Shown: positions 1 through 32,000 of the stretch, piece after piece
Layout of the letters: each line of letters opens with the position of its first letter
Position numbering within the stretch: the first letter of the stretch is position 1
Source of the DNA: Methanocaldococcus jannaschii DSM 2661
GTDB lineage: Archaea; AGJL01; Methanococci; Methanococcales; Methanocaldococcaceae
Direction of reading: 5' to 3'
Assembly: GCF_000091665.1 (NCBI RefSeq)
Contig: NC_000909.1
Location: 90,001-122,000, forward strand
DNA: 32,000 bases
The notes under the pieces: model-generated
Seen by the model: only the letters and a program-made list of their open reading frames with translations
Told to the model about the DNA's origin: nothing
The model's database searches: none
Made by a program: the position numbers and the translations under genes

Positions 1-752
1 AAGTTTTTATACCCAGTTGCAAAGGCAGCTAATAGGGGAATTCCATAAGCTTTTGCATAGCTATAGATAAACCAGTCAATTGGCTCCAACATTCCAGCAA
101 TAAAGATAAATATAAAGGAACAAGCTATAAGAATTACTATTTTTTTACTTGTTATTTCTCTTTTAACTATTGGGAGAATTTTATTTGATAATTCTACTCC
201 AACAACGACTGCAGTGGCAAATCCAAAAAATTCAAAAAATCCATGTGGAAGGACAGCAATTAAATCAGAATATTGAAGATTTACTCCAATTAATCCAGTC
301 AGTGGATTTATGACAGTAAAGATAAATAATATTAATAGATATTTTTGATAACACTTAAATAGTTCTTCTTTCTCTTCAAGTGTTTTAGCTTTTTCTAAGT
401 CTTTCTTATATAAATAAGCAAGTGCTCCAAGAGCAAACATTATAATCAAACACCCCATAAAATTAGAAACTATATATGAAAGAGCATAAGTTAAGTAAGC
501 ATTTTTTACCCCAACAGTATTCGATACAGCTGAAGAAACAGCGTTAAATTTTGCAGTTCCAACACTTTGAGCTAATTTAGCTGGTTCAGATATAAAATTG
601 GATTTTAAAATAGATGATAAATATAAAAGGAACTTCCCTACAGAGAAAGAAAACAGAAATCCTGCCCAACACAAAAAATAGGTTATTAAAATCTTTTTTG
701 GAATATTTAAAGAGAGATATTTTTTAAAAATCTCCATGGCTTTTACTTCCAT
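1..752 (-). CDS. Integral membrane protein, SpoIIM/DUF95-like (N-terminal ~250 aa; C-terminus beyond window start)
   Basis: Absent from the ORF track because there is no stop in the window. My translation of the minus strand from ATG 752 (alternative ATG 737) stays open to position 1: MEVKAMEIFKKYLSLNIPKK...LPHGFFEFFGFATAVVVG.... It has several hydrophobic helices and a PHGxxE-type motif. A TATA-like tttataaaaag lies ~25 nt upstream. Confidence 0.6.
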   Translation of the reverse strand, partial: MEVKAMEIFKKYLSLNIPKKILITYFLCWAGFLFSFSVGKFLLYLSSILKSNFISEPAKLAQSVGTAKFNAVSSAVSNTVGVKNAYLTYALSYIVSNFMGCLIIMFALGALAYLYKKDLEKAKTLEEKEELFKCYQKYLLILFIFTVINPLTGLIGVNLQYSDLIAVLPHGFFEFFGFATAVVVGVELSNKILPIVKREITSKKIVILIACSFIFIFIAGMLEPIDWFIYSYAKAYGIPLLAAFATGYKN

Positions 753-799
753 GATTTCCCTTGGAACTTTTTATAAACGTTTAGATGGAAACTGTTAGG

Positions 800-1041
800 T
801 TTTCATTACCGAAGCTACGCTTTGGTTAAATAAATCCTAACGGATTTGTAGCTCTTCGCTCCGCTCCGATTAAATGAAAACTTTTTGAGTTTTTGTAGCC
901 AGAATTGAAACTTTCTGTTTCATCAAAATTTTTATGAGCATCCCTCGTAGAAAGGGATTCCAACCTATTGGACATTAATTGCCCCTGTAAGGGGCAACTT
1001 AATGGACATGTGATATCCCAATAGGAGGCATCCTCCTATGG
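800..1041. repeat. Modular GC-hairpin chain element, copy A (left boundary approximate)
   Basis: Chain of short perfect hairpins: aaatcc/ggattt 832-847, atccct/agggat ~939-959, ttggacattaatt-gcccctgtaaggggc-aacttaatggac 968-1007, and terminal cccaataggagg-cat-cctcctatgg 1017-1041. Modules recur at 7186-7425, 11642-11833 and 20260-20333. Confidence 0.75.
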
Positions 1042-1044
1042 TAT

Positions 1045-1476
1045 TTAAATCATTCTTATTGGTCTTATAGCACCACAAGCCATACATTTGAGTAAATGAA
1101 CTCTTCCCTCCTTAATAATCTTGGTATCTGGCTTACCGCACTCTCTACAGATAACATACTCCCTCAAGAAGTCATTAATTCTTGATTTTAATAACTCTGG
1201 GCTGATTCTTCTCTGTAAGATTAATCTACCTCCCTCTAAGTTACCAGCACTACCAGTCTCTTTTAAAAGATACTTAGCAAAGAATTCCTCATCTCTATTA
1301 ACTGCCTTAGCCAACTCTCTAAAGTTTCTTATTATTGTTCTATTTCCTTCTATCAAAATCTCAATTTCTGGAAGTTCAAATCTATCTTTTTGGAAAACGT
1401 AATCTGGAATCTGACTTCTTGCTCTCTTTAATAATGCCTTATAATCATAATAGTCAATATTTTCAAGGTCGCTCAT
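1045..1476 (-). CDS. eif2b: Translation initiation factor aIF-2 beta subunit
   Basis: 143 aa ORF with a C-terminal zinc ribbon (CRECGKPDT...CMACG) and the typical aIF2-beta N-terminal helix region. GGTGA Shine-Dalgarno 7 nt upstream of the ATG. Confidence 0.95.
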   Translation of the reverse strand: MSDLENIDYYDYKALLKRARSQIPDYVFQKDRFELPEIEILIEGNRTIIRNFRELAKAVNRDEEFFAKYLLKETGSAGNLEGGRLILQRRISPELLKSRINDFLREYVICRECGKPDTKIIKEGRVHLLKCMACGAIRPIRMI

Positions 1477-1554
1477 TTTATCACCAAAATAAGATTATCA
1501 AAAAACTATAACTTTTAATTTATATAAAAAACTATCCCAATTGCCAAATGGTAA

Positions 1555-1629
1555 TATAGTGTCTTTCAAAATTTATAAAGCTTATTTATTAATAAGGAAA
1601 ATTTCAAAGTGTTTTGAAAGATACTATAA
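1555..1629. repeat. AT-rich inverted-repeat cassette enclosing a TATA-like core
   Basis: Arms tatagtgtctttcaaaa (1555-1571) and ttttgaaagatactata (1613-1629) match 16/17. The interior contains tttataaag. The arm sequence is nearly identical to the arms at 4840-4942. Confidence 0.5.
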
Positions 1630-1671
1630 ATTCAATTAAAAAAGAATAAAATTTCTAATTAATTATTTTAA

Positions 1672-1857
1672 TTATTTTATTCTCTTACCATTAACTTTCT
1701 TATTTTGCCATGAATATTTTCTCATTCTTTTATTTGGAAATCCACATGCAGCACATCTCTTTTTTCTTACGTGGTAGGCTCTTCTCCCACATCTTCTACA
1801 TCTTATGTGATATGAACCTTTGTTTCTTTTACCCATTGATGGAGTTCCTTTTGACAT
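1672..1857 (-). CDS. rpl37e: 50S ribosomal protein L37e
   Basis: 61 aa basic protein with a CxxC...CxxC zinc ribbon ([20 protein letters not shown]), the classic L37e sequence. Confidence 0.95.
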
Positions 1858-2076
1858 AAGTTATCACCTTAAAATCTTTAATTTGTGTTTTTATAGTTTT
1901 TGCAAATATTTAGAATACATTAAGGCATATAATGAACGCCTTCTTATAGAAGGCGGTCAATCTTCCTTCGTCAATTTAATAACTTTTGCAAAAAACCATA
2001 TATCCTCTTTTTGTTGTTATAAAAACATTGATTGACTATAATAGCAGATTATGCTATTTAAACTTTACCTTCTTTG

Positions 2077-2203
2077 AATAGGACTTTAGCAGTTTATATA
2101 CTATTATCTTTATATGAGAATTGTAGTATCTTTCAAAACATTATAGAATTTATATGAAGGTAGATATAAGTCAAGAAATATTTACTCCTACAAAAGTCCT
2201 ATT
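2077..2203. repeat. Inverted-repeat cassette, AGGACTTT-type arms
   Basis: Arms aataggactttagcag (2077-2092) and ctacaaaagtcctatt (2188-2203) match 14/16. Arms are related to those at 12609-12696. The interior carries several TATA-like runs. Confidence 0.45.
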
Positions 2204-2254
2204 ATTGAAGTTATAAATTTATTTATAAATATTTAAAAAATAGAATTTAATTAG

Positions 2255-2531
2255 TATTTTATTCCAGAAATCTGATTTTGCGATATTTTGTTTAAATTGT
2301 TTCCATTCCGAAACGGTCTGATTTTAATAAATTTGCAAGCAGAATTCCCATATAATAAAATTAGTTTCCATCCTCTAAGAGGTCTTATTTTAATAAAATC
2401 ATGCCAAAACAGAAGATTGATAAGGATAAAGATTTCCATCCTCCAAGAGGTCTTATTTTAATTGTTACTCTACCTGTTTTTGCCGTGATTTCTCTACCTA
2501 ATTTCCATCCTCCAAGAGGTCTTATTTTAAT
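2255..2531 (-). CRISPR. Mini CRISPR array 1: four clear repeats plus one degenerate terminal repeat, no cas genes in window
   Basis: Repeats at 2299-2328 (30 nt), 2364-2394, 2432-2462 and 2501-2531 (31 nt each). Unique spacers of 35, 37 and 38 nt. A degenerate copy lies at ~2255-2282. On the minus strand the repeats read ATTAAAAT...ATGGAAAC/T, so the leader is the higher-coordinate flank. Confidence 0.9.
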
Positions 2532-2824
2532 AGGGTAATCATTCACAACATAATATATTTCATCACTCTTAATATTTAAGCTTTTCTATACCATATTTTT
2601 CTAAGGATAAATAACCATCTTACAATATAAACCTTTTAGTATTTAAAATTTTATCTCTTTACTAAAACAGAGTATTTTTATCTTTTTAAATCCAAAAATT
2701 TAACTTATTTGTTAGAGAAATCTTATTTACTTGCCTAATTAATCCTAATTTTCAAAAATTCAAATAATTTGATTAAGTTAAATATTCTAAACAATCAAAC
2801 CAGCAAACCCTTAGAAATTAAATA
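2532..2824 (-). promoter_or_regulatory. CRISPR leader (conserved ~185 bp core at 2640-2824)
   Basis: 2640-2824 aligns by eye with 18361-18544 (tatttaaaatttt..aaaacagag..aaaaatttaacttatt.gttagagaaatcttattta..caaaccagcaaacccttagaaattaaat). Both copies abut a CRISPR repeat on the same side. Confidence 0.75.
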
Positions 2825-2901
2825 AATATTATTTAAATAAAGAAATAAAGCCTTTAAATTTATTAAACATAAGTCTAAACTCTTTCAGCGTGATAAATAT
2901 A

Positions 2902-3297
2902 TTACTCAAAAATCTCAATTGCTTTAAATGGACAGGCTTTTAAACAGTTTTTACAGCCGACACAGTCCTCTTCTTTGAATACTACATTATAATCCTCATC
3001 CATATAAATTACATTAATAGGGCATTGGGTTATGCAACAGCCACAATGCACACACTTCTCCAAATCCCTTTTTATAACTTTAGAGATTTCCTCAACTTCT
3101 CCAAATTTTGATAGATAATTTAAAGCTTTCTCTATAGTTTCTTTACTACCAAACAATTCCAATATCAAAAATGCCTCCTGTGGCTCTACCTTAGCTTTTA
3201 ATATGTTTATCTTAACTCCTGTATTTAATATAGTATCGGAAATAACTGGCTTGTTTATATGCTCTGAATCTGTCCAGTAATACACTCTCTTTCTCAT
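2902..3297 (-). CDS. NIL-domain / 2x[4Fe-4S] ferredoxin protein, partner of the DUF39-CBS homocysteine biosynthesis protein
   Basis: 131 aa with two CxxCxxCxxxCP motifs ([24 protein letters not shown]) after an N-terminal NIL-like domain. ATGA start/stop overlap with the upstream gene. Confidence 0.85.
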
Positions 3298-4823
3298 TTT
3301 TTCCCTCCGAATAATCTTGAGATATCTTCAGATGTTACAATGCCCACAACTCTTCTGTAGTCATCAACCACTGGAACACCAGAAATGTTATATTTACTCA
3401 TTTTTATCGCTACATGGTCAACGGGTTCATCTTCATGAGCAGTTATTACATTTCTTGTCATAATCTCTTCAATTGTCTTTTTGTTTTGAGCAAGAGCTTT
3501 AGCTATATCCCACGATGTAATTATTCCCACTAACTTCCCATGTTCATCAACTATAGGAAGATGGTTTATATTATGCTTTATCAAAATCTTAGCAGCTTCC
3601 ATAATGGATATATTGCTATGAGCAGTTATTGGTGGTTTGCTTAAAATATCCTTAACTAATGTTATTGGTGACTTCATTGGCTTGTTTTCAGCTCTTCCTA
3701 AAGTATCAACCCTCTCAGTTAGTAAAAACTTCCCATCCAAAATCCACTGTTTGAGGGTTTCAGCAACCTCTCTTGCCATCTTATAACTTGAAACAGAACC
3801 AGTTTTTACGGTTTTTTCAACATCTTTCCCATCTATATTTACATTTAATGTTATTTTTCCACTTCTTAACACTTTATAGTTTGTTTTTGCTATTAATGGT
3901 CTATCCCTCCTTGGAAATCCATAATCATAGATTGGCACTTCAATATCTTCATCTCTAATAGCACATCTCTCAGCTATCTTTTCATTTAAAACTGGGATTG
4001 GGATGCCTATACCAACATACAACGTGCTTCCATACCTTGGCATTGTAGCAGCCCTTATAAATTTAGGATTCATCTGTTTTAAATCTCCTTTAACCATTAA
4101 TGTTCCAAATGGTGGGTTATGCTGTGTACCCTCACCAATTACATATCCAATTCCTCCTCCTAAGAAAATCCTTGTTCCAATACCTATGGTATTAAATGAT
4201 TTTGTTTCTGGGTTATAATCATTCTGTAAAGGATTTAACTGTCCAGCGCCTGAATAATGAACGTTGTTATATTCAGGAAGTAGAATGCCCATGTAGGTGT
4301 ATATTTTCTCCTCCCTACTGTTTGTTGCTGCAGCATAAGTTTGATAGCAATTTCTTGGATTAACCATAATTGCCTGATTAACATCATCTAACGTTATTCT
4401 AACATTAACCTCCTTCCTTGGATAGCAGTCAGTTGTATATCCCTCAGCATAAAGCTCAACTTCCTTTCCTCTAACTAAATCCTCTATAACATGAGCTCCT
4501 CCGTAATCAATATCTACATCTGGGTCTTCGTTCGGTTGTGCAGCTCCTATATAAGCATCAACAGCAGCTAAACCTCCATAAGCTTCAACATTGTTTAAAT
4601 AAATCCTTAACATCTTTATTGGCGGGTCTGAATGTCCAAAGTTTATAAATACTCCAGATGAGCACATAGCTCCAAATGTTCCTGTTGTAACAACATCAAC
4701 ATAATCAGCCGCTCTTTTAGCTCCTTCTTCCTCAACTATTTTTATCATCTCTTCCGCTGTTACAACAACAGCCTCTCCTTTTTTAATCTTTTCATTAATC
4801 TCTTTGATTGTTTTCATAATCAT
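3294..4823 (-). CDS. DUF39 (COG1900) + tandem CBS domain protein (L-aspartate semialdehyde sulfurtransferase-type homocysteine biosynthesis)
   Basis: 509 aa. Long N-terminal DUF39-like region followed by a C-terminal CBS pair ([24 protein letters not shown]; [24 protein letters not shown]). I recall this as the MJ0100-type protein. Confidence 0.9.
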
Positions 4824-4839
4824 AACCTCTACAAATTTT

Positions 4840-4942
4840 TATAGTGTTTTTCAAATGTTTTACGGTATAAGGTATTTATAAAAGCCCTATAGGCTTTTAT
4901 ATAAGTGCCTTAGAAATTTTATTAAGTTTGAAAAACACTATA
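4840..4942. repeat. Nested palindrome cassette: perfect 16-bp outer arms plus a 10-bp inner TATA palindrome
   Basis: Outer arms tatagtgtttttcaaa (4840-4855) and tttgaaaaacactata (4927-4942) are perfect. Inner arms tataaaagcc (4877-4886) and ggcttttata (4892-4901) are perfect. The cassette ends 17 nt upstream of the ATG at 4823. Confidence 0.65.
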
Positions 4943-5049
4943 GGTAATCCCTAAAATATATAAAAAGAGATATAAAAATTTTAAACTTCTAAAGTATTTG
5001 ATTCTATTATATCTGAGATTAAAATTGCTAAATAGAAAATAAAAAAGAA

Positions 5050-6405
5050 TTATCCTTCCTTAAACATTAATTGTCTCATTATTTGTCCTAAAGGTCCTCC
5101 AATTCTCAACATCTTACCCTTTCTCAACTTATCTATGGCATTTTTTGTTGTTTCATAATATCTTAAAACCTCCCTAACATCATTTTCTGTAGTTCCAGAA
5201 CCTCTTGCAATCCTTCTGATTCTTGAAGCTTTAATAATCTTTGGATTTTCTCTCTCTTCCTTAGTCATTGAACTTATAATTACCTTATATTTTTTTATCT
5301 TTGCCTCAGTTAAATGAGAAAGCTCTTTAGGCATAGCTCCTCCAAATCCAGGAATCATACTTAGGATTTTTTTCATTGAACCCATGTTTTCAATTGCTTC
5401 TAATTGAGTCATCAACTCATTTAAAGTAAATTTCCCTCTCATTATTGCATCTATGCTTTCTTCTGTTTTCTCATCAACCATGTCTTCAGCTTTTTCTAAT
5501 AGGCTCTCTAAATCTCCCATCCCTAACAGTCGAGATATAAATTTTTTAGGGTCGAATGGTTCTAAATCATCAATCCCCTCCCCAATTCCAATGAATTTTA
5601 TAGGTGCTTTTGTCTCAGCAACCGCACTTAACGCCCCTCCTCCTTTAGCAGAACCATCTAACTTAGTTACTATTATACTCCCAATCTCTCCAACTGCCTC
5701 TTTAAACGCTTTAGCTTGAATTCCTGCTTGTTGCCCAATAGTCCCATCTATAACCAATATGATTTCATCTGGATTTGTTATCTCTTTAATTTGCTTCATC
5801 TCTTCCAATAAACCTTTTTCCTCTTTATGTCTTCCAGCAGTATCTATAATTAAAACATCTGCCTTCTTAAATTTCTCCATCCCCTCTTTAACAATATCTA
5901 CTGGTGATTTTGTTCTTGTCTCATCCCCATATATTGGCACGTGGATTTTTTCAGCTAACTGCTTTAACTGCTCATAAGCCGCTGGTCTGTAGGTATCAGC
6001 TGCGATTAAAGCAGGTTTTAACCCTCTTTTTTGGATATACCTTGCTAATTTTGCTGCAGTTGTTGTTTTTCCTGAACCTTGAATACCAACTAATAAGATA
6101 ACATTTTGTTTTTTTGGATTTAACTCTAATTTTTTTGCCTCTTCTCCCAATAATTTGACTAATTCTTCATAGACAATCTTTATGATATGCTCTTTCTTTG
6201 ATAAACCCTTTGGTGTCTTTTCCTCTAAAGCTCTCCTCTCTATTTCTTTACTCATCTTTAAAACCAATTTTACATTAACATCTGCCTGTATTAAAGCCCT
6301 TTGAATATCTTTTATAACTTCTTTTATTAATTTTTTATCAACAAAGGCAGCAGCTTTTAGTTTGTTTAGGGCTTTGTTTAAATTTTCTCCTAATTTATCG
6401 AGCAT
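5050..6405 (-). CDS. srp54: Signal recognition particle protein SRP54
   Basis: 451 aa. N domain, G domain with [15 protein letters not shown] and TKLD motifs, and a Met-rich C-terminal M domain. Confidence 0.97.
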
Positions 6406-6498
6406 GATATCACCAAATTAAACTATACAACACTTAATAAAATATTATATTTCTTCAATTAAAAATTTTATTGTTTTCAGAAATTTTAGAATTATACT

Positions 6499-7053
6499 TT
6501 AAACAGTTCCCCATCTTTTAAATAAGCTATTATCTATTCCCAAAATATCTAAAACTCTTCCAACAACAAAATTAATTATATCATTTACATTTTTTGGTTT
6601 ATTATAGAAAGCAGGAATTGGAGGCATTACTATAGCTCCCAAATTTGAAAGTTTTAACATATTTTCTAAATGTATGCTATTAAATGGCATCTCTCTTGGC
6701 ATAATTATCAATTTCCTTCTTTCTTTTAAAGCGATATCACAAACTCTAACTATTAAATTTGCTGAGTATCCGTTGGCTATGGCTGATAAAGTTTTCATTG
6801 AGCAAGGCACAACTACAACAGCATCAAATTTGTTTGAACCAGATGCAAGAGGTGAGAAAAAGTCATCATTCTCATAATAGTCCGTCGCTAATTTTTTTAT
6901 TTCTTTCCAGTCAATATCAAGCTCTTCTTTAATTATTTTTTTAGCTGAATTTGAGATAATTAGATTAACTTCAGCTCTATCTTTCAATACCTCTAACAAT
7001 CTTTTTGCATAAATGACTCCACTCGCCCCGGTTATACAAACAATAATTTTCAT
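6499..7053 (-). CDS. ubiX: Flavin prenyltransferase UbiX family
   Basis: 184 aa. MKIIVCITGASG N-terminus and overall flavoprotein (UbiX/Pad1) pattern. Confidence 0.9.
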   Translation of the reverse strand: MKIIVCITGASGVIYAKRLLEVLKDRAEVNLIISNSAKKIIKEELDIDWKEIKKLATDYYENDDFFSPLASGSNKFDAVVVVPCSMKTLSAIANGYSANLIVRVCDIALKERRKLIIMPREMPFNSIHLENMLKLSNLGAIVMPPIPAFYNKPKNVNDIINFVVGRVLDILGIDNSLFKRWGTV

Positions 7054-7160
7054 AAATTCACCATTAAAAACTGTTAAGTTAAGATTTAAAAAATAAATAC
7101 TATTTAAAAATAGTTAATCCATAAATCTAAAAAAATAAATATAACAACCTAAAATAAAAT

Positions 7161-7185
7161 AATAAAATGGTGCCGAGGGAGGGAT
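7161..7185 (-). pseudogene. Displaced copy of the tRNA-Met 3' end (T-loop to CCA plus trailer)
   Basis: tggtgccgagggagggat at 7168-7185 is identical to 7426-7443, the 3' terminus of the intact tRNA-Met. The aataaaa trailer is also shared. Confidence 0.8.
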
Positions 7186-7425
7186 ACAAACGAAACTTTT
7201 AGAAAAAGTTAAACAAAATCTTTCAGATTTTGTAGCCCGAAGCTAACGCTTCGGTTAAATGAAAACTAAAAGAGTTTTCATAGCTGGAAAGCGTAGCTTT
7301 CCATTTCATCAAAATAGGATGCATTGCCTCGCTACGCTCGGCAATGCCTCTTAAAAGAAAGTGGGGTTGCCTCTGGCAACCCTGCTCTGAGTATCCCAAT
7401 AGGGCGAAGCCCTATGGAATAAAAA
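7186..7425. repeat. Modular GC-hairpin chain element, copy B (about 7 hairpins)
   Basis: Hairpins ccgaagc/gcttcgg 7237-7254, gaaaact/agttttc 7261-7279, tggaaagc/gctttcca 7284-7302, gcattgcc/ggcaatgc ~7321-7347, gggttgcc/ggcaaccc 7363-7383, and terminal cccaatagggc-gaa-gccctatgg 7395-7417. Confidence 0.8.
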
Positions 7426-7537
7426 TGGTGCCGAGGGAGGGATTCGAACCCTCGACCTCCCGGTTTCCCAGGACCCAGGCGTAAAGCCTGGGATATCCGT
7501 ATGAGCCGGGCGCTATAACCAGCTAAGCCACCTCGGC
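7426..7537 (-). tRNA. tRNA-Met (CAU, elongator) with a ~35-nt intron after position 37; CCA encoded
   Basis: Minus strand reads GCCGAGG...GCGCCCGGCTCATA[CGGATATCCCAGGCTTTACGCCTGGGTCCTGGGAA]ACCGGGAGGTCGAGGGTTCGAATCCCTCCCTCGGCACCA. Acceptor, anticodon and T stems all pair. The intron carries a 7-bp hairpin. Confidence 0.93.
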
Positions 7538-7628
7538 ACGCAACATCATTATAATTACAAACCCATATATATACTTTTCGGCGTAAGTTTTATATAGGGA
7601 GGTTTATAAATAAAATTTGCCTTTAAGG
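7538..7628. promoter_or_regulatory. Divergent tRNA promoter region
   Basis: tttataaata at 7603-7612 lies ~20 nt before tRNA-Leu. On the minus strand aaaagtatatatat (7563-7576) lies ~30 nt before tRNA-Met. Confidence 0.5.
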
Positions 7629-7716
7629 GCGGGGGTCGCCAAGCCAGGTCAAAGGCGCCAGATTGAGGGTCTGGTCCCGTAGGGGTTCGCGGGTTCAAAT
7701 CCCGTCCCCCGCACCA
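7629..7716 (+). tRNA. tRNA-Leu (GAG), long variable arm, CCA encoded
   Basis: GCGGGGGTCGCCAAGCCAGGTCAAAGGCGCCAGATTGAGGGTCTGGTCCCGTAGGGGTTCGCGGGTTCAAATCCCGTCCCCCGCACCA. The cloverleaf pairs correctly. The anticodon loop is TTGAGGG. Confidence 0.93.
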
Positions 7717-7724
7717 AATATTTG

Positions 7725-7802
7725 ATAGCGGGTTAGAAGAGGCATTGCTTCCATTAGGAAGCAATGTATCCTGGGTATAGCAATAGGGCGAAGCCCTATG
7801 CT
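7725..7802. repeat. Modular GC-hairpin element, short copy E (2 hairpins)
   Basis: gcattgcttcc-atta-ggaagcaatgt at 7742-7767 and caatagggcgaagccctatg at 7781-7800. The second hairpin has the same apex as copy B. Confidence 0.7.
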
Positions 7803-7830
7803 TTAAACCCCATCCCCCGCACCAAATATT
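7803..7830 (+). pseudogene. Displaced copy of the tRNA-Leu 3' end (T-loop to CCA plus trailer)
   Basis: aaaccccatcccccgcaccaaatattt versus genuine aaatcccgtcccccgcaccaaatattt (7698-7724), ~25/27 identical. Confidence 0.8.
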
Positions 7831-7957
7831 TTGAGCTTTTTTTAATTTGGACAATATTAGTAACTGCAAAATCTTCTTTTAGAATAATAATAACCCAATA
7901 TAACAAGATTGTTTAAATTGTTTTTAATTAATGTAAATATTTGAATGTTGTGGGATT

Positions 7958-9259
7958 ATGGTGTGCTTAGATTTATCACAATACAGGATGATAACCGACG
8001 TTAAAAACAAAGATAACACATTAATCCTTGAAATAAACAAAATTTATGAGATTGAAGTTGAAATTCCTTATGAAGAGGTTGAAATTGATGGCTCAATAAT
8101 AAAAATTAATGCTCATCCAAAAAGAGCTGAAAATATAAAGGTTGGGATTTTAAACTTAATTTCTTATAGCATAGCTAACAATTTAAAGAGCAAAATAACA
8201 AAGAGAAAAACTATATATATAAATGAGCCAATTCCTCTAATAGGGCATACTGCCTTTGGTTTAATTGAAAGAGGTAGAAATATAATCCAAGTTAGAGGGC
8301 ATTGTGGCTGTAATTTAAACTGCATATTTTGCTCAGTGGATGAAGGAGAGTTTTCTAAAACAAGAAAAAATGATTACTATGTTGATTTAGAGTATTTAAT
8401 TGAGAATTACAAAAAGATTGTTGATTTTAAGGAAAATAAGTTTATTGAGGCACATTTAGATGGGCAGGGAGAGCCAAGCCTTTATTATCCATTAGTTGAT
8501 TTAGTTCAAGAACTGGCAGAGATAAATAAAAAAGGTAATGGTATCGTTTCCATGCAAACAAACGGGACAGTTTTAAATTATAAACTAATAGATGAGTTAG
8601 AAGAGGCCGGGTTGCATAGGATAAACTTATCTATCAATGCCTTAGATGAAAAAATGGCTAAAATGCTCTCTGGTAGGAGAGATTACAATATTAAGAAGAT
8701 TTTAGATATTGCTGAATATATAAAAAACTCTAAGATTCATCTATTGATTGCTCCCCTTTTATTGCCAAACATAAACGATGAGGAATTTAAGAGAGTTATT
8801 GAGTATGCTGTTGATTTAGAGCAGAAAAATCCTCAAAACATTATTAATCCATTAACCGGGAAAAAAGACCCCATTTTAGGTTGCCAACTTTGTAGGGTTT
8901 ATCAATTAGGTAGAAGACCTAAAAAAATGAAGGTTTGGGATTTTGAGAAGTTTTATTATTTGTTAGGGAAATATGAGTTAGAATATAAGAAGAAAGGTAT
9001 AGAGGTTAAGCTCATAACTTCACCAAAGGATTTTGGAACGCATAAGAGGAAAAGATTGCCTTATCCATTCAAAGTTGGTGAGGTAACAAAAGTAAAAGTT
9101 GTTTTAGATGGAAGAGTTAAAGGAGAAGTTTTGGGAGTTGCTAAGGATAGGGTAATTCAGATAATTAACTGCAATAATGAACAAAATCTAATAGGGAAGA
9201 CAGTTAAAGTGAGAATTTTGAGAAATAAGGATAATATAATAGTTGCAGAATTGGTTTAA
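7958..9259 (+). CDS. Radical SAM protein with C-terminal TRAM-like beta-barrel (COG2100-type, function unknown)
   Basis: 433 aa. CNLNCIFC (CxxxCxxC) cluster motif and a GEPS-type SAM-binding stretch. The C-terminal GEVTKVKVV...GKTVKVRILR resembles TRAM domains. Confidence 0.85.
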   Translation: MVCLDLSQYRMITDVKNKDNTLILEINKIYEIEVEIPYEEVEIDGSIIKINAHPKRAENIKVGILNLISYSIANNLKSKITKRKTIYINEPIPLIGHTAFGLIERGRNIIQVRGHCGCNLNCIFCSVDEGEFSKTRKNDYYVDLEYLIENYKKIVDFKENKFIEAHLDGQGEPSLYYPLVDLVQELAEINKKGNGIVSMQTNGTVLNYKLIDELEEAGLHRINLSINALDEKMAKMLSGRRDYNIKKILDIAEYIKNSKIHLLIAPLLLPNINDEEFKRVIEYAVDLEQKNPQNIINPLTGKKDPILGCQLCRVYQLGRRPKKMKVWDFEKFYYLLGKYELEYKKKGIEVKLITSPKDFGTHKRKRLPYPFKVGEVTKVKVVLDGRVKGEVLGVAKDRVIQIINCNNEQNLIGKTVKVRILRNKDNIIVAELV

Positions 9260-11234
9260 AAGTGGTGATAGCTTGAATTTAGTTGATTTATACGTAAAGA
9301 AATTCATGGATTTGATTGAGATTGAGAGAAGATGTGAGATGGATTTTCATAAAAATGAGATTATTAAATTAGGCAAAAAGAGAGAGAATGTTGGAAGAGC
9401 AATTTTAAATTTAAAAGGGAAATTTTTAGGAGAGAGCTTAGGTTGCACCATTGTAAGATTTGGGAGAAAAAAGCCATTTAAAACAGAAATATCTCCGGGA
9501 GACGTTGTTTTAGTTAGTAAAGAAAACCCATTGCAGAGTGATTTATATGCGAATGTCATATACGTAGGAAAGAACTTTATAGATGTTGCCTTTGATGTTG
9601 ATGTCCCAAAATGGGTTTATAAAGAAAGAGTAAGAGTTGATTTATACGTAAATGACATAACATTTAAAAGAATGAAAGAAGCTTTAAGAGAATTTGCAAG
9701 AAAGAGGGATAAATTAGCTTATATAATATTAGGCATTGAACACCCAGAAAAACCTTTAAGAGAGGACATCAAATTAGAGTTCTATGATAAAAATTTAAAT
9801 GAATCACAAAAATTAGCAGTTAAAAAGGCAGTTTTAAGTAGGGATTTGTATTTAATTCACGGCCCTCCAGGAACTGGAAAGACAAGAACTATAACAGAGG
9901 TTATCGTCCAAGAGGTTAAATTTAACAAACATAAGGTTTTAGCTACAGCAGATTCAAACATAGCAGCAGATAACATCTTAGAGTACCTAATAAAAAAATA
10001 TCCAGATTTAAAAGTTGTTAGGGTAGGGCATCCAACAAGGATTTCAAAGGATTTGATTCAACACTCTCTCCCCTATCTAATTGAAAATCATGAGAAATAT
10101 CAAGAAATCCTAGCTTTAAGAGAGAAGATTAAAGAAATTAAAGAACAGAGGGATAAATTTTTAAAGCCCTCCCCAAGATGGAGGAGAGGAATGAGTGATG
10201 AGCAGATTTTAAAAGTAGCTAAAAGAAAGAAATCCTACAGAGGGATTCCTAAGGAAAAAATCGTTAGTATGGCAGAATGGATTATAAGAAATAAAAAGAT
10301 TAAAAGAATCATCAATAATTTGGATGAAATTACTGAAAAAATCATGAATGAGATTTTAGCAGAGGCAGATGTTATCGTAGCAACAAACTCTATGGCTGGT
10401 TCAGAAATTTTGAAAGGCTGGGAGTTTGATGTGATTGTTATTGATGAAGGAAGCCAAGCAATGGAGCCTTCTTGCTTAATTCCAATTGTTAAAGGAAGAA
10501 AGCTAATCATGGCTGGAGACCATAAGCAATTACCACCAACAGTTTTAAGTGAGAATGAAGAGCTAAAAAAGACTTTATTTGAGAGATTGATTAAAAAATA
10601 TCCAGAATTTTCATCAATATTGGAGATTCAGTATAGAATGAACGAAAAAATCATGGAATTCCCAAATAAGATGTTTTATAACAACAAATTAAAGGCAGAT
10701 GAGAGCGTTAAAAACATCACTTTATTAGATTTAGTTAAAGAGGAGGAGATTGATGAGGTTGATAGAGATATTATAAACGAAATCCCAGTTCAATTTATAA
10801 ATGTTGAAGGGATTGAAAGGAAAGATAAAGAATCTCCATCTTATTACAACATAGAAGAGGCGGAGAAGGTTTTAGAGATAGTTAAAAAACTTGTAAAGTA
10901 TAAGATACCAACAAACGTTATAACTCCTTACGATGCCCAAGTTAGGTATTTGAGGAGGTTGTTTGAAGAGCATAACATAGACATAGAGGTTAATACAGTA
11001 GATGGATTCCAAGGAAGGGAGAATGAGGCTATAGTTATCTCATTCGTTAGAACAAAGAACTTTGGATTTTTGAAGGATTTGAGGAGGTTGAATGTTGCCA
11101 TAACAAGAGCTAAGAGAAAGCTAATTTTGATAGGCAATGAAAATCTATTGAAGCAAGATAAAGTCTATAATGAAATGATAAAGTGGGCAAAATCTGTTGA
11201 AGAAGAACACAAAAATAAAATTATCCAAAAATAA
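9243..11234 (+). CDS. Superfamily 1B helicase, Upf1/DNA2-like
   Basis: GPPGTGKT (Walker A), VIVIDEGSQ (motif II), GDHKQLPP (III), TVDGFQGRENEAIVISFVR (V), NVAITRAKRKLILIG (VI). The track start at 9243 is TTG and overlaps the upstream stop by 17 nt. The first ATG is at 9306, so the start is uncertain. Confidence 0.9.
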   Translation: MQNWFKSGDSLNLVDLYVKKFMDLIEIERRCEMDFHKNEIIKLGKKRENVGRAILNLKGKFLGESLGCTIVRFGRKKPFKTEISPGDVVLVSKENPLQSDLYANVIYVGKNFIDVAFDVDVPKWVYKERVRVDLYVNDITFKRMKEALREFARKRDKLAYIILGIEHPEKPLREDIKLEFYDKNLNESQKLAVKKAVLSRDLYLIHGPPGTGKTRTITEVIVQEVKFNKHKVLATADSNIAADNILEYLIKKYPDLKVVRVGHPTRISKDLIQHSLPYLIENHEKYQEILALREKIKEIKEQRDKFLKPSPRWRRGMSDEQILKVAKRKKSYRGIPKEKIVSMAEWIIRNKKIKRIINNLDEITEKIMNEILAEADVIVATNSMAGSEILKGWEFDVIVIDEGSQAMEPSCLIPIVKGRKLIMAGDHKQLPPTVLSENEELKKTLFERLIKKYPEFSSILEIQYRMNEKIMEFPNKMFYNNKLKADESVKNITLLDLVKEEEIDEVDRDIINEIPVQFINVEGIERKDKESPSYYNIEEAEKVLEIVKKLVKYKIPTNVITPYDAQVRYLRRLFEEHNIDIEVNTVDGFQGRENEAIVISFVRTKNFGFLKDLRRLNVAITRAKRKLILIGNENLLKQDKVYNEMIKWAKSVEEEHKNKIIQK

Positions 11235-11235
11235 A

Positions 11236-11580
11236 TTAATACATTCTAAATGTTATCTCTACATGGATGGATTCATATTTAACACATTTAGCAAATCCCA
11301 ACATTTCCAATTGAACCCTTCCAGCTATAATTTCCTTCTCTTCAAAGCCGTTTATCATTTGAGGGACTAAAGAGACATTTATAACCCTTCCTAAAATTCC
11401 TTCAGTTCCATTCCTCAAATCTTCCCTAAGTGTTGATGTTATAAAAACCAAATCTCCTTCTTTTAGGTTTTTAACTGTCTCTAAGTTTAATGCATTGATT
11501 ATAGTGAATGTCTTTATATGATTTTCAATAAAATCATTAATTGCATTTTCATTAATTCCAAATAATCCATAAACCTTCAT
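11236..11580 (-). CDS. Hypothetical protein (115 aa form)
   Basis: The track ORF extends to 11694, but residues 1-38 read through the hairpin element. ATG at 11580 is preceded by GGTGGT 3 nt upstream, giving MKVYGLFGINENAINDF.... No recognisable motif. Confidence 0.55.
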   Translation of the reverse strand: MKVYGLFGINENAINDFIENHIKTFTIINALNLETVKNLKEGDLVFITSTLREDLRNGTEGILGRVINVSLVPQMINGFEEKEIIAGRVQLEMLGFAKCVKYESIHVEITFRMY

Positions 11581-11641
11581 AATACCACCAAAATACCAAT
11601 TCGAAAGTTTTAGCATATTCAAACAATATAAAATCTTCAGA

Positions 11642-11833
11642 TTGGACATTAATTGGGACTGAAAGTCCCAACTTAATGGACGTGTGGTATCCACACCATA
11701 AAGGGGCTACGCCCCTCTTGGGATACTCCCCTAATATTGCTAATTTACACCTCCGAGCATAAGCGAGGAGGTGTTAGGTTTTGATGAACCTTTTACTAAA
11801 AGGTTCATACCAATAGGAGGTTTCCTCCTATGG
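11642..11833. repeat. Modular GC-hairpin chain element, copy C (6 hairpins)
   Basis: ttggacattaatt-gggactgaaagtccc-aacttaatggac 11642-11681, gtgtgg-tat-ccacac 11682-11696, aggggc-tac-gcccct 11702-11717, acacctcc...ggaggtgt 11748-11775, atgaacctttt-act-aaaaggttcat 11783-11809, ccaataggagg-ttt-cctcctatgg 11810-11833. Confidence 0.8.
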
Positions 11834-11836
11834 TAG

Positions 11837-12553
11837 TTAAATGTACATTGGATATTCCTTTCTACTCTTTGACATCATCTTTAAATGTTGCTCTGCCAGT
11901 TCTTTAAGTTTGTTTTCAATAGCTTCAGCCTCTTTGATGAGATTTTCAATATTTACATTTAGATTGAACATTTTATTCAAAACCTCTAATAGATTAGCCC
12001 CCCCTCTTGGGTCTGGTCTAATTCCAACAGTTTCAGCCAACAAACCAATAGCATCAAACCCATTGTCATGGCATTTTATTAATAAATTTCCCCCCATTCC
12101 TCCCACAACTCCAAAATCAAATATTTCAACATAATTTTTTAAATCTTCTATCAACTCTTCTTTATTTGCTATTCCAAATACTTTTTCTGATTTTCCTGCC
12201 ATTATTCCTCCAAGAGAAACAAATAGTTTTGGATTTTTGTTTGAAAATGTTTTAACTATAAACTCCGCCAATCCATTAATCTTAAATGGAGAGATTATTA
12301 TATCTGAAAATAAAATAATAAAATCTTTGTTTGCATACGCTCTCACTGGAGGGTAGGGAATGCCTTTCTCAATAGTTGTGAGTGGAAGGATTCCATCAAC
12401 TTCAAAGTATCCAAAATATTTTAGGTTTAGGTCTTTTATTATTTGAAAACCTGCTATGCTTCCAACTAATCCAGTTCCAGGAAATGCTTCAATAACTATG
12501 GGATTTTCAAACTCTATTTTTGCTTTTTCTACGAACTTCATACTATCCACCAA
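11837..12553 (-). CDS. PAC2 (proteasome assembly chaperone 2-like) family protein
   Basis: 238 aa. The N-terminal IVIEAFPGTGLVGSIAG pattern is typical of the PAC2/COG1938 family. C-terminal coiled-coil tail. Confidence 0.75.
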   Translation of the reverse strand: MVDSMKFVEKAKIEFENPIVIEAFPGTGLVGSIAGFQIIKDLNLKYFGYFEVDGILPLTTIEKGIPYPPVRAYANKDFIILFSDIIISPFKINGLAEFIVKTFSNKNPKLFVSLGGIMAGKSEKVFGIANKEELIEDLKNYVEIFDFGVVGGMGGNLLIKCHDNGFDAIGLLAETVGIRPDPRGGANLLEVLNKMFNLNVNIENLIKEAEAIENKLKELAEQHLKMMSKSRKEYPMYI

Positions 12554-12608
12554 ATTTAGCTAAGTATAAATTATGTTTTAATTTAATTACATTTATAGTT
12601 TTCATTTT

Positions 12609-12696
12609 AAGACTTTCGCAGTATTATATATTAAAAGGCATTTAGATGCCCTTAAGCATAAATTTTCTTTAAAAAATTTATTTCTACGAAAGTCCT
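12609..12696. repeat. Inverted-repeat cassette, AGGACTTT-type arms, in a divergent promoter region
   Basis: Arms aagactttcgcag (12609-12621) and ctacgaaagtcct (12684-12696) match 11/13. The interior has tattatatatt and an aaggcat/atgccctt inner hairpin. Confidence 0.45.
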
Positions 12697-12732
12697 AAAT
12701 CTTATATTGACTATGAAAGTTTGAGGGAGATT

Positions 12733-14298
12733 ATGAAAATTCTAATAATCACTGGAAAATTAGCTGAAAGGAAAGTTAAAGATGCTGTGAAAAAATATGA
12801 TTTTATAGATGTGCATGTAGCAAATATCTCTGTAGCTGCTTTTTTAACACCTAATTTAATAATTAAAGAAATTAAAAAATTAGAAAACAAATTAGGAAAA
12901 AAATTAAAAGATATTTATGATTTTGTTTTAGTAACTGGGTTGATAAGACATGATTTAAAGAATGTTGAGGAAGAAACCGGAATAAAATGCTTTAAATCTA
13001 CAAGAGAAGCTTCTGATATTCCAATATTGATTGAAAATCTGGATAAGATAAAACTATCAACTAAAGAGTATGCCGATTTGCAGTTATTAGAAATTATTAG
13101 AAAGAAATGTGAGGAGGAGATTAAGAAAGCAGAGGAGCAGGAATTAGGAGAAGGAGATATAAAGATAGGCAAATTAAAAGTTGGAGATAAATTCCCAATG
13201 AGAGTTTTGGGAGAGATAGTCCATGCCCCATGGCTAAAAGAGAAAGAGTTGGAGGAGAAAATAATATATTACTTAGAAAGTGGGGCTGATATGATTGATT
13301 TGGGAATGGTTAGCAATGAAAATAATGCAGATAAAATTAAAGATATGCTAAAGATAGCGAGAGATTTAACTGACAATCCAATTAGTGTAGATACATTAAA
13401 CACAAAAGAATTAATTGAGGCAATAAATTTAGGGGCAGATATGATTTTGAGTGTTGATGCTGGGAATTTAGATGAGCTAATTCCATATTTAAAAGATTCA
13501 GAAACGGCAGTTGTTGTTCTGCCAACAAATTATAAAACAAACTATGTCCCAGAGACTATTGAAGGCAAAATTAAATCCTTAGAGGAGAATATAAAAAAGC
13601 TAATAGATGCTGGAATTGAAAAAATAGTTGCTGACCCAATATTAGAGCCAATAAACAATGCCGGATGCAGTTTTATAGAGAGCGTTATTGCATGTAGAGA
13701 ATTTAAAAAAAGAAATAAATTGCCACTATTTTTTGGTGTTGGAAATGTTACAGAGCTTTTTGATGCTGATAGTAATGGAGTCAATGCTTTGTTAGCAGCT
13801 ATTGGGGCTGAGATTGGAGCTAATATATTATTTACACCAGAGGCAAGTGCTAAGTGTAAATTTTCAATAAAAGAGTTAAAGATTGCCTCAAAGATGATGT
13901 TTTTGGCTAAAAAAAGGAACTCTCTGCCAAAGGATATTGGCTACAATTTGATAAATTATAAGGATAAAAGATTTGAGGAGGAAATAACCTTCAATAGTTA
14001 CAATATCCCAATAATTAAAGCTGAAGAAGATGAGAGGCAGATATTGGATGAAGGAAGTTTTAAAATAGAAATTGATAGGAAGAACAAAGAGATAGTAGCA
14101 ATATACTTTAATAAAAGAAGAGAACCAGTTTTAATAATTAGAGGAAAGAAACCAAAAGAAATTTATGAAACCGCGATAAGATTAAATTTAATAAAAAAGT
14201 TAGACCATGCATCTTATTTTGGTAGAGAGTTAGCTAAGGCAGAGATTGCTTTAAGGATAGGTAAAAAATACAATCAGGACTTTGATTTGTTCCTATAA
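12733..14298 (+). CDS. Pterin-binding (dihydropteroate synthase-like TIM barrel) domain protein with N- and C-terminal extensions
   Basis: Central region has DHPS-like strings GADMIDLG, ISVDT and GADMILSVD. The track start at 12721 is TTG. ATG at 12733 follows GAGGGAG, so I prefer it. Confidence 0.6.
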   Translation: MKILIITGKLAERKVKDAVKKYDFIDVHVANISVAAFLTPNLIIKEIKKLENKLGKKLKDIYDFVLVTGLIRHDLKNVEEETGIKCFKSTREASDIPILIENLDKIKLSTKEYADLQLLEIIRKKCEEEIKKAEEQELGEGDIKIGKLKVGDKFPMRVLGEIVHAPWLKEKELEEKIIYYLESGADMIDLGMVSNENNADKIKDMLKIARDLTDNPISVDTLNTKELIEAINLGADMILSVDAGNLDELIPYLKDSETAVVVLPTNYKTNYVPETIEGKIKSLEENIKKLIDAGIEKIVADPILEPINNAGCSFIESVIACREFKKRNKLPLFFGVGNVTELFDADSNGVNALLAAIGAEIGANILFTPEASAKCKFSIKELKIASKMMFLAKKRNSLPKDIGYNLINYKDKRFEEEITFNSYNIPIIKAEEDERQILDEGSFKIEIDRKNKEIVAIYFNKRREPVLIIRGKKPKEIYETAIRLNLIKKLDHASYFGRELAKAEIALRIGKKYNQDFDLFL

Positions 14299-14313
14299 TG
14301 AATTTTGGTGGGA

Positions 14314-15648
14314 ATGATGAGAAAAACTAAAATTTTAGTCACTTTAGGACCATCCTTAGAAAATAAATTAGATAAAGCAATAAATTTGATAGATGGAGTT
14401 AGATTTAACATGTCTCATGCCACAACAGATTATTGTGAAAAGTTTTTGAATATATTGGAAAAAAATAATATCGCCAAAGTTATGGATTTGAAGGGAATAA
14501 AAATTAGAATTAAAGAAGTTAAATTAAAAAATAAAATATTAAAAATGGGGGAGAAGGTTGTTATTGGAGAGGATATAAAGCTCAACTACAATATAGACAC
14601 AATTGAAGAAGGGCATTTTATTTTAATAAACGATGGGAAAATTAAGCTAAGAGTTGTAGAAAAAACTGATAAAATTATCGCAGTTGTAGAAGTTGGGGGA
14701 GAGATTAAAGAAGGTATGGGAGTTAATCTTCCAGATACAAGGATAGAACTCCCAATAATTGATGAAACTGATTTGAAGAATATAAAATTCGCTGTAGAAA
14801 AGGACTTTGAATATATTGCTTTATCATTTGTTAGGAATAAGGAAGATGTTAAGGAATTAAAAGATATTATATCAGAATACAAAGGAGATTGTGAGGTAAT
14901 ATCAAAAATAGAAACTAAGGAGGGATTAAAGAATATAAAAGAGATAGCAAGAGAAAGTGATGGAGTGATGGTAGCAAGGGGAGATTTGGGTGTAGAGGTT
15001 CCAATAGAAAATATTCCAATTGAACAAAAGAATATATTGAGAATAGCTAATAGATATGGAATTTTGTCAATAACAGCCACACAAATATTGGATTCTATGA
15101 TAAACAATCCATTTCCAACAAGAGCTGAGGTTACAGACATAGCTAATGCCATATACGATGGAACTGACTGCTTAATGCTCTCCAACGAAACAACTATTGG
15201 AAAATACCCAATAGAGGCGATAAAGGTATTAAATAAGGTTGCCAAAGTGGCAGATGAACATTATGAGGAGTTTGGTGATAGAGTTTGTTTAGAGGTTGAG
15301 AGCATTGATGAAGGTTTAGTATATGCTGTTTATGAGCTATATAAGAAGCTAAATACTAAGTTAGTTATAACTCCAACATATTCTGGAAGAACTGCTAAGT
15401 TAATATCTAAATTAAGGATAAATAGTAAAATAATAGCTCCAACGCCAAATATAAGAACTTTAAAAAGGTTGAGATTGGTTTGGGGAGTTGAAAGCTGTTT
15501 GATGGAAGAATTTGATGATATGGAGAAAATAATCAACACCTGTAGAGAAATGGCTAAAAAAGAAATTGGAAAGGGGATTTACTTAATCACATTAGGTCAT
15601 CCAATAGGTCAAAAGAAAACTAACACTATAAAAGTTGAAAGTATCTAA
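14314..15648 (+). CDS. pyk: Pyruvate kinase
   Basis: TKILVTLGPS, the NMSHA-type motif, MVARGDLGVEVP and the TQILDSM...PTRAEVTDIANA signature. The track start at 14305 is TTG. ATG at 14314/14317 follows GGTGGG. Confidence 0.93.
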   Translation: MMRKTKILVTLGPSLENKLDKAINLIDGVRFNMSHATTDYCEKFLNILEKNNIAKVMDLKGIKIRIKEVKLKNKILKMGEKVVIGEDIKLNYNIDTIEEGHFILINDGKIKLRVVEKTDKIIAVVEVGGEIKEGMGVNLPDTRIELPIIDETDLKNIKFAVEKDFEYIALSFVRNKEDVKELKDIISEYKGDCEVISKIETKEGLKNIKEIARESDGVMVARGDLGVEVPIENIPIEQKNILRIANRYGILSITATQILDSMINNPFPTRAEVTDIANAIYDGTDCLMLSNETTIGKYPIEAIKVLNKVAKVADEHYEEFGDRVCLEVESIDEGLVYAVYELYKKLNTKLVITPTYSGRTAKLISKLRINSKIIAPTPNIRTLKRLRLVWGVESCLMEEFDDMEKIINTCREMAKKEIGKGIYLITLGHPIGQKKTNTIKVESI

Positions 15649-15660
15649 AAATATTTAAGG

Positions 15661-16419
15661 TTATAAGAGGTCTAAAATTATATCTAACATTTCTTTGCTA
15701 TTTGCTACAATAATATTCAATCTATCTGTTGCATTTAGGTCAAATTTCAGTTCATCTCCATTTTCATCTGTTATTAAGGCTCCTGCTTCTTTGCAGATTA
15801 TATATGATGAGGCAATATCAACAGCTCTAACCTTAGGTCTTACATCAAAAACAGCATCTAAAGTCCCTTTAGCTACATAACACATTTCTAAACCAAAAGC
15901 TCCAAATATTCTCACTCTTTTAACTTTGTTCCTTAATTTTTCTAAATCTATTTTTTTGCTTGGATAGTAGCTTATAACTATATTATTTGGATTGAAGTCT
16001 TTAACTTTAATCTTTCTTCCGTTTAAATAAGCTCCTTTTCCTTTATATGCCTCATAAAAACTTTTAGTTAAAAATTCGTAGGTTAAGCCATAATATGGCT
16101 CATTATTTTTAAATACTCCAAAGCAGAATGCAAAAAATGGAATTCCATTTATAAAATTAAAAGAACCATCTATTGGGTCAATAACTACAGTCCATTCGCT
16201 ACTGTTATCTATAACACCCAACTCTTCACTCACGATATTAACATTCAGCGATTTTAAATATTTTAAGGCAATATCTTCACTAATTTTGTCAAAAATTTCT
16301 GTTTCATCTCCGCTTGGAGAAGTTCCAACAACGTAAGATTTATCTTTTCTTCCAAAATATGGTAAAATTTCTTTTTCAATCTCTTTTGCAATATTTTTCC
16401 CAATTTCATCCCATTTCAT
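15661..16419 (-). CDS. suhB: Bifunctional inositol-1-monophosphatase / fructose-1,6-bisphosphatase (IMPase family)
   Basis: 252 aa. Motifs WVIDPIDGSFNF and the C-terminal metal-binding DxxA pattern. I recall the MJ0109-type enzyme. Confidence 0.92.
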   Translation of the reverse strand: MKWDEIGKNIAKEIEKEILPYFGRKDKSYVVGTSPSGDETEIFDKISEDIALKYLKSLNVNIVSEELGVIDNSSEWTVVIDPIDGSFNFINGIPFFAFCFGVFKNNEPYYGLTYEFLTKSFYEAYKGKGAYLNGRKIKVKDFNPNNIVISYYPSKKIDLEKLRNKVKRVRIFGAFGLEMCYVAKGTLDAVFDVRPKVRAVDIASSYIICKEAGALITDENGDELKFDLNATDRLNIIVANSKEMLDIILDLL

Positions 16420-16479
16420 TTTCTCATCCTATGCTTTATTTTTAAATTTAAATATACAAAATAAGATAATAGTCAATAT

Positions 16480-16530
16480 CTAAGATTTCTTCATCTCTTC
16501 CTTTATTTTAAGATAGGTTATCGGTATCGC
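16480..16530 (-). pseudogene. Displaced, diverged copy of the last 16 codons plus stop of the PQ-loop gene
   Basis: Minus strand reads AIPITYLKIKEEMKKS*, versus the genuine C-terminus WIPITYLKIRDEMRKS* (16611-16661). 40/51 nt identical with no indels. Differences are silent or conservative (K/R, E/D). Confidence 0.7.
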
Positions 16531-16610
16531 AAGCATATAGAGGAACCTCTATTACTATACTCCGAGTGGGCTTTACTATGTTCAGCCCCACTTTCTATAT
16601 TTAGCTTTCA

Positions 16611-16892
16611 TTAAGATTTTCTCATCTCATCTCTTATTTTCAAATAAGTTATCGGTATCCAAAACATTAAAGACAAAATGTTAAATACTATTATTGGGTA
16701 ATCATTTCTTAATATTCCATATATTAACCAGAGTGTCAGTCCAGTTGTGAATGTTATAACAAAAGCTAATGAGATGTTGCTCATATCTTTCTCCTTCAAA
16801 GACTTTATTAATTGGGGGAGAGATGCAAAGGTTGTTAAAGTTCCAGCAATATAGCCGATAACAGTTATATCAAAGTCCATATTAATCACCAC
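16611..16892 (-). CDS. PQ-loop / SemiSWEET-like small membrane protein (3 predicted TM helices)
   Basis: 93 aa with three hydrophobic segments and an LPQLIKSLKEKD PQ motif after TM1. Confidence 0.7.
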   Translation of the reverse strand: MVINMDFDITVIGYIAGTLTTFASLPQLIKSLKEKDMSNISLAFVITFTTGLTLWLIYGILRNDYPIIVFNILSLMFWIPITYLKIRDEMRKS

Positions 16893-16957
16893 AAATGTTA
16901 TAAATTTTAAAAGAGTTTGTTAAAATTTACCAACTTATATAGGTATAGGTGGGATAA

Positions 16958-18148
16958 ATGGATATATCAAAACTACTGAAAGATAGAAAAATACTGATTT
17001 TAATTATATTTGTTACTCTATCTGTATTCTTAATCGTATTTAAAGGACTTGATTTTGGGATTGATTTAAGTGGAGGAACGATTATTGTTTTAAAAGCAGA
17101 GAAACCAATGAGTGACAAAGAAATAGAGGCAACAATTAAAATTATTACAGAAAGATTGAATTATAATGGATTAAACGATGTAGTAATATATCCAAGAGGA
17201 AATGATGAAATTATTGTAGAAATTCCAAAAAGTTGTGATACTGATAGGATAATTAAAATATTGAAACAACAAGGGGTTTTTGTAGCAAAGATTGACAATA
17301 TAACTGCATATACTGGAAGTGATGTGCAGAATGTTGAACTTCCAACAAAGATTCCACAAGGGGAAACTTGGGCTTATGGAGTTCCTTTTGAATTAACATT
17401 AGAAGGAGCTAAAAAGTTTGCCGAAGTTGCTAAAGGTAAGGCATATCATAAAGTTGAGTTGTATATGGATGGAAAGTTAATCTCAGCTCCTGTCTTATCT
17501 CCAGACTTAGCTGATGGAAAACCTCATCCACAGCAGGTTATTACTGTTGGAGCATACCCTCCAACTAAAGAAGAGATTGACGAAGCAATGGCTATTTATT
17601 CAGCTCTAAAATCTGGAGCTTTGCCAGTAAAATTGGATATTGAATATATATCTACAATATCTCCAGAATTTGGTAAAGAATTTTTAAAAGGAACAGCTAT
17701 TGCTTTATTATTGGCGTTTATAGCTGTTGGGATAATAGTCAGTATTAGATACAAACAGCCAAAGATAGCAATCCCAATTTTAATAACCTGTATATCAGAA
17801 GTTATTATTATATTGGGCTTTGCTTCTTTAATAGATTGGAAGTTAGATTTACCTTCAATAGCAGGGATTATTGCTGCTGTAGGAACTGGAGTTGATAACC
17901 AAATTGTCATAACTGATGAGGCATTAAAGAGAGGAGCTGGTAAGATAAGGGCAAGCATTAAAAGGGCTTTCTTTATAATATTTGCCTCTGCGGCAACATC
18001 CATCGCAGCTATGCTTCCTCTATTTGTTCTTGGGGTGGGAATGTTAAAAGGATTTGCAATAACTACAATAGCAGGGGTTTTAATAGGGATATTTATAACA
18101 AGACCCGCATTTGCAAGAATTATAGAAGAGATGTTTAAAAAGTTTTAA
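16958..18148 (+). CDS. secD: Protein-export membrane protein SecD
   Basis: 396 aa. N-terminal TM helix, ~200 aa extracytoplasmic domain, five C-terminal TM helices with IAGIIAAVGTGVDNQIVITDE. GGTGGG Shine-Dalgarno upstream. Confidence 0.85.
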   Translation: MDISKLLKDRKILILIIFVTLSVFLIVFKGLDFGIDLSGGTIIVLKAEKPMSDKEIEATIKIITERLNYNGLNDVVIYPRGNDEIIVEIPKSCDTDRIIKILKQQGVFVAKIDNITAYTGSDVQNVELPTKIPQGETWAYGVPFELTLEGAKKFAEVAKGKAYHKVELYMDGKLISAPVLSPDLADGKPHPQQVITVGAYPPTKEEIDEAMAIYSALKSGALPVKLDIEYISTISPEFGKEFLKGTAIALLLAFIAVGIIVSIRYKQPKIAIPILITCISEVIIILGFASLIDWKLDLPSIAGIIAAVGTGVDNQIVITDEALKRGAGKIRASIKRAFFIIFASAATSIAAMLPLFVLGVGMLKGFAITTIAGVLIGIFITRPAFARIIEEMFKKF

Positions 18149-18251
18149 AAATCCAAACTATTAAATTTATTTCTATTTTTTTAGAAACTAAAAGAGTTAA
18201 AAATTTAGTTCCTATTTTTCAAATTTATTGAATTAGACTAAATAAAAAATT

Positions 18252-18352
18252 ATTTTTATTCCATATTGGTCTGATTTTAATGAAATGTTTATTCTTGGAG
18301 AGCCACACATTATTTGTGATGAGTTTCCATTCCGAATCGGTCTGATTTTAAT
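18252..18352 (-). CRISPR. Mini CRISPR array 2: one canonical repeat, one spacer, one degenerate terminal repeat
   Basis: Repeat gtttccattccgaatcggtctgattttaat at 18323-18352. Degenerate copy atttttattccatattggtctgattttaat at 18252-18281. Spacer of 41 nt. The leader homolog follows directly. Confidence 0.8.
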
Positions 18353-18544
18353 TCTTTTAATATTTAAAATTTTCTCCCTTTAATAAAACAGAGCATTCTT
18401 ATCTCCTTAAATTCAAAAATTTAACTTATTAGTTAGAGAAATCTTATTTAGATAATTATTTAATTTTTATTTTTAAAAATCTGAATAATTCAATAAACTC
18501 AAATATTCTAAATAATCAAACCAGCAAACCCTTAGAAATTAAAT
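18353..18544 (-). promoter_or_regulatory. CRISPR leader, second copy
   Basis: 18361-18544 aligns with 2640-2824, including caaaccagcaaacccttagaaattaaat. Confidence 0.75.
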
Positions 18545-18690
18545 TTAAAACCTCTAAATAAATAATTCCTAAATACTCTTATTTTCAAAATCCAAACATA
18601 TTCAACAAGACAATCAATAAACCAAACAACAAAATCAGAAATTCCAAACCTACAATTTTTCTTTTTTATAAAAATATTTAAATAATGTAT

Positions 18691-20157
18691 TTAAGCTGTT
18701 TGATTCTTCTCCTTCCATTCTTTTAATATCTTATCCCAGTTATTTCTTAAGAAGTCACCAACTTGAGATGAATCTCTTGTTCCAACAACACATGTCCAGC
18801 CGGTTTTGTCTTCAATATCTCCTCTTGTAGAAGCAGCTAAAGCTGGCAATATTATTATCCTGTGGCTAACTTTATCAGCGATTCCTGTCTCTTCAATTAA
18901 TTTTTTAGCATTTTCTCCATTATACTGCCCTCCTGCAACTGAAACATCAACAGCCTTTCCTCCAGTGTCCATAACCAATAGCCAGCAGGTAACGTTATCT
19001 TTCTCAAAGTCTCCTGTAACTGTGTAGAATGTTAATGAGAAGTTTGTTGTTAATATAACTGGGCTGTTTTCGTCTGGATTGCCAATTGGGTATAAGCCTG
19101 GCTCAACTGCCTGTGGCTTTCTTGGGTCTGTATAGATACACTGTCTCAATGTTAGGACTGGCATTAATTCCCATATATCCATTCCATGCATAATTAAAGC
19201 ATCTGCATATCTGTTCATCAATGTATTGGCTATTGTAGCCTCAAACATCTTAGCAACAACCTCTTTATCCTCAAAAAATCCAGAGATTGGGCATTCATTT
19301 TTTAAAGCATAATAATAAGCGTTAATTGGTAAATTTAATATTGGAAATCCTAAGTATTTATCTTCCTTCTCAATAGCACTCCTCCTAATCATTACATTCA
19401 AATCTAATGTTTCAGCGATATTTTCTGGGTATGTGTGAGGTTCTAAAACTAAATCTTCAATACCATTAGCTAAGCACTTTGCAGCCATGTTTTTTAAATC
19501 TTTAACATTATTTGATGATAAAACCAAAACAACGTCCTTTTTAACTTCTTTAATAACCTTTATGAAATCATTTAACGTTTCTTTTGTTGCGGCATAGACC
19601 ATTGGCTTTGATTTAACAACTTTTAAAGCTTCCTTTATAACCTCCGGATTTAATGAGGCAATGCAAATAGGCATCTTTGTTTCTTTTTCAACAATTTCTA
19701 TAGCTTTTTTAAACTTCTCAACATCTCCAGATGCATTTCTTATAACAATAAAGTCTAATTTTAACTTTTCTCCAGTTCTTTCAAATACAAAGTTCTCTAT
19801 TTCCTTAGCTCTATTTTTAATTTCTTCTTCACTTAACTCGTCGCTAATATCAACACCAATTGGTGTAGGGTTAAAGAATGATAACTGATATCTATACATT
19901 ACCTCGTCTCCACCCATAACCGCCTTTTTTTCTTCGTTCCCAAACCAAACTTCTTTTACTGGTGGAGAGATAAGCTCTATAATCTTCTTTTTATTTTTCT
20001 CAAATTTTGGGGTGTTTAATATAGGACATTGGTCAATTGTTGCCTCTTTCTCTAACAGTTTTGTAGCAAATGCCATGCATGACGGATAACCGCATTTTTT
20101 ACAGTTTGTTTTTGGCAGTAATTTGTAAATATCCATTGCACTAATCTTTTTTGGCAT
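18691..20157 (-). CDS. cdhE: Acetyl-CoA decarbonylase/synthase gamma subunit (corrinoid/Fe-S protein large subunit)
   Basis: 488 aa. N-terminal 4Fe-4S motif LPKTNCKKCGYPSCMAFATKLLEKEATIDQCP, then a TIM-barrel and corrinoid-binding C-terminal domain. Lies directly downstream of cdhD. Confidence 0.93.
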   Translation of the reverse strand: MPKKISAMDIYKLLPKTNCKKCGYPSCMAFATKLLEKEATIDQCPILNTPKFEKNKKKIIELISPPVKEVWFGNEEKKAVMGGDEVMYRYQLSFFNPTPIGVDISDELSEEEIKNRAKEIENFVFERTGEKLKLDFIVIRNASGDVEKFKKAIEIVEKETKMPICIASLNPEVIKEALKVVKSKPMVYAATKETLNDFIKVIKEVKKDVVLVLSSNNVKDLKNMAAKCLANGIEDLVLEPHTYPENIAETLDLNVMIRRSAIEKEDKYLGFPILNLPINAYYYALKNECPISGFFEDKEVVAKMFEATIANTLMNRYADALIMHGMDIWELMPVLTLRQCIYTDPRKPQAVEPGLYPIGNPDENSPVILTTNFSLTFYTVTGDFEKDNVTCWLLVMDTGGKAVDVSVAGGQYNGENAKKLIEETGIADKVSHRIIILPALAASTRGDIEDKTGWTCVVGTRDSSQVGDFLRNNWDKILKEWKEKNQTA

Positions 20158-20211
20158 TCTATCACCTTTAGATTAATAATTACAATTATATTACAATTTT
20201 ATGCCTTTGCC

Positions 20212-20244
20212 ACAATCTAATCGTAGTTGTTGGTGTTTATCTTA
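20212..20244 (-). pseudogene. Displaced, diverged copy of the cdhD 3' end
   Basis: 20212-20244 versus 20338-20370 is 27/33 identical. The fragment reads KINTNNYD*, the gene reads KLNTNNYEWIVSP*. Differences are mostly third-position. Confidence 0.65.
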
Positions 20245-20259
20245 CGTATTTAACTAAGC

Positions 20260-20333
20260 TTGGACATTAATTGGGGCTGATAGCCCCAACTTAATGGACG
20301 GGAGGTATCCCAATAGGAGGTCTCCTCCTATGG
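20260..20333. repeat. Modular GC-hairpin element, copy D (2 hairpins)
   Basis: ttggacattaatt-ggggctgatagcccc-aacttaatggac followed by tatcccaataggagg-tct-cctcctatgg. The last 6 nt overlap the final Pro codon and TAG stop of cdhD. Confidence 0.8.
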
Positions 20334-21545
20334 GCTGACAATCCACTCATAGTTGTTTGTGTTTAGTTTAACCTCTCCTGGCTTGGTTGTTAGAGTTTTT
20401 CCAATCTCTTTCAGTGTTTTAACTGATATTGGATTGAGCATCATGAATAAATCTACTCCACACATCATCATCGTAATTCCAGTAGTTATTTCCCATAATG
20501 GTAATCTATACTCTCTTGGCCCCCATTCAGGATTGTTCATCCATGCCTCTCTTGCTCCAATAGCGTTTGTTGTTCCAGATGACATTGGCATATTAACCAA
20601 CTCATCTCCCTTCAATCCATTTAATCTTAATCTAACCATTGCGTTGATTGAGAACTCAATCCCATAACCTAAAGCACATGTTGTTGGATCCATAACTATT
20701 CTATTTGGGTCCAAACCAGCTTCAACAAGTTTTCTATTTAAATCTCTCGCCATATTTGGGTCCATAATACTCCATGCTAATACGTTGTGGTCATATTTCA
20801 TAGCTGCATCAACTATCTTTTTATAATCCAACTCCAAGTTTGCTGAAGCTAATAAGCATCTATCTCCTTCTGCTACTTCAGCACATGCTTCCAAAACTAA
20901 AGGGTCTTTTTGAGGATTTCCACTACCTCCAATAACAAATGGAACATCAACTGCCTGTAATAAATCTTCCATTAATTTTGCAGCTTCTTTTGGACTTTTA
21001 TCTTTAATTTTTGGGTCTGTGGAGATGTGGTGAATTGTTATCATATCTGCCCCAAATTCTTTAACACACTTCTTTGCCCATTCGCAAGGGTCTTCCATAA
21101 CATCCTGGAAAAACTGCCTAATTGGTTTTGGTAATCCTGGCATTGGTATATCGAATATATCGAAAGTAACAACTGGTGGATTTGGCTGTGGTTCTTCAAA
21201 TCTATATAAAGCTCTCTGTCCCCCAATTTTCACAACTTTTCCTCTTCCTCCTTCTGATTTTGGTTTTCCAAATTGGACTTCTCTTATATATCCAGGATAT
21301 TTTTCAACTGGTGGTTCCCAATCTAACTCTGGGACATCTTTAATTTCTATAATTCCTTCTTCAGCCAATTTTTCTTTTATTGATGGTGTTTGAGGAATAA
21401 CTATTGGAGGGGCTGATGGGATATTTATAATTAATTCATCTGCGGTGATTTTTATATCCTCAATCTCAATTCTACCAACTTTTTCAATGATTTTTATCAA
21501 AGTATTTAAATCCATAACCTCACCCAATCTGTCATTATAAATCAT
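20328..21545 (-). CDS. cdhD: Acetyl-CoA decarbonylase/synthase delta subunit (corrinoid/Fe-S protein small subunit)
   Basis: 405 aa with a pterin-binding-like TIM barrel region (ADMITIHHISTDP...). Paired with cdhE. Confidence 0.92.
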   Translation of the reverse strand: MIYNDRLGEVMDLNTLIKIIEKVGRIEIEDIKITADELIINIPSAPPIVIPQTPSIKEKLAEEGIIEIKDVPELDWEPPVEKYPGYIREVQFGKPKSEGGRGKVVKIGGQRALYRFEEPQPNPPVVTFDIFDIPMPGLPKPIRQFFQDVMEDPCEWAKKCVKEFGADMITIHHISTDPKIKDKSPKEAAKLMEDLLQAVDVPFVIGGSGNPQKDPLVLEACAEVAEGDRCLLASANLELDYKKIVDAAMKYDHNVLAWSIMDPNMARDLNRKLVEAGLDPNRIVMDPTTCALGYGIEFSINAMVRLRLNGLKGDELVNMPMSSGTTNAIGAREAWMNNPEWGPREYRLPLWEITTGITMMMCGVDLFMMLNPISVKTLKEIGKTLTTKPGEVKLNTNNYEWIVSP

Positions 21546-21765
21546 TATAGATTAAGATTAAGTTATTACCAAACTTCATATATAAACGTTATTATTTCAA
21601 TTTTTTAAAGGAAAATTTCTAAAAAATAAAAAATATTTTATTTTATCTTAAATTGACAAACAGTATTCGTTATTAGATATTTTAATAGCTATATTACATT
21701 TTGTATGAAAAACTTTTATATATTTTGGATGTCTATCAATATTACTGCCTACTACCCATTAATGT

Positions 21766-21854
21766 GGCGCGGGGTACCGGGCTTGGTAGCCCGGGGCGGA
21801 CTTCAGATCCGTCGAGGGCGAGAGCCCTCGGGGTTCGATTCCCCCCCTGCGCCG
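21766..21854 (+). tRNA. selC: tRNA-Sec (UCA), 9-bp acceptor / 4-bp T stem, CCA not encoded
   Basis: GGCGCGGGG...CGGACTTCAGATCCG...long GC extra arm GAGGGCGAGAGCCCTC...GGGGTTCGATTCCCC...CCCTGCGCC-G. The acceptor pairs over 9 bp with one G-U. Anticodon TCA. TATA-like ttttatatatt lies ~45 nt upstream. Confidence 0.9.
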
Positions 21855-21873
21855 TCATTATTTTTGTGAGATT

Positions 21874-22785
21874 ATGGAGAAAGTGTATTCAAAATTTGGA
21901 AGAATTGAAGATTTAAAAGAAATTATTTCTGGATTGGTTAATTTTACAGGAATTATTAGAATAGACAATGCCCTTCTCTTTTACATTGACTCAAAACTTA
22001 TCTCATCAAAGTTTAATGGTAGAGAAAAAAGTTTAGAAGAGATATTTTCACAAATTCCAGACGAGTTTTTAATAGAGATTTATCAAGGAAATGAAAAGGA
22101 AGTAAAATCTGCTCTTATAAATTTTAAACCAGAGGAATCTATTGTTGAAATTTCTAAGCTAAGCCTGGTTTTTGAGAATGAGGTTATTTTGAATTCTTAC
22201 AACGATGTATATAAATATTTAACTTACATAAATAAAGTTATTTTTATGCCAAAAAGATTTAAAAATGAAAAAGGGATTGTTGTTTATAAAAACAAGAGAG
22301 AGGTTTTTGCAGTATATTTTGGTAGAAAAACTTTATTTGGGAAGAAAGCAATTAGCAAACTAAAAACAACATTTGCCGTTAGTGAAATAATTGCAAAAAT
22401 TGAGAAAATATCCAATGAAGAATTAAATTCTTTAAAAAATCAATATCCTGAAGGCGTTTTATTGTTTGGAGATTCAATTAACGATGTTGTTAAGAAAATA
22501 ATATCTTCAAAAAAACCTATAATCTTAGAAAATGTTTCATTGATTGATGCTCTATCTTACGGAACATGTTTAATTAAGATTGAGGGTAGTGAAATTGGAT
22601 ATATTGTAGCTAAAGATGGAAAACCAGTATATGCATTTTTAAATGATTATGATGGAGAAAAAAGTTACAGATTGTTAAAGAGCATGTGTATTGTTGAAGA
22701 TGTTAAATACTCCATCTATAAGCTATCAAAAGAAGAGTATGACATGTTTAAAACATTTCAGGAAAACAAAATCCCATTATCTTAA
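21874..22785 (+). CDS. Hypothetical protein with three tandem ~55-aa modules
   Basis: 303 aa ORF starting 19 nt after tRNA-Sec. By eye, modules start [27 protein letters not shown] and [14 protein letters not shown]. No catalytic motif recognised. Confidence 0.6.
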
Positions 22786-23249
22786 TCCTTATCAATCATT
22801 TTTATAGCCATTTCATAGGCTTTCTTTAAATCTCCTGTCTCTAAGATACATTTTTCAGCAATATCTTTTGGAATGCCTTTTTTAACAAAAACTTCCACTG
22901 CCTCTTTAAAAAACTGGCTATTTCTTATAATTTCCTCAGCAAGCTGTTTTTTTAGCTCCATGTATTCATCTGGACTTATGTTGTTTTTAGCAAGCTCATA
23001 ATCCCTGTAAGGGCAGGGTTTTGTTATTTTACAACACCAAACTAAACTACCAAAGCATGTATTTTCTCCTAAACCAAGTTTTGTCCTCTTTCCAAATTCT
23101 TCCTTTATTCTTATAAACTCCTCTGGTGACATTTTCAATACAGCTAACGCTTTATGAATAGGACAGTATTTTATTGGAGGACAGCAAAAAGCTAAACCTC
23201 TCAAATCTCCTCCCCTACATATATGAGATGGAGCATTCTCCCAGCCCAT
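22782..23249 (-). CDS. Cys-rich protein with an internal duplication, unknown function
   Basis: 155 aa. Two copies of C-x(9-10)-CC-x5-CP followed by (M/I)SP(E/D)E(F/Y): [26 protein letters not shown] and [22 protein letters not shown]. Starts 4 nt after the arfB stop. Confidence 0.6.
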
Positions 23250-23253
23250 AATT

Positions 23254-23931
23254 TCACCTTATCATTTCTTTTATTTTTTCAACAACTTTTTCTATTGCGT
23301 TATTCAAAATTTTCTCTCCAAGTTTTTTATCCAACTTAACTCCAAATCTTTTAACAACTTTTGCCTCTTTATCTATTGCTTTGTTGTTTTCTCTTGCCTC
23401 TTTTAGCCCAACCATTCCTACTTCAGGATATTTTTCAAAGTTGTTGTGCTCTTTCAAAGTTTCTTCATCAGCTTTAGCTATTCCAATAATGTAACCAACA
23501 GAAACCTCCTCAGTTGATGCATGTGTAAAGGTTATATTTATCATCTCAACCTTTATATCAAACTCATACTCTAAATCTTTTAAAAAACTTTCAACTAAGA
23601 TGTTTCCCCCATGGCAATTAACTATCAAAAACTTCTCTACACCAATTTTTTTACCTTCATTTATCAAAAATCTCATATAGCTATAAACTTCCTCTGGTTT
23701 GTTGTGAATGCCATGCTTAACATACTCATATTCAGTTGATGGAATAACAACTCCTAAAAACTTAGCCCCAGTTAAAATAGATGCCTTTAAAGCTATATAA
23801 GATGCTATCTTTATATCAGTGTCTATTGGCAAAACAGCTCCATGATTTTCTAAGAATGACCCAAGGGCAATAATCCCCACTTTATGGACTTTTTCATTTA
23901 ATACATTTCCTGATGATAATCTAAGTTGCAT
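23254..23931 (-). CDS. arfB: Creatininase-family amidohydrolase, ArfB-type (FAPy deformylase of archaeal riboflavin/F420 biosynthesis)
   Basis: 225 aa. The [16 protein letters not shown] motif is typical of the creatininase fold. The ArfB assignment is recalled from the MJ0116 literature. Confidence 0.75.
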
Positions 23932-23972
23932 AATATCCCAGAAATGTAAAATTTTGATATAAAAAAAGAAAA

Positions 23973-24155
23973 TTACTCTGCCTTATTTTTATTTTTTAAA
24001 GCTCTTTTTAACATTCTCCTATATTTTCCCCATCTATCCTCTAAAGAAAATTTTGGTGGTTTTGGAATTACCGTTTTCTCTCCACATTTTGGACAGATTT
24101 CTTTTAAAGTATATAGCCCGCATTTTGGACATTTTTTCATTCTCATCTCTACCAC
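23973..24155 (-). CDS. nop10: H/ACA RNP protein Nop10
   Basis: 60 aa. Zinc ribbon CPKCG...CPKCG followed by [15 protein letters not shown]. Sits 6 nt after the aIF2-alpha stop, a conserved archaeal gene pair. Confidence 0.93.
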
Positions 24156-24161
24156 TTATCT

Positions 24162-24962
24162 TTATTTCTTACTCTCCCTATAGTAAGTTCCTTCTCCACC
24201 AAGTTTTTTAATTGTTGCTACTGCCTTTTCACAAACTTTTTTAAAAACCTCCTCTCCACTCTTGTAATCTGGAGCTATAACAACAACCCTATACTTTGGA
24301 GCTCCTATATAGGTTATCTTAACCTCAACATCCTCATAAGGGTTAGCTTTTAAGGCTGTTGTTAATGCTTTCTTTATTTGTTTAATTCCATCTGGGGCGT
24401 AAGATTTCATCTCAATAACTCCTTCAACTTCAACGTTTGTTAGCTCAATACTCTCCTTAGCTACTTCATATAAAACATTTTTCCATTCTTCACTAATCTC
24501 TAAATCATCTAAAACTTCTTTCCCTTCAATAACCATTGTTTCAAAGGCATTGTATAGCTCCCCAAACTCATCCTCCAACAAATAGCCAACCTCTTCCCAA
24601 GCTTCCTCTAAGCTTTTACCCAATTTTTCAGCAGCTCTTTCAAGCATCTTTGAAGCTCTTTGGAATCTCTTCCATTCTTGAACTTTTGCCCTTTTTTGCT
24701 GCTCAGTAACTCTCTTTAAGGATAAATCAATATGTCCCTTCCTCTCATCAACTCTCAAAACCTTTGCAACAACTCTCTGCCCAACTTTAACGTGGTCTCT
24801 AATGTTTTTAACCCATCCTGATGTAACCTCAGAGATGTGAATCATTCCTTCCTTTCCTGGGTATTCTAAAAGCTCTACGAATGCTCCATACGGCTTAACA
24901 TCCTTTACAGTTCCTATAACTATATCTCCTTCTTCTGGAAATTCTCTTCTCATAATAAACAC
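24162..24962 (-). CDS. eif2a: Translation initiation factor aIF-2 alpha subunit
   Basis: 266 aa. N-terminal S1 domain (GDIVIGTVKDVKPYGAFVELLEYPGKEGMIHISEV), then helical and alpha-beta domains. Confidence 0.95.
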   Translation of the reverse strand: MFIMRREFPEEGDIVIGTVKDVKPYGAFVELLEYPGKEGMIHISEVTSGWVKNIRDHVKVGQRVVAKVLRVDERKGHIDLSLKRVTEQQKRAKVQEWKRFQRASKMLERAAEKLGKSLEEAWEEVGYLLEDEFGELYNAFETMVIEGKEVLDDLEISEEWKNVLYEVAKESIELTNVEVEGVIEMKSYAPDGIKQIKKALTTALKANPYEDVEVKITYIGAPKYRVVVIAPDYKSGEEVFKKVCEKAVATIKKLGGEGTYYRESKK

Positions 24963-25214
24963 CTCATAAAATTAGATTCTGTTCCTTTAAAATTAATTAT
25001 AATGTAGTAATATAAAAAGATTGAATTGGTGAATTTGCTTTTTCATTATTTGAGTTTAAGAGATATATATTACTTAGGTTTATCCGCAAACTTTATTTAT
25101 GAATTTAGATAATAAAATTTAAATTTTTAATTTTCTTAAAGTAATATTAAATTTATCGAAAGTATTATAAAGGTTGAAAGAAATAGTAGAGTTATGAAAA
25201 ATGAGGTGAAATTT

Positions 25215-25697
25215 ATGAGTGAAGTGATAAAGGTTGTTGATGTAAAAATATTTCCACACAGATATTTGAAGGCAGAAACTACAGAGAAGGTATTAAATGA
25301 GATTTATGATTTGGATGGAATTGTTAGGGTTATAGTTCATGGACAACCCTTGCCAAAAACTGTTCCATTTGGTCCTGCAAGAGGATTGCCTGTAAATCAC
25401 CAAGATAGAAAAGTTATTAAGGTTAAAGGCGAAGAAATGGAATTGAGAGTTAAAGTTGGAGAGATAATTATAACAGTTGAAGGAGAAAAACTTGAAAAGA
25501 TAATGGATGGAATAGAAGAGATATGTAAAAGAAACTTCCCATTTGGATATGATATCTATGTAGGTGCATTTACTAAAATAAAGCCAACTGTAACTGATTA
25601 TATGAAGTATGGAGATATTAGCAGTATAGACCCAAGATTGATTGGCATGGTAGATGCATCAGCAAGATTAAAAGATTCTGTAAAGATGATAAAATAA
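25215..25697 (+). CDS. mrtD: Methyl-coenzyme M reductase operon protein D homolog (stand-alone McrD/MrtD)
   Basis: IFPHRYLKAETTEKVLNEIYDLDGIVRVIVHGQPLPKTVPFGPARGLPVNH matches my memory of the McrD family. ATG at 25215 is preceded by GAGGTGA (25203-25209). The track start at 25194 is less likely. Confidence 0.8.
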   Translation: MSEVIKVVDVKIFPHRYLKAETTEKVLNEIYDLDGIVRVIVHGQPLPKTVPFGPARGLPVNHQDRKVIKVKGEEMELRVKVGEIIITVEGEKLEKIMDGIEEICKRNFPFGYDIYVGAFTKIKPTVTDYMKYGDISSIDPRLIGMVDASARLKDSVKMIK

Positions 25698-25722
25698 ATA
25701 ATTAAAAAAATATTTTTTATTT

Positions 25723-26367
25723 TTAAAATACTTTCAAATCAATACCTTCTATATAAACTCTTTTTCCCTCAACTTGCACTACTACTCCAGAATGAACCTT
25801 CTGCATCATACAGTGTTTTGGGATAAATTTAACAGTTTTTCCAACCTCTGGAACTTTACCTTCTACAATTCCCTCAAATGCAACAACTATCGCTATACCA
25901 ACATCTTTATACTCTATTTTTTCCCCAGTTATCCTATGGCTCGGTCCCACTACATGGATTATATAAAAGCCATGATACTCATCGATTATTTTAGCAAAGT
26001 GTGGAATTGGACAACCTAAAGGTCTATATCTTATATAATCTCCAACTTTAAGCTCTTTTTTATCCATAATTAATAGTGTCTCTCTACAAGAACATTCATT
26101 TGGTAGAGGTTTTAATAGAAAATCTGCCTCATATCCATCAATAACTCCAATGTATTTTTCCTCTTTTTTAATTTTTCCTTTAATCTTTAAAATCTCTTTT
26201 AATTTTTCATAGTTTTCTTTAAATCTCTCCCTAAGCAAAAATGGGCAGTCCTCTAATTTTACATCTTTATTTAATAATGCCTCAGCAAATAAATCACATC
26301 TCTTATAACCACAAGCTCCACAATTGAATCCTGGAAGATATTTGGTAATTTCATTTACATCGACCAT
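25723..26367 (-). CDS. Fe-S protein: N-terminal CdhE/RnfB-type 4Fe-4S domain plus uncharacterised C-terminal domain
   Basis: [32 protein letters not shown] has the same Cx2Cx4Cx16CP spacing as the CdhE N-terminus in this window. I prefer the ATG at 26367, one nt after the upstream TAA and preceded by GGGGAG, over the track start at 26397. Confidence 0.7.
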
Positions 26368-26368
26368 T

Positions 26369-27070
26369 TTACTCCCCTTCATATTCCATGAATCCATCTA
26401 TTCTTCTTAAAATTCCTCTGTGATACTTTTTACTAACTCTTGTCTCTCCAACACATAAGGTGCAAATACACAATGGAGCGTTGTGTCTTAGCTCTTCATT
26501 TTCTAAATCTTTAATATCTTTGCTTTCAATAATCTCCTTGGCTATTTCAACACATCCCTGCCCTGTAAGTCCATTAACTTCATAAATTCTACAATTTGGG
26601 TTCATCTCTAAAACTCTTTCTCTAAAAACTTCTCTTTCAGCTTGAGAGATGATATCTCCTTTGGTTATAACTACAATATCTGCACTTGTTAAGAACGGCC
26701 CTACTTTTCTTGGCGTGTTCGGCCCTGAAGTGGCATCAATGACACAAATTCCCAAACTGTTTTTTGTGTAAGGGGCACATCTATGGCAGAGACCAGCAGT
26801 TTCTATTAGTAAGATATCTCCCTTATCCTTAGCCCAATCAACCATTTCTTCAAAGTTGTATATTGCAAAGTGGTCTGGGCACATATCCTTACTTAAACCA
26901 ACTAAAACAGGGATGCCCAATTTTTTATACCTGACATCATCGTCAGTATATAAACAGTCAATTTTTACAACTACTGGCTTATATCCTTCATTAATTAAGG
27001 TTCTTATTGTGTGAATTAATACTGAAGTCTTTCCAGCTCCAGGGGTTCCTGCAACTATTGCCACTTTCAT
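26369..27070 (-). CDS. G3E-family P-loop GTPase (HypB/UreG/CobW-like metallochaperone)
   Basis: GTPGAGKT Walker A, ETAG (the ExxG signature of G3E), TKGD specificity motif. Cys/His clusters CPDH, GLCHRC and CICTLC. ATGA overlap with the upstream ABC gene. Confidence 0.8.
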
Positions 27071-27852
27071 CCTTTCACCATTAGGCTTATATCTTCATGA
27101 GTCAATCTCTCTCCAAACCTAATCTTTTCTCTTAAAGAGAGTAGCCAGTTATCAACCTCATTTATTTTTCTTGAAATTTCCTTCTCTTCTTCAGTAGTTT
27201 CTATAATCTTCTGCATTCCTCCGTTTCTCATCACTATCCTTCTATCAGTCATTAAAGCCAAGACAGGGTCGTGAGTTATAACTAAAACAATCTTTCCATA
27301 TCCTGCCAATAACTCTAAAGCCTCATGCTTCTTTATTCCAGCGTTTTCAATCTCATCTATTAAAACTATGGGAGAATCGCTTATTACAGCTACATCAGCA
27401 ACCATTAAACTTCTTGACTGCCCTCCACTTAGGATTGTTAAGTTGTAGTCTTTCTTTATTGGCTCTCCTGTTAATCTATTTGCTAATTCTATGACTTCAT
27501 CAACAATATTTTCTCTATAAACTCCCCTACTCTTCGCATGCATTAAAATAAACTCCTCTACAGTCATGTCTGCTAAAAAATTCATGTTTTGAGATAGTTG
27601 GGCAATTCTTCTCTTTTTTGGGTCTCTTCTCATCTCTATTGGAGGAACTTCTCCATTAACTAAAATTCTTCTCTTGGAGATGGTATCTCCTTGAGCTAAC
27701 TGCTCTATATCGCTGATTAAATTTGATTTCCCACTTCCTGTTGGCCCAACAACACCGACAATCTCTCCTCTTTTTATTGTAACCTCCCTTACAGGTTCTG
27801 GATTGCCGTTCTTGTCATAACCACCGATAATTGTTATCTCCTTAATTTCCAT
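27067..27852 (-). CDS. ABC-type ATPase, single NBD, no permease partner in the operon
   Basis: GPTGSGKS Walker A, LSGGQ signature, IVLIDE Walker B, ITHD H-loop. It is the first gene of a three-gene overlapping operon. Confidence 0.9.
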
Positions 27853-28051
27853 ATTCCCATCCTAAAAATTATTTTTTCTTATAAGAAAAATTGATATATA
27901 TATTTACATTATAAGGTTATTTACAATTACTATTGGATAAACAGTTTTATATAATTTTTGATTTTTTGCAGAATAATTTAATCTATTAATTTAAATTAAT
28001 AAATATAAAAGATAAAAAAAGAAAACACCTCTTAGATGAAATTTATTTCTA

Positions 28052-28184
28052 AAAAAAGATGTATCTACCCTTGGAAAACCGTGGCCTTCATTGAAGCCAT
28101 AACGGCTACTCGGCACGGCCGCCTTGTGGGTAGAATGCCGAGGTGGTTTCATCCCCTGCGGAAGGTCGCCACCCGGGACATATA
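28052..28184 (-). ncRNA. GC-rich structured small RNA candidate, class unknown
   Basis: ~130-nt GC-rich island in AT-rich intergenic DNA. On the minus strand a TATA box aaaatatatata (28206-28217) lies ~25 nt upstream, and T7 (28051-28057) follows ...GGGTAGATACATC. Strong helices include CTCGGCA/TGCCGAG and an interrupted long-range closing helix. ORFs called here are implausible. Confidence 0.55.
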
Positions 28185-28230
28185 TTAATTTATGCAAATT
28201 GTGGTATATATATTTTATTCCAACAATTAT

Positions 28231-29157
28231 TTATTTCTCAAGCCAGCCAAAGTATTTTTCTATTATATACCAAGCTCCCTGTGGAGGAATTAACCCCACC
28301 TCTGTTATTATAGCATCTATATACTTAGCTGGTGTTACATCAAATGCGGGATTCCTAATTTTTATTCCTTTGTATTTATCTTCAAAAACTGCAACTTCCT
28401 CTGGGCTTCTTTCTTCTATCTCAATTAGCTCTCCAACTATAGTCTTTGGATGGAATTTGTATGTTTCAGCGGCTGTTAAAAAAGGTACTCTACTTTCATT
28501 TGCTATTAAAGCAATTTGTGAAGTTCCTATTTTATTTACAAGGCAACCATTTGCTGTTATGGCATCAGCTCCAACGACGACAATATCTATCTCTTTTATA
28601 AAGTACCTCACTGCAGAATCTACTATTAGGGTTACATCAATACCATAATCATAGAGGGTTTTAGCTGTTAAATATCCCTGATTTCTTGGTCTTGTCTCTG
28701 TGCAGAAAACTTTGATATCTTTTCCTTCATCGTAAGCAGTTTTTATAACGCTTATTGCAGCTTCAGAGTTGCAGTGAGTTAAGATAGTGTCTCCATCTTT
28801 TATTCTATTTGCTCCAAACTTTCCTATATTTTCAATTGCCTTTAATGATGAGTTGATGAATTCATCAGCTCTCTCTATAACTCTTTCTTTTGGATTTTCT
28901 TCATTTAAGCCCTTTAATACATACTTTACAACATTTGGTAGAGAAACAGCTGTAGGTCTTGCTGATATTAATATATTTCCTGCCTCTCTCATTTTATTTT
29001 TGAATTCTTCTTCATTTAAATGGCTAATTTTTAGAGCATATTCTTTTAATGCCTTAGCTGCTGCTCTTCCTATTCTCCCCGCCCCCCTAATCTCCATATT
29101 TTTGATTTTTTCATAGGTTTCTTTTATAATATCCATTTCACTCATTTTAAACACCAA
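28231..29157 (-). CDS. eIF-2B alpha/beta/delta-family protein, ribose-1,5-bisphosphate isomerase type
   Basis: 308 aa. EIRGAGRIGRAAAKAL N-terminal motif, TETRPRNQG, and VVVGADAITANGCLVNKIGT. The size fits the archaeal e2b2/R15P isomerase group. Confidence 0.85.
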   Translation of the reverse strand: MVFKMSEMDIIKETYEKIKNMEIRGAGRIGRAAAKALKEYALKISHLNEEEFKNKMREAGNILISARPTAVSLPNVVKYVLKGLNEENPKERVIERADEFINSSLKAIENIGKFGANRIKDGDTILTHCNSEAAISVIKTAYDEGKDIKVFCTETRPRNQGYLTAKTLYDYGIDVTLIVDSAVRYFIKEIDIVVVGADAITANGCLVNKIGTSQIALIANESRVPFLTAAETYKFHPKTIVGELIEIEERSPEEVAVFEDKYKGIKIRNPAFDVTPAKYIDAIITEVGLIPPQGAWYIIEKYFGWLEK

Positions 29158-29191
29158 AAATTTATTTTAAATTAATTTTTTATCTCTTTTA

Positions 29192-29524
29192 TCATATAAG
29201 TTTTTGTATGATTTTTAATTCAATCTCATCACATTCATTCTTAGAAAAATAGTTTCTTAATTCGTTCTCAAACTTTATGCCATGGTTTATTGATTTTATT
29301 TTAAAGTGTATAAGTTCGTGTAATATTATATAGTGGAGAAGTTCCTCATCAAAATTTTCAACAACATATTTGTTTAATCTTAAAGTCTTTGTTTTAAAGG
29401 AAAATGAAGCAATTTTTTGTTTCATTGGTTTTATTTCTATATTTATGCTTTCATTGATATTTAATGAAATTAAAATTTCATTAACAATGTCTTTAATATC
29501 TTTTTTATTTTCATTGATTTTCAT
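29192..29524 (-). CDS. Short DUF45/YgjP-like zinc metallopeptidase-fold protein (HExxH)
   Basis: 110 aa. ASFSFKTKTLRLN...LLHYIILHELIHFKIKSINHG matches the DUF45 pattern (WGSC-like strand, then HELxH...H). Overlaps the hsdR stop by 14 nt. Confidence 0.7.
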   Translation of the reverse strand: MKINENKKDIKDIVNEILISLNINESINIEIKPMKQKIASFSFKTKTLRLNKYVVENFDEELLHYIILHELIHFKIKSINHGIKFENELRNYFSKNECDEIELKIIQKLI

Positions 29525-32000
29525 AATTCTCTCCCCATATTTCTTTTAAGATGAATTCAGAAACTAAATTATCTGATAATTCAGCCACTTTTTTAGCGTC
29601 TTCATCTTTAATTTTTCCTTTTAGCTCTTTTAATAAATCTTCAAGTAATGCACATGACAATTCTTTTTTGAATTTTTTTCTTTGTAATTTTGATAATTTA
29701 TTTAAATTTTGCATTTTAGTAATTAGTTTTTCAGTATTTTCTAAGTTCAATTTAATATCTTGGTCTTTTAATATATTTTCGCCTATATAGGTGCTTATTG
29801 ATTCTTTTATTCTTTCAATTGATGATTTTCCTTTTATTTTTTTATCGTAGTTGTTTTTTAATTCCATAAGGTTTTTTATGGCGTTCAAATAAATTTTGTC
29901 ATCTATCCTCTTCATAATCCAGTCTCTTCTTAATCTTTCCAATCTTTCTAATATTTCCTTATATATTGGGTCGTGCTGTTTATCTAAGATGCTATTTTTT
30001 AAAATAAAATAGTAATTTGCTACTGCTCTTTTTATCTCTCTCTTTCCAATATTTTCTTTTAAAATCTTATCTAAATCATCAGGGTTGAGATTTATCTCTT
30101 CAATTACAGTTAAATCATCAACAAGCATTTTATTGTGTATAAATGATATTAATTCCTCCCAGAATTTTCTATTTGATTTCTTTTTTGGCTTTAGTTTTTT
30201 TATTAAGTAAGCATATATGAAGGATAGAAGTTCAATATCCTCAATATAAAAAATCTTTTGTGGATAAGAACCTAATGCTTTATAAAGTTTGATTACTGCT
30301 TTTAAATCATCTATAAGCTTTAAAATTCTCGCATTTTTTCCGTCTTCTGCATAAAATGCAATTAAATCCAATTTTTCTTTTAACTCATTGTTATTGAAAT
30401 CTTTGTTTTTTGTTAAAGTTTTAAGAGTATTTACATCTATGCTTAAATCCTCATCGTTAATTTTTAAATTTTTTAATGATTCTTTAACCATTTCTAACTT
30501 TAATTTAAATTCTTGGAAAATCTCATCAATTGAACTAATTAAATTGTTTTTGAAATCTTCCCTAATCTCTTCCTCCGCCAACATGTTGTATAATGCCATA
30601 GTTTCGGTTAAAACTTTAAATAATCCAACAGAATCAACTATTAAACCAAATTCTTTGTCTGGATATGGTCTGTTAGTTCTTGCTATTGCTTGTAGTAATC
30701 TATGCCCATACAGTGGTTTATCCAAATACATAACCTTTAATCTTGGAGCGTCAAAGCCTGTTAAAAGCATATCTGTAACTATCAAAATTTTTGGATTTTC
30801 TGAATTTAAGAATTCTTCTCTAATAATTTGGTTAATCTCATTAAAATCGTTAGAATTTCTTTCTTTTTTAAGTTTTTTCATGTATTCAATAATTTCTTTC
30901 TCTTCTTCGTTGTGGTGATATGTCATCACAACTTCAGCCCATTTCTCTGCCTCATCTCCAAACTTTTCTTTTAAATACTTATCAAGTGCTTTTTTAAATC
31001 TAACACACCCCAATCTATTGACTGCAACAACCATTGCCTTAAATTTGAAGTTTTCAGTATCTTCTTCTATCCTATCAACTATATATTTTGCAACTTTATC
31101 AATTCTTTTGGGGTTTAATAAAATTGTTTTTGATTTATTTATATATTTTGGAAGTTTTTTTCTATCAAATAGGTTAATATCTTCCCCCCTTTTAATCCAC
31201 TCATCAATAAATTCTTTTATATCTTCTTCATCCAATGTAATTTGAATTCCTTCTGATTTGATATCTCCTTCTTTTACAATTTGATAAGTTAATGGGAGGG
31301 TAAATTTGTCTTTTATGGAATCTCCTATGAAATACACATCTAAATAAAACTCTCCCTTTTCTGGATACGAAAATTCTGTAAATGTGTTTTTTTCATTTTT
31401 AAATACTGGTGTTCCTGTAAATCCAAATGTAATGGCATTTGGAAATGTTATTTTTCTCATACCTCCCAAAATTCCGTATTGTGTTCTGTGAGCTTCATCT
31501 ATCAGTATTAGAATATGTTTTCTTTTGATATTTCCTAAGTTTATTAGGTATTCTTCTTTTTTATCTTTATCTTTTAGTTTTTTTAGGTTTTCTATATGTT
31601 TTTTATATTCTTCAGGGTTTTTTTCTTTTAGATGTTTTAGATATATGAATGCCAATATTATTAAAAGGTCTTTTAATCCTTTTATTTTTCCTTCTTTTTC
31701 TTCTTTTTTTAATTTATCTTCAATTTTTTTGATAATCTCTTCAATGGGTTTTGATAAATCCAAATCTTCGTCATCTTTATCCTTTTCCTTATTATTATCC
31801 TTTTCTTTTTTACTTCTTTCATATTGAAATTTTTGTATTGTTGTTGTGTAAATACCCCTAACAATAACTTTATTACTTAATTCACTCATTTTTATTGATT
31901 TTATGACTTCATAAAGCTTATTTATGCTGTCAATTCTTTTTAAAATGGTTTTAAATTTTTTCTCTTGGATTGCTTCATAAAACTCTTTACTCTGCCTTTC
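29511..32000 (-). CDS. hsdR: Type I restriction enzyme R subunit (HsdR), N-terminus beyond window end
   Basis: TTIQKF, LILIDEAHRTQYG (DEAH), FGFTGTP, ILIVTDMLLTGFDAP, LLQAIARTNR. My translation upstream of the track ATG (31889) stays open to position 32000 (ERQSKEFYEAIQEKKFKTILKRIDSINKLYEVIKSIK-MSELS), so the gene continues out of the window. Confidence 0.9.
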   Translation of the reverse strand, partial: ERQSKEFYEAIQEKKFKTILKRIDSINKLYEVIKSIKMSELSNKVIVRGIYTTTIQKFQYERSKKEKDNNKEKDKDDEDLDLSKPIEEIIKKIEDKLKKEEKEGKIKGLKDLLIILAFIYLKHLKEKNPEEYKKHIENLKKLKDKDKKEEYLINLGNIKRKHILILIDEAHRTQYGILGGMRKITFPNAITFGFTGTPVFKNEKNTFTEFSYPEKGEFYLDVYFIGDSIKDKFTLPLTYQIVKEGDIKSEGIQITLDEEDIKEFIDEWIKRGEDINLFDRKKLPKYINKSKTILLNPKRIDKVAKYIVDRIEEDTENFKFKAMVVAVNRLGCVRFKKALDKYLKEKFGDEAEKWAEVVMTYHHNEEEKEIIEYMKKLKKERNSNDFNEINQIIREEFLNSENPKILIVTDMLLTGFDAPRLKVMYLDKPLYGHRLLQAIARTNRPYPDKEFGLIVDSVGLFKVLTETMALYNMLAEEEIREDFKNNLISSIDEIFQEFKLKLEMVKESLKNLKINDEDLSIDVNTLKTLTKNKDFNNNELKEKLDLIAFYAEDGKNARILKLIDDLKAVIKLYKALGSYPQKIFYIEDIELLSFIYAYLIKKLKPKKKSNRKFWEELISFIHNKMLVDDLTVIEEINLNPDDLDKILKENIGKREIKRAVANYYFILKNSILDKQHDPIYKEILERLERLRRDWIMKRIDDKIYLNAIKNLMELKNNYDKKIKGKSSIERIKESISTYIGENILKDQDIKLNLENTEKLITKMQNLNKLSKLQRKKFKKELSCALLEDLLKELKGKIKDEDAKKVAELSDNLVSEFILKEIWGENYENQ

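Follow-up and report, generated by a model that had tools for sequence, protein, structure and literature searches.

Hairpin chain next to the aIF2-beta gene of Methanocaldococcus jannaschii as a probable pile-up of small mobile elements that insert at gene edges

Palindromic repeats in the genome of Methanocaldococcus jannaschii were described by Suyama, Lathe and Bork in 2005 (FEBS Lett), as cited in two later papers (PMC2229807, PMC2996958), and by the account of these papers some of the copies lie in frame within genes that are not broken by them. In-frame positions within housekeeping genes are also on record for the Rickettsia palindromic elements (RPE; PMC2996958). Long duplications of variable length are known from few mobile elements, and for these no mechanism has been put forward; the direct repeats of IS1549/IS1634 range from 8-514 bp, the family is common in Euryarchaeota and there is no proposed model for it (PMC2266710), and Replitron-1 is another precedent for long variable duplications.

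The chain of hairpins found after the aIF2-beta gene of M. jannaschii falls in a class of palindromic repeats that had been reported from this organism before, the two being likened by description. The earlier study of these repeats reportedly recognised three groups, MJRE1-3, with 141 elements, and its abstract is said to leave duplications unmentioned. Both sets of repeats come from the same genome and consist of palindromic, mostly extragenic repeats of ~100 bp, with six hairpin-element loci that have stable folds in the window, by which is meant the whole 32-kb stretch of DNA that was analysed. The genome is that of strain DSM 2661, with which the window agrees exactly in its aIF2-beta, MJ0106 and CdhD proteins. 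Both also have in-frame copies inside genes that are not broken by them; the copies in question here are in related genomes, where the two-hairpin P+T unit described below encodes TLIGAESPNLMDVGYSNR within a 357-aa BioB-like ORF (L001) and a 244-aa methyltransferase ORF (L010). The first-pass annotation of this DNA knew of no archaeal equivalent to the chain, but as Suyama, Lathe and Bork (2005), in the account given by PMC2229807 and PMC2996958, covered palindromic repeats of this species, such elements have in fact been described from an archaeon; the repeat family itself is already known and does not represent an archaeal REP analogue that was still undescribed. Novelty may lie in the insertion signature, the long variable duplications that regenerate gene ends, as no description of long gene-end duplication was met in the literature searched, where the 2005 study is represented by the papers that cite it. 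No Rfam family reached the gathering threshold with the chain region, and relaxing the cut-off to E <= 1 brought in nothing but a meaningless match to enod40.

The aIF2-beta gene and the chain beyond its stop codon consist of the following features:

1045..1476, minus strand: aIF2-beta gene (MJ0097), an ORF with a protein that exactly matches AAB98077.1, stop codon TAA at 1045-1047
761..1044, plus strand: the whole inserted block, 284 bp, absent in close relatives, which have a spacer of 8-9 nt there
966..1044, plus strand: P+T two-hairpin unit, 79 bp, with more than 45 homologues, sharp family boundaries and a DNA fold
968..1007, plus strand: P palindrome, TTGGACATTAATTG-CCCCTGTAAGGGG-CAACTTAATGGAC, with a bulged C
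1015..1041, plus strand: T hairpin, TATCCCAATAGG-AGGCATCCT-CCTATGG, with a bulged A, forming the family's constant right end
930..965, plus strand: orphan hairpin (atccct-cgtagaa-agggat at 941-959), without a homologue in the sampled DNA
781..929, plus strand: apparently older hairpin modules with few relatives (781-853 is similar to L054/L091 at 78%, 825-929 to positions 7208-7315 of the window at 72%)

A GC-rich hairpin chain is indeed present between aIF2-beta and the next minus-strand gene, which has its start codon at 752, just as the first-pass annotation had described. The minus strand of 760-1060 folds with -83.5 kcal/mol compared to -58.1 ± 4.5 for shuffled sequences (z = -5.67, with none of 100 shuffles as good), and the 79-nt terminal unit forms two hairpins on either strand when folded as DNA (z = -4.3 and -4.8). 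The hairpins had been called perfect and, although they are real, a conserved bulge interrupts both stems, an A in T and a C in P; likewise there is a hairpin block within the extent of 800-1047 first given to the element, but measured against the empty allele the inserted block is 761-1044. The hairpin at 1015-1041 ends 3 nt (TAT) from the aIF2-beta stop codon, as had been noted.

Not all of the chain has the same standing within the family. Homologue coverage climbs at 966-968 and drops at 1041-1045, and within the Methanocaldococcus DNA sampled there are one to three relatives of 781-929, none of 930-965 and more than 45 of 966-1044. As only 966-1044 has many relatives, the chain can be read as one well-conserved unit together with older decayed modules, with 966-1044 appearing to be its youngest and best conserved part. 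Elsewhere in the window 968-1041 matches 20260-20333 at 81% (E = 2.5e-15) and 11641-11692 at 83%.

The site itself is found both with and without the block. In L025, a metagenome-assembled genome with an identical aIF2-beta protein, the sequence is ATGATTTAA/GGGAAATTATGG, the slash marking the junction, with ATGATTTAA/GGGAAAT past the gene end and 8 nt from the stop to the next start. At the same junction the window has ATGATTTAA/ATACCATAGG ... GTTCCAA/GGGAAATCATGG, thus the 284 bp of 761-1044 are extra. The site is empty in L025 and L164-L167 and filled in L026-L034; besides that of L025 the empty alleles include those of Methanocaldococcus sp. FS406-22, M. bathoardescens and two other contigs, all with spacers of 8-9 nt, and in strain 16A the spacer is 22 nt without a hairpin block. 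In another lineage the same site carries a non-repeated, non-hairpin insert of 47 nt along with a duplication of ~23 nt of the aIF2-beta end; as this insert also has a duplication, the step that makes duplications may not be exclusive to hairpin elements.

Five further loci of the family lie in the window:

11621..11836, plus strand: second chain, with P at 11642-11681, an inverted T, H3- and H1-type hairpins and T at 11807-11833, 3 nt from the MJ0106 stop
20209..20370, plus strand: third copy, P+T at 20260-20333, within a 36/37-nt duplication of the cdhD 3' end (20209-20244 and 20334-20370, P < 0.0005), the site being empty in L012
7164..7449, plus strand: fourth chain, 7192-7417, ending in T beside the 3' end of a minus-strand tRNA, with a 28-nt duplication of the tRNA 3' end (7164-7191 and 7422-7449)
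7694..7831, plus strand: fifth copy, H2+T at 7724-7801, downstream of tRNA-Leu, with a 30-nt duplication of the tRNA 3' end and trailer (7694-7723 and 7802-7831)
16481..16667, minus strand: sixth copy, H4+T' at 16537-16611, directly past the stop of ORF 16611..16892, with a 56-nt gene-end duplication

The last of these (minus strand 16537-16611) had been missed by the first-pass annotation; its duplication consists of a working copy at 16612-16667 and a pseudo-copy at 16481-16536 that are 80% identical. The junction at MJ0106 (ORF 11837..12553) is nearly the same as that at aIF2-beta, as had been claimed, with the hairpin ending at 11833 followed by TAG and then TTA at 11837-11839. In FS406-22 this site is empty and reads ACATTTGA/ATAATTTTATTTTTGGTGATATTATG (in short form ACATTTGA/ATAATT), with 23 nt where the window has about 255 nt, so that empty sites at orthologous loci of other Methanocaldococcus genomes, a prospect raised at the outset, are found at both aIF2-beta and MJ0106. 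The string ATTTAA common to the two junctions had led to the suggestion that the boundary of the element lies inside the gene end. This does not survive the comparison, as the empty alleles of L025 and FS406-22 keep the gene end and ATTTAA is thus gene sequence; that Ile is the last codon before the stop in both genes is coincidence, and FS406-22 has ATT TGA.

Cognate duplications are found for four of the six elements in the window, those at cdhD, beside the two tRNAs and at ORF 16611..16892, and no swapped half-sites were found among the window elements. At cdhD it is T that now contains the working stop codon (20328-20330), so the M. jannaschii CdhD ends ...VSP, compared to ...VAKA in a related genome, and is 405 aa long versus 406 aa in most of the listed Methanocaldococcus orthologues. 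The copies at aIF2-beta and MJ0106 have no target duplication above that of shuffled sequences (P = 0.84-0.93), their mobility therefore rests on the empty alleles and on membership of the family.

The wider family was sampled by looking for the P palindrome in genomes and for the T hairpin in metagenomes, which gave 149 T-hairpin matches in 113 contexts that reduce to 76 independent insertion events, most of the related loci being metagenome contigs, where repeats can make chimeric assemblies. L112 and L120 have a common left flank and a different right side. The recurring unit is one of two hairpins over about 65-80 bp. Its right hairpin T is constant, GGG-TAT(A/C)CCAATAGG-loop-CCTATGG with the bulged A, and its left hairpin may be P (TTGGACATTAATTG...CAACTTAATGGAC, with the conserved bulged C), H2 (AAGAGGCATTGCC...GGCAATGCATCC), H3 (TTTACACCTCC...GGAGGTGTTA) or H4 (GTGGGGCTGAACGTAGTGAAGCCCC); as the loci were found through P or T patterns, the conserved parts of these two hairpins are fixed by ascertainment. 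Composites that run from a left hairpin to T recur as a whole, with 11642-11817 being 86% identical to copies in L006 and L012. Elements are also nested, with duplications of 20-21 nt found inside an H1 hairpin and a separate element with terminal inverted repeats sitting within P.

The right end of the family is sharp at CCTATGG. Left ends are mostly sharp as well, the junctions of most H2 units being exact within 0-5 nt of filler, with AT-rich filler of up to about 40 nt present in some copies; filler common to independent insertions was not seen, most fillers being of 0-5 nt. The left ends, (C/A)TAAGAGGCA, AATTTACACC, AAAGTGGGGC and GATTGGACATT, are not complementary to the right end CCTATGG, and terminal inverted repeats were not found in the hairpin units. 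Up to 6 kb to the left of each T there are only chains of at most 390 bp, with no transposase or kb-sized relative that might be an autonomous partner.

How the elements arrive can be read from ten pairs of filled and empty sites, the window compared to L025, L163 and L012 and six more, with the L004 site empty also in L056. Between L004 and L125 the flanks are 100% identical over 240 nt, and L004 carries an insert of 115 nt and a perfect duplication of 40 bp; the donor of the 38-nt filler in this recent insertion was not found in the sample. A direct repeat flanks the element in 56/81 non-CRISPR contexts, scoring above the 99th percentile of a mismatched-flank null (mean 9.2, p99 16.4). The right copy of the duplication begins 0-6 nt past CCTATGG in nearly all cases, the left copy usually stops one hairpin upstream of T, at a distance of 40-47 nt, and the lengths vary between about 20 and 63 nt, many of them being 46-57 nt, with identities such as 55/55, 51/52, 50/51, 40/40 and 36/36. 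Empty sites reconstructed from the repeats agree with real empty alleles in seven cases, and the duplications are made at insertion. No sequence motif was found at the duplication boundaries, only a weak AA/T preference. The outer boundary was considered as a possible RNA 3' end, which was rejected for mRNAs as the T-runs lie 5-15 nt beyond it.

The bias of these elements to gene 3' ends, which the first-pass annotation had inferred from a few copies, is upheld across the family. Of about 40 non-CRISPR events with a duplication, when genes are approximated by ORFs, 18 have the end of the left copy at -10..+12 nt relative to a co-directional stop codon, compared to 4.9% of random positions in the same loci (p = 1e-13 for the excess). 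Judging from the ORF listing and the duplication lengths, the excess persists where there is no next ORF for about 20 nt past the duplication, therefore it is not just a result of short intergenic spacers. A scan of 777 ORF 3' ends found 65 with a downstream pseudo-copy; from a reading of the listing by eye CRISPR repeats account for roughly 20 as artefacts, and nearly all the others enclose hairpin elements. The duplicated piece is the last 20-63 nt of the gene, thus the gene stays whole and the pseudo-copy lies beyond the element, and where the cut is a few codons inside the gene it is the element that supplies the stop, as in cdhD. Gene ends are not the only targets, with insertions also at gene 5' ends (L004, L014), tRNA 3' ends, CRISPR repeats and the hairpins of other elements.

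Taken with the empty alleles, this makes it probable that the chain is a pile-up of small non-autonomous mobile elements, of the palindromic class reported from M. jannaschii, that insert at gene edges. The comparisons above show that these are insertions, with sharp boundaries, a duplicated target and a bias to gene ends. Single units, or composites from a left hairpin to T, insert at the edge of a gene and mostly leave a direct duplication of 20-63 bp of the target. The duplicated gene end then gives a complete gene with the element directly at its stop codon, and repeated and nested insertions would build up chains such as 761-1044. A trans-acting enzyme may recognise the hairpins on one DNA strand, and the element may be joined to widely staggered cuts in the target, 20-63 bp apart, with purifying selection presumably keeping only those insertions that regenerate a functional gene end.

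An alternative is that the hairpins are kept as RNA elements of the 3'-UTR that stabilise or end the upstream mRNA, in the manner of REP/BIME, with their position at stop codons reflecting function. The stems do covary, as the first-pass annotation had proposed from three copies in which the apexes differ and still pair, GCCCC/GGGGC at aIF2-beta, GGGGC/GCCCC at 20274-20288 and GGGAC/GTCCC at 11655-11669, and compensatory change is confirmed when many copies are aligned. In P (19 distinct sequences) 98.9% of cells are paired and three apical pairs are changed on both sides (GC to CG, AU and UA), in T 99.1% are paired and again three pairs are changed on both sides, and 0/500 shuffles reach the observed values for either stem. 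Covariation alone is no proof of a selected function, however, because correction of a palindrome against itself by template switching also gives compensatory change, without selection. The X-to-T (left-to-right) strand is more stable than its complement in 79/102 units (p = 2e-9), therefore one strand matters, whether in the form of single-stranded DNA or of RNA. GCGAAGC, GCGGAGC or GCGTAGC is the loop in many T hairpins, and these are classic, very stable DNA mini-hairpins. At gene ends the left hairpin is beside the stop 18 times, compared to about 6 in the opposite orientation (p = 0.023), so the orientation that puts the better-folding strand into the mRNA is ~3x commoner; against this, the copies at aIF2-beta, MJ0106 and cdhD, which the first-pass annotation had used, are all of the minority orientation and their mRNAs carry the complement of the better-folding strand. 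For termination archaea use U-tracts and aCPSF1, not hairpins (PMC7515710), and hairpins on the sense strand have no U-tract after them, the aIF2-beta sense strand having hairpins followed by more hairpins and no T-run. Copies are also present upstream of genes, in CRISPR repeats, beside tRNAs and in frame in genes, and sites are empty in close relatives with an identical or near-identical gene. Rather than the built-in 3'-UTR elements first supposed, they are insertions present or absent among close relatives, mostly with long duplications. An origin of the pattern in 3'-UTR function is thus unlikely, and any effect on the mRNA 3' end may be at most secondary, for which the orientation bias and strand asymmetry leave room.

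Whether a dedicated transposase is needed can also be asked, as host repair or replication might produce the elements as by-products, either by the fill-in of a staggered break that captures an abundant hairpin fragment or by template switching. Such an origin would suit the wide range of duplication lengths, the AT-rich left filler of some copies, the 47-nt non-repeated insert with its duplication at the aIF2-beta site of another lineage and the fact that no enzyme gene was found at the sampled loci; it is not easily reconciled with a right junction that is exact (0-6 nt) in nearly all copies, with the 0-5 nt left junctions of most H2 units or with the lack of any microhomology, seen by eye, between CCTATGG and the target sequence before the duplication. 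Moreover nearly all of the gene-end duplications in the unbiased scan enclose hairpin elements and not random DNA, and by-products of the host are a rather improbable source. It is more improbable by far that the direct repeats are attachment sites of an integrase and the hairpin blocks the remains of integrated plasmids or viruses. The tRNA 3'-end duplications of 20-32 nt do resemble classical attL/attR pairs, but dozens of different and unrelated targets are duplicated, only 65-390 bp of the same element family lie between the repeats each time, and the pattern is not found in the viral contig collection, where matches to P are by chance and non-palindromic.

If, as we favour, the elements are mobile, their transposition would have to proceed without terminal inverted repeats. 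Tentatively, and with somewhat less than even confidence, a mode of transposition not known to have been described can be suggested, in which the right end is defined exactly by a hairpin, the cuts are made 20-63 bp apart at the boundaries of genes, tRNAs and CRISPR repeats, and the insertion rebuilds the gene end and can supply a stop, start or promoter, with the enzyme being a new or domesticated hairpin-recognising recombinase of Methanocaldococcus. The duplication length is not fixed, which is unusual for a stagger made by an enzyme and counts against the mobile-element reading favoured here.

Long variable duplications that regenerate gene ends would, if true, explain how a compact, 88%-coding genome of a hyperthermophile tolerates well over a hundred insertions. 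The elements rewrite the C-termini of proteins, as in cdhD, and possibly supply start codons or promoters. The sharp T-hairpin end, the insertions in vent metagenomes that are recent and polymorphic, and the genetic tractability of the host offer a handle on the candidate enzyme.

Amongst the systems that these elements can be compared to, the RPEs are also palindromic with in-frame genic copies, but are bacterial and unrelated in sequence. RPEs are not known to make long duplications of their target or to sit directly at stop codons.

The likeness to REP/BIME/REPIN and RAYT extends to GC-rich imperfect palindromes with conserved bulges and a short conserved tag at the hairpin foot, high copy number, an extragenic location, clustered mosaics and covarying stems. 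The resemblance first drawn with REP/BIME thus stands for the chains and the covarying palindromes, but not for the rest. REP/BIME make no target duplication, whereas the Methanocaldococcus elements make one of 20-63 bp and use varied sites; the foot tag of REP is GTAG or CGTC, whereas the foot of T is GGGTAT(A/C)CC, which contains GTAT; BIMEs alternate in orientation, whereas the modules here are mostly co-oriented; and REP/BIME are bacterial, whereas the host here is an archaeon. No kb-sized insert bounded by hairpins, as would be RAYT-like, was found at the sampled loci.

MITEs (archaeal SM elements, Correia, ERIC, RUP) are likewise small, non-coding, multi-copy, polymorphic between strains and nested, make target duplications and are presumably mobilised in trans. 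They have terminal inverted repeats, however, whereas the hairpin units end in two different hairpins, their duplications are of 2-10 bp and not long and variable, and the parent insertion sequence that belongs to a MITE is not seen for the hairpin units. The MITE with terminal inverted repeats that is nested in P looks quite different from the hairpin units. IS1549/IS1634 (IS1634 family) are larger, at 1.5-2 kb, and have inverted repeats and a DDE transposase, neither of which was linked to the hairpin units here, but what they have in common with them is that insertion produces long direct repeats of variable length.

The insertion of a P+T unit, the mobile pair made up of a left palindrome (P) and a constant right hairpin (T), can alter the protein of the gene it enters, as is apparent at the end of cdhD. 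The C-terminus of CdhD in M. jannaschii (window 20209-20370) reads ...NNYEWIVSP*, with the stop codon lying within the T hairpin, and that of the related genome L012 reads ...NNYDWIVAKA*, whilst the former cdhD stop is still present at window 20200-20209 in the pseudo-copy, the second, non-working copy of the target. The C-terminus has been rewritten by the P+T insertion. Elsewhere in Methanocaldococcus the unit is carried in frame within genes, and a further gene-end element, with the alternative left hairpin H4, is found in the window.

L001 5807-6880: BioB-like radical-SAM ORF with P+T in frame
L010 4066-4800: methyltransferase ORF with P+T in frame
Window 16481-16667: H4+T', a sixth element, with a 56-nt direct repeat as target duplication (D9 in the repeat scan)

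The peptide added to the L001 and L010 ORFs is (G)TLIGAESPNLMDVGYSNR, and a long duplication is absent at both in-frame copies (at most about 9 nt). H4+T' directly adjoins the stop of ORF 16611..16892 on its downstream side; it was missing from the element list of the first-pass annotation, the copies named there being upheld.

Insertions are also found at the 5' ends of genes. That in locus L004 (5864-5978), whose empty counterpart is L125 (5340-5579), is very recent and brings 38 nt of AT-rich filler, in which a TATA-like sequence (CTCTATATATTATG) sits some 45 nt upstream of the start codon that the insertion has displaced. In locus L014 the new ATG and the GGTG motif both come from filler, and together these two cases suggest that 5'-end insertions may survive only if they supply a promoter or a start. 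The aIF2-beta stop site that carries the hairpin chain in M. jannaschii is occupied in another Methanocaldococcus lineage (L169-L174) by an AT-rich, non-repeated insert of 47 nt (around 1933-1979 in L169). This insert is unrelated, and about 23 nt of the gene end are duplicated on either side of it.

A further target is the CRISPR repeat, with P+T found inside repeats of many arrays in related genomes (L003, L006, L007, L012, L013, L023, L060, L065, L072, L096, L103 and others). On either side of these copies about 19-24 nt of the repeat (AAATCAGACCTCTTGGAGG) are duplicated. The left duplicate stops 8 nt short of the repeat end, at what we take to be the expected Cas6 cut position. They may represent either many independent insertions or a single insertion multiplied by array duplication. 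At loci L112 and L120 the left flank and the H4+T unit are identical and the right flanks differ: one is the 3' end of a tRNA, the other the end of a protein gene. This mismatch reflects either recombination between copies of the element or a chimera formed at the repeat during metagenome assembly.

The window has two CRISPR loci of its own, on opposite strands and with two repeat types (Rfam CRISPR-DR13 and DR39).

2294-2532 and 18247-18355: CRISPR loci
2628-2844 and 18349-18565: 217-nt repeat common to both loci, 82% identity

The 217-nt repeat looks like a shared leader. The window also holds a 33-nt inverted repeat (10599-10631 / 13013-13045), 82% complementary, with its arms 2.4 kb apart and within or close to coding DNA.

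For each of two neighbouring tRNA genes in the window, part of the 3' end is repeated across a hairpin element; a tRNA-Sec gene lies elsewhere in the window.

7164-7191 / 7422-7449: 3'-end copies, first tRNA gene
7694-7723 / 7802-7831: 3'-end copies, second tRNA gene
21766-21853: tRNA-Sec gene

A tRNA match of 109 nt at 7429-7537, miscalled by ARAGORN, probably contains an intron. The 3'-end repeat pairs resemble attL/attR, although the DNA they enclose is merely 78-230 bp. In loci L063, L071, L078, L105 and L128 the right arm of P harbours a nested element of a second type, about 125 nt long and some 130 nt upstream of T, and it is because of this nesting that one target has differing left hairpins in different strains. 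The nested element has terminal inverted repeats that are perfect over 16 bp (TAACCAATTATCAAAG), together with a central hairpin (TAGAAGCCCTTTGGGCTTCTA); it is like a classical MITE and distinct from hairpin units of the P+T type.

Follow-up and report, generated by a model that had tools for sequence, protein, structure and literature searches.

The 3' end of the tRNA-Met gene of Methanocaldococcus jannaschii DSM 2661 is present twice in the 32-kb stretch of DNA that we analyzed (the window). We suggest, with a probability of about 0.8, that the second copy is a target duplication left by small non-autonomous mobile hairpin repeats and not an integrase attachment site. The block of 236 to 240 nt between the two copies would be a nested cluster of small, palindromic, noncoding mobile units that are dispersed in some Methanocaldococcus species.

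The tRNA-Met/tRNA-Leu locus

The locus consists of genes for SRP54 (minus strand), a UbiX-like flavoprotein (minus), tRNA-Met(CAU) (minus), tRNA-Leu(GAG) (plus), a radical-SAM protein, and a helicase. The tRNA-Met gene (7426 to 7537) is intact, contains an intron, and encodes its CCA. Rfam RF00005 matched it with 60.6 bits at 7429 to 7537 with the anticodon CAU, and ARAGORN placed it at 7426 to 7537 when introns were allowed. The "tRNA-Stop" called there by ARAGORN under default settings is an intron artefact.

The window contains exactly two copies of the 3' end of the gene, ATCCCTCCCTCGGCACCA on the minus strand (7426 to 7443 and 7168 to 7185), with no mismatch. None of 100 shuffles contained any match, even at three mismatches. 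The preliminary description had reported this duplication of the last 18 nt correctly. It had added a 7-nt trailer; a trailer is indeed shared, but it amounts to four exact bases, or to about eight if one indel is allowed. Exact identity therefore covers 22 nt (7422 to 7443 versus 7164 to 7185), which are the last 18 nt of the gene and four trailer bases, and the copies are 236 to 240 nt apart with hairpins between them. The proximal copy (7422 to 7443, minus) runs from A59 of the T-loop through CCA into TTTT and lies within the working gene. The distal, displaced copy (7164 to 7185, minus) has the same 22 nt and is followed by the ancestral downstream flank, which agrees with the sequence at the empty sites of M. 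fervens and M. sp. 28A. The order first described, from intact gene through element to displaced 3' fragment, holds, and it is the distal copy that has kept the ancestral flank.

Independent assemblies in Logan (contigs L012, L013, L015, and L016) carry the identical distal copy and the adjacent hairpins, and the duplicated tail is therefore not an assembly artefact. The short-read contigs L012 to L016, from strains whose UbiX proteins are identical, all break within the hairpin chain. The breakpoints lie 72 to 125 nt past the distal copy, as expected from a multi-copy palindromic repeat.

The inserted block (7186 to 7421, minus) was resolved by folding, a hairpin list, nhmmer, and alignments into a nested cluster of hairpin repeat modules. 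In plus-strand coordinates, these are the 3' half of the H module (7186 to 7210), hairpins G (7214 to 7232), F (7237 to 7254), E (7259 to 7281), and D (7285 to 7303), the 5' half of the H module (7304 to 7314), hairpin A (7316 to 7354; nhmmer match at 7316 to 7353), hairpin B (7364 to 7382), and hairpin C with a GTATCCCAATAGG lead (7387 to 7417, all of it matched by nhmmer). The H hairpin is split by a secondary insertion at 7211 to 7303. On either strand the block folds into eight hairpins, with z-scores of -6.8 and -7.9. The earlier count of about seven GC hairpins was close, but there are eight and some of them are AT-rich. The block has only spurious ORFs, which bears out the earlier statement that no coding capacity lies between the copies. 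The proposal of a miniature, non-autonomous element is supported as well, one that is noncoding and must be mobilized in trans.

A second insertion lies next to the first and had been overlooked. The tRNA-Leu(GAG) gene, the divergent neighbor of tRNA-Met, is intact (7629 to 7716, plus; tRNA calls and Rfam), and its 3' end is also duplicated. The proximal copy (7694 to 7723, plus) was found by repeat search and extends from the T-loop through CCA into AATATTT. The distal copy (7802 to 7831, plus) is decayed, matches at 27 of 30 positions, and is followed by the ancestral flank, similar to the flank in M. vulcanius and M. sp. 28A. The insert is a single 65-nt two-hairpin unit, AAGAGGCATTGC..GCAATG..GTATAGCAATAGGGCGAAGCCCTATGC (7736 to 7801, plus), identified by nhmmer (E = 8e-16), by its row in alignment A4, and by its fold. 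It has modules in common with the tRNA-Met block. Its orientation relative to the gene is that of the units that follow stop codons (see below). In M. sp. 28A (L045, about 3975 to 4100), the sequence CATTTTGCACACAACGATATTGAGCTATTTTTTAAT lies about 90 nt downstream of tRNA-Leu and resembles the distal tRNA-Leu copy and flank of the window. An older event at this site may have left it as a duplication, now very decayed, from which the GC hairpins are gone.

We retrieved orthologous tRNA-pair loci through homologues of the radical-SAM protein, and added L045 from a genome scan. The divergent tRNA-Met/tRNA-Leu pair is present in M. fervens, M. vulcanius, M. lauensis, M. sp. 28A, and two further Methanocaldococcus lineages. 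In these six genomes (L004, L005, L006, L007/8, L009/10, and L045), neither a second copy of either tRNA 3' end nor any hairpin was found at the tRNA pair. In alignment A3, four related genomes have a clean gap in place of the 258-nt block, and the flank of the distal copy matches their tRNA trailers. The comparison across Methanocaldococcus genomes that had been proposed thus revealed a polymorphic element with six empty tRNA-pair sites. Between the radical-SAM and helicase genes, which are neighbors in the window and the other genomes, M. fervens has an MmeI-type restriction-modification gene (N6_Mtase, MmeI_Mtase, Type_ISP_C; L004, 5369 to 8407).

Dispersed hairpin units and their flanking duplications

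The GTATCCCAATAGG-stem-loop-stem-CCTATGG motif recurs in four further clusters in the window, at 968, 11642, and 20260 and behind tRNA-Leu, which makes five clusters in total. Motif search and the hairpin list identified a repeat of a related subfamily, TTGGACATTAATTG..CTTAATGGAC..TATCCCAATAGGAGG..CCTATGG, at 968 to 1041 (plus), and a second copy of it with extra hairpins nested inside at 11642 to 11840 (plus). A third copy (20212 to 20365, plus) emerged from motif search and flank comparison. Its repeat proper (20260 to 20335) lies between the two copies of a decayed direct duplication that is at least 28 nt long (20212 to 20239 and 20338 to 20365), and this duplication covers the 3' end of a minus-strand ORF (20328 to 21545).

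This third copy lies between two CdhD-family genes. The ORF at 20328 to 21545 now terminates within the repeat, which echoes the reported "coding potential" of such elements. The DUF473 ORF at 11236 to 11694 encodes 152 aa in the window versus 114 aa in L006, L007, and L008. Its extra N-terminal part, which runs into the cluster at 11642 to 11840, is probably an over-extended gene call. The spacer next to DUF473 also contains repeat clusters in L007 (7708 to 8032) and L045 (7887 to 7953), and is therefore an old hot spot.

A genome scan with the same motif returned 75 loci, nearly all of them in Methanocaldococcus. The scan missed M. jannaschii and M. lauensis, both known carriers, and its absences are unusable for presence/absence profiling. 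M. lauensis has exact copies of two hairpin modules at an unrelated locus. We also searched with an nhmmer profile of the two-hairpin unit, CCATAGGGCTTCGCCCTATTGGkATACCCrGGATGCATTGCC...GGCAATGCCTCTTA. It gave 84 matches in about 0.6 Mb from at least eight genomes, and 49 of them were near-complete two-hairpin units. In an alignment of 43 units (A4), 90% of cells were paired. Twelve of the 18 pairs had changed on both sides, in 82 cells, and not one of 500 shuffles equaled this. Compensatory changes thus exceed all shuffles, which indicates that the stems of the two-hairpin unit have been maintained. Rfam, at gathering and permissive thresholds, contained no family for the hairpins; between 6900 and 8300 only the two tRNAs matched, and the weak matches were due to chance.

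Direct target duplications surround 21 of the 49 near-complete units. They are 29 to 60 nt long (median, 47), about 90% identical, and abut the element ends. The other 28 units have no detectable duplication, and most of these are clustered or old. Among hairpin clusters, 27 of 60 exceeded the 99th percentile of a mismatched-flank control. Duplication length varies from 17 to 69 nt across all cases. The duplicated sequences are unrelated between sites: some are the 3' ends of genes, some are gene starts together with the ribosome-binding site, and others are intergenic DNA or portions of CRISPR repeats. Two sites away from tRNA genes exist in an empty state as well. At the first (A1), M. sp. 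16A has a single copy of the sequence versus a 47-nt duplication around a unit in M. sp. 28A. At the second (A2), the window has a single copy, near 16845, versus a 51-nt duplication in a metagenome-assembled genome. Because the repeated sequences are site specific and single-copy empty sites exist, the repeats were made from the target at insertion. Between unit and target there are 0 to 14 nt of extra bases (filler), part of which may be diverged duplication.

The units also have a preferred placement. With the units read from TAAGAGGC to CCTATGG, 13 of the 49, from about 10 independent sites, start between -3 and +11 nt from the TAA stop codon that ends a long ORF; read the other way, one of the 49 does so. 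Where a unit directly follows the stop codon, the duplicated block is therefore the gene end. The insertions repeatedly remodel the 3' ends and starts of genes without destroying them, which is relevant to the question of how mobile DNA is tolerated in compact archaeal genomes and how these acquire 3' structures. L080 (2073 to 2264) and L035 (6404 to 6592) have a common insertion site with a duplication of 60 to 69 nt. In L080, AATGCCCTCTTA precedes the left copy of the duplication and resembles the unit's own terminal AATGCCTCTTA. It is either a remnant of an older unit or an element end that was partly copied with the target, a choice that bears on the template-switch model considered below.

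A T-loop subfamily behind tRNA genes

The tRNA-Met block aligns along its length with shorter elements behind tRNA-Ile(GAU) (L044) and tRNA-Gln(UUG) (L093) in alignment A5. Compared with these, the window element has about 93 nt of extra hairpins (7211 to 7303) within its H hairpin. Both ends of the element are common to elements behind tRNA-Val(GAC) (L068, L092, and L094) and tRNA-Arg(GCG) (L072), and in L068 there is a nested insertion in the H module with its own 21-nt duplication. The C-hairpin end always adjoins the intact tRNA, and the orientation is constant. The H-hairpin end has the sequence GATGAAACTTTTwCTAAAAGTTTCGTTTGT; after it, behind tRNA-Met, -Ile, -Gln, and -Val, comes the 3' end of that same tRNA a second time, starting from ATC at position 59. 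In the tRNA-Arg(GCG) case the distal 3'-end copy is absent.

Near-identical composites are thus flanked by each tRNA's own 3' end, which shows that the target, and not the element, supplies the repeat. The duplications at tRNAs are about 22 to 28 nt long and include target-specific trailer bases, for example TAATTTTA after tRNA-Val. The distal tails are decayed in the older copies at tRNA-Leu, -Ile, -Gln, and -Val. When all tRNAs in the retrieved loci were tested systematically, downstream copies of the 3' end were found for the insertion-bearing genes only. For the tRNA-Sec gene of the window (21766 to 21854; Rfam, 72.5 bits), a downstream copy of its own 3' end was not found. We also considered whether a displaced tail might form a tRNA-like mini-helix with upstream sequence, and rejected this. 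The complementary 5' strand is absent for tRNA-Met, and at tRNA-Leu a short GCGGG match was judged to be chance or part of the duplication.

Possible mechanisms and related systems

We propose that the 3' part of tRNA-Met received a composite element of about 150 nt, bounded by the C hairpin on one side and, on the other, by the H hairpin, which ends in GTTTCGTTTGT. The target, which extends from T-loop position 59 to a few bases beyond CCA, would have been duplicated by the insertion. One duplicate would complete the tRNA-Met gene and leave the tRNA intact. The other, together with the original downstream flank, would have been shifted by 258 nt as a dead relic. On this account, the duplication gives the gene its 3' end back, and the gene therefore survives intact. 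More hairpin modules would later have entered the element itself, and tRNA-Leu would have gained a single two-hairpin unit by the same route. A trans-acting activity may recognize the hairpins and join them to breaks with a wide stagger at the 3' ends of genes, and fill-in of these breaks would produce the long duplication. No autonomous partner element for the hairpin units was found in viral contigs, plasmids, or the window. It is possible, and we put it forward tentatively, that this is an insertion mechanism not yet described in archaea, a structure-recognizing activity without a linked transposase, which acts at gene 3' ends directly after TAA stops, duplicates 20 to 60 nt of the gene end, and has one subfamily specific for T-loop position 58/59.

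RNA could participate in the process. Reverse transcriptases stop at m1A58 of tRNAs, which is 18 nt from the 3' end, and the tRNA junction coincides with this stop. However, the duplication holds trailer bases that mature tRNA lacks, and this argues that it was copied from DNA or a precursor and not from mature tRNA.

The same structures could arise by polymerase template switching, without a transposase. A nascent strand would leave the gene end, copy a unit elsewhere, and re-anneal upstream, to give target-unit-target. Micro-homologies would set the junctions (TAA/TTA at stops, ATC in the T-arm, and T-runs in trailers). The variable duplication length and the filler speak against a classical transposase and fit a template switch about as well. 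The CTCTTA end of the unit overlaps the target TTA, the T-loop junction lies at ATC, which is common to all four tRNAs, and Pfam scans found no transposase in the window; all three are consistent with such a switch. However, the unit boundaries are sharp and identical in more than 40 copies (A4), the stems are kept by compensatory changes as if structure were recognized, and the orientation bias relative to the upstream gene is strong. Families of hundreds of uniform copies are also rarely produced in this way. We regard template switching as a serious, if unlikely, alternative and favor a trans-acting activity that recognizes the hairpins.

It is less probable still that the block is primarily a host feature, such as a structured RNA, a terminator, or an RNA-stabilizing 3' module that is produced along with the tRNA or shortly after it, with a functional duplicated tail. 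Its fold is strong (z about -7), its stems covary, and units lie right after stops in the sense orientation, like mRNA-protecting 3' stem-loops. From our reading of the sequence, the tRNA-linked H hairpin is fully paired only through G-U pairs on the tRNA-sense strand. Yet the block folds equally well on both strands, has no Rfam match, and is absent in six related genomes with the same tRNAs. Moreover, a T5 run, likely an archaeal terminator, precedes the block after the tRNA, and the decay of the distal tail in the older tRNA-Leu, -Ile, -Gln, and -Val copies indicates that it is not under selection.

The preliminary description had read the locus as the attL/attR footprint of a tRNA-targeting integrative element. 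A T-loop-targeting tyrosine-recombinase element would have been deleted down to the hairpins, or a mini-element would be served by an integrase gene located elsewhere. We consider this very improbable. The T-loop is a classic sublocation of tRNA-targeting integrases, the tRNA-Met repeat is 100% identical, and the site is polymorphic. Elements of the SSV and pTN3 type likewise leave an intact tRNA, an insert, and a displaced fragment, with a T-loop junction and a restored gene. They differ from the present case in that here the integrase is absent, the repeat is supplied by the target and not by attP, and insertions outside tRNAs carry unrelated duplications. The related elements in four tRNAs each have that tRNA's own acceptor sequence and no constant core, and the same units are bordered by 29- to 60-nt duplications of arbitrary sequence at the ends of protein genes. 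Neither an integrase gene nor a fragment of one was found in the 32-kb window, nor were transposase or cas genes, including cas1. Pfam scans of 18 ORFs returned housekeeping domains only, and no TnpA-like gene was seen in the window. The suggestion that the block is the residue of a larger integrative element thus finds no support. A search for an integrase-linked core, also proposed earlier, was negative in viral contigs and plasmids. In viral contigs, the tRNA-Met core matched only two unrelated, high-GC, bacterial-type tRNA arrays, and one element motif gave a single chance match in coding DNA and the other gave none. Plasmid BLAST of the tRNA-Met locus gave no match. A duplicated tRNA tail with a T-loop junction, usually taken as proof of an integrase event, would here come from tiny noncoding repeats, which calls for caution in annotation. 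Tail footprints of this kind in hyperthermophilic methanogens should not be scored as prophage or island scars unchecked.

A local tandem duplication or an assembly artefact without any mobile element has a negligible probability: slippage can create short direct repeats and the Logan contigs do break within the hairpin chain, but independent assemblies share the distal junction, and the insert is not a copy of local DNA but has modules at many other loci and genomes.

The hairpin units resemble several known classes of repeats. Suyama and colleagues are said to have described MJRE1 to MJRE3 as palindromic repeats of tens of nucleotides, present in 141 copies in M. jannaschii and mostly extragenic. 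Some of them reportedly overlap coding regions without breaking them. Their account is not known to contain long flanking duplications, T-loop insertion, or stop-codon adjacency. The units described here are also short, palindromic, many-copy, and mostly extragenic, and two ORFs of the window (20328 to 21545 and 11236 to 11694) run into copies. Judged by organism, size, palindromic nature, and copy number, our hairpin family probably is the MJRE family. The MJRE source paper is Suyama, Lathe and Bork (FEBS Lett 2005), according to a citation in PMC2229807. Literature keyword searches returned no account of these repeats with target duplications or inserted at tRNAs. They would be a known kind of repeat for which we could find no description of long target duplications, of a subfamily specific for the T-loop, or of a position behind stop codons. 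Repeats of this kind were already known in 2005; the search for their mobility mechanism is narrowed by the long duplications that rescue the target, the insertion after stops, and the T-loop subfamily. Sites that are polymorphic between sequenced strains make that mechanism directly testable.

REPs are linked to RAYT transposases and have no target duplication. REP and BIME sequences are likewise small, dispersed, clustered, noncoding palindromes at gene 3' ends. The present units differ from the REP/RAYT system in their target duplications, and there is no sequence relationship. We know of no long duplication at Rickettsia palindromic elements (RPEs). RPEs are likewise small, structured, noncoding palindromes but are unrelated in sequence to the hairpin units. 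They lie within genes and RNA genes, according to a passage in PMC2229807. MITEs, including the archaeal MITEs of Sulfolobus, are also short, multi-copy, non-autonomous elements that are mobilized in trans with target duplication. In contrast to them, the hairpin units have no terminal inverted repeats; they begin with CCATAGGG and end with GCCTCTTA or GTTTCGTTTGT, which belong to different hairpins (A4 and A5). The duplication of MITEs is fixed at 2 to 10 nt, versus 17 to 69 nt and variable for the hairpin units. To our knowledge, there is no parent insertion sequence for the hairpin units.

Long target duplications are known from other systems: about 24 to 29 bp for the IS1202 group, 14 to 15 bp for casposons and about 30 bp for CRISPR repeats, both through Cas1-type integration, and variable lengths for non-LTR retrotransposons and SINEs. 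Unlike the IS1202-group, Cas1-solo, and reverse-transcriptase systems, the hairpin units here have no linked DDE transposase, Cas1-solo, or reverse transcriptase. The tRNA duplications of about 22 to 28 nt are close to the 30- to 31-nt CRISPR repeats of this genome. They are uniform at tRNAs but measure 29 to 60 nt elsewhere, and cas1 is absent from the window. The variable length as such resembles target-primed insertion by non-LTR retrotransposons and SINEs. Both likenesses rest on sequence patterns, and Cas1-type or target-primed insertion would be leads only.

Some units lie inside CRISPR repeats or repeat-like sequences, with 17 to 42 nt duplicated on both sides (L033, 175 to 292; L026, 2513 to 2755; L020, 656 to 830; and L006, 3136 to 3324). 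We rejected the possibility that these units are CRISPR spacers, because the insertion lies within one repeat, which is duplicated only in part. Spacers are also shorter than the hairpin-unit inserts of 65 to 150 nt. In L006 and L007, the region of the CRISPR-repeat insertion lies immediately downstream of the orthologous tRNA-Met. In L007, fragments of a Cas6b gene are present there as well. The window itself contains two types of CRISPR repeat back to back at 2299 to 2531, one of the DR13 type (2299 to 2328, minus) and three of the DR39 type (2364 to 2531, plus). A solitary DR13-type repeat lies at 18323 to 18352, and a degenerate partial repeat, TTGGTCTGATTTTAAT, is present near 18266 to 18281.

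Follow-up and report, generated by a model that had tools for sequence, protein, structure and literature searches.

The heat-loving Methanocaldococcus jannaschii was the first archaeon to have its genome sequenced, and to our knowledge the movement of its roughly 140 palindromic repeats has been unexplained so far. Palindromic repetitive elements of this organism, MJRE1-3, were reportedly described by Suyama, Lathe and Bork in FEBS Lett in 2005. They are reported to be dispersed GC-rich palindromes of ~100 bp that lie mostly between genes, with a few in coding regions that they do not destroy. In organism, kind and location they thus resemble the hairpin family described below, and an insertion in cdhD reported here fits the picture. 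The 2005 paper is said to describe neither long target duplications nor insertions into tRNA T-loops. Our family is probably that of the MJRE repeats.

The REP and BIME sequences of enterobacteria, like the family here, are GC-rich imperfect palindromes that form mosaics of modules in either orientation and lie between genes, at gene ends. However, REPs do not duplicate their target and are linked to RAYT (Y1) transposases, whereas the family here has long flanking duplications. Mobile GC clusters are found in AT-rich mitochondrial genomes of yeast (GC42 clusters; PMC4478555), and mitochondrial double-hairpin elements (DHEs) in Allomyces (Paquin et al. 2000, as cited in PMC4478555). They share with the family here the GC-rich palindromic modules in an AT-rich genome, the merging and shuffling of units and the lack of an encoded transposase (PMC4478555). 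In contrast to the 20-60 nt seen here, the flanking repeats of mitochondrial GC clusters measure 2-3 nt (AG, ACT), and no targeting of tRNA T-loops is reported for them (PMC4478555).

Long, variable-length direct repeats are created by IS1634 of the IS4 family, to go by a title cited in PMC1798306 and PMC2266710. IS1634 resembles the family here in its long and variable target duplications, but is autonomous, with a transposase and terminal inverted repeats, of which the elements here have neither. Cas1-mediated CRISPR spacer integration and casposons duplicate roughly 15-37 bp of target, which again is similar, but their duplications are of fixed length and their inserts have a defined size or terminal inverted repeats, neither of which is evident in the family here. 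Casposons in addition favour tRNA 3′ ends. Among the integrase att sites in tRNA genes, a T-loop sublocation class is said to have been described by Williams in NAR in 2002. There, as at the tRNA inserts reported here, the insert lies between direct repeats that run from the T-loop to the 3′ end, and the tRNA stays intact. Unlike at att sites, the repeat here is copied from the target, the insert has 78-230 nt and no integrase, and non-tRNA targets are duplicated too.

Results

Duplicated tRNA 3′ ends in the window

The window, i.e., the whole stretch of 32,000 nucleotides analysed here, has 31% G+C and carries three tRNA genes, for tRNA-Met (with an intron), tRNA-Leu(GAG) and tRNA-Sec. The radical-SAM protein encoded beside tRNA-Leu is MJ0103 of M. 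jannaschii, residue for residue, and the region is that around MJ0101-MJ0104.

A search of the window for repeats identified a direct repeat of 30 nt at tRNA-Leu (7694-7723 and 7802-7831), with copies 108 nt apart from start to start and 78 nt in between. The initial annotation had proposed a duplication of ~27 nt recurring ~105 nt downstream; its 27-mers lie at 7697-7723 and 7805-7831 (25 of 27 positions identical), and the duplication is confirmed in the longer form. The core of the repeat, the exact 19-mer TCCCCCGCACCAAATATTT, is present twice in the window, against zero copies expected from 100 shuffles. The 78 nt between the copies indeed consist of two hairpins, as had been read from the sequence, with a DNA minimum free energy of -29 kcal/mol (z = -7.05; none of 200 shuffles was as stable). 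The locus, in window coordinates, is composed as follows.

7629..7716, + strand: tRNA-Leu(GAG), intact, CCA encoded (ARAGORN; 51.1 bits against the Rfam tRNA model; orthologous loci have an identical sequence over the 44 nt of the 3′ segment that were compared)
7694..7723, + strand: proximal (functional) target copy, from T54 of the T-loop through the T-stem 3′ strand, the acceptor 3′ strand and CCA to a 7-nt trailer (repeat search)
7724..7735, + strand: junction filler of 12 nt, GATAGCGGGTTA (sequence reading, junction analysis)
7736..7771, + strand: hairpin A, GAAGAGGCATTGC..GCAATGTATCC (DNA fold, family alignment, compensatory changes)
7772..7801, + strand: hairpin B, TGGGTATAGCAATAGGGCGAAGCCCTATGC (DNA fold, family comparison, junction analysis)
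7802..7831, + strand: distal pseudo-copy of the tRNA-Leu 3′ end, 27/30 identical (repeat search)
7837..7843, + strand: run of 7 T after the distal copy, ancestral flank (sequence; comparable T-run in empty sites)

The insert is exactly a 66-nt unit of hairpin A plus hairpin B, preceded by the 12 nt of filler, and no nucleotide separates the end of hairpin B from the distal copy. The run of 7 T is likely to serve as a transcription stop for read-through from tRNA-Leu.

The neighbouring, divergently oriented tRNA-Met gene is built in a comparable manner.

7426..7537, - strand: tRNA-Met(CAT), interrupted by an intron of 37 nt (60.6 bits against the Rfam tRNA model, which leaves 37 nt of the anticodon loop unaligned; ARAGORN with introns allowed)
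7422..7449, - strand: proximal (functional) copy of the tRNA-Met 3′ end (repeat search)
7192..7421, - strand: composite insert behind tRNA-Met, modules M1-M4 (sequence reading, family comparison)
7164..7191, - strand: distal pseudo-copy of the tRNA-Met 3′ end, with the T-loop GTTTGTAT in place of GTTCGAAT (repeat search)

Here, the two copies agree at 26 of 28 positions and are separated by 230 nt. Read from the tRNA, M1 is a reversed hairpin B, M2 is GGGTTGCC..GGCAACCC, M3 is hairpin A, and M4 is TTTTGATGAAA..CTTTTTCTAAAAGTTTCG, with more modules nested within its loop. The repeat begins at G53/T54, so that the earlier observation of a common starting position in the T-loop (T54 in tRNA-Leu) holds. 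The exactly matching block measures 19 nt at tRNA-Leu and 22 nt at tRNA-Met, and the mismatches between copies all lie at the T-loop/T-stem end. The identical module that had been noticed in both inserts is the 20-mer CAATAGGGCGAAGCCCTATG, found at 7397-7416 and 7781-7800 with zero occurrences expected by chance. Relative to the tRNAs, this hairpin has opposite orientations: it adjoins the pseudo-copy at tRNA-Leu and the real tRNA at tRNA-Met.

Comparison with related genomes

The orthologous tRNA-Met/tRNA-Leu loci of relatives were retrieved through the neighbouring protein. The divergent tRNA pair was found without insert or second copy in ten Methanocaldococcus genomes or assemblies, namely M. 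fervens, M. lauensis, M. vulcanius, FS406-22 and M. bathoardescens as well as the Methanocaldococcus assemblies L045, L046, L048, L049 and L051. Furthermore, the sequence that follows the distal copies in M. jannaschii is the one that directly follows the tRNA in these relatives; behind the distal tRNA-Leu copy, the ancestral flank TGAGCT..TTTTTT corresponds to that at the empty sites in M. vulcanius and M. bathoardescens. Into the 3′ end of the tRNA-Leu(GAG) gene, a mobile repeat that is small and non-autonomous has inserted in a lineage-specific manner; we are highly confident of this insertion and of the target duplication that accompanied it. Since ~30 bp of target were duplicated in the process, the tRNA gene is still complete, and a second, non-functional 3′ end now lies 108 nt downstream. 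The initial annotation had also taken the tRNA-Leu and tRNA-Met events to be independent, with which the empty sites in the ten relatives and the difference between the elements (a 66-nt two-hairpin unit versus a four-module composite) agree.

It had been considered from the outset that the second copy might belong to a decayed full tRNA paralog. For such a paralog, a tandem duplicate of tRNA-Leu, nothing but the repeat itself would speak. Upstream of the distal copy there is no tRNA-like sequence according to ARAGORN and Rfam (searched up to E = 10), the interval is made up of repeat modules, and the second copy is absent from the ten relatives. Because the relatives have neither the hairpins nor the second copy, we exclude a decayed paralog and give it practically no chance of being correct.

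The metagenome-assembled genome 4571-419 (locus L010) also carries the tRNA-Leu insert, with a more decayed distal copy, and has the tRNA-Met insert in a reduced version. The filler GATAGCGGGTTA of M. jannaschii includes GCGGGTT, which is the T-stem 5′ strand of tRNA-Leu plus TT, and at the filler position the L010 ortholog reads GATAGCTAATTA. We also considered a tRNA-like structure in a read-through transcript, as the tRNA 5′ strand can pair with either copy by symmetry and the GCGGG of the filler could pair with the pseudo-acceptor. This idea was dropped because the GCGGG is not conserved in the L010 ortholog.

The repeat family and its footprint

Scanning the 18-nt core of hairpin B against one genome per species yielded 24 Methanocaldococcus loci in 5 genomes, which together with the two copies in the window gives 26 copies; the remaining matches, from bacteria, were unrelated and due to chance. 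When oriented by this hairpin, most copies constitute one unit of 66-69 nt, in which hairpin A, (T)AAGAGGCATTGCC..GGCAATGCATCC, is followed by hairpin B, YGGGTATMCCAATAGGGCGAAGCCCTATGG. In an alignment of 14 copies, compensatory changes affect 6 of the 10 stem pairs of hairpin A. Over the copies, 98% of cells are paired and 7 pairs show double changes, values that were reached by none of 500 shuffles. The modules are joined in varying order and orientation. A census of hairpin loops mainly reflected the way in which the copies had been ascertained. One further cluster of the family lies in the window.

11640..11835, no strand assigned: multi-module hairpin cluster between two genes, without clear flanking duplication (window search)

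The family thus shows what is expected of dispersed palindromic repeats, i.e., many copies within and between genomes and a hairpin structure that is conserved over these copies. Moreover, it is polymorphic for insertion, with occupied and empty orthologous sites at tRNA-Leu, tRNA-Met and cdhD. The repeat family is dispersed in Methanocaldococcus, modular, GC-rich and palindromic, and the tRNA-Leu insert represents its two-hairpin unit of 66 nt. No Rfam family covers the inserts, either at the gathering threshold or at E up to 10, and only the two tRNAs score; no hit within the inserts came near a gathering score. Searching the retrieved loci by nhmmer with a profile of the element gave essentially no copies beyond the known ones. 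An extrachromosomal source was considered and rejected, as exact-pattern scans of viral contigs gave no match to the element and blastn against plasmids and phages gave none to the tRNA-Met insert.

Most copies of the family lie away from tRNAs, and long duplications accompany them there as well. Flanking direct repeats exceeded the 95th percentile of 200 random-position controls in 17 of the 26 copies. At about 15 non-tRNA sites, the two-hairpin element is flanked by local duplications (16-59 nt) that are as long as those at tRNAs or longer, and counted outside the element, the duplications of ten independent events measure 16-59 nt. Where the insertion is nested inside another module, 9 and 21 nt are duplicated, such that lengths over the whole family range from 9 to ~60 bp, mostly 21-59. 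Because hairpin copies away from tRNAs are still flanked by long local duplications, the duplication is a property of the element and not of the tRNAs.

The flanking repeats usually overlap the start or stop of an open reading frame. Either the last 37-55 nt of a gene are duplicated (L009, L037/L011) or its first 35-58 nt together with the upstream region (L034, L032, L038), and where two genes abut, the duplication spans the stop of one and the start of the next (L014, L019). One case in the window is of this kind.

20212..20365, no strand assigned: non-tRNA family member at cdhD, with modules at ~20262-20335 after a 22-nt filler and a 28-nt duplication (20212-20239 / 20338-20365) (window search, translations, empty sites)

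At cdhD, the element inserted 12 nt ahead of the stop codon. The live gene now reads into the element and its product ends in ..NTNNYEWIVSP, while the displaced copy encodes ..NTNNYD followed by the stop. In two relatives the site is empty and the gene is a single uninterrupted copy, ending in ..NYDWIVAKA (L053) and ..NYDWITA (L054). Duplication of a long target segment is the regular mark of this hairpin family, and it keeps both neighbouring genes intact.

Insertions behind tRNA genes

The annotation had called for a scan of tRNA genes for partial copies of their 3′ ends downstream and for a check of whether the boundaries of the duplication always fall in the T-loop. Among the tRNAs of the retrieved loci, six independent events were found in five tRNA species (Leu, Met, Ile, Gln and, twice, Val), and in all six the repeat runs from T-loop position 53/54 to the T-rich trailer. 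The scan was an ungapped search for a downstream copy of the last 20 nt of the tRNA. Such a copy was present at 1-6 mismatches in tRNAs with inserts, with the exception of tRNA-Gln, which is missed because an indel hides the copy. The tRNAs without inserts (Sec, Arg, two Thr, Pro, Tyr, Lys, Asp) gave background only, with at least 8 mismatches. In the L008 cluster, lower mismatch scores arise because adjacent tRNA genes match.

Of the 26 copies of the 18-mer, six are located directly behind tRNAs (Leu twice, at orthologous sites, Met, Ile and Val twice). For comparison, tRNA genes together with their trailers are estimated at well under 2% of the non-coding DNA, a figure that assumes ~37 tRNA genes, which we take to be the number in M. 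jannaschii, and that is set beside the 26 ascertained copies.

Some variants of the element were seen at tRNAs only. The variant of hairpin B with a compensatory GC..GC stem was found exclusively in tRNA-associated copies (Leu, Val). The four-module composite M1-M4 occurs only at Met, Ile, Gln and Val; its M1-M2-M3-M4 order is repeated behind tRNA-Ile (L016) and tRNA-Gln (L041), and a metagenome scan with the 19-mer across the element/pseudo-T-loop junction of tRNA-Met returned tRNA-Gln, tRNA-Val and one unrelated hit. Among the copies found, two sublineages of the element are therefore restricted to tRNAs. The junction of the composite is always CTAAAAGTTTCG-TTTGTAT, leading into the pseudo-T-loop GTTTGTAT for GTTCGAAT in four tRNA species. 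Although the composite is the same, the acceptor segment after the pseudo-T-loop is the host tRNA's own. The Met, Ile, Gln and Val tRNAs that bear it all have a TTCGAAT loop, which none of the 9 other tRNAs seen has.

A site-specific mechanism that recognises the T-arm and acceptor end had been suggested on the basis of tRNA-Leu and tRNA-Met. The constant T-loop-to-trailer bounds in six events and the two tRNA-only sublineages speak for this, but the duplication also occurs at ~15 non-tRNA sites, nothing points to recognition of the acceptor end, whose duplicated segment is derived from the target and differs between tRNAs, and no recombinase is associated with the elements. Given that the element duplicates its targets in general and that tRNA events with T-loop and trailer bounds recur, the suggestion is supported in part. 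The duplication mechanism is general to an archaeal hairpin-repeat family, probably one already known, and not specific to tRNAs, so that the notion of a tRNA-directed process of constant geometry was partly right. The constant geometry could also be explained without a protein that reads the T-arm, either by homology between the element end and the sequence of T-loop and trailer or because these two are the only AT-rich islands around a GC-rich block.

Discussion

The footprint of the hairpin family does not fit standard transposases, nor does it fit the integrases that target tRNA genes. We also considered a classical MITE and rejected it, since the ends of the element, (T)AAGAGGCAT.. and ..GCCCTATGG, do not repeat one another in inverted form and each module is its own palindrome, and since the duplications measure 9, 21, 28-41 and 50-59 nt and not a fixed 2-10 bp. 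Insertion of a family member combined with a staggered opening of the target is, to our mind, the best explanation overall, and we hold it with somewhat better than even confidence; the mechanism as such is proposed more tentatively and has, in our judgement, a little less than an even chance. Each strand of the target would be opened once, with tens of bases between the two openings, the element DNA would be joined into the opened target, and the gap would then be filled in. A trans-acting activity would recognise the hairpin structure and not terminal inverted repeats. At tRNA genes, the opening positions would be set at the T-loop and the T-rich trailer. One candidate reason for these fixed positions is that only two islands next to the GC-rich acceptor block, the T-loop and the trailer, may be AT-rich and easy to open; a second is that the ends of the tRNA-associated sublineage resemble the T-loop (GTTTCG-TTTGTAT versus GGTTCGAAT).

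Several points speak against staggered opening and fill-in. No candidate enzyme came to light, and nothing akin to the element was found in viral contigs, plasmids or phages. The duplication length varies far more than for any ordinary transposase, and simple fill-in does not account for the constant pseudo-T-loop GTTTGTAT in four tRNA species. With respect to the junctions, one tends to be ragged (median filler 9.5 nt) and the other exact (median 0), but at p = 0.2 (Wilcoxon) this asymmetry is only a hint.

An enzyme-free process of replicative copy-choice might generate similar structures. A nascent strand that has passed the tRNA trailer would switch to a hairpin element elsewhere, return at the T-loop and copy the segment again; hairpins would stall the polymerase and thus define the switch points, and spread from tRNA to tRNA would proceed via homologies in the T-loop and in CCA plus the T-rich trailer. 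This would account for the variable duplication length, the lack of terminal inverted repeats and transposase, the mosaic modules and the filler, which at tRNA-Leu contains 7 nt of that tRNA's own T-arm. It would likewise account for a composite that is found only at tRNAs with the TTCGAAT loop, always with the GTTTCG-TTTGTAT junction and a host-specific acceptor part. Homology to element ends is seen at the junctions of L037 (8/8), L019 and L032, and gapped junction alignments are suggestive of microhomology in 3-4 events. However, an ungapped test over 20 independent junctions gave a mean of 2.1 matches out of 8, which equals the null expectation (p = 0.54), and return at TTCG predicts ..GTTTCG-AATCC, whereas ..GTTTCG-TTTGTATCC is observed. 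As there is no excess of microhomology, we place template switching below joining and fill-in and regard it as rather unlikely.

Ectopic integration by a Cas1-type enzyme, either the CRISPR adaptation complex or a casposase, would require that a tRNA 3′ end be taken for a CRISPR repeat. We know of no other well-known prokaryotic integrase chemistry that duplicates ~30 bp of target, and casposons integrate at tRNA 3′ ends. Over ~18 events, duplication lengths gather near 26-31 and 34-41 nt, and CRISPR repeats have 30-31 nt here and ~37 nt in relatives. In reverse complement, the tRNA end (AT-rich start, GC-rich middle, ..TTCGAAC) loosely resembles ATTAAAAT..GGAAAC, and several copies of the element lie inside or beside CRISPR repeats (L006, L003, L008). 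All the same, Cas1 is an improbable agent: the duplications of 9, 21 and 50-59 nt would hardly fit a ruler, the inserts (43-230 nt) are not spacer-sized, terminal inverted repeats are absent, and the non-tRNA targets have no repeat-like motif in common. Even less probable is a SINE-like, RNA-mediated retroposition, in which an RNA with hairpin B at its end would serve as template for reverse transcription at a nick in the target. The expected outcome is an exact junction on the 3′ side, one that is ragged or truncated on the 5′ side and a target duplication of variable length, and in agreement with this, hairpin B is joined exactly while filler is found at the other end, the tRNA-Val copy in L030 is 5′-truncated, and duplication lengths vary. 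But there is no A-tail, the filler at cdhD is on the opposite side relative to the gene, the asymmetry of the junctions is not significant (p = 0.2), and the loci examined showed no reverse transcriptase; we know of none in Methanocaldococcus.

The direct repeat of the tRNA 3′ part that brackets the insert at tRNA-Leu and tRNA-Met, as in attL/attR, raises the question whether the repeats are scars of an integrase-mediated virus or plasmid that was deleted to a stub, or of a mini-element mobilisable in cis. In tRNA genes, direct repeats that begin in the T-loop and extend past the 3′ end are the classical signature of a tyrosine integrase. Yet only 78 nt lie between the tRNA-Leu repeats, all of them chromosomal repeat modules, and neither the 78-nt nor the 230-nt insert contains an integrase ORF or a fragment of one, the ORFs across them being only spurious and overlapping the tRNAs. 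There is no match to a virus or plasmid either. Furthermore, one and the same family is flanked by tRNA-specific repeats at five tRNAs and by unrelated repeats at the ends of protein genes, which argues that the repeat is target-derived and not an attP carried by the element. Because of this origin of the repeat and the absence of an integrase, we reject an integrase scar, and the chance that it applies is very slight.

Returning to the joining of hairpin elements into an opened target, one may ask what kind of element this would make them. The thermostable hairpin modules may represent a new class of mobile DNA that has no transposase or terminal inverted repeats of its own and would move by replication-associated or Cas1-like integration with duplication of 20-60 bp. 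Its tRNA sublineages would home to the T-loop and trailer through the resemblance of their ends, and the long duplication, by regenerating the gene end, would be an adaptation to scarce intergenic space. This is a speculation, and we consider it doubtful in this full form.

What the long duplication does allow is that hairpin elements land in the ends of closely spaced genes, which are not destroyed thereby. These repeats were recently mobile, as sites that are filled in one genome and empty in a close relative indicate. Taken together with the long duplications that preserve gene ends and with the T-loop-to-trailer hits of some sublineages, this makes the movement of the repeats a testable question. 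In the literature searched, which left out the 2005 MJRE paper, we found no description of gene-end-preserving long duplications or of targeting from T-loop to trailer. For annotation, it follows that a piece of a tRNA 3′ end close to a tRNA gene should not, in these genomes, be taken for a prophage att site. In addition, gene termini beside such repeats may be altered, an example of which is the changed C-terminus of CdhD.

Variation among copies of the hairpin element

The hairpin A-hairpin B unit behind tRNA-Leu(GAG) is preceded by a 12-nt filler, in which GCGGGTT (window 7728-7734) repeats the 5′ strand of this tRNA's T-stem and the two bases that open its T-loop without a mismatch. Such a match to the tRNA's own T-arm would, roughly estimated, arise by chance with a probability of a few percent; the ortholog of this insert carries GCTAATT at the corresponding place. 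The tip of hairpin A also differs between the orthologous insertions, being TTCCATTAGGAA in the window (7749-7760) and CGAGCGTTAGCGAG in the related MAG 4571-419 (L010 5934-5947). Since both tips are found in other copies of the family, the comparison of these sequences suggests exchange or gene conversion among family copies.

A different kind of change is seen in two MAGs (L019 1107-1321 and L033 950-1100), which have an identical junction on the hairpin B side, but unrelated sequence on the opposite side of the element. Because the agreement is restricted to one side, these sequences are suggestive of a rearrangement at the repeat.

Insertion into modules, a gene and CRISPR repeats

At least five different hairpin modules are clustered between two minus-strand genes (window 11640-11835), and no flanking duplication is detectable around this cluster, which may be older or may have been assembled through nested insertions. 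Two nested insertions share an entry point in the loop of another module, after CTAAAAG of the hairpin of M4 (the last module of the four-module composite found behind certain tRNAs), with duplications of 21 nt and 9 nt (L029 3628-3870; L020 1400-1560). Hairpin loops may be preferred entry points for insertion.

In cdhD (window 20212-20365), hairpin modules entered 12 nt upstream of the stop codon with a target duplication of 28 nt, such that the CdhD C-terminus now reads ..NYEWIVSP and runs into the element, as compared to ..NYDWIVAKA in a relative (L053).

The window also contains CRISPR repeats:

2299-2531, small CRISPR array with four repeats
18323-18352, solitary CRISPR repeat of the GTTTCCATTCCGAAACGGTCTGATTTTAAT type

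Repeat 1 of the array (GTTTCCATTCCGAAACGGTCTGATTTTAAT) belongs to another repeat family than the remaining three (..TTTCCATCCTCYAAGAGGTCTTATTTTAAT). In relatives, CRISPR repeats are interrupted by hairpin elements (L006 656-830; L003 1560-1810), and in L006 the duplication comprises the initial 21 nt of the CRISPR repeat; the elements therefore occupy the position of a spacer.

Other features of the window

28091-28185, GC-rich island of approximately 95 nt, ending in ..GGGACATATAT
7426-7537, tRNA-Met(CAT) with a 37-nt intron

The island lies within an AT-rich intergenic region and is a candidate for a structured small RNA. No Rfam family came near threshold for it, the best match being a weak, archaeal H/ACA-like one on the minus strand (E = 0.33). 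When ARAGORN was run without intron search, tRNA-Met(CAT) was wrongly assigned the anticodon tta, which would read a stop codon.

Follow-up and report, generated by a model that had tools for sequence, protein, structure and literature searches.

The 80 nt that separate the end of the Methanocaldococcus jannaschii SemiSWEET gene MJ0110 from a second, displaced copy of that same gene end are probably a dispersed, noncoding hairpin element lying between duplicated copies of its target. The arrangement would then be an insertion footprint, and not an integrase att site of the kind suggested by a preliminary description of the locus. The insert, termed E4, is a diverged member of a dispersed Methanocaldococcus hairpin-repeat family. 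Members of this family are shown to reside between two direct copies of the DNA at their landing sites, and the duplicated stretches are long and variable (about 10-56 nt). Among them, the MJ0110 locus is unusual mainly for the length of its duplicated target. The window analyzed is a 32,000-nt stretch of M. jannaschii DNA, whose relevant features are collected in Table 1, and it was compared with loci from relatives, some of which are identified below by L numbers.

Table 1. Genes, gene-end copies, and hairpin elements of the window, with positions counted from its first nucleotide
Feature	Position	Strand	Description or basis
MJ0110, SemiSWEET / PQ-loop gene	16611..16880	-	ORF; 100% identical to M. 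jannaschii MJ_0110; Pfam PF04193 and PF03083
MJ0109, inositol-monophosphatase (IMPase) family gene	15661..16419	-	ORF; PF00459; orthologous loci
Copy A, live MJ0110 end, gene-proximal direct repeat	16611..16667	-	..MFW IPITYLKIRDEMRKS-stop; stop codon TAA at 16611-16613
Copy B, displaced noncoding gene-end copy, distal direct repeat	16480..16536	-	ATGCTTGCG ATACC.. = MLA IPITYLKIKEEMKKS-stop; TAG at 16480-16482
Copy C, putative oldest relic of the SemiSWEET end (TTTAAAAATAAAGCATAGGATGAGAAAATG)	about 16420-16447	-	80% identity to copy A over 30 nt; abuts MJ0109 start codon
Spacer between B and C (ATATTGACTATTATCTTATTTTGTATAT..)	16448..16479	-	TATA-like stretch upstream of MJ0109
Hairpin repeat element E4 (80-nt insert)	16531..16610	-	Unrelated to MJ0110 coding sequence; covariance-model match
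Hairpin H1, G+C-rich stem GTGGGGC..GCCCAC	16565..16592	-	13 nt from H2
Hairpin H2, ATAGAGG-tt-CCTCTAT, signature ATAG...CTAT hairpin of the family	16537..16552	-	Hairpin search of the window
E1 (element 7192-7421)	7164..7449	+	Direct repeats 7164-7191 and 7422-7449, 26/28
E2 (element 7724-7801)	7694..7831	+	Direct repeats 7694-7723 and 7802-7831, 27/30
E3 (element 20240-20337)	20212..20365	+	Direct repeats 20212-20239 and 20338-20365, 24/28

A repeated gene end surrounds an unrelated insert

MJ0110, which encodes a small sugar transporter, starts with an ATG at 16880, with an in-frame GTG further upstream at 16892, and MJ0109 is the next gene on the same strand. The preliminary description reported that the last 51 nt of MJ0110 (16611-16661) recur at 16480-16530, and this observation is confirmed: the two copies agree at 40 of 51 positions and contain no indels. 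No ungapped placement of this 51-nt sequence in the 610 nt on its downstream side scores above 40, and shuffles average 26 and never exceed 31 (n=2000). A direct-repeat scan pairs 16612-16667 with 16481-16536 (80% identity over 56 nt, ungapped, with a spacing of 131), extending the similarity about 5 nt beyond the limits given earlier, to 16536 and 16667. The repeat formed by copies A and B is confirmed as genuine and is no artefact. In translation, the live end reads W-IPITYLKIRDEMRKS-stop (TAA) and the displaced copy A-IPITYLKIKEEMKKS-stop (TAG). The 281-nt region is identical in 11/11 M. jannaschii-identical contigs, which are uninformative on natural variation.

The two hairpins that had been described within the 80-nt insert are likewise present, with ATAGAGGaaCCTCTAT at 16537-16552 and GTGGGC...GCCCCAC at about 16565-16592. 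The exact 131-nt spacing of the copies and a repeat free of indels could be accounted for by a plain 131-nt tandem duplication of the 3′ part of MJ0110, the first 80 nt of which have since decayed. However, in-register identity at an offset of 131 falls to background just beyond 16536, and gapped alignment of the insert with the upstream coding sequence of MJ0110 is indistinguishable from that of dinucleotide shuffles (p=0.94 for local and 0.44 for semi-global alignment). Because the insert has no similarity to that coding sequence, the displaced copy is not part of a longer decayed paralog, which would have counted against the preliminary description. The insert matches a dispersed family instead, and related lineages hold versions of the element that differ in length at the same junction. 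Tandem duplication was rejected on in-register identity and gapped alignment, both at background, and we regard it as highly improbable.

The insert belongs to a dispersed family of hairpin repeats

Read in the orientation of the gene, E4 consists of TGAAAGCTAAATATAGAAAG, hairpin H1, the linker TCGGAGTATAGTA, hairpin H2, and a final ATGCTT. Perfect hairpins of the form ATAG(N3-5)-loop-CTAT occur six times in the 32-kb window, at 1021, 7399, 7783, 11813, 16537, and 20313, and the five other than H2 are preceded by (G)TAT(C/A)(C/G)CA and by a G+C-rich hairpin 13-24 nt further up. The linker motif (G)GTAT(C/A)(C/G)CA takes the form of the variant GAGTATAGTA in E4, and H1 lies at the matching relative position in the copies at 979, 7364, 7746, and 20271. 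Longer family copies are strings of hairpins, and an element can comprise from 1 to 8 of them; E1, for example, forms eight stems in a row (z=-9.8).

The copies at 979/1021 and 20271/20313 are related by a compensatory flip in the G+C hairpin (GCCCC/GGGGC versus GGGGC/GCCCC). The inner stem of H2 varies yet stays complementary, with AGG/CCT in M. jannaschii, GGC/GCC in L186 (a metagenome), and GAC/GTC in L006. H1 is missing from the shorter element versions at the SemiSWEET junction in L186, L006, and Methanocaldococcus sp. 28A (L002).

A covariance model of the linker plus hairpin, called R1, was trained on four copies, namely two window copies and those of L004 and L186, with E4 left out, and the whole window was then searched with filters disabled. 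The top match in the window outside the training set is E4 itself (16531-16568, minus strand), which is recovered at full length with 17 bits and E=0.014, an E value that comes from a shortened calibration. The copies at 1004, 11797, and 20304 rank below it. A sequence-only HMM of the linker and H2 misses E4. The same HMM does recover the elements at the SemiSWEET site of L186 and L006, which were left out of its construction, at E of about 2e-4, the L006 element being matched in the opposite orientation. Pairwise similarity between E4 and single family members is marginal (p 0.01-0.12). Only the hairpin signature and the covariance model revealed the kinship of E4 with the family.

The preliminary description suggested looking for the insert elsewhere in the genome. 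Within the window, neither an exact search with 3 mismatches nor blastn finds further direct copies of the 80 nt, but diverged, dispersed members of its family are present. No family copies were found in 6-8 kb loci of M. fervens, M. vulcanius, sp. 16A, and sp. 28A. At the gathering score, Rfam 15 recognizes only tRNAs and CRISPR repeats in the window, and a search of Rfam with three element copies yields chance-level matches only (E of at least 0.97). Folding is unremarkable for the whole intergenic region (z=-0.78) and for the insert alone (z=-1.8). Pairing between the two ends of E4 (AAGC..ATATAGA with TCTATAT..GCTT) is weak and is inconsistent across copies; the window holds no IS for comparison.

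Other copies also lie between direct repeats of their landing sites

When the window was scanned without bias for local direct repeats, nothing turned up beyond CRISPR repeats, a single low-complexity pair, a pair made up of the H2 modules of E1 and E2, and three pairs that bracket elements, namely E4, E1, and E2. The repeat-bracketed architecture thus extends from the SemiSWEET gene to the 3′ ends of two tRNA genes of the window, which counts in favor of the preliminary description. The repeat of E1 is the 3′ end of a minus-strand tRNA at 7429-7537, and that of E2 is the 3′ end of a tRNA-Leu plus 8 nt. E3 has as its repeat the 3′ end of cdhD (20328-21545, minus strand). Of 500 shuffles each, none reaches the observed score for the flanking repeats of E1, E2, and E3, and the bracketing repeat of E4 amounts to between 40/51 and 45/56. 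No flanking direct repeat is detectable at the remaining two of the six window copies, those at 1021 and 11813. Direct repeats that span the 3′ end of a target gene restore that gene.

At the cdhD locus, the live gene ends ..NTNNYEWIV-SP-stop, and its TAG stop codon now lies inside hairpin H2. The displaced copy reads NTNNYD-stop-IV-AKA-stop and keeps the original tail. The duplication at this locus ended inside the ORF, and the element supplied a new tail and stop codon. Among the loci compared, the flanks of E3 are not syntenic, and none offers a usable orthologous empty site.

An empty site is available for a family copy located at the SemiSWEET 5′ end in L004, a MAG. This copy lies between near-identical copies of the RBS, the ATG, and the first 11 codons, and the site is empty in L003, a close relative of L004. 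By BLAST, 65 nt of L003 align twice on L004, and the duplicated stretch is about 50-65 nt. Both repeat copies carry L004-specific variants, and on this comparison of filled and empty sites the repeats appear to be a local target duplication. A second L004 copy sits inside the last repeat of a CRISPR array, where only ~10 nt are duplicated.

Taken over the copies, the duplication lengths are about 10, 19, 28, 28, 30, about 50, and 51-56 nt. With respect to the gene they affect, family elements are found in either orientation. They also differ in presence between lineages, as seen from the empty site of L003 versus the filled site of L004, and from Methanocaldococcus sp. 16A (L001), which is without the 3′-end insert.

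The junction between the SemiSWEET and IMPase genes is unstable

The gene order SecD-SemiSWEET-IMPase-PK (pyruvate kinase) is kept in all relatives examined. In relatives without the element, the start of the MJ0109 gene overlaps or abuts the SemiSWEET end. For instance, the SemiSWEET protein of sp. 16A ends ..KIKDEMRK, its TGA stop codon falls within the ATGA of the IMPase start, and there is no insert. The two genes overlap by ~40 nt in M. villosus (L084), and they abut in L003 and L004. Spacers between them range from 10 to 190 nt among lineages, and the C-terminal tail of SemiSWEET is different in almost every lineage compared. This junction is evolutionarily unstable.

In M. jannaschii, the direct-repeat scan also uncovers a weaker copy, C, at 16418-16447, directly before the MJ0109 ATG and absent from the preliminary description. 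By eye, TTTAAAAATAAAGCATAGGATGAGAAAATGAAATGGG of M. jannaschii matches the gene end plus IMPase start of sp. 16A at 34/37 positions. Copy C now probably acts as the ribosome-binding region of MJ0109. Between B and C lies a spacer that may represent an older element in decay; by eye, it resembles the spacer between A and B in L002. The location of copy C before the MJ0109 start suggests that the junction was split twice, which would have generated the present order A-element-B-spacer-C.

A displaced gene-end copy is also found in three other lineages, namely L186, L002, and L006, and many lineages are without copy B altogether. In L186, copy A is followed by TCTTAATTAATTAGGGTATAGCA-ATAGGGCaaaGCCCTAT-GCTTGCG and then by ATACCAATAAC..., and in L002 it is followed by a 32-nt spacer ending ..CTATGCTTGCG and then by ATACCAATAAC... 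as well. In L006, the hairpin ATAGGACtacGTCCTAT precedes the displaced copy. The left junction of copy B, CTAT(AT)GCTTGCG followed directly by ATACC, is identical in M. jannaschii, L186, and L002. That the three lineages have this junction in common favors a single origin of the A-B event. The repeats of L186 are near-identical (26/27) and its hairpin is canonical, features that argue for a younger or independent event. The GCTTGCG-ATACC junction of the three lineages could accordingly be read as one old event or as site-specific re-insertion.

Copy B departs little from the consensus of the live gene ends, as might be expected if B, alone or with H2, were under selection, either as a translated mini-ORF or as a cis element or small RNA that controls MJ0109. 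The putative ORF has 18 codons (ATG CTT GCG.. = MLAIPITYLKIKEEMKKS-stop) and is preceded by AGAGGT 8 nt upstream. The end of the element supplies its in-frame ATG in M. jannaschii, L186, and L002, and the H2 stem that differs yet stays complementary in M. jannaschii, L186, and L006 also fits such selection. However, a 45-nt insertion breaks the ORF in L002, where H2 is largely lost; L006 has no ATG and carries the element inverted; and copy B itself is missing from the many lineages noted above. The lack of an Rfam match and the folding scores (z=-0.8 and -1.8) likewise speak against such selection. We consider selection on copy B to be quite improbable.

Most differences between the two gene ends arose in the live copy

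Over codons 2-16 and the stop codon, copies A and B differ at 9 nt. These differences amount to three replacements (R/K, D/E, and R/K), three silent codons, and a retained stop, a pattern that nine random substitutions produce with P of about 0.001 in simulation. The claim that the differences are silent or conservative consequently holds for the pair taken together. The further claim that copy B diverged under coding constraint is weakly supported, because most of the changes between A and B are in live copy A.

Compared with seven other lineages, copy A has undergone AAG>AGA (K>R, codon 10) and TTA>TTG. Private changes in copy B number only 2-3 (CTT Leu and GAA Glu), and the states ACT/ACC, AGA/AAG (codon 14), and TAA/TAG are also variable among lineages. 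The live copy evolves under constraint, so a coding-like pattern between A and B is largely expected. That B itself evolved as coding sequence is weakly supported, at roughly p 0.03-0.1 for 2-3 changes by our own estimate.

Copy B is identical to the gene end of L086 at 38/42 positions and to that of L001 at 36/42. The corresponding values for copy A are 36/42 and 37/42, and A matches B at 34/42, such that A and B are about equidistant from outgroups. The preservation of copy B is odd, in that it is somewhat unexpected for neutral drift since a local duplication. This good preservation leaves room for an imported allele, or for a copy B that stayed live until a second, more recent event.

A gene 3′ end repeated nearby as a noncoding copy is also reminiscent of a diversity-generating retroelement, in which a downstream template repeat serves a variable repeat located at the 3′ end of the gene. 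The mismatches between A and B (C/T, T/C, G/T, GA/AG, and T/A) are not adenine-specific, however, and no reverse transcriptase ORF is found among the neighbors. Moreover, the identical architecture exists at tRNA ends, and the repeat is only 51 nt. Rejected on substitution pattern and gene content, a retroelement of this type has a negligible probability here.

Local duplication is favored over an imported gene end

The preliminary description proposed that an incoming element brought its own version of the SemiSWEET 3′ end, in which case A and B would be orthologous gene ends from two lineages. Three routes are conceivable: integration at a specific site, Campbell-type re-integration of a circle (element plus one repeat) that had been excised in another lineage, and homologous recombination that imports an "A + element" allele. 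The silent or conservative character of the A/B differences fits such an origin, as do the greater similarity of B to the L086 and L001 gene ends than to A, and the different states that A and B hold at the lineage-variable sites ACT/ACC, AGA/AAG, and TAA/TAG. Furthermore, the identical junction in M. jannaschii, L186, and L002 fits site-specificity, and the row of three repeats (A, B, and C) is reminiscent of an att site that has grown by tandem accretion. At gene 3′ ends, those of tRNAs, archaeal integrase att sites of 40-60 bp are documented (PMC8371274).

Against this origin, the element is only 80 nt long and contains no gene. No integrase gene or fragment was found inside or next to the repeat-bounded segment, contrary to the att-like pattern first suggested, and there are no integrase or other mobile-element genes among the neighbors SecD, IMPase, and pyruvate kinase in M. 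jannaschii and all relatives. Nothing similar emerged from the viral, phage, and plasmid collections searched. The junction pattern gives unrelated matches only in IMG/VR, a search with the family motif has no hairpin-bearing match, and blastn finds no plasmid match for E1 and E3 and no phage match for E3. The family occurs at many unrelated targets and in both orientations, which one integrase with one core site would not permit. Together with the lack of any integrase, virus, or plasmid link, this distribution makes a single integrase unlikely.

The young insertions of L004 and L186 carry repeats that are near-identical and share variants of the host lineage, which argues for local target duplication over an imported copy. 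Carriage of a gene end by the element is also disfavored by the displaced cdhD copy, because it keeps its original AKA tail, and most of the changes between A and B are assignable to the live copy. Of the original proposal, the foreign nature of the dispersed insert and the coding-like differences between A and B are retained, and its account of where copy B came from is opposed by the missing integrase, phage, and plasmid links and by the local duplications. We view an imported gene end as unlikely.

Comparison with known repeat systems

The hairpin family is probably already catalogued. We take it to be most likely the palindromic repetitive elements MJRE1-3 catalogued by Suyama, Lathe and Bork in 2005. 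Both sets come from the same organism and comprise hairpin or palindromic repeats of roughly 100 nt in extragenic DNA, some of which have entered ORFs without destroying them. A comparable tolerance is evident here from the cdhD stop codon inside a hairpin and from the regenerated SemiSWEET end. MJRE copies reportedly number 141 and make up about 14 kb in total, some of them inside ORFs without disruption. Long target duplications, repeated strikes at one junction, and presence/absence across Methanocaldococcus lineages are not known to be part of the MJRE description. The literature searched contains no account of flanking duplications at these repeats. Both the MJRE name and the novelty of the long duplications are provisional. 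The long variable duplications, the repeated use of one gene junction, and the genus-wide turnover appear to be little explored.

MITEs and other small repeats (Correia, RUP, Sulfolobus SM, and Rickettsia palindromic elements) resemble this family in being short, noncoding, multicopy, structured, and strain-polymorphic. They too are flanked by a target duplication and are tolerated at gene ends or in frame. In contrast, the family described here has no consistent terminal inverted repeats and is built from modular strings of 1 to 8 hairpins, and its duplications are variable at 10-56 nt, whereas those of MITEs are fixed at 2-10 bp. To our knowledge, a target duplication range of 10-56 nt fits no known transposase, and no transposase related to the hairpin family was identified in the window. 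REP/BIME sequences and REPINs (RAYT, IS200/IS605-type) are also extragenic hairpin repeats, often located just downstream of genes and in arrays. REPs lack a target duplication, unlike the family here, and the window has no RAYT or TnpA gene.

Archaeal integrase att sites (SSV-, pNOB8-, and pT26-2-type) and the attL/attR-bounded CIMEs, which are cis-mobilisable remnants, have in common with this family that direct repeats (28-56 nt) extend over the 3′ end of a tRNA or protein gene and leave it intact, and that tandem accretion (A, B, and C) is possible. Unlike them, the family has no integrase, carries inserts of 80-230 nt, uses many targets in both orientations, and includes some duplications that end inside an ORF or lie at a gene 5′ end. 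CRISPR spacer integration and casposons also entail a long duplication. At three sites the duplication is about 28-30 nt, which is the length of the CRISPR repeat of this organism, and one L004 copy lies inside a CRISPR repeat. These coincidences raised the prospect of Cas1-type integration with a repeat-length ruler, which was set aside because duplication lengths extend from about 10 to 56 nt. In further contrast to CRISPR and casposon integration, the inserts here are structured, at 72-230 nt do not match a spacer in size, and have no casposon-like inverted ends.

A possible route of insertion

If E4 is an insertion between duplicated target copies, the element would have entered the overlap of the SemiSWEET and IMPase genes, within the last ~17 codons of MJ0110. 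The target duplication would have run through the stop codon, leaving copy A in frame and copy B as a noncoding relic. MJ0110 would have stayed whole because the duplication included the stop codon, and MJ0109 would have kept its upstream signals after the insertion. Since then, copy A may have changed only at silent or conservative positions and copy B little.

The insertion agent might be a trans-acting enzyme that makes widely staggered cuts, or replication might have switched template into another copy of the element and back. The wide range of duplication lengths disfavors a ruler-type transposase or Cas1-like integrase. This range fits template-switching in replication or repair, or widely staggered nicking. 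A more ambitious formulation is that the elements move by a mechanism undescribed in prokaryotes that duplicates 10-56 nt of target, that insertions at gene ends regenerate the gene, and that the SemiSWEET/IMPase junction was struck twice, converting an overlapping pair into two separately controlled genes. We offer this formulation tentatively and lean against it in its full extent.

Implications for Methanocaldococcus genomes

If this interpretation is correct, the palindromic elements catalogued from M. jannaschii in 2005 would have been active over evolutionary time across the genus, and the target duplications they produce would by far exceed, in both length and variability, those of every characterized prokaryotic transposon. 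Microhomology at the junctions, together with pairs of empty and filled sites, would then provide a handle on the mechanism of mobilization.

Insertions of this type would also explain the tRNA pseudo-fragments and duplicated gene ends in these genomes, and would account for the hypervariable C-terminal tails of this SemiSWEET. For annotation, such fragments would need to be read as insertion footprints, and not as prophage att sites or remnants of paralogs. Finally, the MJ0110/MJ0109 junction would show how overlapping genes can separate without the loss of either one.

Hairpin strings and their targets

The copy of the Methanocaldococcus hairpin-repeat family that lies at the 3′ end of a minus-strand tRNA is a 230-nt string of eight successive hairpins, each perfect or near-perfect, with a DNA fold z-score of -9.8. 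A copy of the tRNA 3′ end flanks this string on both sides, and its modular order (..TTAAATGAAAACT..AGTTTT..TAGC..TTTCATCAAAAT..H1..H2, where H1 is the G+C-rich hairpin and H2 the terminal ATAG..CTAT hairpin) recurs in a counterpart elsewhere in the window. Rfam models the neighboring tRNA as 109 nt long, and ARAGORN reports it as “tRNA-Stop, anticodon tta.” This tRNA probably contains an intron or a long arm, and the ARAGORN call is probably a misreading.

One CRISPR array also hosts a family member. In L004, a metagenome-assembled genome, a copy resides within the final repeat of an array with 30-nt repeats downstream from secD, and the layout is GTTAAAATCAGACC, element, AATTCAGACCGTTTCGGTATGGAAAT, with ~10 nt of the CRISPR repeat duplicated. 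This full array occupies the position where the window has a miniature array, which comprises a pair of repeats with a single spacer and lies 100 nt downstream from secD. The window carries another miniature array with three or four repeats.

At the SemiSWEET gene, the left edge of the repeat (target TGGATACC) resembles the reverse complement of the conserved family linker motif, GGTATCCCA, and the L004 target end adjoining the hairpin, GGCTATATTGCC, is likewise similar to this motif. These matches may represent junction microhomology.

Positions of features in the window and in related loci
Feature	Sequence	Position	Strand
Counterpart of tRNA-associated string	Window	780-1041	
GGTA(T/G)TTAAAT, eIF2-beta-like gene	Window	1040-1050	
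eIF2-beta-like gene	Window	1045-1476	
Miniature CRISPR array, three or four repeats	Window	2299-2532	
Hairpin string at tRNA	Window	7192-7421	
tRNA, ARAGORN	Window	7426-7511	
tRNA, Rfam	Window	7429-7537	minus
GGTA(T/G)TTAAAT, PAC2 gene	Window	11832-11842	
PAC2 gene	Window	11837-12553	
ORF in displaced copy	Window	16483-16536	minus
Target at left edge of repeat	Window	16655-16662	minus
Miniature CRISPR array, two repeats	Window	18253-18352	
cdhD stop codon	Window	20328-20331	
Copy in CRISPR array	L004	2401-2529	
Insert in displaced copy	L002	~4315-4360	
Tandem hairpin modules	L006	296-351	
Replaced stretch	L095	~1205 to contig end	

The SemiSWEET-IMPase junction

The displaced copy of the SemiSWEET gene end carries an 18-codon ORF (MLAIPITYLKIKEEMKKS, then a stop) whose ATG derives from the element end, with an SD-like AGAGGT 8 nt upstream. 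This in-frame ATG is also found in metagenome L186 and in Methanocaldococcus sp. 28A (L002). In the latter, the displaced copy is split by ~45 nt (TGAGCAATCAATGACC..AAACTAAA), has a 1-nt frameshift, and then runs into the IMPase ATG.

L006 holds a tandem pair of ATAG..CTAT modules (GGTATACCA-ATAGGAGGG..; GGATACCA-ATAGGGGC..) flanked by ~19-nt direct repeats, ATTAAAATAAGGATG[G/A]AAA. In L095, an L086-like metagenome contig, unrelated DNA replaces the sequence immediately upstream of the IMPase RBS, in a stretch that runs to the contig end, ~95 nt past the SemiSWEET stop. An inverted repeat, TATGAGGGA ... TCCCTCATA, delimits this DNA, which may be a small element of another kind.

Gene ends

Among SemiSWEET proteins P0004-P0031, the tail past ..YLKI(K/R)(D/E)E varies in length and sequence in nearly every lineage, unlike the remainder of the protein, which is 75-95% conserved. 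The cdhD stop codon falls within the ATAG hairpin, and those of the eIF2-beta-like and PAC2 genes each lie 5 nt past a hairpin, within a common GGTA(T/G)TTAAAT. The stops of these latter two genes may also be supplied by the element.

Follow-up and report, generated by a model that had tools for sequence, protein, structure and literature searches.

Introduction

The palindromic repetitive elements MJRE1-3 of Methanocaldococcus jannaschii, described by Suyama, Lathe and Bork in FEBS Lett in 2005 (cited in PMC2229807), are said to be mostly extragenic and sometimes to extend into coding sequence without destroying the gene; three such cases, all of MJRE2, are reported to be intragenic. Other DNA settles at gene 3' ends by integration: such integrative elements, with tRNA-targeting integrases or, as in phage 21 and e14, inserted in icd, are of kilobase size, encode an integrase, use one fixed attP in one fixed orientation and normally restore the target gene. 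Casposons also prefer tRNA and gene 3' ends. REP/BIME sequences and elements with IS200/IS605-type hairpin ends insert without target duplication and need a Y1 (HUH) transposase; we know of no duplication of tens of bases among them. IS1549 and IS1634 make direct repeats of 8-514 bp, variable in length, on insertion, and no mechanism for this is accepted (PMC2266710).

Here we analyse a 32-kb stretch of M. jannaschii DNA (the window), in which the gene cdhD ends inside a small hairpin element, element D, and part of the gene's end recurs beyond that element. We consider it likely that this arrangement arose in this lineage alone, when a palindromic repeat of MJRE type inserted in a duplicative manner. 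The insertion was probably one-ended and defined by the hairpin, with both copies of the flanking repeat drawn from the resident target.

The Present End of cdhD

The gene, its neighbor and the element occupy the following positions of the window.

20328..21545, minus strand: cdhD (MJ0113), delta subunit of acetyl-CoA decarbonylase/synthase (ACDS), 405 aa, ending in KLNTNNYEWIVSP-stop (open reading frame and translation)
18691..20157, minus strand: cdhE (gamma subunit), start codon and ribosome-binding site unaltered
20245..20337, plus strand: element D, a 93-nt non-coding insert in which a 16-nt left filler is followed by hairpin 1, then by the terminal hairpin and last by 4 junction bases
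20265..20296, plus strand: hairpin 1 of element D, CATTAATTGGGGCT-GAT-AGCCCCAACTTAATG
20310..20333, plus strand: terminal hairpin of element D, CCAATAGGAGG-TCT-CCTCCTATGG, with one bulged A
20328..20337, minus strand: new cdhD end, C AGC CCA TAG, that is, the third base of a Val codon, then Ser, Pro and stop

The cdhD product is identical to AAB98094.1 / Q57577 of M. jannaschii. It carries the CdhD domain (Pfam PF03599), with cdhE (FeS and CdhD domains) adjoining, and matches the solved structures of the CFeSP small subunit and CdhD at E values of 1e-42 to 1e-54, the homology stopping at about residue 383. On the minus strand the 3' end of the gene reads AAA CTA AAC ACA AAC AAC TAT GAG TGG ATT GTC AGC CCA TAG. 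The new end is absent from all orthologues. Its first 4 nt are the junction bases (GCTG on the plus strand); the last 6 nt lie within the 5' arm of the terminal hairpin, which in mRNA sense is CCATAGGAGG-AGA-CCTCCTAT(T)GG. The original prediction that the final Pro codon and the TAG of cdhD are supplied by this hairpin is thus confirmed, CCA TAG G being its 5' arm. The conserved terminal hairpin stands at the right end of element D, which folds, as DNA, into two stable hairpins (z = -5.6) and has no ORF. The spacer between cdhD and cdhE measures 170 nt, against 26-27 nt in relatives.

A Duplicated Gene End on Both Sides of Element D

Around the element, the minus strand carries two versions of the end of the gene.

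20338..20370, minus strand: gene-proximal duplicate, 33 nt, still coding KLNTNNYEWIV
20212..20244, minus strand: displaced duplicate, reading KINTNNYD-stop-IV
20217..20219, minus strand: TAG within the displaced copy, where the gene and all orthologues have TGG (Trp)
20199..20211, minus strand: leftover of the ancestral cdhD 3' end, G GCA AAG GCA TAA (..AKA-stop), fitting the GCA AAR GCA TAA of orthologues

The two duplicates form a direct repeat identical at 27 of 33 positions, with a spacing of 126 nt. The earlier sequence statements on the cdhD end, this repeat and the hairpin were all borne out, and the similarity far exceeds shuffled controls: when the region 20100-20450 was shuffled 2000 times with dinucleotides preserved, no shuffle reached 27 matches and the best 33-mer repeat in any of them had at most 24, which excludes a chance repeat. 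Elsewhere in the whole window, local direct repeats reach 27/33 or better only in the CRISPR repeats, in one T-rich low-complexity pair, and in the pairs around the tRNA-Leu and SemiSWEET elements described below. No likeness of the targets to the CRISPR repeats of the window was seen.

In blastn, positions 18664-20244 and 20340-23940 of the window both align to the related strain FS406-22, overlapping by 31 nt, and both repeat copies fall on a single copy there. The displaced homology extends to 20199 and comprises the entire ancestral end, KINTNNYD-stop-IVAKA-TAA; the stretch 20199..20211 runs unbroken into the displaced copy on one side and into the native spacer before cdhE on the other. 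Since the displaced TAG corresponds to TGG in the gene and in every orthologue, it is a decay mutation and not, as had been proposed, an alternative or old stop; the actual old stop is the TAA at 20199-20201, 15 nt past it. C-to-U deamination was rejected as the source of the differences between the copies, transitions and transversions being mixed.

Element-Free Loci and the Ancestral End

The original prediction proposed looking for an element-free state in sister genomes, and we found it at 14 related loci from several species: 12 of the loci L001-L014 in which the gene end is covered and readable, M. fervens (L021) and FS406-22 (L023), the last having the most similar flanking DNA among the relatives compared. 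In close relatives cdhD ends in ...NNY[E/D]WI[V/T]AKA-TAA or AKS-stop, followed by a short spacer, and in more distant ones in WITA, WIIA or WIRA. Locus L010 has an aberrant cdhD end. Locus L005 ends in WITCP-stop, with extra DNA of unexplained origin; as this DNA has no recognisable element, L005 was rejected as a second insertion at the cdhD site.

Judged from the orthologues, the ancestral end is NNY[E/D]WI[V/T]AKA-TAA. Neither of the two forms put forward earlier, NNYD-stop and NNYEWIVSP-stop, is therefore ancestral, and no element-free orthologue ends in YEWIVSP or carries a second fragment; as the repeat also exceeds shuffled controls, neither refuting condition set for the original prediction holds. 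The proposed exchange of the C-terminus stands in so far as an insertion did change the end, but only three residues were affected (AKA to SP), not the whole tail. That there was no insertion at all, the arrangement being ancestral and lost in relatives or the repeat a product of chance, is hardly credible: long direct repeats could in principle allow precise excision, so losses are conceivable, yet the 14 element-free loci, FS406-22 included, would need many independent and exact ones.

Related Elements in the Window

Six elements with the terminal hairpin occur in the window, and duplications of gene 3' ends flank four of them (at two tRNAs, SemiSWEET and cdhD). The five besides element D are listed here.

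16537..16610, minus strand: element after the SemiSWEET/PQ-loop gene MJ0110, with 57-nt duplicates on both sides
7724..7801, plus strand: element after tRNA-Leu(GAG), with 30-nt duplicates at 7694-7723 and 7802-7831, from T-loop to trailer
7192..7417, plus strand: composite element by an intron-containing tRNA (7429-7537, minus strand), with duplicates of about 32 nt at 7160-7191 and 7418-7449
780..1041, plus strand: composite element after aIF2-beta, left boundary approximate, terminal hairpin end 3 nt past the stop codon
11642..11833, plus strand: composite element after MJ0106 (PAC2), terminal hairpin end 3 nt past the stop codon

As the original prediction had it, the PQ-loop (SemiSWEET) gene and the two tRNAs show the geometry seen at cdhD. 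The SemiSWEET duplicates lie at 16611-16667 (MFWIPITYLKIRDEMRKS-stop) and 16480-16536 (MLAIPITYLKIKEEMKKS-stop). This site is empty in L034-L037, M. vulcanius and M. fervens; in L033 it is occupied by a different element variant at the same junction as in M. jannaschii. No flanking repeats were found at the aIF2-beta and MJ0106 elements, and the protein end of aIF2-beta is unaltered. Related modules are present in the MJ0106 spacer of M. fervens, and one of the two duplication-less elements, common to M. fervens, is old.

Family-Wide Pattern

Copies related to element D lie at 968-1041 and 11642-11833 of the window and in other genomes; its hairpin 1 module recurs at 968-1007 and 11642-11681, as well as in the metagenomic loci L025, L028 and L030. 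Elements were surveyed with a purpose-written hairpin finder, MAFFT being unable to align stems of unequal length for a covariance model. Among metagenomic loci with the terminal-hairpin pattern, duplications were present in all eight with readable flanks (a ninth, L030, ends at a contig edge and was left out of this count), and several of the loci are arrays of the form H-E-H-E-H. About 150 kb of element-free relatives had no such local repeats, CRISPR arrays and a single unexplained pair in L011 excepted. M. jannaschii, M. fervens and the L024-L033 lineages are rich in elements; in FS406-22 and M. vulcanius, none was seen in 20-40 kb. No element matches an Rfam family, whether at gathering thresholds or at E <= 1, and plasmid and phage collections yielded neither a match to element D nor a related IS. 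A loose hairpin pattern gave at least 120 matches in IMG/VR, none in the element's context; as that context is missing, they were rejected as relatives and taken as chance matches.

The elements measure 34-230 nt and are non-coding. The terminal hairpin is the sole end conserved across the family: the insert ends exactly at the hairpin foot, the duplicate begins directly after CCTATGG, and the inner stems covary (GGAGG/CCTCC, GGGC/GCCC, GAGGG/CCCTC, GGGGC/GCCCC). The left parts are variable and modular, with ends that change from copy to copy and do not match the right end in reverse complement; terminal inverted repeats were sought in the elements without success. Both orientations relative to the gene occur: at cdhD and the second tRNA the hairpin lies on the gene side of the element, and at tRNA-Leu, SemiSWEET and the metagenomic loci on the far side. 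The duplicates vary in length from 25 to 61 nt. They differ at 24% of positions in their first 10 nt versus 10% in the remainder (Fisher P = 1.6e-4), and GCT/TGC microhomology is found at several junctions.

Of the 46 differences within duplicate pairs, 26 are synonymous or conservative. This is more than pure neutral decay predicts (P = 8e-8) and also more than is predicted by a mixed model (P = 0.0014, a value that weakens if transitions are favored). The excess hints that some copies may have diverged as working gene ends in different lineages. In the arrays of L026 and L028 the outer copies resemble each other and enclose a diverged middle copy, which counts against simple serial insertion, as such a pattern is not predicted without gene conversion.

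Several family traits sit awkwardly with the preferred reading. The spread in duplication length is unlike that of most transposases; there is one defined end only, without terminal inverted repeats; two of the six window elements have no flanking duplication; and the synonymous excess among duplicates and the array pattern of L026 and L028 weigh in the same direction.

Origin of the Duplication

Under the favored model of duplicative insertion, a GC-rich repeat of 93 nt with two hairpins would have entered cdhD 11 nt before the stop codon, once M. jannaschii had diverged from FS406-22 and M. fervens. A resident stretch of cdhD, 33 nt long, would have become two, one on each side of the insert. 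The copy joined to the gene would still be translated, reading continuing for 4 nt and then into the terminal hairpin, so that Ser-Pro-TAG would replace Ala-Lys-Ala-TAA; the other, which kept the final 11 nt of the former gene, would have been shifted 126 nt downstream as dead, decaying DNA (Trp to TAG, Leu to Ile, Glu to Asp). The empty site in relatives, the ancestral C-terminus, the duplication and its recurrence across the family are plain from the data above; how the duplication is made is inferred. We think that both copies descend from the resident target. They might have arisen from widely staggered breaks that were filled in, in the manner of IS1549/IS1634, or from synthesis that copied the element to the hairpin foot and then restarted upstream on the target via microhomology. 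Roughly, the two are about equally probable, each somewhat short of an even chance, with staggered fill-in at most slightly ahead. Recombination between the two repeats could remove the element, almost restoring the old end. No transposase, integrase or other partner was found within the window.

Site-specific integration of att type offers a different origin, close to that of the original prediction: a small circle would have carried its own copy of the cdhD 3' end, so that one repeat is foreign and the pair represents attL and attR. The direct repeats do include the 3' parts of protein genes and of tRNAs (the 3' halves from the T-loop), and a displaced pseudo-3' end is left, as with known integrative elements; tandem arrays look like accretion at att sites; the synonymous and conservative excess between copies, which in the SemiSWEET pair includes AGA/AAG twice and TAA/TAG, is in keeping with a foreign copy; and in L026 and L028 the gene-attached copy resembles the native last one, the middle one having diverged. 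Yet a single element family lies beside many unrelated repeats, a different one per site, so there is no constant attP core, and the hairpin may be proximal or distal, so there is no fixed orientation. The elements encode nothing at 34-230 nt (element D, at 93 nt, has no ORF and thus no recombinase) and searches of plasmid and phage collections and of IMG/VR gave no larger relative; for cdhD and the second tRNA, only a precursor that disrupts the gene could have yielded the circle; three cdhD codons were lost rather than restored; and the mechanism can pass on a duplicate but not create the first one. Moreover, the two cdhD copies are equidistant from FS406-22 (4/30 mismatches each), FS406-22 and M. 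fervens do not single out a native copy, and every change in the displaced copy that can be polarised, three in all, is non-synonymous decay. The working SemiSWEET end shows no anomalous divergence from its orthologues either (84-88% versus 86-89% for the gene body). We therefore regard att-type integration as unlikely; the evidence for an imported end is weak, and we read the repeat as a target duplication.

Import from a related lineage is less probable still. Here a donor with an element after its stop codon would have recombined homologously on the gene side and illegitimately on the hairpin side, displacing the recipient's 3' end. Microhomology and the fuzzy edge at the hairpin-side junction would suit such a join, possible donors exist in the elements that follow stop codons directly without duplication, and the synonymous excess between copies as well as the SemiSWEET junction common to M. 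jannaschii and L033 despite different element variants point the same way. However, import predicts a hairpin that is always gene-distal, a prediction that fails at cdhD itself and at the second tRNA; it leaves the 25-61-nt range of the duplications, rather than a scatter, unexplained; and it would usually restore the gene end, but cdhD lost its last three codons.

Comparison with Known Mobile Elements

Element D, which we take to be a member of the MJRE family by description rather than by consensus sequence, shares with that family its organism and a short, GC-rich, palindromic, multi-copy nature: there are six copies in 32 kb and more in related genomes, and this non-coding sequence of about 100 bp has two stable hairpins with covarying stems. 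Long and variable direct repeats flank the elements here as they do IS1549 and IS1634; these, however, are 1.5-2-kb in size, with a DDE transposase gene and two inverted ends, whereas ours are 34-230 nt, non-coding and with one conserved hairpin end, having neither an ORF nor inverted ends. Integrative elements of gene 3' ends differ likewise, given the many targets, the missing gene, the two orientations and the lost cdhD codons noted above.

REP/BIME and IS200/IS605-type sequences resemble the family in their GC-rich, imperfect hairpins with a bulge, their modular mosaics and their location just after genes; they differ in inserting without duplication, while duplications were found at 4/6 window sites and at 8/8 readable metagenomic loci. 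Classical MITEs are small, non-coding and multi-copy too, but are bounded by terminal inverted repeats and make short duplications of constant length; here no terminal inverted repeats matching an autonomous IS were found, and the duplications are neither short nor fixed (25-61 nt). A MITE nested in the element of L025 and L030 does show both traits, a TIR (TAACCAATTATCAAAG) and a TA/TTA duplication, unlike the element that hosts it. CRISPR spacer integration and casposons, both relying on Cas1 integrases, duplicate 14-37 bp of target by staggered joining, which is similar; in those systems, however, enzyme or repeat dictates how long the duplication is, the ends of casposons are inverted, and a spacer measures about 35-40 bp. 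The literature searched, which lay outside the original MJRE description (Suyama 2005), mentions neither the cdhD case nor the long flanking duplications anywhere.

One might speculate that these elements represent a distinct kind of mobile DNA, though we hold this only tentatively: one-ended, with a bulged, covarying hairpin and no inverted termini, it would spread by copy-and-restart or wide-stagger insertion that duplicates 25-61 bases and would target the 3' ends of protein and tRNA genes. It would leave spare copies of gene ends behind and now and then rewrite a C-terminus; some of the spare copies may later pass between lineages.

Consequences for CdhD and for the Repeat Family

The CdhD tail varies among orthologues. 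By sequence, the change in the protein is modest, AKA having given way to SP at the end of a variable, Methanococcales-specific extension beyond the conserved fold; since only residues at the end of this extension changed, the effect on CdhD is probably neutral. Between the co-oriented cdhD and cdhE of the ACDS cluster, M. jannaschii has 143 extra bases with stable hairpins. That the two ends serve as functional alternatives, for instance as a programmed switch or recoding device for the CdhD C-terminus, strikes us as very improbable: the displaced copies at SemiSWEET and the metagenomic loci do keep an open frame and stop at the same place, but that at cdhD has the in-frame TAG for Trp and no upstream reading frame, element D carries in-frame stops beyond cdhD's own, and the tail concerned is variable and lies outside the conserved fold.

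The main interest of the locus thus lies in the mechanism rather than in CdhD itself. Tiny repeats of hyperthermophilic methanogens, regularly flanked by duplicated gene 3' ends, fit neither classical MITEs, REP-type elements nor integrase att sites. Their long flanking repeats make insertion reversible in principle. If a dedicated, one-ended insertion is at work, small repeats would have a novel means of spreading. It would also keep supplying proteins with new C-termini and genomes with dead gene-end fragments, the latter liable to be annotated in error as the remnants of integrated viruses or plasmids.

The 3′ End of cdhD

In M. jannaschii DSM 2661, the gene for the delta subunit of acetyl-CoA decarbonylase/synthase runs into element D, a non-coding insert, and a duplicate of its 3′ end lies on the far side:

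20328-21545, minus strand: cdhD, 405-aa product identical to MJ0113 / Q57577, acetyl-CoA decarbonylase/synthase delta subunit
20338-20370 / 20212-20244: 33-nt duplicate at cdhD
20310-20333: terminal hairpin of element D
20265-20296: hairpin 1 of element D
18691-20157: cdhE, the next gene downstream of cdhD, with FeS and CdhD domains

The 93-nt insert (20245-20337) forms two stable hairpins (DNA fold z = -5.6). On the minus strand cdhD ends ...AAA CTA AAC ACA AAC AAC TAT GAG TGG ATT GTC AGC CCA TAG, and CCATAGG at this end is the opening of the hairpin CCATAGGAGG-AGA-CCTCCTAT(T)GG; the gene does, as originally predicted, end on stem bases of the terminal hairpin. The flanking repeat is likewise real: its copies, spaced 126 nt apart, are identical at 27 of 33 positions, and 2000 dinucleotide-preserving shuffles of 20100-20450 produced no 33-mer direct repeat with more than 24 matches. 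Elsewhere in the window, local direct repeats this good are limited to CRISPR repeats, one T-rich low-complexity pair and the flanks of the tRNA-Leu and SemiSWEET elements; approximately 150 kb of element-free related genomes contained CRISPR arrays and one unexplained pair only. The latter, in a Methanothermococcus contig (L011, 1410-1713), is a direct repeat of 28 nt without mismatch, its copies 276 nt apart and unrelated to CRISPR. The two small CRISPR arrays of the window (2294-2532 and 18247-18355; Rfam CRISPR-DR13 and DR39) each adjoin a 217-nt leader-like repeat (82% identical; 2628-2844 / 18349-18565), which is M. jannaschii's scattered arrangement of long and short repeats.

Followed beyond its TAG, the displaced fragment reads AAG ATA AAC ACC AAC AAC TAC GAT TAG ATT GTG GCA AAG GCA TAA (K I N T N N Y D * I V A K A stop). 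It had been taken for a second possible end that stopped at a TAG of its own; it is instead the entire ancestral cdhD 3′ end, the TAG being a decayed Trp codon (TGG). This old end is whole and continues directly into the native spacer, which puts the insertion point 11 nt upstream of the old stop, between ATT GT and G GCA. The insertion thus changed the CdhD C-terminus, as proposed, but the exchange is confined to three residues, AKA to SP being the sole residue change. These changed residues close a 22-residue extension; since solved CFeSP small subunits and CdhD are homologous only up to residue ~383, and the tail past W-I is variable among orthologues, we infer that the swap was close to neutral. 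Given an 8-nt insertion, six more bases (GTTAAA) match just beyond the repeat, so the duplicate may perhaps once have measured about 40 nt. The cdhD-cdhE spacer also holds a local tandem, AATTGTAAT-ATAATTGTAAT (20177-20198), missing in relatives.

Empty Sites in Relatives

The site was compared with 14 related loci (L001-L014, from a scan with one genome per species) and with the 21 kb surrounding the gene in M. fervens and strain FS406-22, and no element was found at cdhD in any of them; the element-free state sought in sister genomes therefore exists. The gene end was readable and clean in 12 of the 14, that of L010 being aberrant and L005 a special case. In close relatives cdhD ends ...NNY[E/D]WI[V/T]AKA-TAA (or AKS), 26-27 nt ahead of the cdhE start, and in remoter ones WITA, WIIA or WIRA; neither NNYD-stop nor NNYEWIVSP-stop, the two candidates first put forward, is the ancestral end. 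In blastn against FS406-22, window segments 18664-20244 and 20340-23940 overlap by 31 nt in FS406-22 coordinates: one copy there aligns with two in M. jannaschii, which is the mark of a target duplication. In L005, a MAG, cdhD ends WITCP* instead of WITAKA*, with ~230 nt of AT-rich DNA before cdhE (4200-4440); divergence begins at the position of element D, and a hairpin element is not recognisable there.

The Element Family

The window contains six copies of the conserved terminal hairpin (GGTATCCCAATAG-stem-loop-stem-CTATGG, one bulged A), and four of these six elements lie between long direct repeats drawn from the 3′ end of a gene. The geometry said to recur at the tRNAs and the PQ-loop gene was borne out:

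7694-7723 / 7802-7831: 30-nt duplicate at tRNA-Leu
7160-7191 / 7418-7449: ~32-nt duplicate at the second, intron-containing tRNA
16611-16667 / 16480-16536: 57-nt duplicate at the SemiSWEET (PQ-loop) gene MJ0110

At the aIF2-beta and MJ0106 elements a duplication was looked for at the flanks and not found; both end 3 nt past stop codons and leave the protein ends unaltered. The MJ0106 element is old, since its spacer in M. fervens also carries related modules. Across this PAC2 (MJ0106)-DUF473 spacer (window 11642-11833; M. fervens locus L159, 15974-16113) the hairpin modules are related and their combinations differ, and the M. vulcanius spacer has an apparent decayed hairpin. At 7426-7511, minus strand, ARAGORN calls a "tRNA-Stop (tta)" and Rfam instead a 109-nt tRNA at 7429-7537; the tRNA at 7426-7537 probably contains an intron, and the suppressor-like anticodon is probably an artefact.

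None of the elements studied lies farther than about 11 nt from the 3′ end of a gene or tRNA. Conservation is confined to the right end; the left portion consists of other hairpin modules in a variable chain, and the elements lack terminal inverted repeats. Variation within the terminal hairpin's inner stem is compensatory (GGAGG/CCTCC, GGGC/GCCC, GAGGG/CCCTC, GGGGC/GCCCC), and this conservation with covariation argues for recognition by some putative protein. At cdhD and the second tRNA the hairpin end points towards the gene; at tRNA-Leu, SemiSWEET and the metagenomic loci it points away. Of the window's six terminal hairpins, five are on the plus strand (the exception is SemiSWEET), a skew that, by analogy with single-strand transposons, could reflect replication direction.

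A metagenome scan with a strict terminal-hairpin pattern returned nine loci. One, L030, begins within the element; in all eight with readable flanks the hairpin gives way immediately to a repeat of 45-61 nt that reproduces the 3′ end of the gene upstream, together with its stop codon. Several are repeat-element-repeat-element-repeat arrays, and in those of L026 and L028 the outer repeats are similar and the middle one diverged. In L025 (terminal hairpin at 275-298, minus strand) and likewise L030 (~30-145), hairpin 1 is interrupted by a classical MITE of ~110 nt, with inverted ends TAACCAATTATCAAAG and a TA/TTA duplication, an insertion signature contrasting with that of its host. In L027 (2530-2750, compared with L024 and L032), one gene's repeat array is joined via a shared element to the displaced 3′ end of another gene, that of L024, by either assembly chimerism at the repeat or genuine rearrangement between copies of the element.

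At SemiSWEET the two copies translate as MFWIPITYLKIRDEMRKS* and MLAIPITYLKIKEEMKKS*, and the site is empty in four metagenomic relatives, M. vulcanius and M. fervens. In L033 it holds a shorter element variant with the same junction; this junction, GCTTGCG, is identical in M. jannaschii and L033 despite the different elements, suggesting that the element body turns over behind a fixed junction. Most derived changes in this pair fall in the working copy (still joined to the gene), not the dead one. Among orthologues (P0135-P0167; window 16611-16880), the tails of close relatives are very different past a shared ...YLKI[KR][DE]E, which suggests repeated remodelling of this 3′ end.

Junctions and Repeat Divergence

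The duplicate starts immediately past CCTATGG. Over the first 10 nt of the duplicate the two copies differ by 24%, versus 10% in the rest (Fisher P = 1.6e-4), often with a 1-nt insertion. GCT lies within three bases of the hairpin at 7 of ~17 junctions, and for three of them (cdhD, L026, L032) TGC stands at the boundary in the native target. GCT or TGCT is frequent after CCTATG(G) (window 20334-20337 and 16528-16536; L026 7326-7329 and 7463-7466; L032; L033). Duplicate lengths group near 30-37 and 50-61 nt, to which, at n=11, we give no weight. Where paired repeats differ, synonymous and conservative changes are over-represented (26/46 synonymous; P = 8e-8 versus pure decay of one copy, and P = 0.0014 versus a model with the working copy also drifting silently, weaker if transitions are favoured). 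Allelic replacement of the working gene through recombination inside populations, together with gene conversion between similar copies, would account for this excess, the SemiSWEET working-copy changes and the middle copies of L026 and L028.

Likely Insertion Mechanism

The first duplicate at a site requires a process that copies the resident target; this need, with the occurrence of both orientations, leads us to favour duplicative insertion with some confidence. That a foreign gene end was occasionally brought in, by att-type integration or by homology plus an illegitimate join, seems to us unlikely: recombination with a repeat-bearing circle passes a duplicate on but cannot make the first, and, as both orientations occur, either route would have had to start, at cdhD and the second tRNA, from a precursor that disrupts the gene. 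Two versions of duplicative insertion fit the data. Breaks on the two strands, 25-61 nt apart, could be followed by gap filling, for which IS1549 and IS1634, with 8-514-bp repeats and no accepted mechanism, offer precedent (PMC2266710). Alternatively, by copy-choice, the element would be copied to the hairpin foot, with a microhomology restart upstream on the target, a route that would account for there being just one defined end, for left parts and lengths that vary, and for the fuzzy edge.

Relation to Known Repeats

For M. jannaschii, Suyama, Lathe and Bork (FEBS Lett 2005) reportedly catalogued 141 palindromic repeats, named MJRE1-3; three are said to extend into coding regions without destroying them. 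We take element D to be, almost certainly, one of these repeats, and the cdhD case may be one of those three. The hairpin elements are not classical MITEs (inverted ends are absent, and the duplications long and variable), nor integrase att sites, lacking a constant core, fixed orientation or recombinase gene. REP and IS200/IS605-type elements, also rejected, insert without duplication, whereas these insert with it. In the portions of the literature searched, including papers citing Suyama, Lathe and Bork (e.g. PMC2229807), we found no mention of long flanking duplications of these repeats. The cdhD case is a further instance of a known repeat family, whose insertion signature may be undescribed.

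Follow-up and report, generated by a model that had tools for sequence, protein, structure and literature searches.

A conserved gene unit for an ABC-type ATPase, a G3E-family GTPase, and an Fe-S protein, and its linkage to coenzyme M and cysteate genes

Three coupled genes and their products

We analyzed a 32-kb stretch of the Methanocaldococcus jannaschii DSM 2661 genome (hereafter the window), in which three consecutive genes, referred to as A, B, and C, lie convergent to a gene of the McrD family. The following features are relevant:

27067..27852, (-) strand: gene A, 261-aa soluble ABC-type ATPase of a single domain, extended by ~50 aa at the C-terminus (PF00005)
26369..27070, (-) strand: gene B, G3E-family GTPase, UreG/HypB-like (233 aa; PF02492)
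26870..26881, (-) strand: CPDH motif of B (C64-P-D-H67), candidate dimer-interface metal site, aligned to the CP-H of UreG
25723..26367, (-) strand: gene C, COG2000-type Fe-S protein (214 aa, counted from the ATG at 26367)
26239..26337, (-) strand: N-terminal [4Fe-4S] domain of C, residues 11-43 (C16, C19, C24, C41; PF04060)
25726..26145, (-) strand: C-terminal all-beta domain of C, residues ~75-214 (invariant R115, C119, P120, H123, C186, H192)
25215..25697, (+) strand: stand-alone McrD-family gene (MCR_D, TIGR03260), convergent neighbor outside the A-B-C unit
18691..20157: CdhE-type gene of the window (PF04060 plus CdhD fold, PF03599)

As the initial annotation had described, the three genes are translationally coupled, by an ATGA overlap at the A/B junction (27070..27067) and by TAA-A-ATG at the B/C junction (26371..26365), the latter preceded by a GGGGAG Shine-Dalgarno-like run; its 25-nt gap between the stop codons of C and of the McrD homolog (25698..25722) was likewise confirmed. 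Further in-frame ATGs lie upstream of the start of C, at 26397 and 26382. A sigma-70 promoter and terminator scan, which is unsuited to archaea, performed no better than on shuffled sequence. For comparison, 121 loci related to A-B-C were used, 99 of which contain all three genes. The order A-B-C on a single strand is kept in 98 of these 99, with a median A-B junction of -4 nt across loci; the proposed check on gene order thus turned out in favor of the claim that the genes form a coupled, co-inherited unit. An apparent A-B fusion (L081) was traced to an ORF-calling artefact in DNA of 70% GC, in which A and B are separate genes.

Gene A matched ABC_tran in a Pfam search (PF00005, E 6.5e-15) and carries the complete motif set of an ABC subunit (Walker A, Q-loop, LSGGQ signature, Walker B, and H-loop). 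Across 90 homologs, conservation was seen in the regions of Walker A, LSGGQ, Walker B, and the H-loop, with H194 of the latter invariant. The closest solved structures are the nucleotide-binding domains of MacB and BceA (E ~1e-11 to 1e-12), and the best NCBIfam transporter models gave 45-59 bits at cut-offs of 250-970. No permease or binding-protein gene flanks A in the window, and none is conserved beside it in about 100 related loci. A does not classify as the ATP-binding subunit of a transporter paired with a membrane permease, which agrees with the earlier description of an ABC ATPase lacking a membrane partner; habitual adjacency to such genes, which would have spoken against the initial annotation, was not encountered.

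A might nevertheless be the ATPase of a transporter that has its membrane component at another locus; the trio would then energize or regulate uptake or export of a sulfur oxyanion. The intact ABC motifs of A would suit this role, and so would a PiT-family permease encoded downstream of C and co-oriented with it in Saccharicrinis (A-B-C, then the permease and an EFR1 ferredoxin) and a YeiH-family "putative sulfate export transporter" located before C in L111. However, PiT and YeiH proteins are secondary carriers, which do not use ABC ATPases. A falls far short of every transporter-ATPase cut-off, its gene is translationally coupled to those for a GTPase and an Fe-S protein, and no conserved ABC permease or binding protein accompanies it in about 100 loci, so that we consider this explanation very improbable. 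As evidence for sulfate uptake, the PiT permease was downgraded, having reached 231 bits against the sulfate-permease cut-off of 400; in Methanothermococcus, it occurs together with a PhoU-like DUF47 protein, as is typical of phosphate transporters.

SufC is a soluble ABC ATPase that drives an Fe-S assembly scaffold (SufBC2D) and is not a transporter. A resembles it as a permease-less ABC-type ATPase encoded together with metal- or cluster-binding partners. Profile and structure-database searches revealed no SufC-specific similarity of A, and SufB/SufD homologs are absent; by analogy, the resemblance may indicate a possible mode of action only.

B was assigned to the cobW/HypB/UreG family (PF02492, E 4.4e-14; 52.9 bits against a cut-off of 20.7). 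It shares the P-loop GxxGxGKT, ExxG, an (N/T)KxD-type motif (TKGD as the NKxD-type base-recognition element), and Cys-Pro-(x)-His with the G3E nickel metallochaperones UreG and HypB, which are also its best family matches; UreG 4hi0 is the nearest solved structure (E 1e-6). However, B reached 51 bits against the HypB model TIGR00073 (cut-off 121) and 36 bits against the UreG model TIGR00101 (cut-off 204) and therefore belongs to neither equivalog. It further differs from both by six additional invariant Cys/His residues and by its surroundings: urease or hydrogenase genes are not found nearby, hyp or ure genes are not conserved near B in related loci, and its partners are always an ABC ATPase and a COG2000 protein. 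The metal-ligand clusters noted earlier (CPDH, GLCHRC, and CICTLC) were all found, and the claim of a G3E-like GTPase with such Cys/His clusters gained weight from the invariance of C39, C64, H67, C95, C98, C109, C203, C206, and H217 in 95 homologs. CPDH aligns to the CP-H stretch of UreG in 4hi0 and 5xkt, both of its residues C64 and H67 being invariant (95/95). Judged from sequence, C64, H67, and C95 are candidate metal ligands, and a role of B in metal transfer is putative.

The N-terminus of C contains a PF04060 FeS domain (E 6.6e-14, residues 11-43) whose four cysteines are invariant among homologs. Its Cx2Cx4Cx16CP motif, recognized earlier as a repetition of that in CdhE, is shared with CdhE/AcsC and RnfB; the C family profile matches RnfB 7zc6_B and, at E 3e-8, the large subunit of CFeSP (4djd_C), and C is 40% identical to the N-terminus of the window's CdhE over 55 aa (E 2e-11). 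Only this domain is common to C and CdhE. In contrast to CdhE/AcsC, C lacks the CdhD-like TIM-barrel and the corrinoid-binding part (no match to PF03599) and has an unclassified beta domain instead; with PF04060 alone present, C is not a corrinoid iron-sulfur protein large subunit. Pfam returned nothing for the ~140 C-terminal residues even at E<=10, and Foldseek found no match in the PDB at E<=0.001. The AlphaFold2 model of C (mean pLDDT 91.3) places beta strands at residues 83-210. Invariant columns in this domain are R115, C119, P120, H123, C186, and H192, of which C119, H123, C186, and H192 form an invariant Cys2His2 set, a putative metal site. Among 1.84 billion proteins, homologs of C amount to 236 representatives at E<=1e-3 and 15 at E<=1e-30.

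Distribution of the trio and its McrD and cdh neighbors

The initial annotation had envisaged an NTP-driven, redox-active metallocenter machine that inserts or reductively activates the nickel centers of MCR or ACDS. The first half of this idea remains reasonable. The proposed targets were suggested by the McrD-family gene (MCR_D, E 9.2e-59; TIGR03260, 232 bits against a cut-off of 100) only 25 nt from the trio, by CdhE/CdhD about 6 kb away in the window, and by the CdhE-type [4Fe-4S] domain of C. However, McrD adjoins the trio in 3 of 121 loci, all of them convergent and from Methanocaldococcus (the window, L001, and L002), and cdh genes are not conserved neighbors in other loci. Nor is the trio restricted to methanogens or ANME: it is present in cultured Bacteroidota, i.e., Labilibaculum, Saccharicrinis, and Plebeiibacterium isolates of the Marinilabiliales, and in Spirochaetota including metagenome-assembled genomes, all without MCR, a distribution that the initial annotation had itself named as contradicting its hypothesis. 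Conserved linkage or co-occurrence with mcr genes, as expected of an MCR operon or maturation system, was not observed. In Methanocaldococcus sp. 28A (L002), A, B, and the beginning of C have been lost from the locus to an IS element, and the McrD gene is intact; the module is therefore either dispensable there or supplied elsewhere. MCR and ACDS are thus largely refuted as targets by the distribution of the trio, and we regard them as extremely unlikely; the conserved neighbors are coenzyme M and cysteate genes instead. C occurs alone in one lineage, and its neighbors there, as well as other neighbors in Bacteroidota, were uninformative.

Linkage to coenzyme M and cysteate genes

Coenzyme M (CoM) is indispensable to methane formation and anaerobic alkane oxidation, and both archaeal pathways of its synthesis begin with the addition of sulfite. 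A CoM or cysteate gene was identified in 67 of the 121 loci, comprising ComA (37 loci), cysteate synthase (22), and ComD, ComE, and the CoM synthase Mmp16 (11 each). When loci were grouped into 24 lineages at 70% identity of C, 15 had such a gene within a few genes of the trio, for which a rough binomial estimate gives a chance probability of <1e-16. Linkage to ComA, cysteate synthase, ComDE, or Mmp16 is hence conserved across lineages, the neighbors scoring above curated cut-offs. Phosphosulfolactate synthase ComA (TIGR03849, E 1.8e-106) is encoded directly upstream of the trio in Methanobacteriaceae, Methanothermococcus, and Methanococcus vannielii. In Methanomethylovorans-like loci, the trio is immediately preceded by cysteate synthase (TIGR03844, E 1e-178) and immediately followed by ComD/ComE. 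A distant clade with a C protein of only 36% identity has a single operon in which A-B-C are succeeded, in this order, by genes for an Mmp16-like protein, a PALP-domain protein, and a TPP enzyme, and in another distant member the trio is convergent with Mmp16 (TIGR03287, E 2e-158).

The linkage extends to two bacterial-type loci: in a Spirochaetota genome (L016), A-B-C are followed by cysteate synthase and a Kbl/serine-palmitoyltransferase-like acyltransferase, and in a metagenomic sequence (L077) by cysteate synthase, an aspartate aminotransferase, and a PanE-like reductase. Both are apparently sulfonate clusters unrelated to CoM. A Saccharicrinis species also encodes cysteate synthase; in Marinilabiliales and most Spirochaetota loci, no sulfonate gene was found within 8 kb of the trio, and the 32-kb window itself contains no CoM or cysteate gene. 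Since cysteate synthase is far more common than the trio and the CoM operon of M. acetivorans comes without it, the module is no general requirement. An epimerase/dehydratase in L111 was considered as UDP-sulfoquinovose synthase, which would be a third sulfite-using enzyme; this was not supported, as it matched in the Rossmann region only (36 bits against a cut-off of 575).

Two further explanations have to be weighed against this neighborhood. The trio could be a metallochaperone or maturation system for a client metalloenzyme outside sulfonate metabolism, or act in metal homeostasis, with the neighborhood reflecting co-regulation or inherited operon structure. The UreG/HypB-like nature of B with its invariant Cys/His ligands would fit, as would a LarC-like nickel-insertion gene convergent downstream in Methanococcus vannielii and a gene for a heavy-metal P-type ATPase (CopA-like) in divergent orientation to A in L114/L115. 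However, these metal-related neighbors are each confined to single lineages, whereas the recurrent ones are two non-homologous sulfite-adding enzymes, found at varied positions and in both domains of life, which makes a non-sulfonate client quite improbable.

Alternatively, the module could act in CoM synthesis at the thiolation step or more generally in sulfur trafficking, e.g., by providing electrons or metal to Mmp16 (ComF, the COG1900 CoM synthase). The Mmp16 gene (TIGR03287) immediately precedes the trio on the same strand in L055 and L070/L071, immediately follows it in L116, and is convergent with or adjacent to it in L114/L115, L062, L078, L086, and L106; moreover, Mmp16 carries a metalloprotein annotation, and electrons are required for a reductive thiolation (PMC12068725). 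On the other hand, the partner in Methanobacteriaceae and Methanococcales is ComA, which catalyzes the first step, and in bacterial loci the trio is accompanied by cysteate synthase together with either an acyltransferase or an aminotransferase and a reductase; Mmp16 is absent from these loci, and their pathways require no thiolation. We therefore judge a role in thiolation to be unlikely. The archaeal linkage alone cannot separate sulfite supply from other steps of CoM synthesis, Mmp16 being a direct neighbor in L055, L070/L071, and L114-L116.

A possible role in the sulfite step of sulfonate biosynthesis

A sulfite-adding enzyme is the shared neighbor of the trio, and sulfite addition is the sole step common to the linked pathways, which points to the sulfite-dependent entry step. 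We therefore tentatively favor the reading that A-B-C constitute an NTP-driven redox metalloprotein module, accessory to sulfonate biosynthesis, that would most likely make or hand over the sulfite for this step; the sulfonates served would be CoM in archaea and cysteate-derived sulfonates in bacteria. C would act as the redox component, receiving electrons through its CFeSP/RnfB-type [4Fe-4S] domain and passing them to a metal at the Cys2His2 site of the beta domain, where a sulfur compound might be converted to sulfite, or sulfite be held, for ComA or cysteate synthase. B, as a UreG/HypB-like GTPase, could load or maintain the metal of C, and A, as a soluble ABC ATPase, may perform ATP-driven conformational work such as gating of electron transfer, assembly, or hand-off. 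Within this scheme, we infer complex formation by A, B, and C, the nature of the metal, the sulfur substrate (sulfate, thiosulfate, or reduced sulfur), and the formation of sulfite from it. The invariant ligand sets in B and C were counted in its favor; A, B, and C bear no resemblance to any known sulfite-forming enzyme, which counts against it.

Going further, the trio might represent a new APS- and siroheme-independent, ATP/GTP-driven sulfite-generating system for sulfonates in strict anaerobes, with an Fe-S protein bearing a new Cys2His2 metal domain as part of it, a possibility that we consider doubtful. In assimilatory sulfate reduction, GTPase-coupled activation of sulfate (CysDN) is followed by Fe-S-dependent reduction to sulfite. 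By analogy, the trio would functionally parallel CysDN ATP sulfurylase and APS/PAPS reductase, in that nucleotide hydrolysis including that of GTP and an Fe-S redox protein precede the use of sulfite. There is no relation in sequence or fold. As P-loop hydrolases, A and B are distinct from adenylyltransferases.

Whatever its role, the trio brings together a soluble ABC ATPase, a G3E GTPase, and an Fe-S protein with a main domain that lacks known relatives, a combination that to our knowledge has not been described in any characterized system. Consistent with the initial annotation, which knew of no experimental description, a literature search by locus tag (MJ0119-0121, MTH1671-1673, and MTBMA_c02540-60) retrieved nothing, and neither genetic nor biochemical data on the trio were found. 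Genes of the same three types (ATPase, Ni2+-binding GTPase, and COG2000 Fe-S protein) were noted to colocalize with CoM genes, "role unknown", in a study on Mmp16 as CoM synthase (PMC12068725, PLoS Genet 2025, Fig. 2), which covered MCR-encoding archaea only and proposed no function. New beyond that study are the bacterial members and the non-CoM cysteate linkage, as well as the distant clade, the sets of invariant ligands, and the absence of a fold match for the C-terminal domain. The intracellular source of sulfite for CoM synthesis in sulfide-grown methanogens, to which sulfite is toxic, has been described as unclear (PMC6286981). As the trio travels with sulfite-adding enzymes and not with MCR, it may explain the sulfite source of these anaerobes; its position beside both unrelated sulfite-adding enzymes and bacterial cysteate synthase makes it a concrete candidate for the sulfite-supply step, and the origin of the sulfonate sulfur of CoM would be answered if it indeed generates sulfite. 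As Methanococcus has the comA-A-B-C arrangement, this candidate role lends itself to direct testing in methanogens amenable to genetics.

Gene Layout and Protein Anatomy of the Trio

Three genes on the minus strand form the module, convergent with a McrD-family gene:

27852..27067, minus, A, soluble ABC-type ATPase (ABC_tran, E 6.5e-15)
27070..26369, minus, B, G3E GTPase (cobW/HypB/UreG, E 4.4e-14)
26367..25723, minus, C, COG2000-type Fe-S protein (PF04060 [4Fe-4S] at residues 11–43, E 6.6e-14)
25215..25697, McrD-family gene, convergent with the trio (TIGR03260, 232 bits vs. a cut-off of 100)
18691..20157, CdhE-type gene (40% identity with C across the first 55 residues of C)

Domain searches thus upheld the ABC ATPase, G3E GTPase, [4Fe-4S], and McrD identities proposed in the initial annotation, and the last alignment bears out the resemblance of the N-terminus of C to CdhE. 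The ATGA overlap (A/B) and the TAA-A-ATG junction (B/C), on which the proposed coupling relied, were both found exactly, as was the 25-nt spacing between the trio end and the McrD-family stop codon; all motifs quoted are present in the window ORFs. The closest locus to the window is L001 from Methanocaldococcus sp. 16A (protein identity 92–98%). A 155-aa cysteine-rich ORF (22782–23249, minus) with two CC...CP stretches, CCPPIKYCP and CCKITKPCP, had no match in a Pfam search, and is adjoined by a creatininase-family gene.

In A, the ABC motif regions are kept across 90 homologs and the H-loop histidine is invariant. Scores against named transporter models were far below each model's cut-off; the nearest solved structures are the nucleotide-binding domains of MacB and BceA (E ~1e-11 to 1e-12). 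Related loci show no conserved permease or binding-protein gene beside A, in line with the proposed lack of a membrane partner. UreG (E 1e-6) and HypB are only remote relatives of B, whose CPDH motif lines up with the CP-H stretch of UreG; across 95 sequences, B shows no variation at C39, C64, H67, C95, C98, C109, C203, C206, and H217. The structure model of C (mean pLDDT 91.3) comprises a helical N-terminal cluster domain, which matches CFeSP and RnfB, followed by a linker and an all-beta region (residues 83–210). Searches with this C-terminal domain gave no Pfam match, even at E ≤ 10, and Foldseek returned nothing significant from the PDB. R115, C119, P120, H123, C186, and H192 are invariant even in relatives with 28–37% identity, and include a predicted Cys2His2 metal site.

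Conservation of the A-B-C Unit

To define the locus set, one genome per species and metagenomes were scanned with C and further look-ups were added, yielding 121 loci including the window. The three-gene order, the conservation of which had been left as a point to check, is kept on a single strand in 98 of the 99 loci with all three genes; A and B meet at a median junction of −4 nt, and in 58 loci B and C are no more than ~30 nt apart. When 1.84 billion representative proteins were searched exhaustively, 236 relatives of C passed E ≤ 1e-3 and only 15 passed E ≤ 1e-30. As many of the weaker relatives are fragments or Fe-S-domain-only matches, the C family is small.

The sole deviating order (L111, 2477–7228) reads YeiH-family 'putative sulfate export transporter', C, NDP-sugar epimerase/dehydratase, A, B, and amidohydrolase. 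This could be a sulfo-sugar context; assignment of the epimerase to UDP-sulfoquinovose synthase was attempted and not achieved. One archaeal lineage (L085, L087, L089, L091, L098, and L099) carries C with every invariant residue but has neither A nor B in flanking sequence of up to 8 kb, its neighbors including CcmE, geranylfarnesyl diphosphate synthase, and RIO kinase; here, C may act alone or have partners encoded elsewhere. In L037 (16.6 kb from a 2.36-Mb metagenome contig), a block of ComA (phosphosulfolactate synthase) and A-B-C is present as two tandem copies with a shortened CofE-like gene between them, reflecting either a true duplication or an error of assembly.

The trio is not restricted to methanogens or ANME archaea, a possibility raised by the initial annotation. 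It was found in bacteria without MCR, i.e., in cultured Labilibaculum and Plebeiibacterium, Saccharicrinis chromosomes, and Spirochaetota MAGs (including a 3.2-Mb contig), and the A and B proteins of M. jannaschii share 61–70% identity with the bacterial versions. Downstream of A-B-C, the L016 locus of Spirochaetota encodes cysteate synthase and a Kbl/serine-palmitoyltransferase-like acyltransferase, the family to which cysteate acyltransferases of sulfonolipid synthesis belong. In the taxonomically unassigned metagenomic locus L077, the genes after the trio encode cysteate synthase, an aspartate aminotransferase, and a PanE-like reductase. In Saccharicrinis, a two-component regulator pair lies 5' of the trio, with a PiT-family permease and EFR1 ferredoxin 3' of it. 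Both Mariniphaga and one Saccharicrinis species have an annotated cysteate synthase. Within 8 kb, many bacterial loci lack any sulfonate gene.

Sulfonate Genes and the McrD Neighbor

Sulfonate-biosynthesis neighbors were identified by scores above curated cut-offs. In Methanobacteriaceae, Methanothermococcus, and Methanococcus vannielii, the trio is immediately preceded by a co-oriented ComA gene; Methanomethylovorans-like loci have cysteate synthase directly upstream and ComD/ComE directly downstream. Since these two unrelated entry enzymes occupy different positions, we argue for repeated recruitment. Mmp16 (methanogenesis marker 16), recently demonstrated as the coenzyme M (CoM) synthase (PMC12068725), adjoins the trio in several lineages, and a distant clade (C 36% identical) has one co-directional operon of A-B-C, an Mmp16-like gene, a PALP-domain gene, and a TPP-enzyme gene. 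In total, 67 of the 121 loci hold a sulfonate-biosynthesis gene; when the C proteins are grouped at 70% identity, 15 of the resulting 24 lineages have one (chance < 1e-16 by a rough binomial estimate, the lineages being not fully independent). The module is very probably a functional part of sulfonate biosynthesis.

The initial annotation had proposed an NTP-driven redox machine for metallocentre insertion or reductive activation of MCR or ACDS. While the general idea of such a metalloprotein machine is reasonable, both targets are unsupported, as the neighbors beyond Methanocaldococcus are sulfonate-biosynthesis genes. McrD adjacency occurs only in Methanocaldococcus (window, L001, and L002). 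In L002 (Methanocaldococcus sp. 28A, CP187540.1; ~4900–8570), an IS remnant stands in place of A, B, and the first 25 codons of C, with transposase-like sequence in an ORF (4945–5583) and a second remnant (~7700–8000). The residual C ORF has lost invariant residues (HSG to HFR), and McrD and aIF2-alpha next to the deletion are both intact. The trio is thus naturally knocked out at this locus.

Several further neighbors were observed. In Methanobacteriaceae (e.g., L005, 8720–11015), a run kept in ~30 loci lies 3' of C. It consists of a CofE-like protein that matches F420 glutamyl ligase only in part, together with transcription factor E and an HD-domain protein. In M. vannielii SB (L109, 7722–8939), a convergent LarC-family 'Ni_insertion' gene (PF01969) immediately downstream of C is possibly linked to the metal handled by B; Methanothermococcus (L003, L004, and L030) has similar-sized genes at this position. 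In L114 and L115 (3268–5472), A lies divergent from a gene for a CopA-like heavy-metal P-type ATPase carrying an HMA domain; the trio there, a distant family member, is also convergent with Mmp16.

A Possible Role in Sulfite Supply

Sulfite addition, catalyzed by ComA and cysteate synthase, is the single chemical step common to all trio-linked pathways, and the bacterial members in non-CoM cysteate contexts point to this step. We tentatively favor sulfite provision or hand-off as the role of the module, as it fits archaeal and bacterial contexts alike; it would match a stated gap, the intracellular sulfite source for CoM synthesis having been called unclear (PMC6286981). Judging from domain content, C would be the redox and metal-site component, B its GTP-dependent metal loader, and A an ATP-driven conformational motor. 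None of the three resembles known sulfite-forming enzymes, the PiT permease is weak evidence, cysteate synthase is much more widespread than the trio, and the CoM operon of M. acetivorans does not contain the module. A less likely alternative, drawn from the adjacency of Mmp16 in several lineages, is that the module serves the thiolation step of CoM synthesis.

The locus tags of the trio genes were not mentioned in the literature searched. The only relevant paper found to mention COG2000 had already noted the archaeal colocalization with CoM genes (PMC12068725). New here are the bacterial members with non-CoM cysteate contexts, the distant clade retaining the same sulfonate-gene linkage, the sets of invariant ligands, a C-terminal domain in C with an orphan fold, and the natural deletion at the L002 locus of strain 28A.

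Elsewhere in the window, ~21 kb away from the trio, a 509-aa ORF (3294–4823, minus) lies beside a 131-aa ORF (2902–3297, minus). Owing to its 35% identity to Mmp16 over 310 residues, the former is a COG1900/HcyBio relative and probably a homocysteine-type sulfurtransferase.
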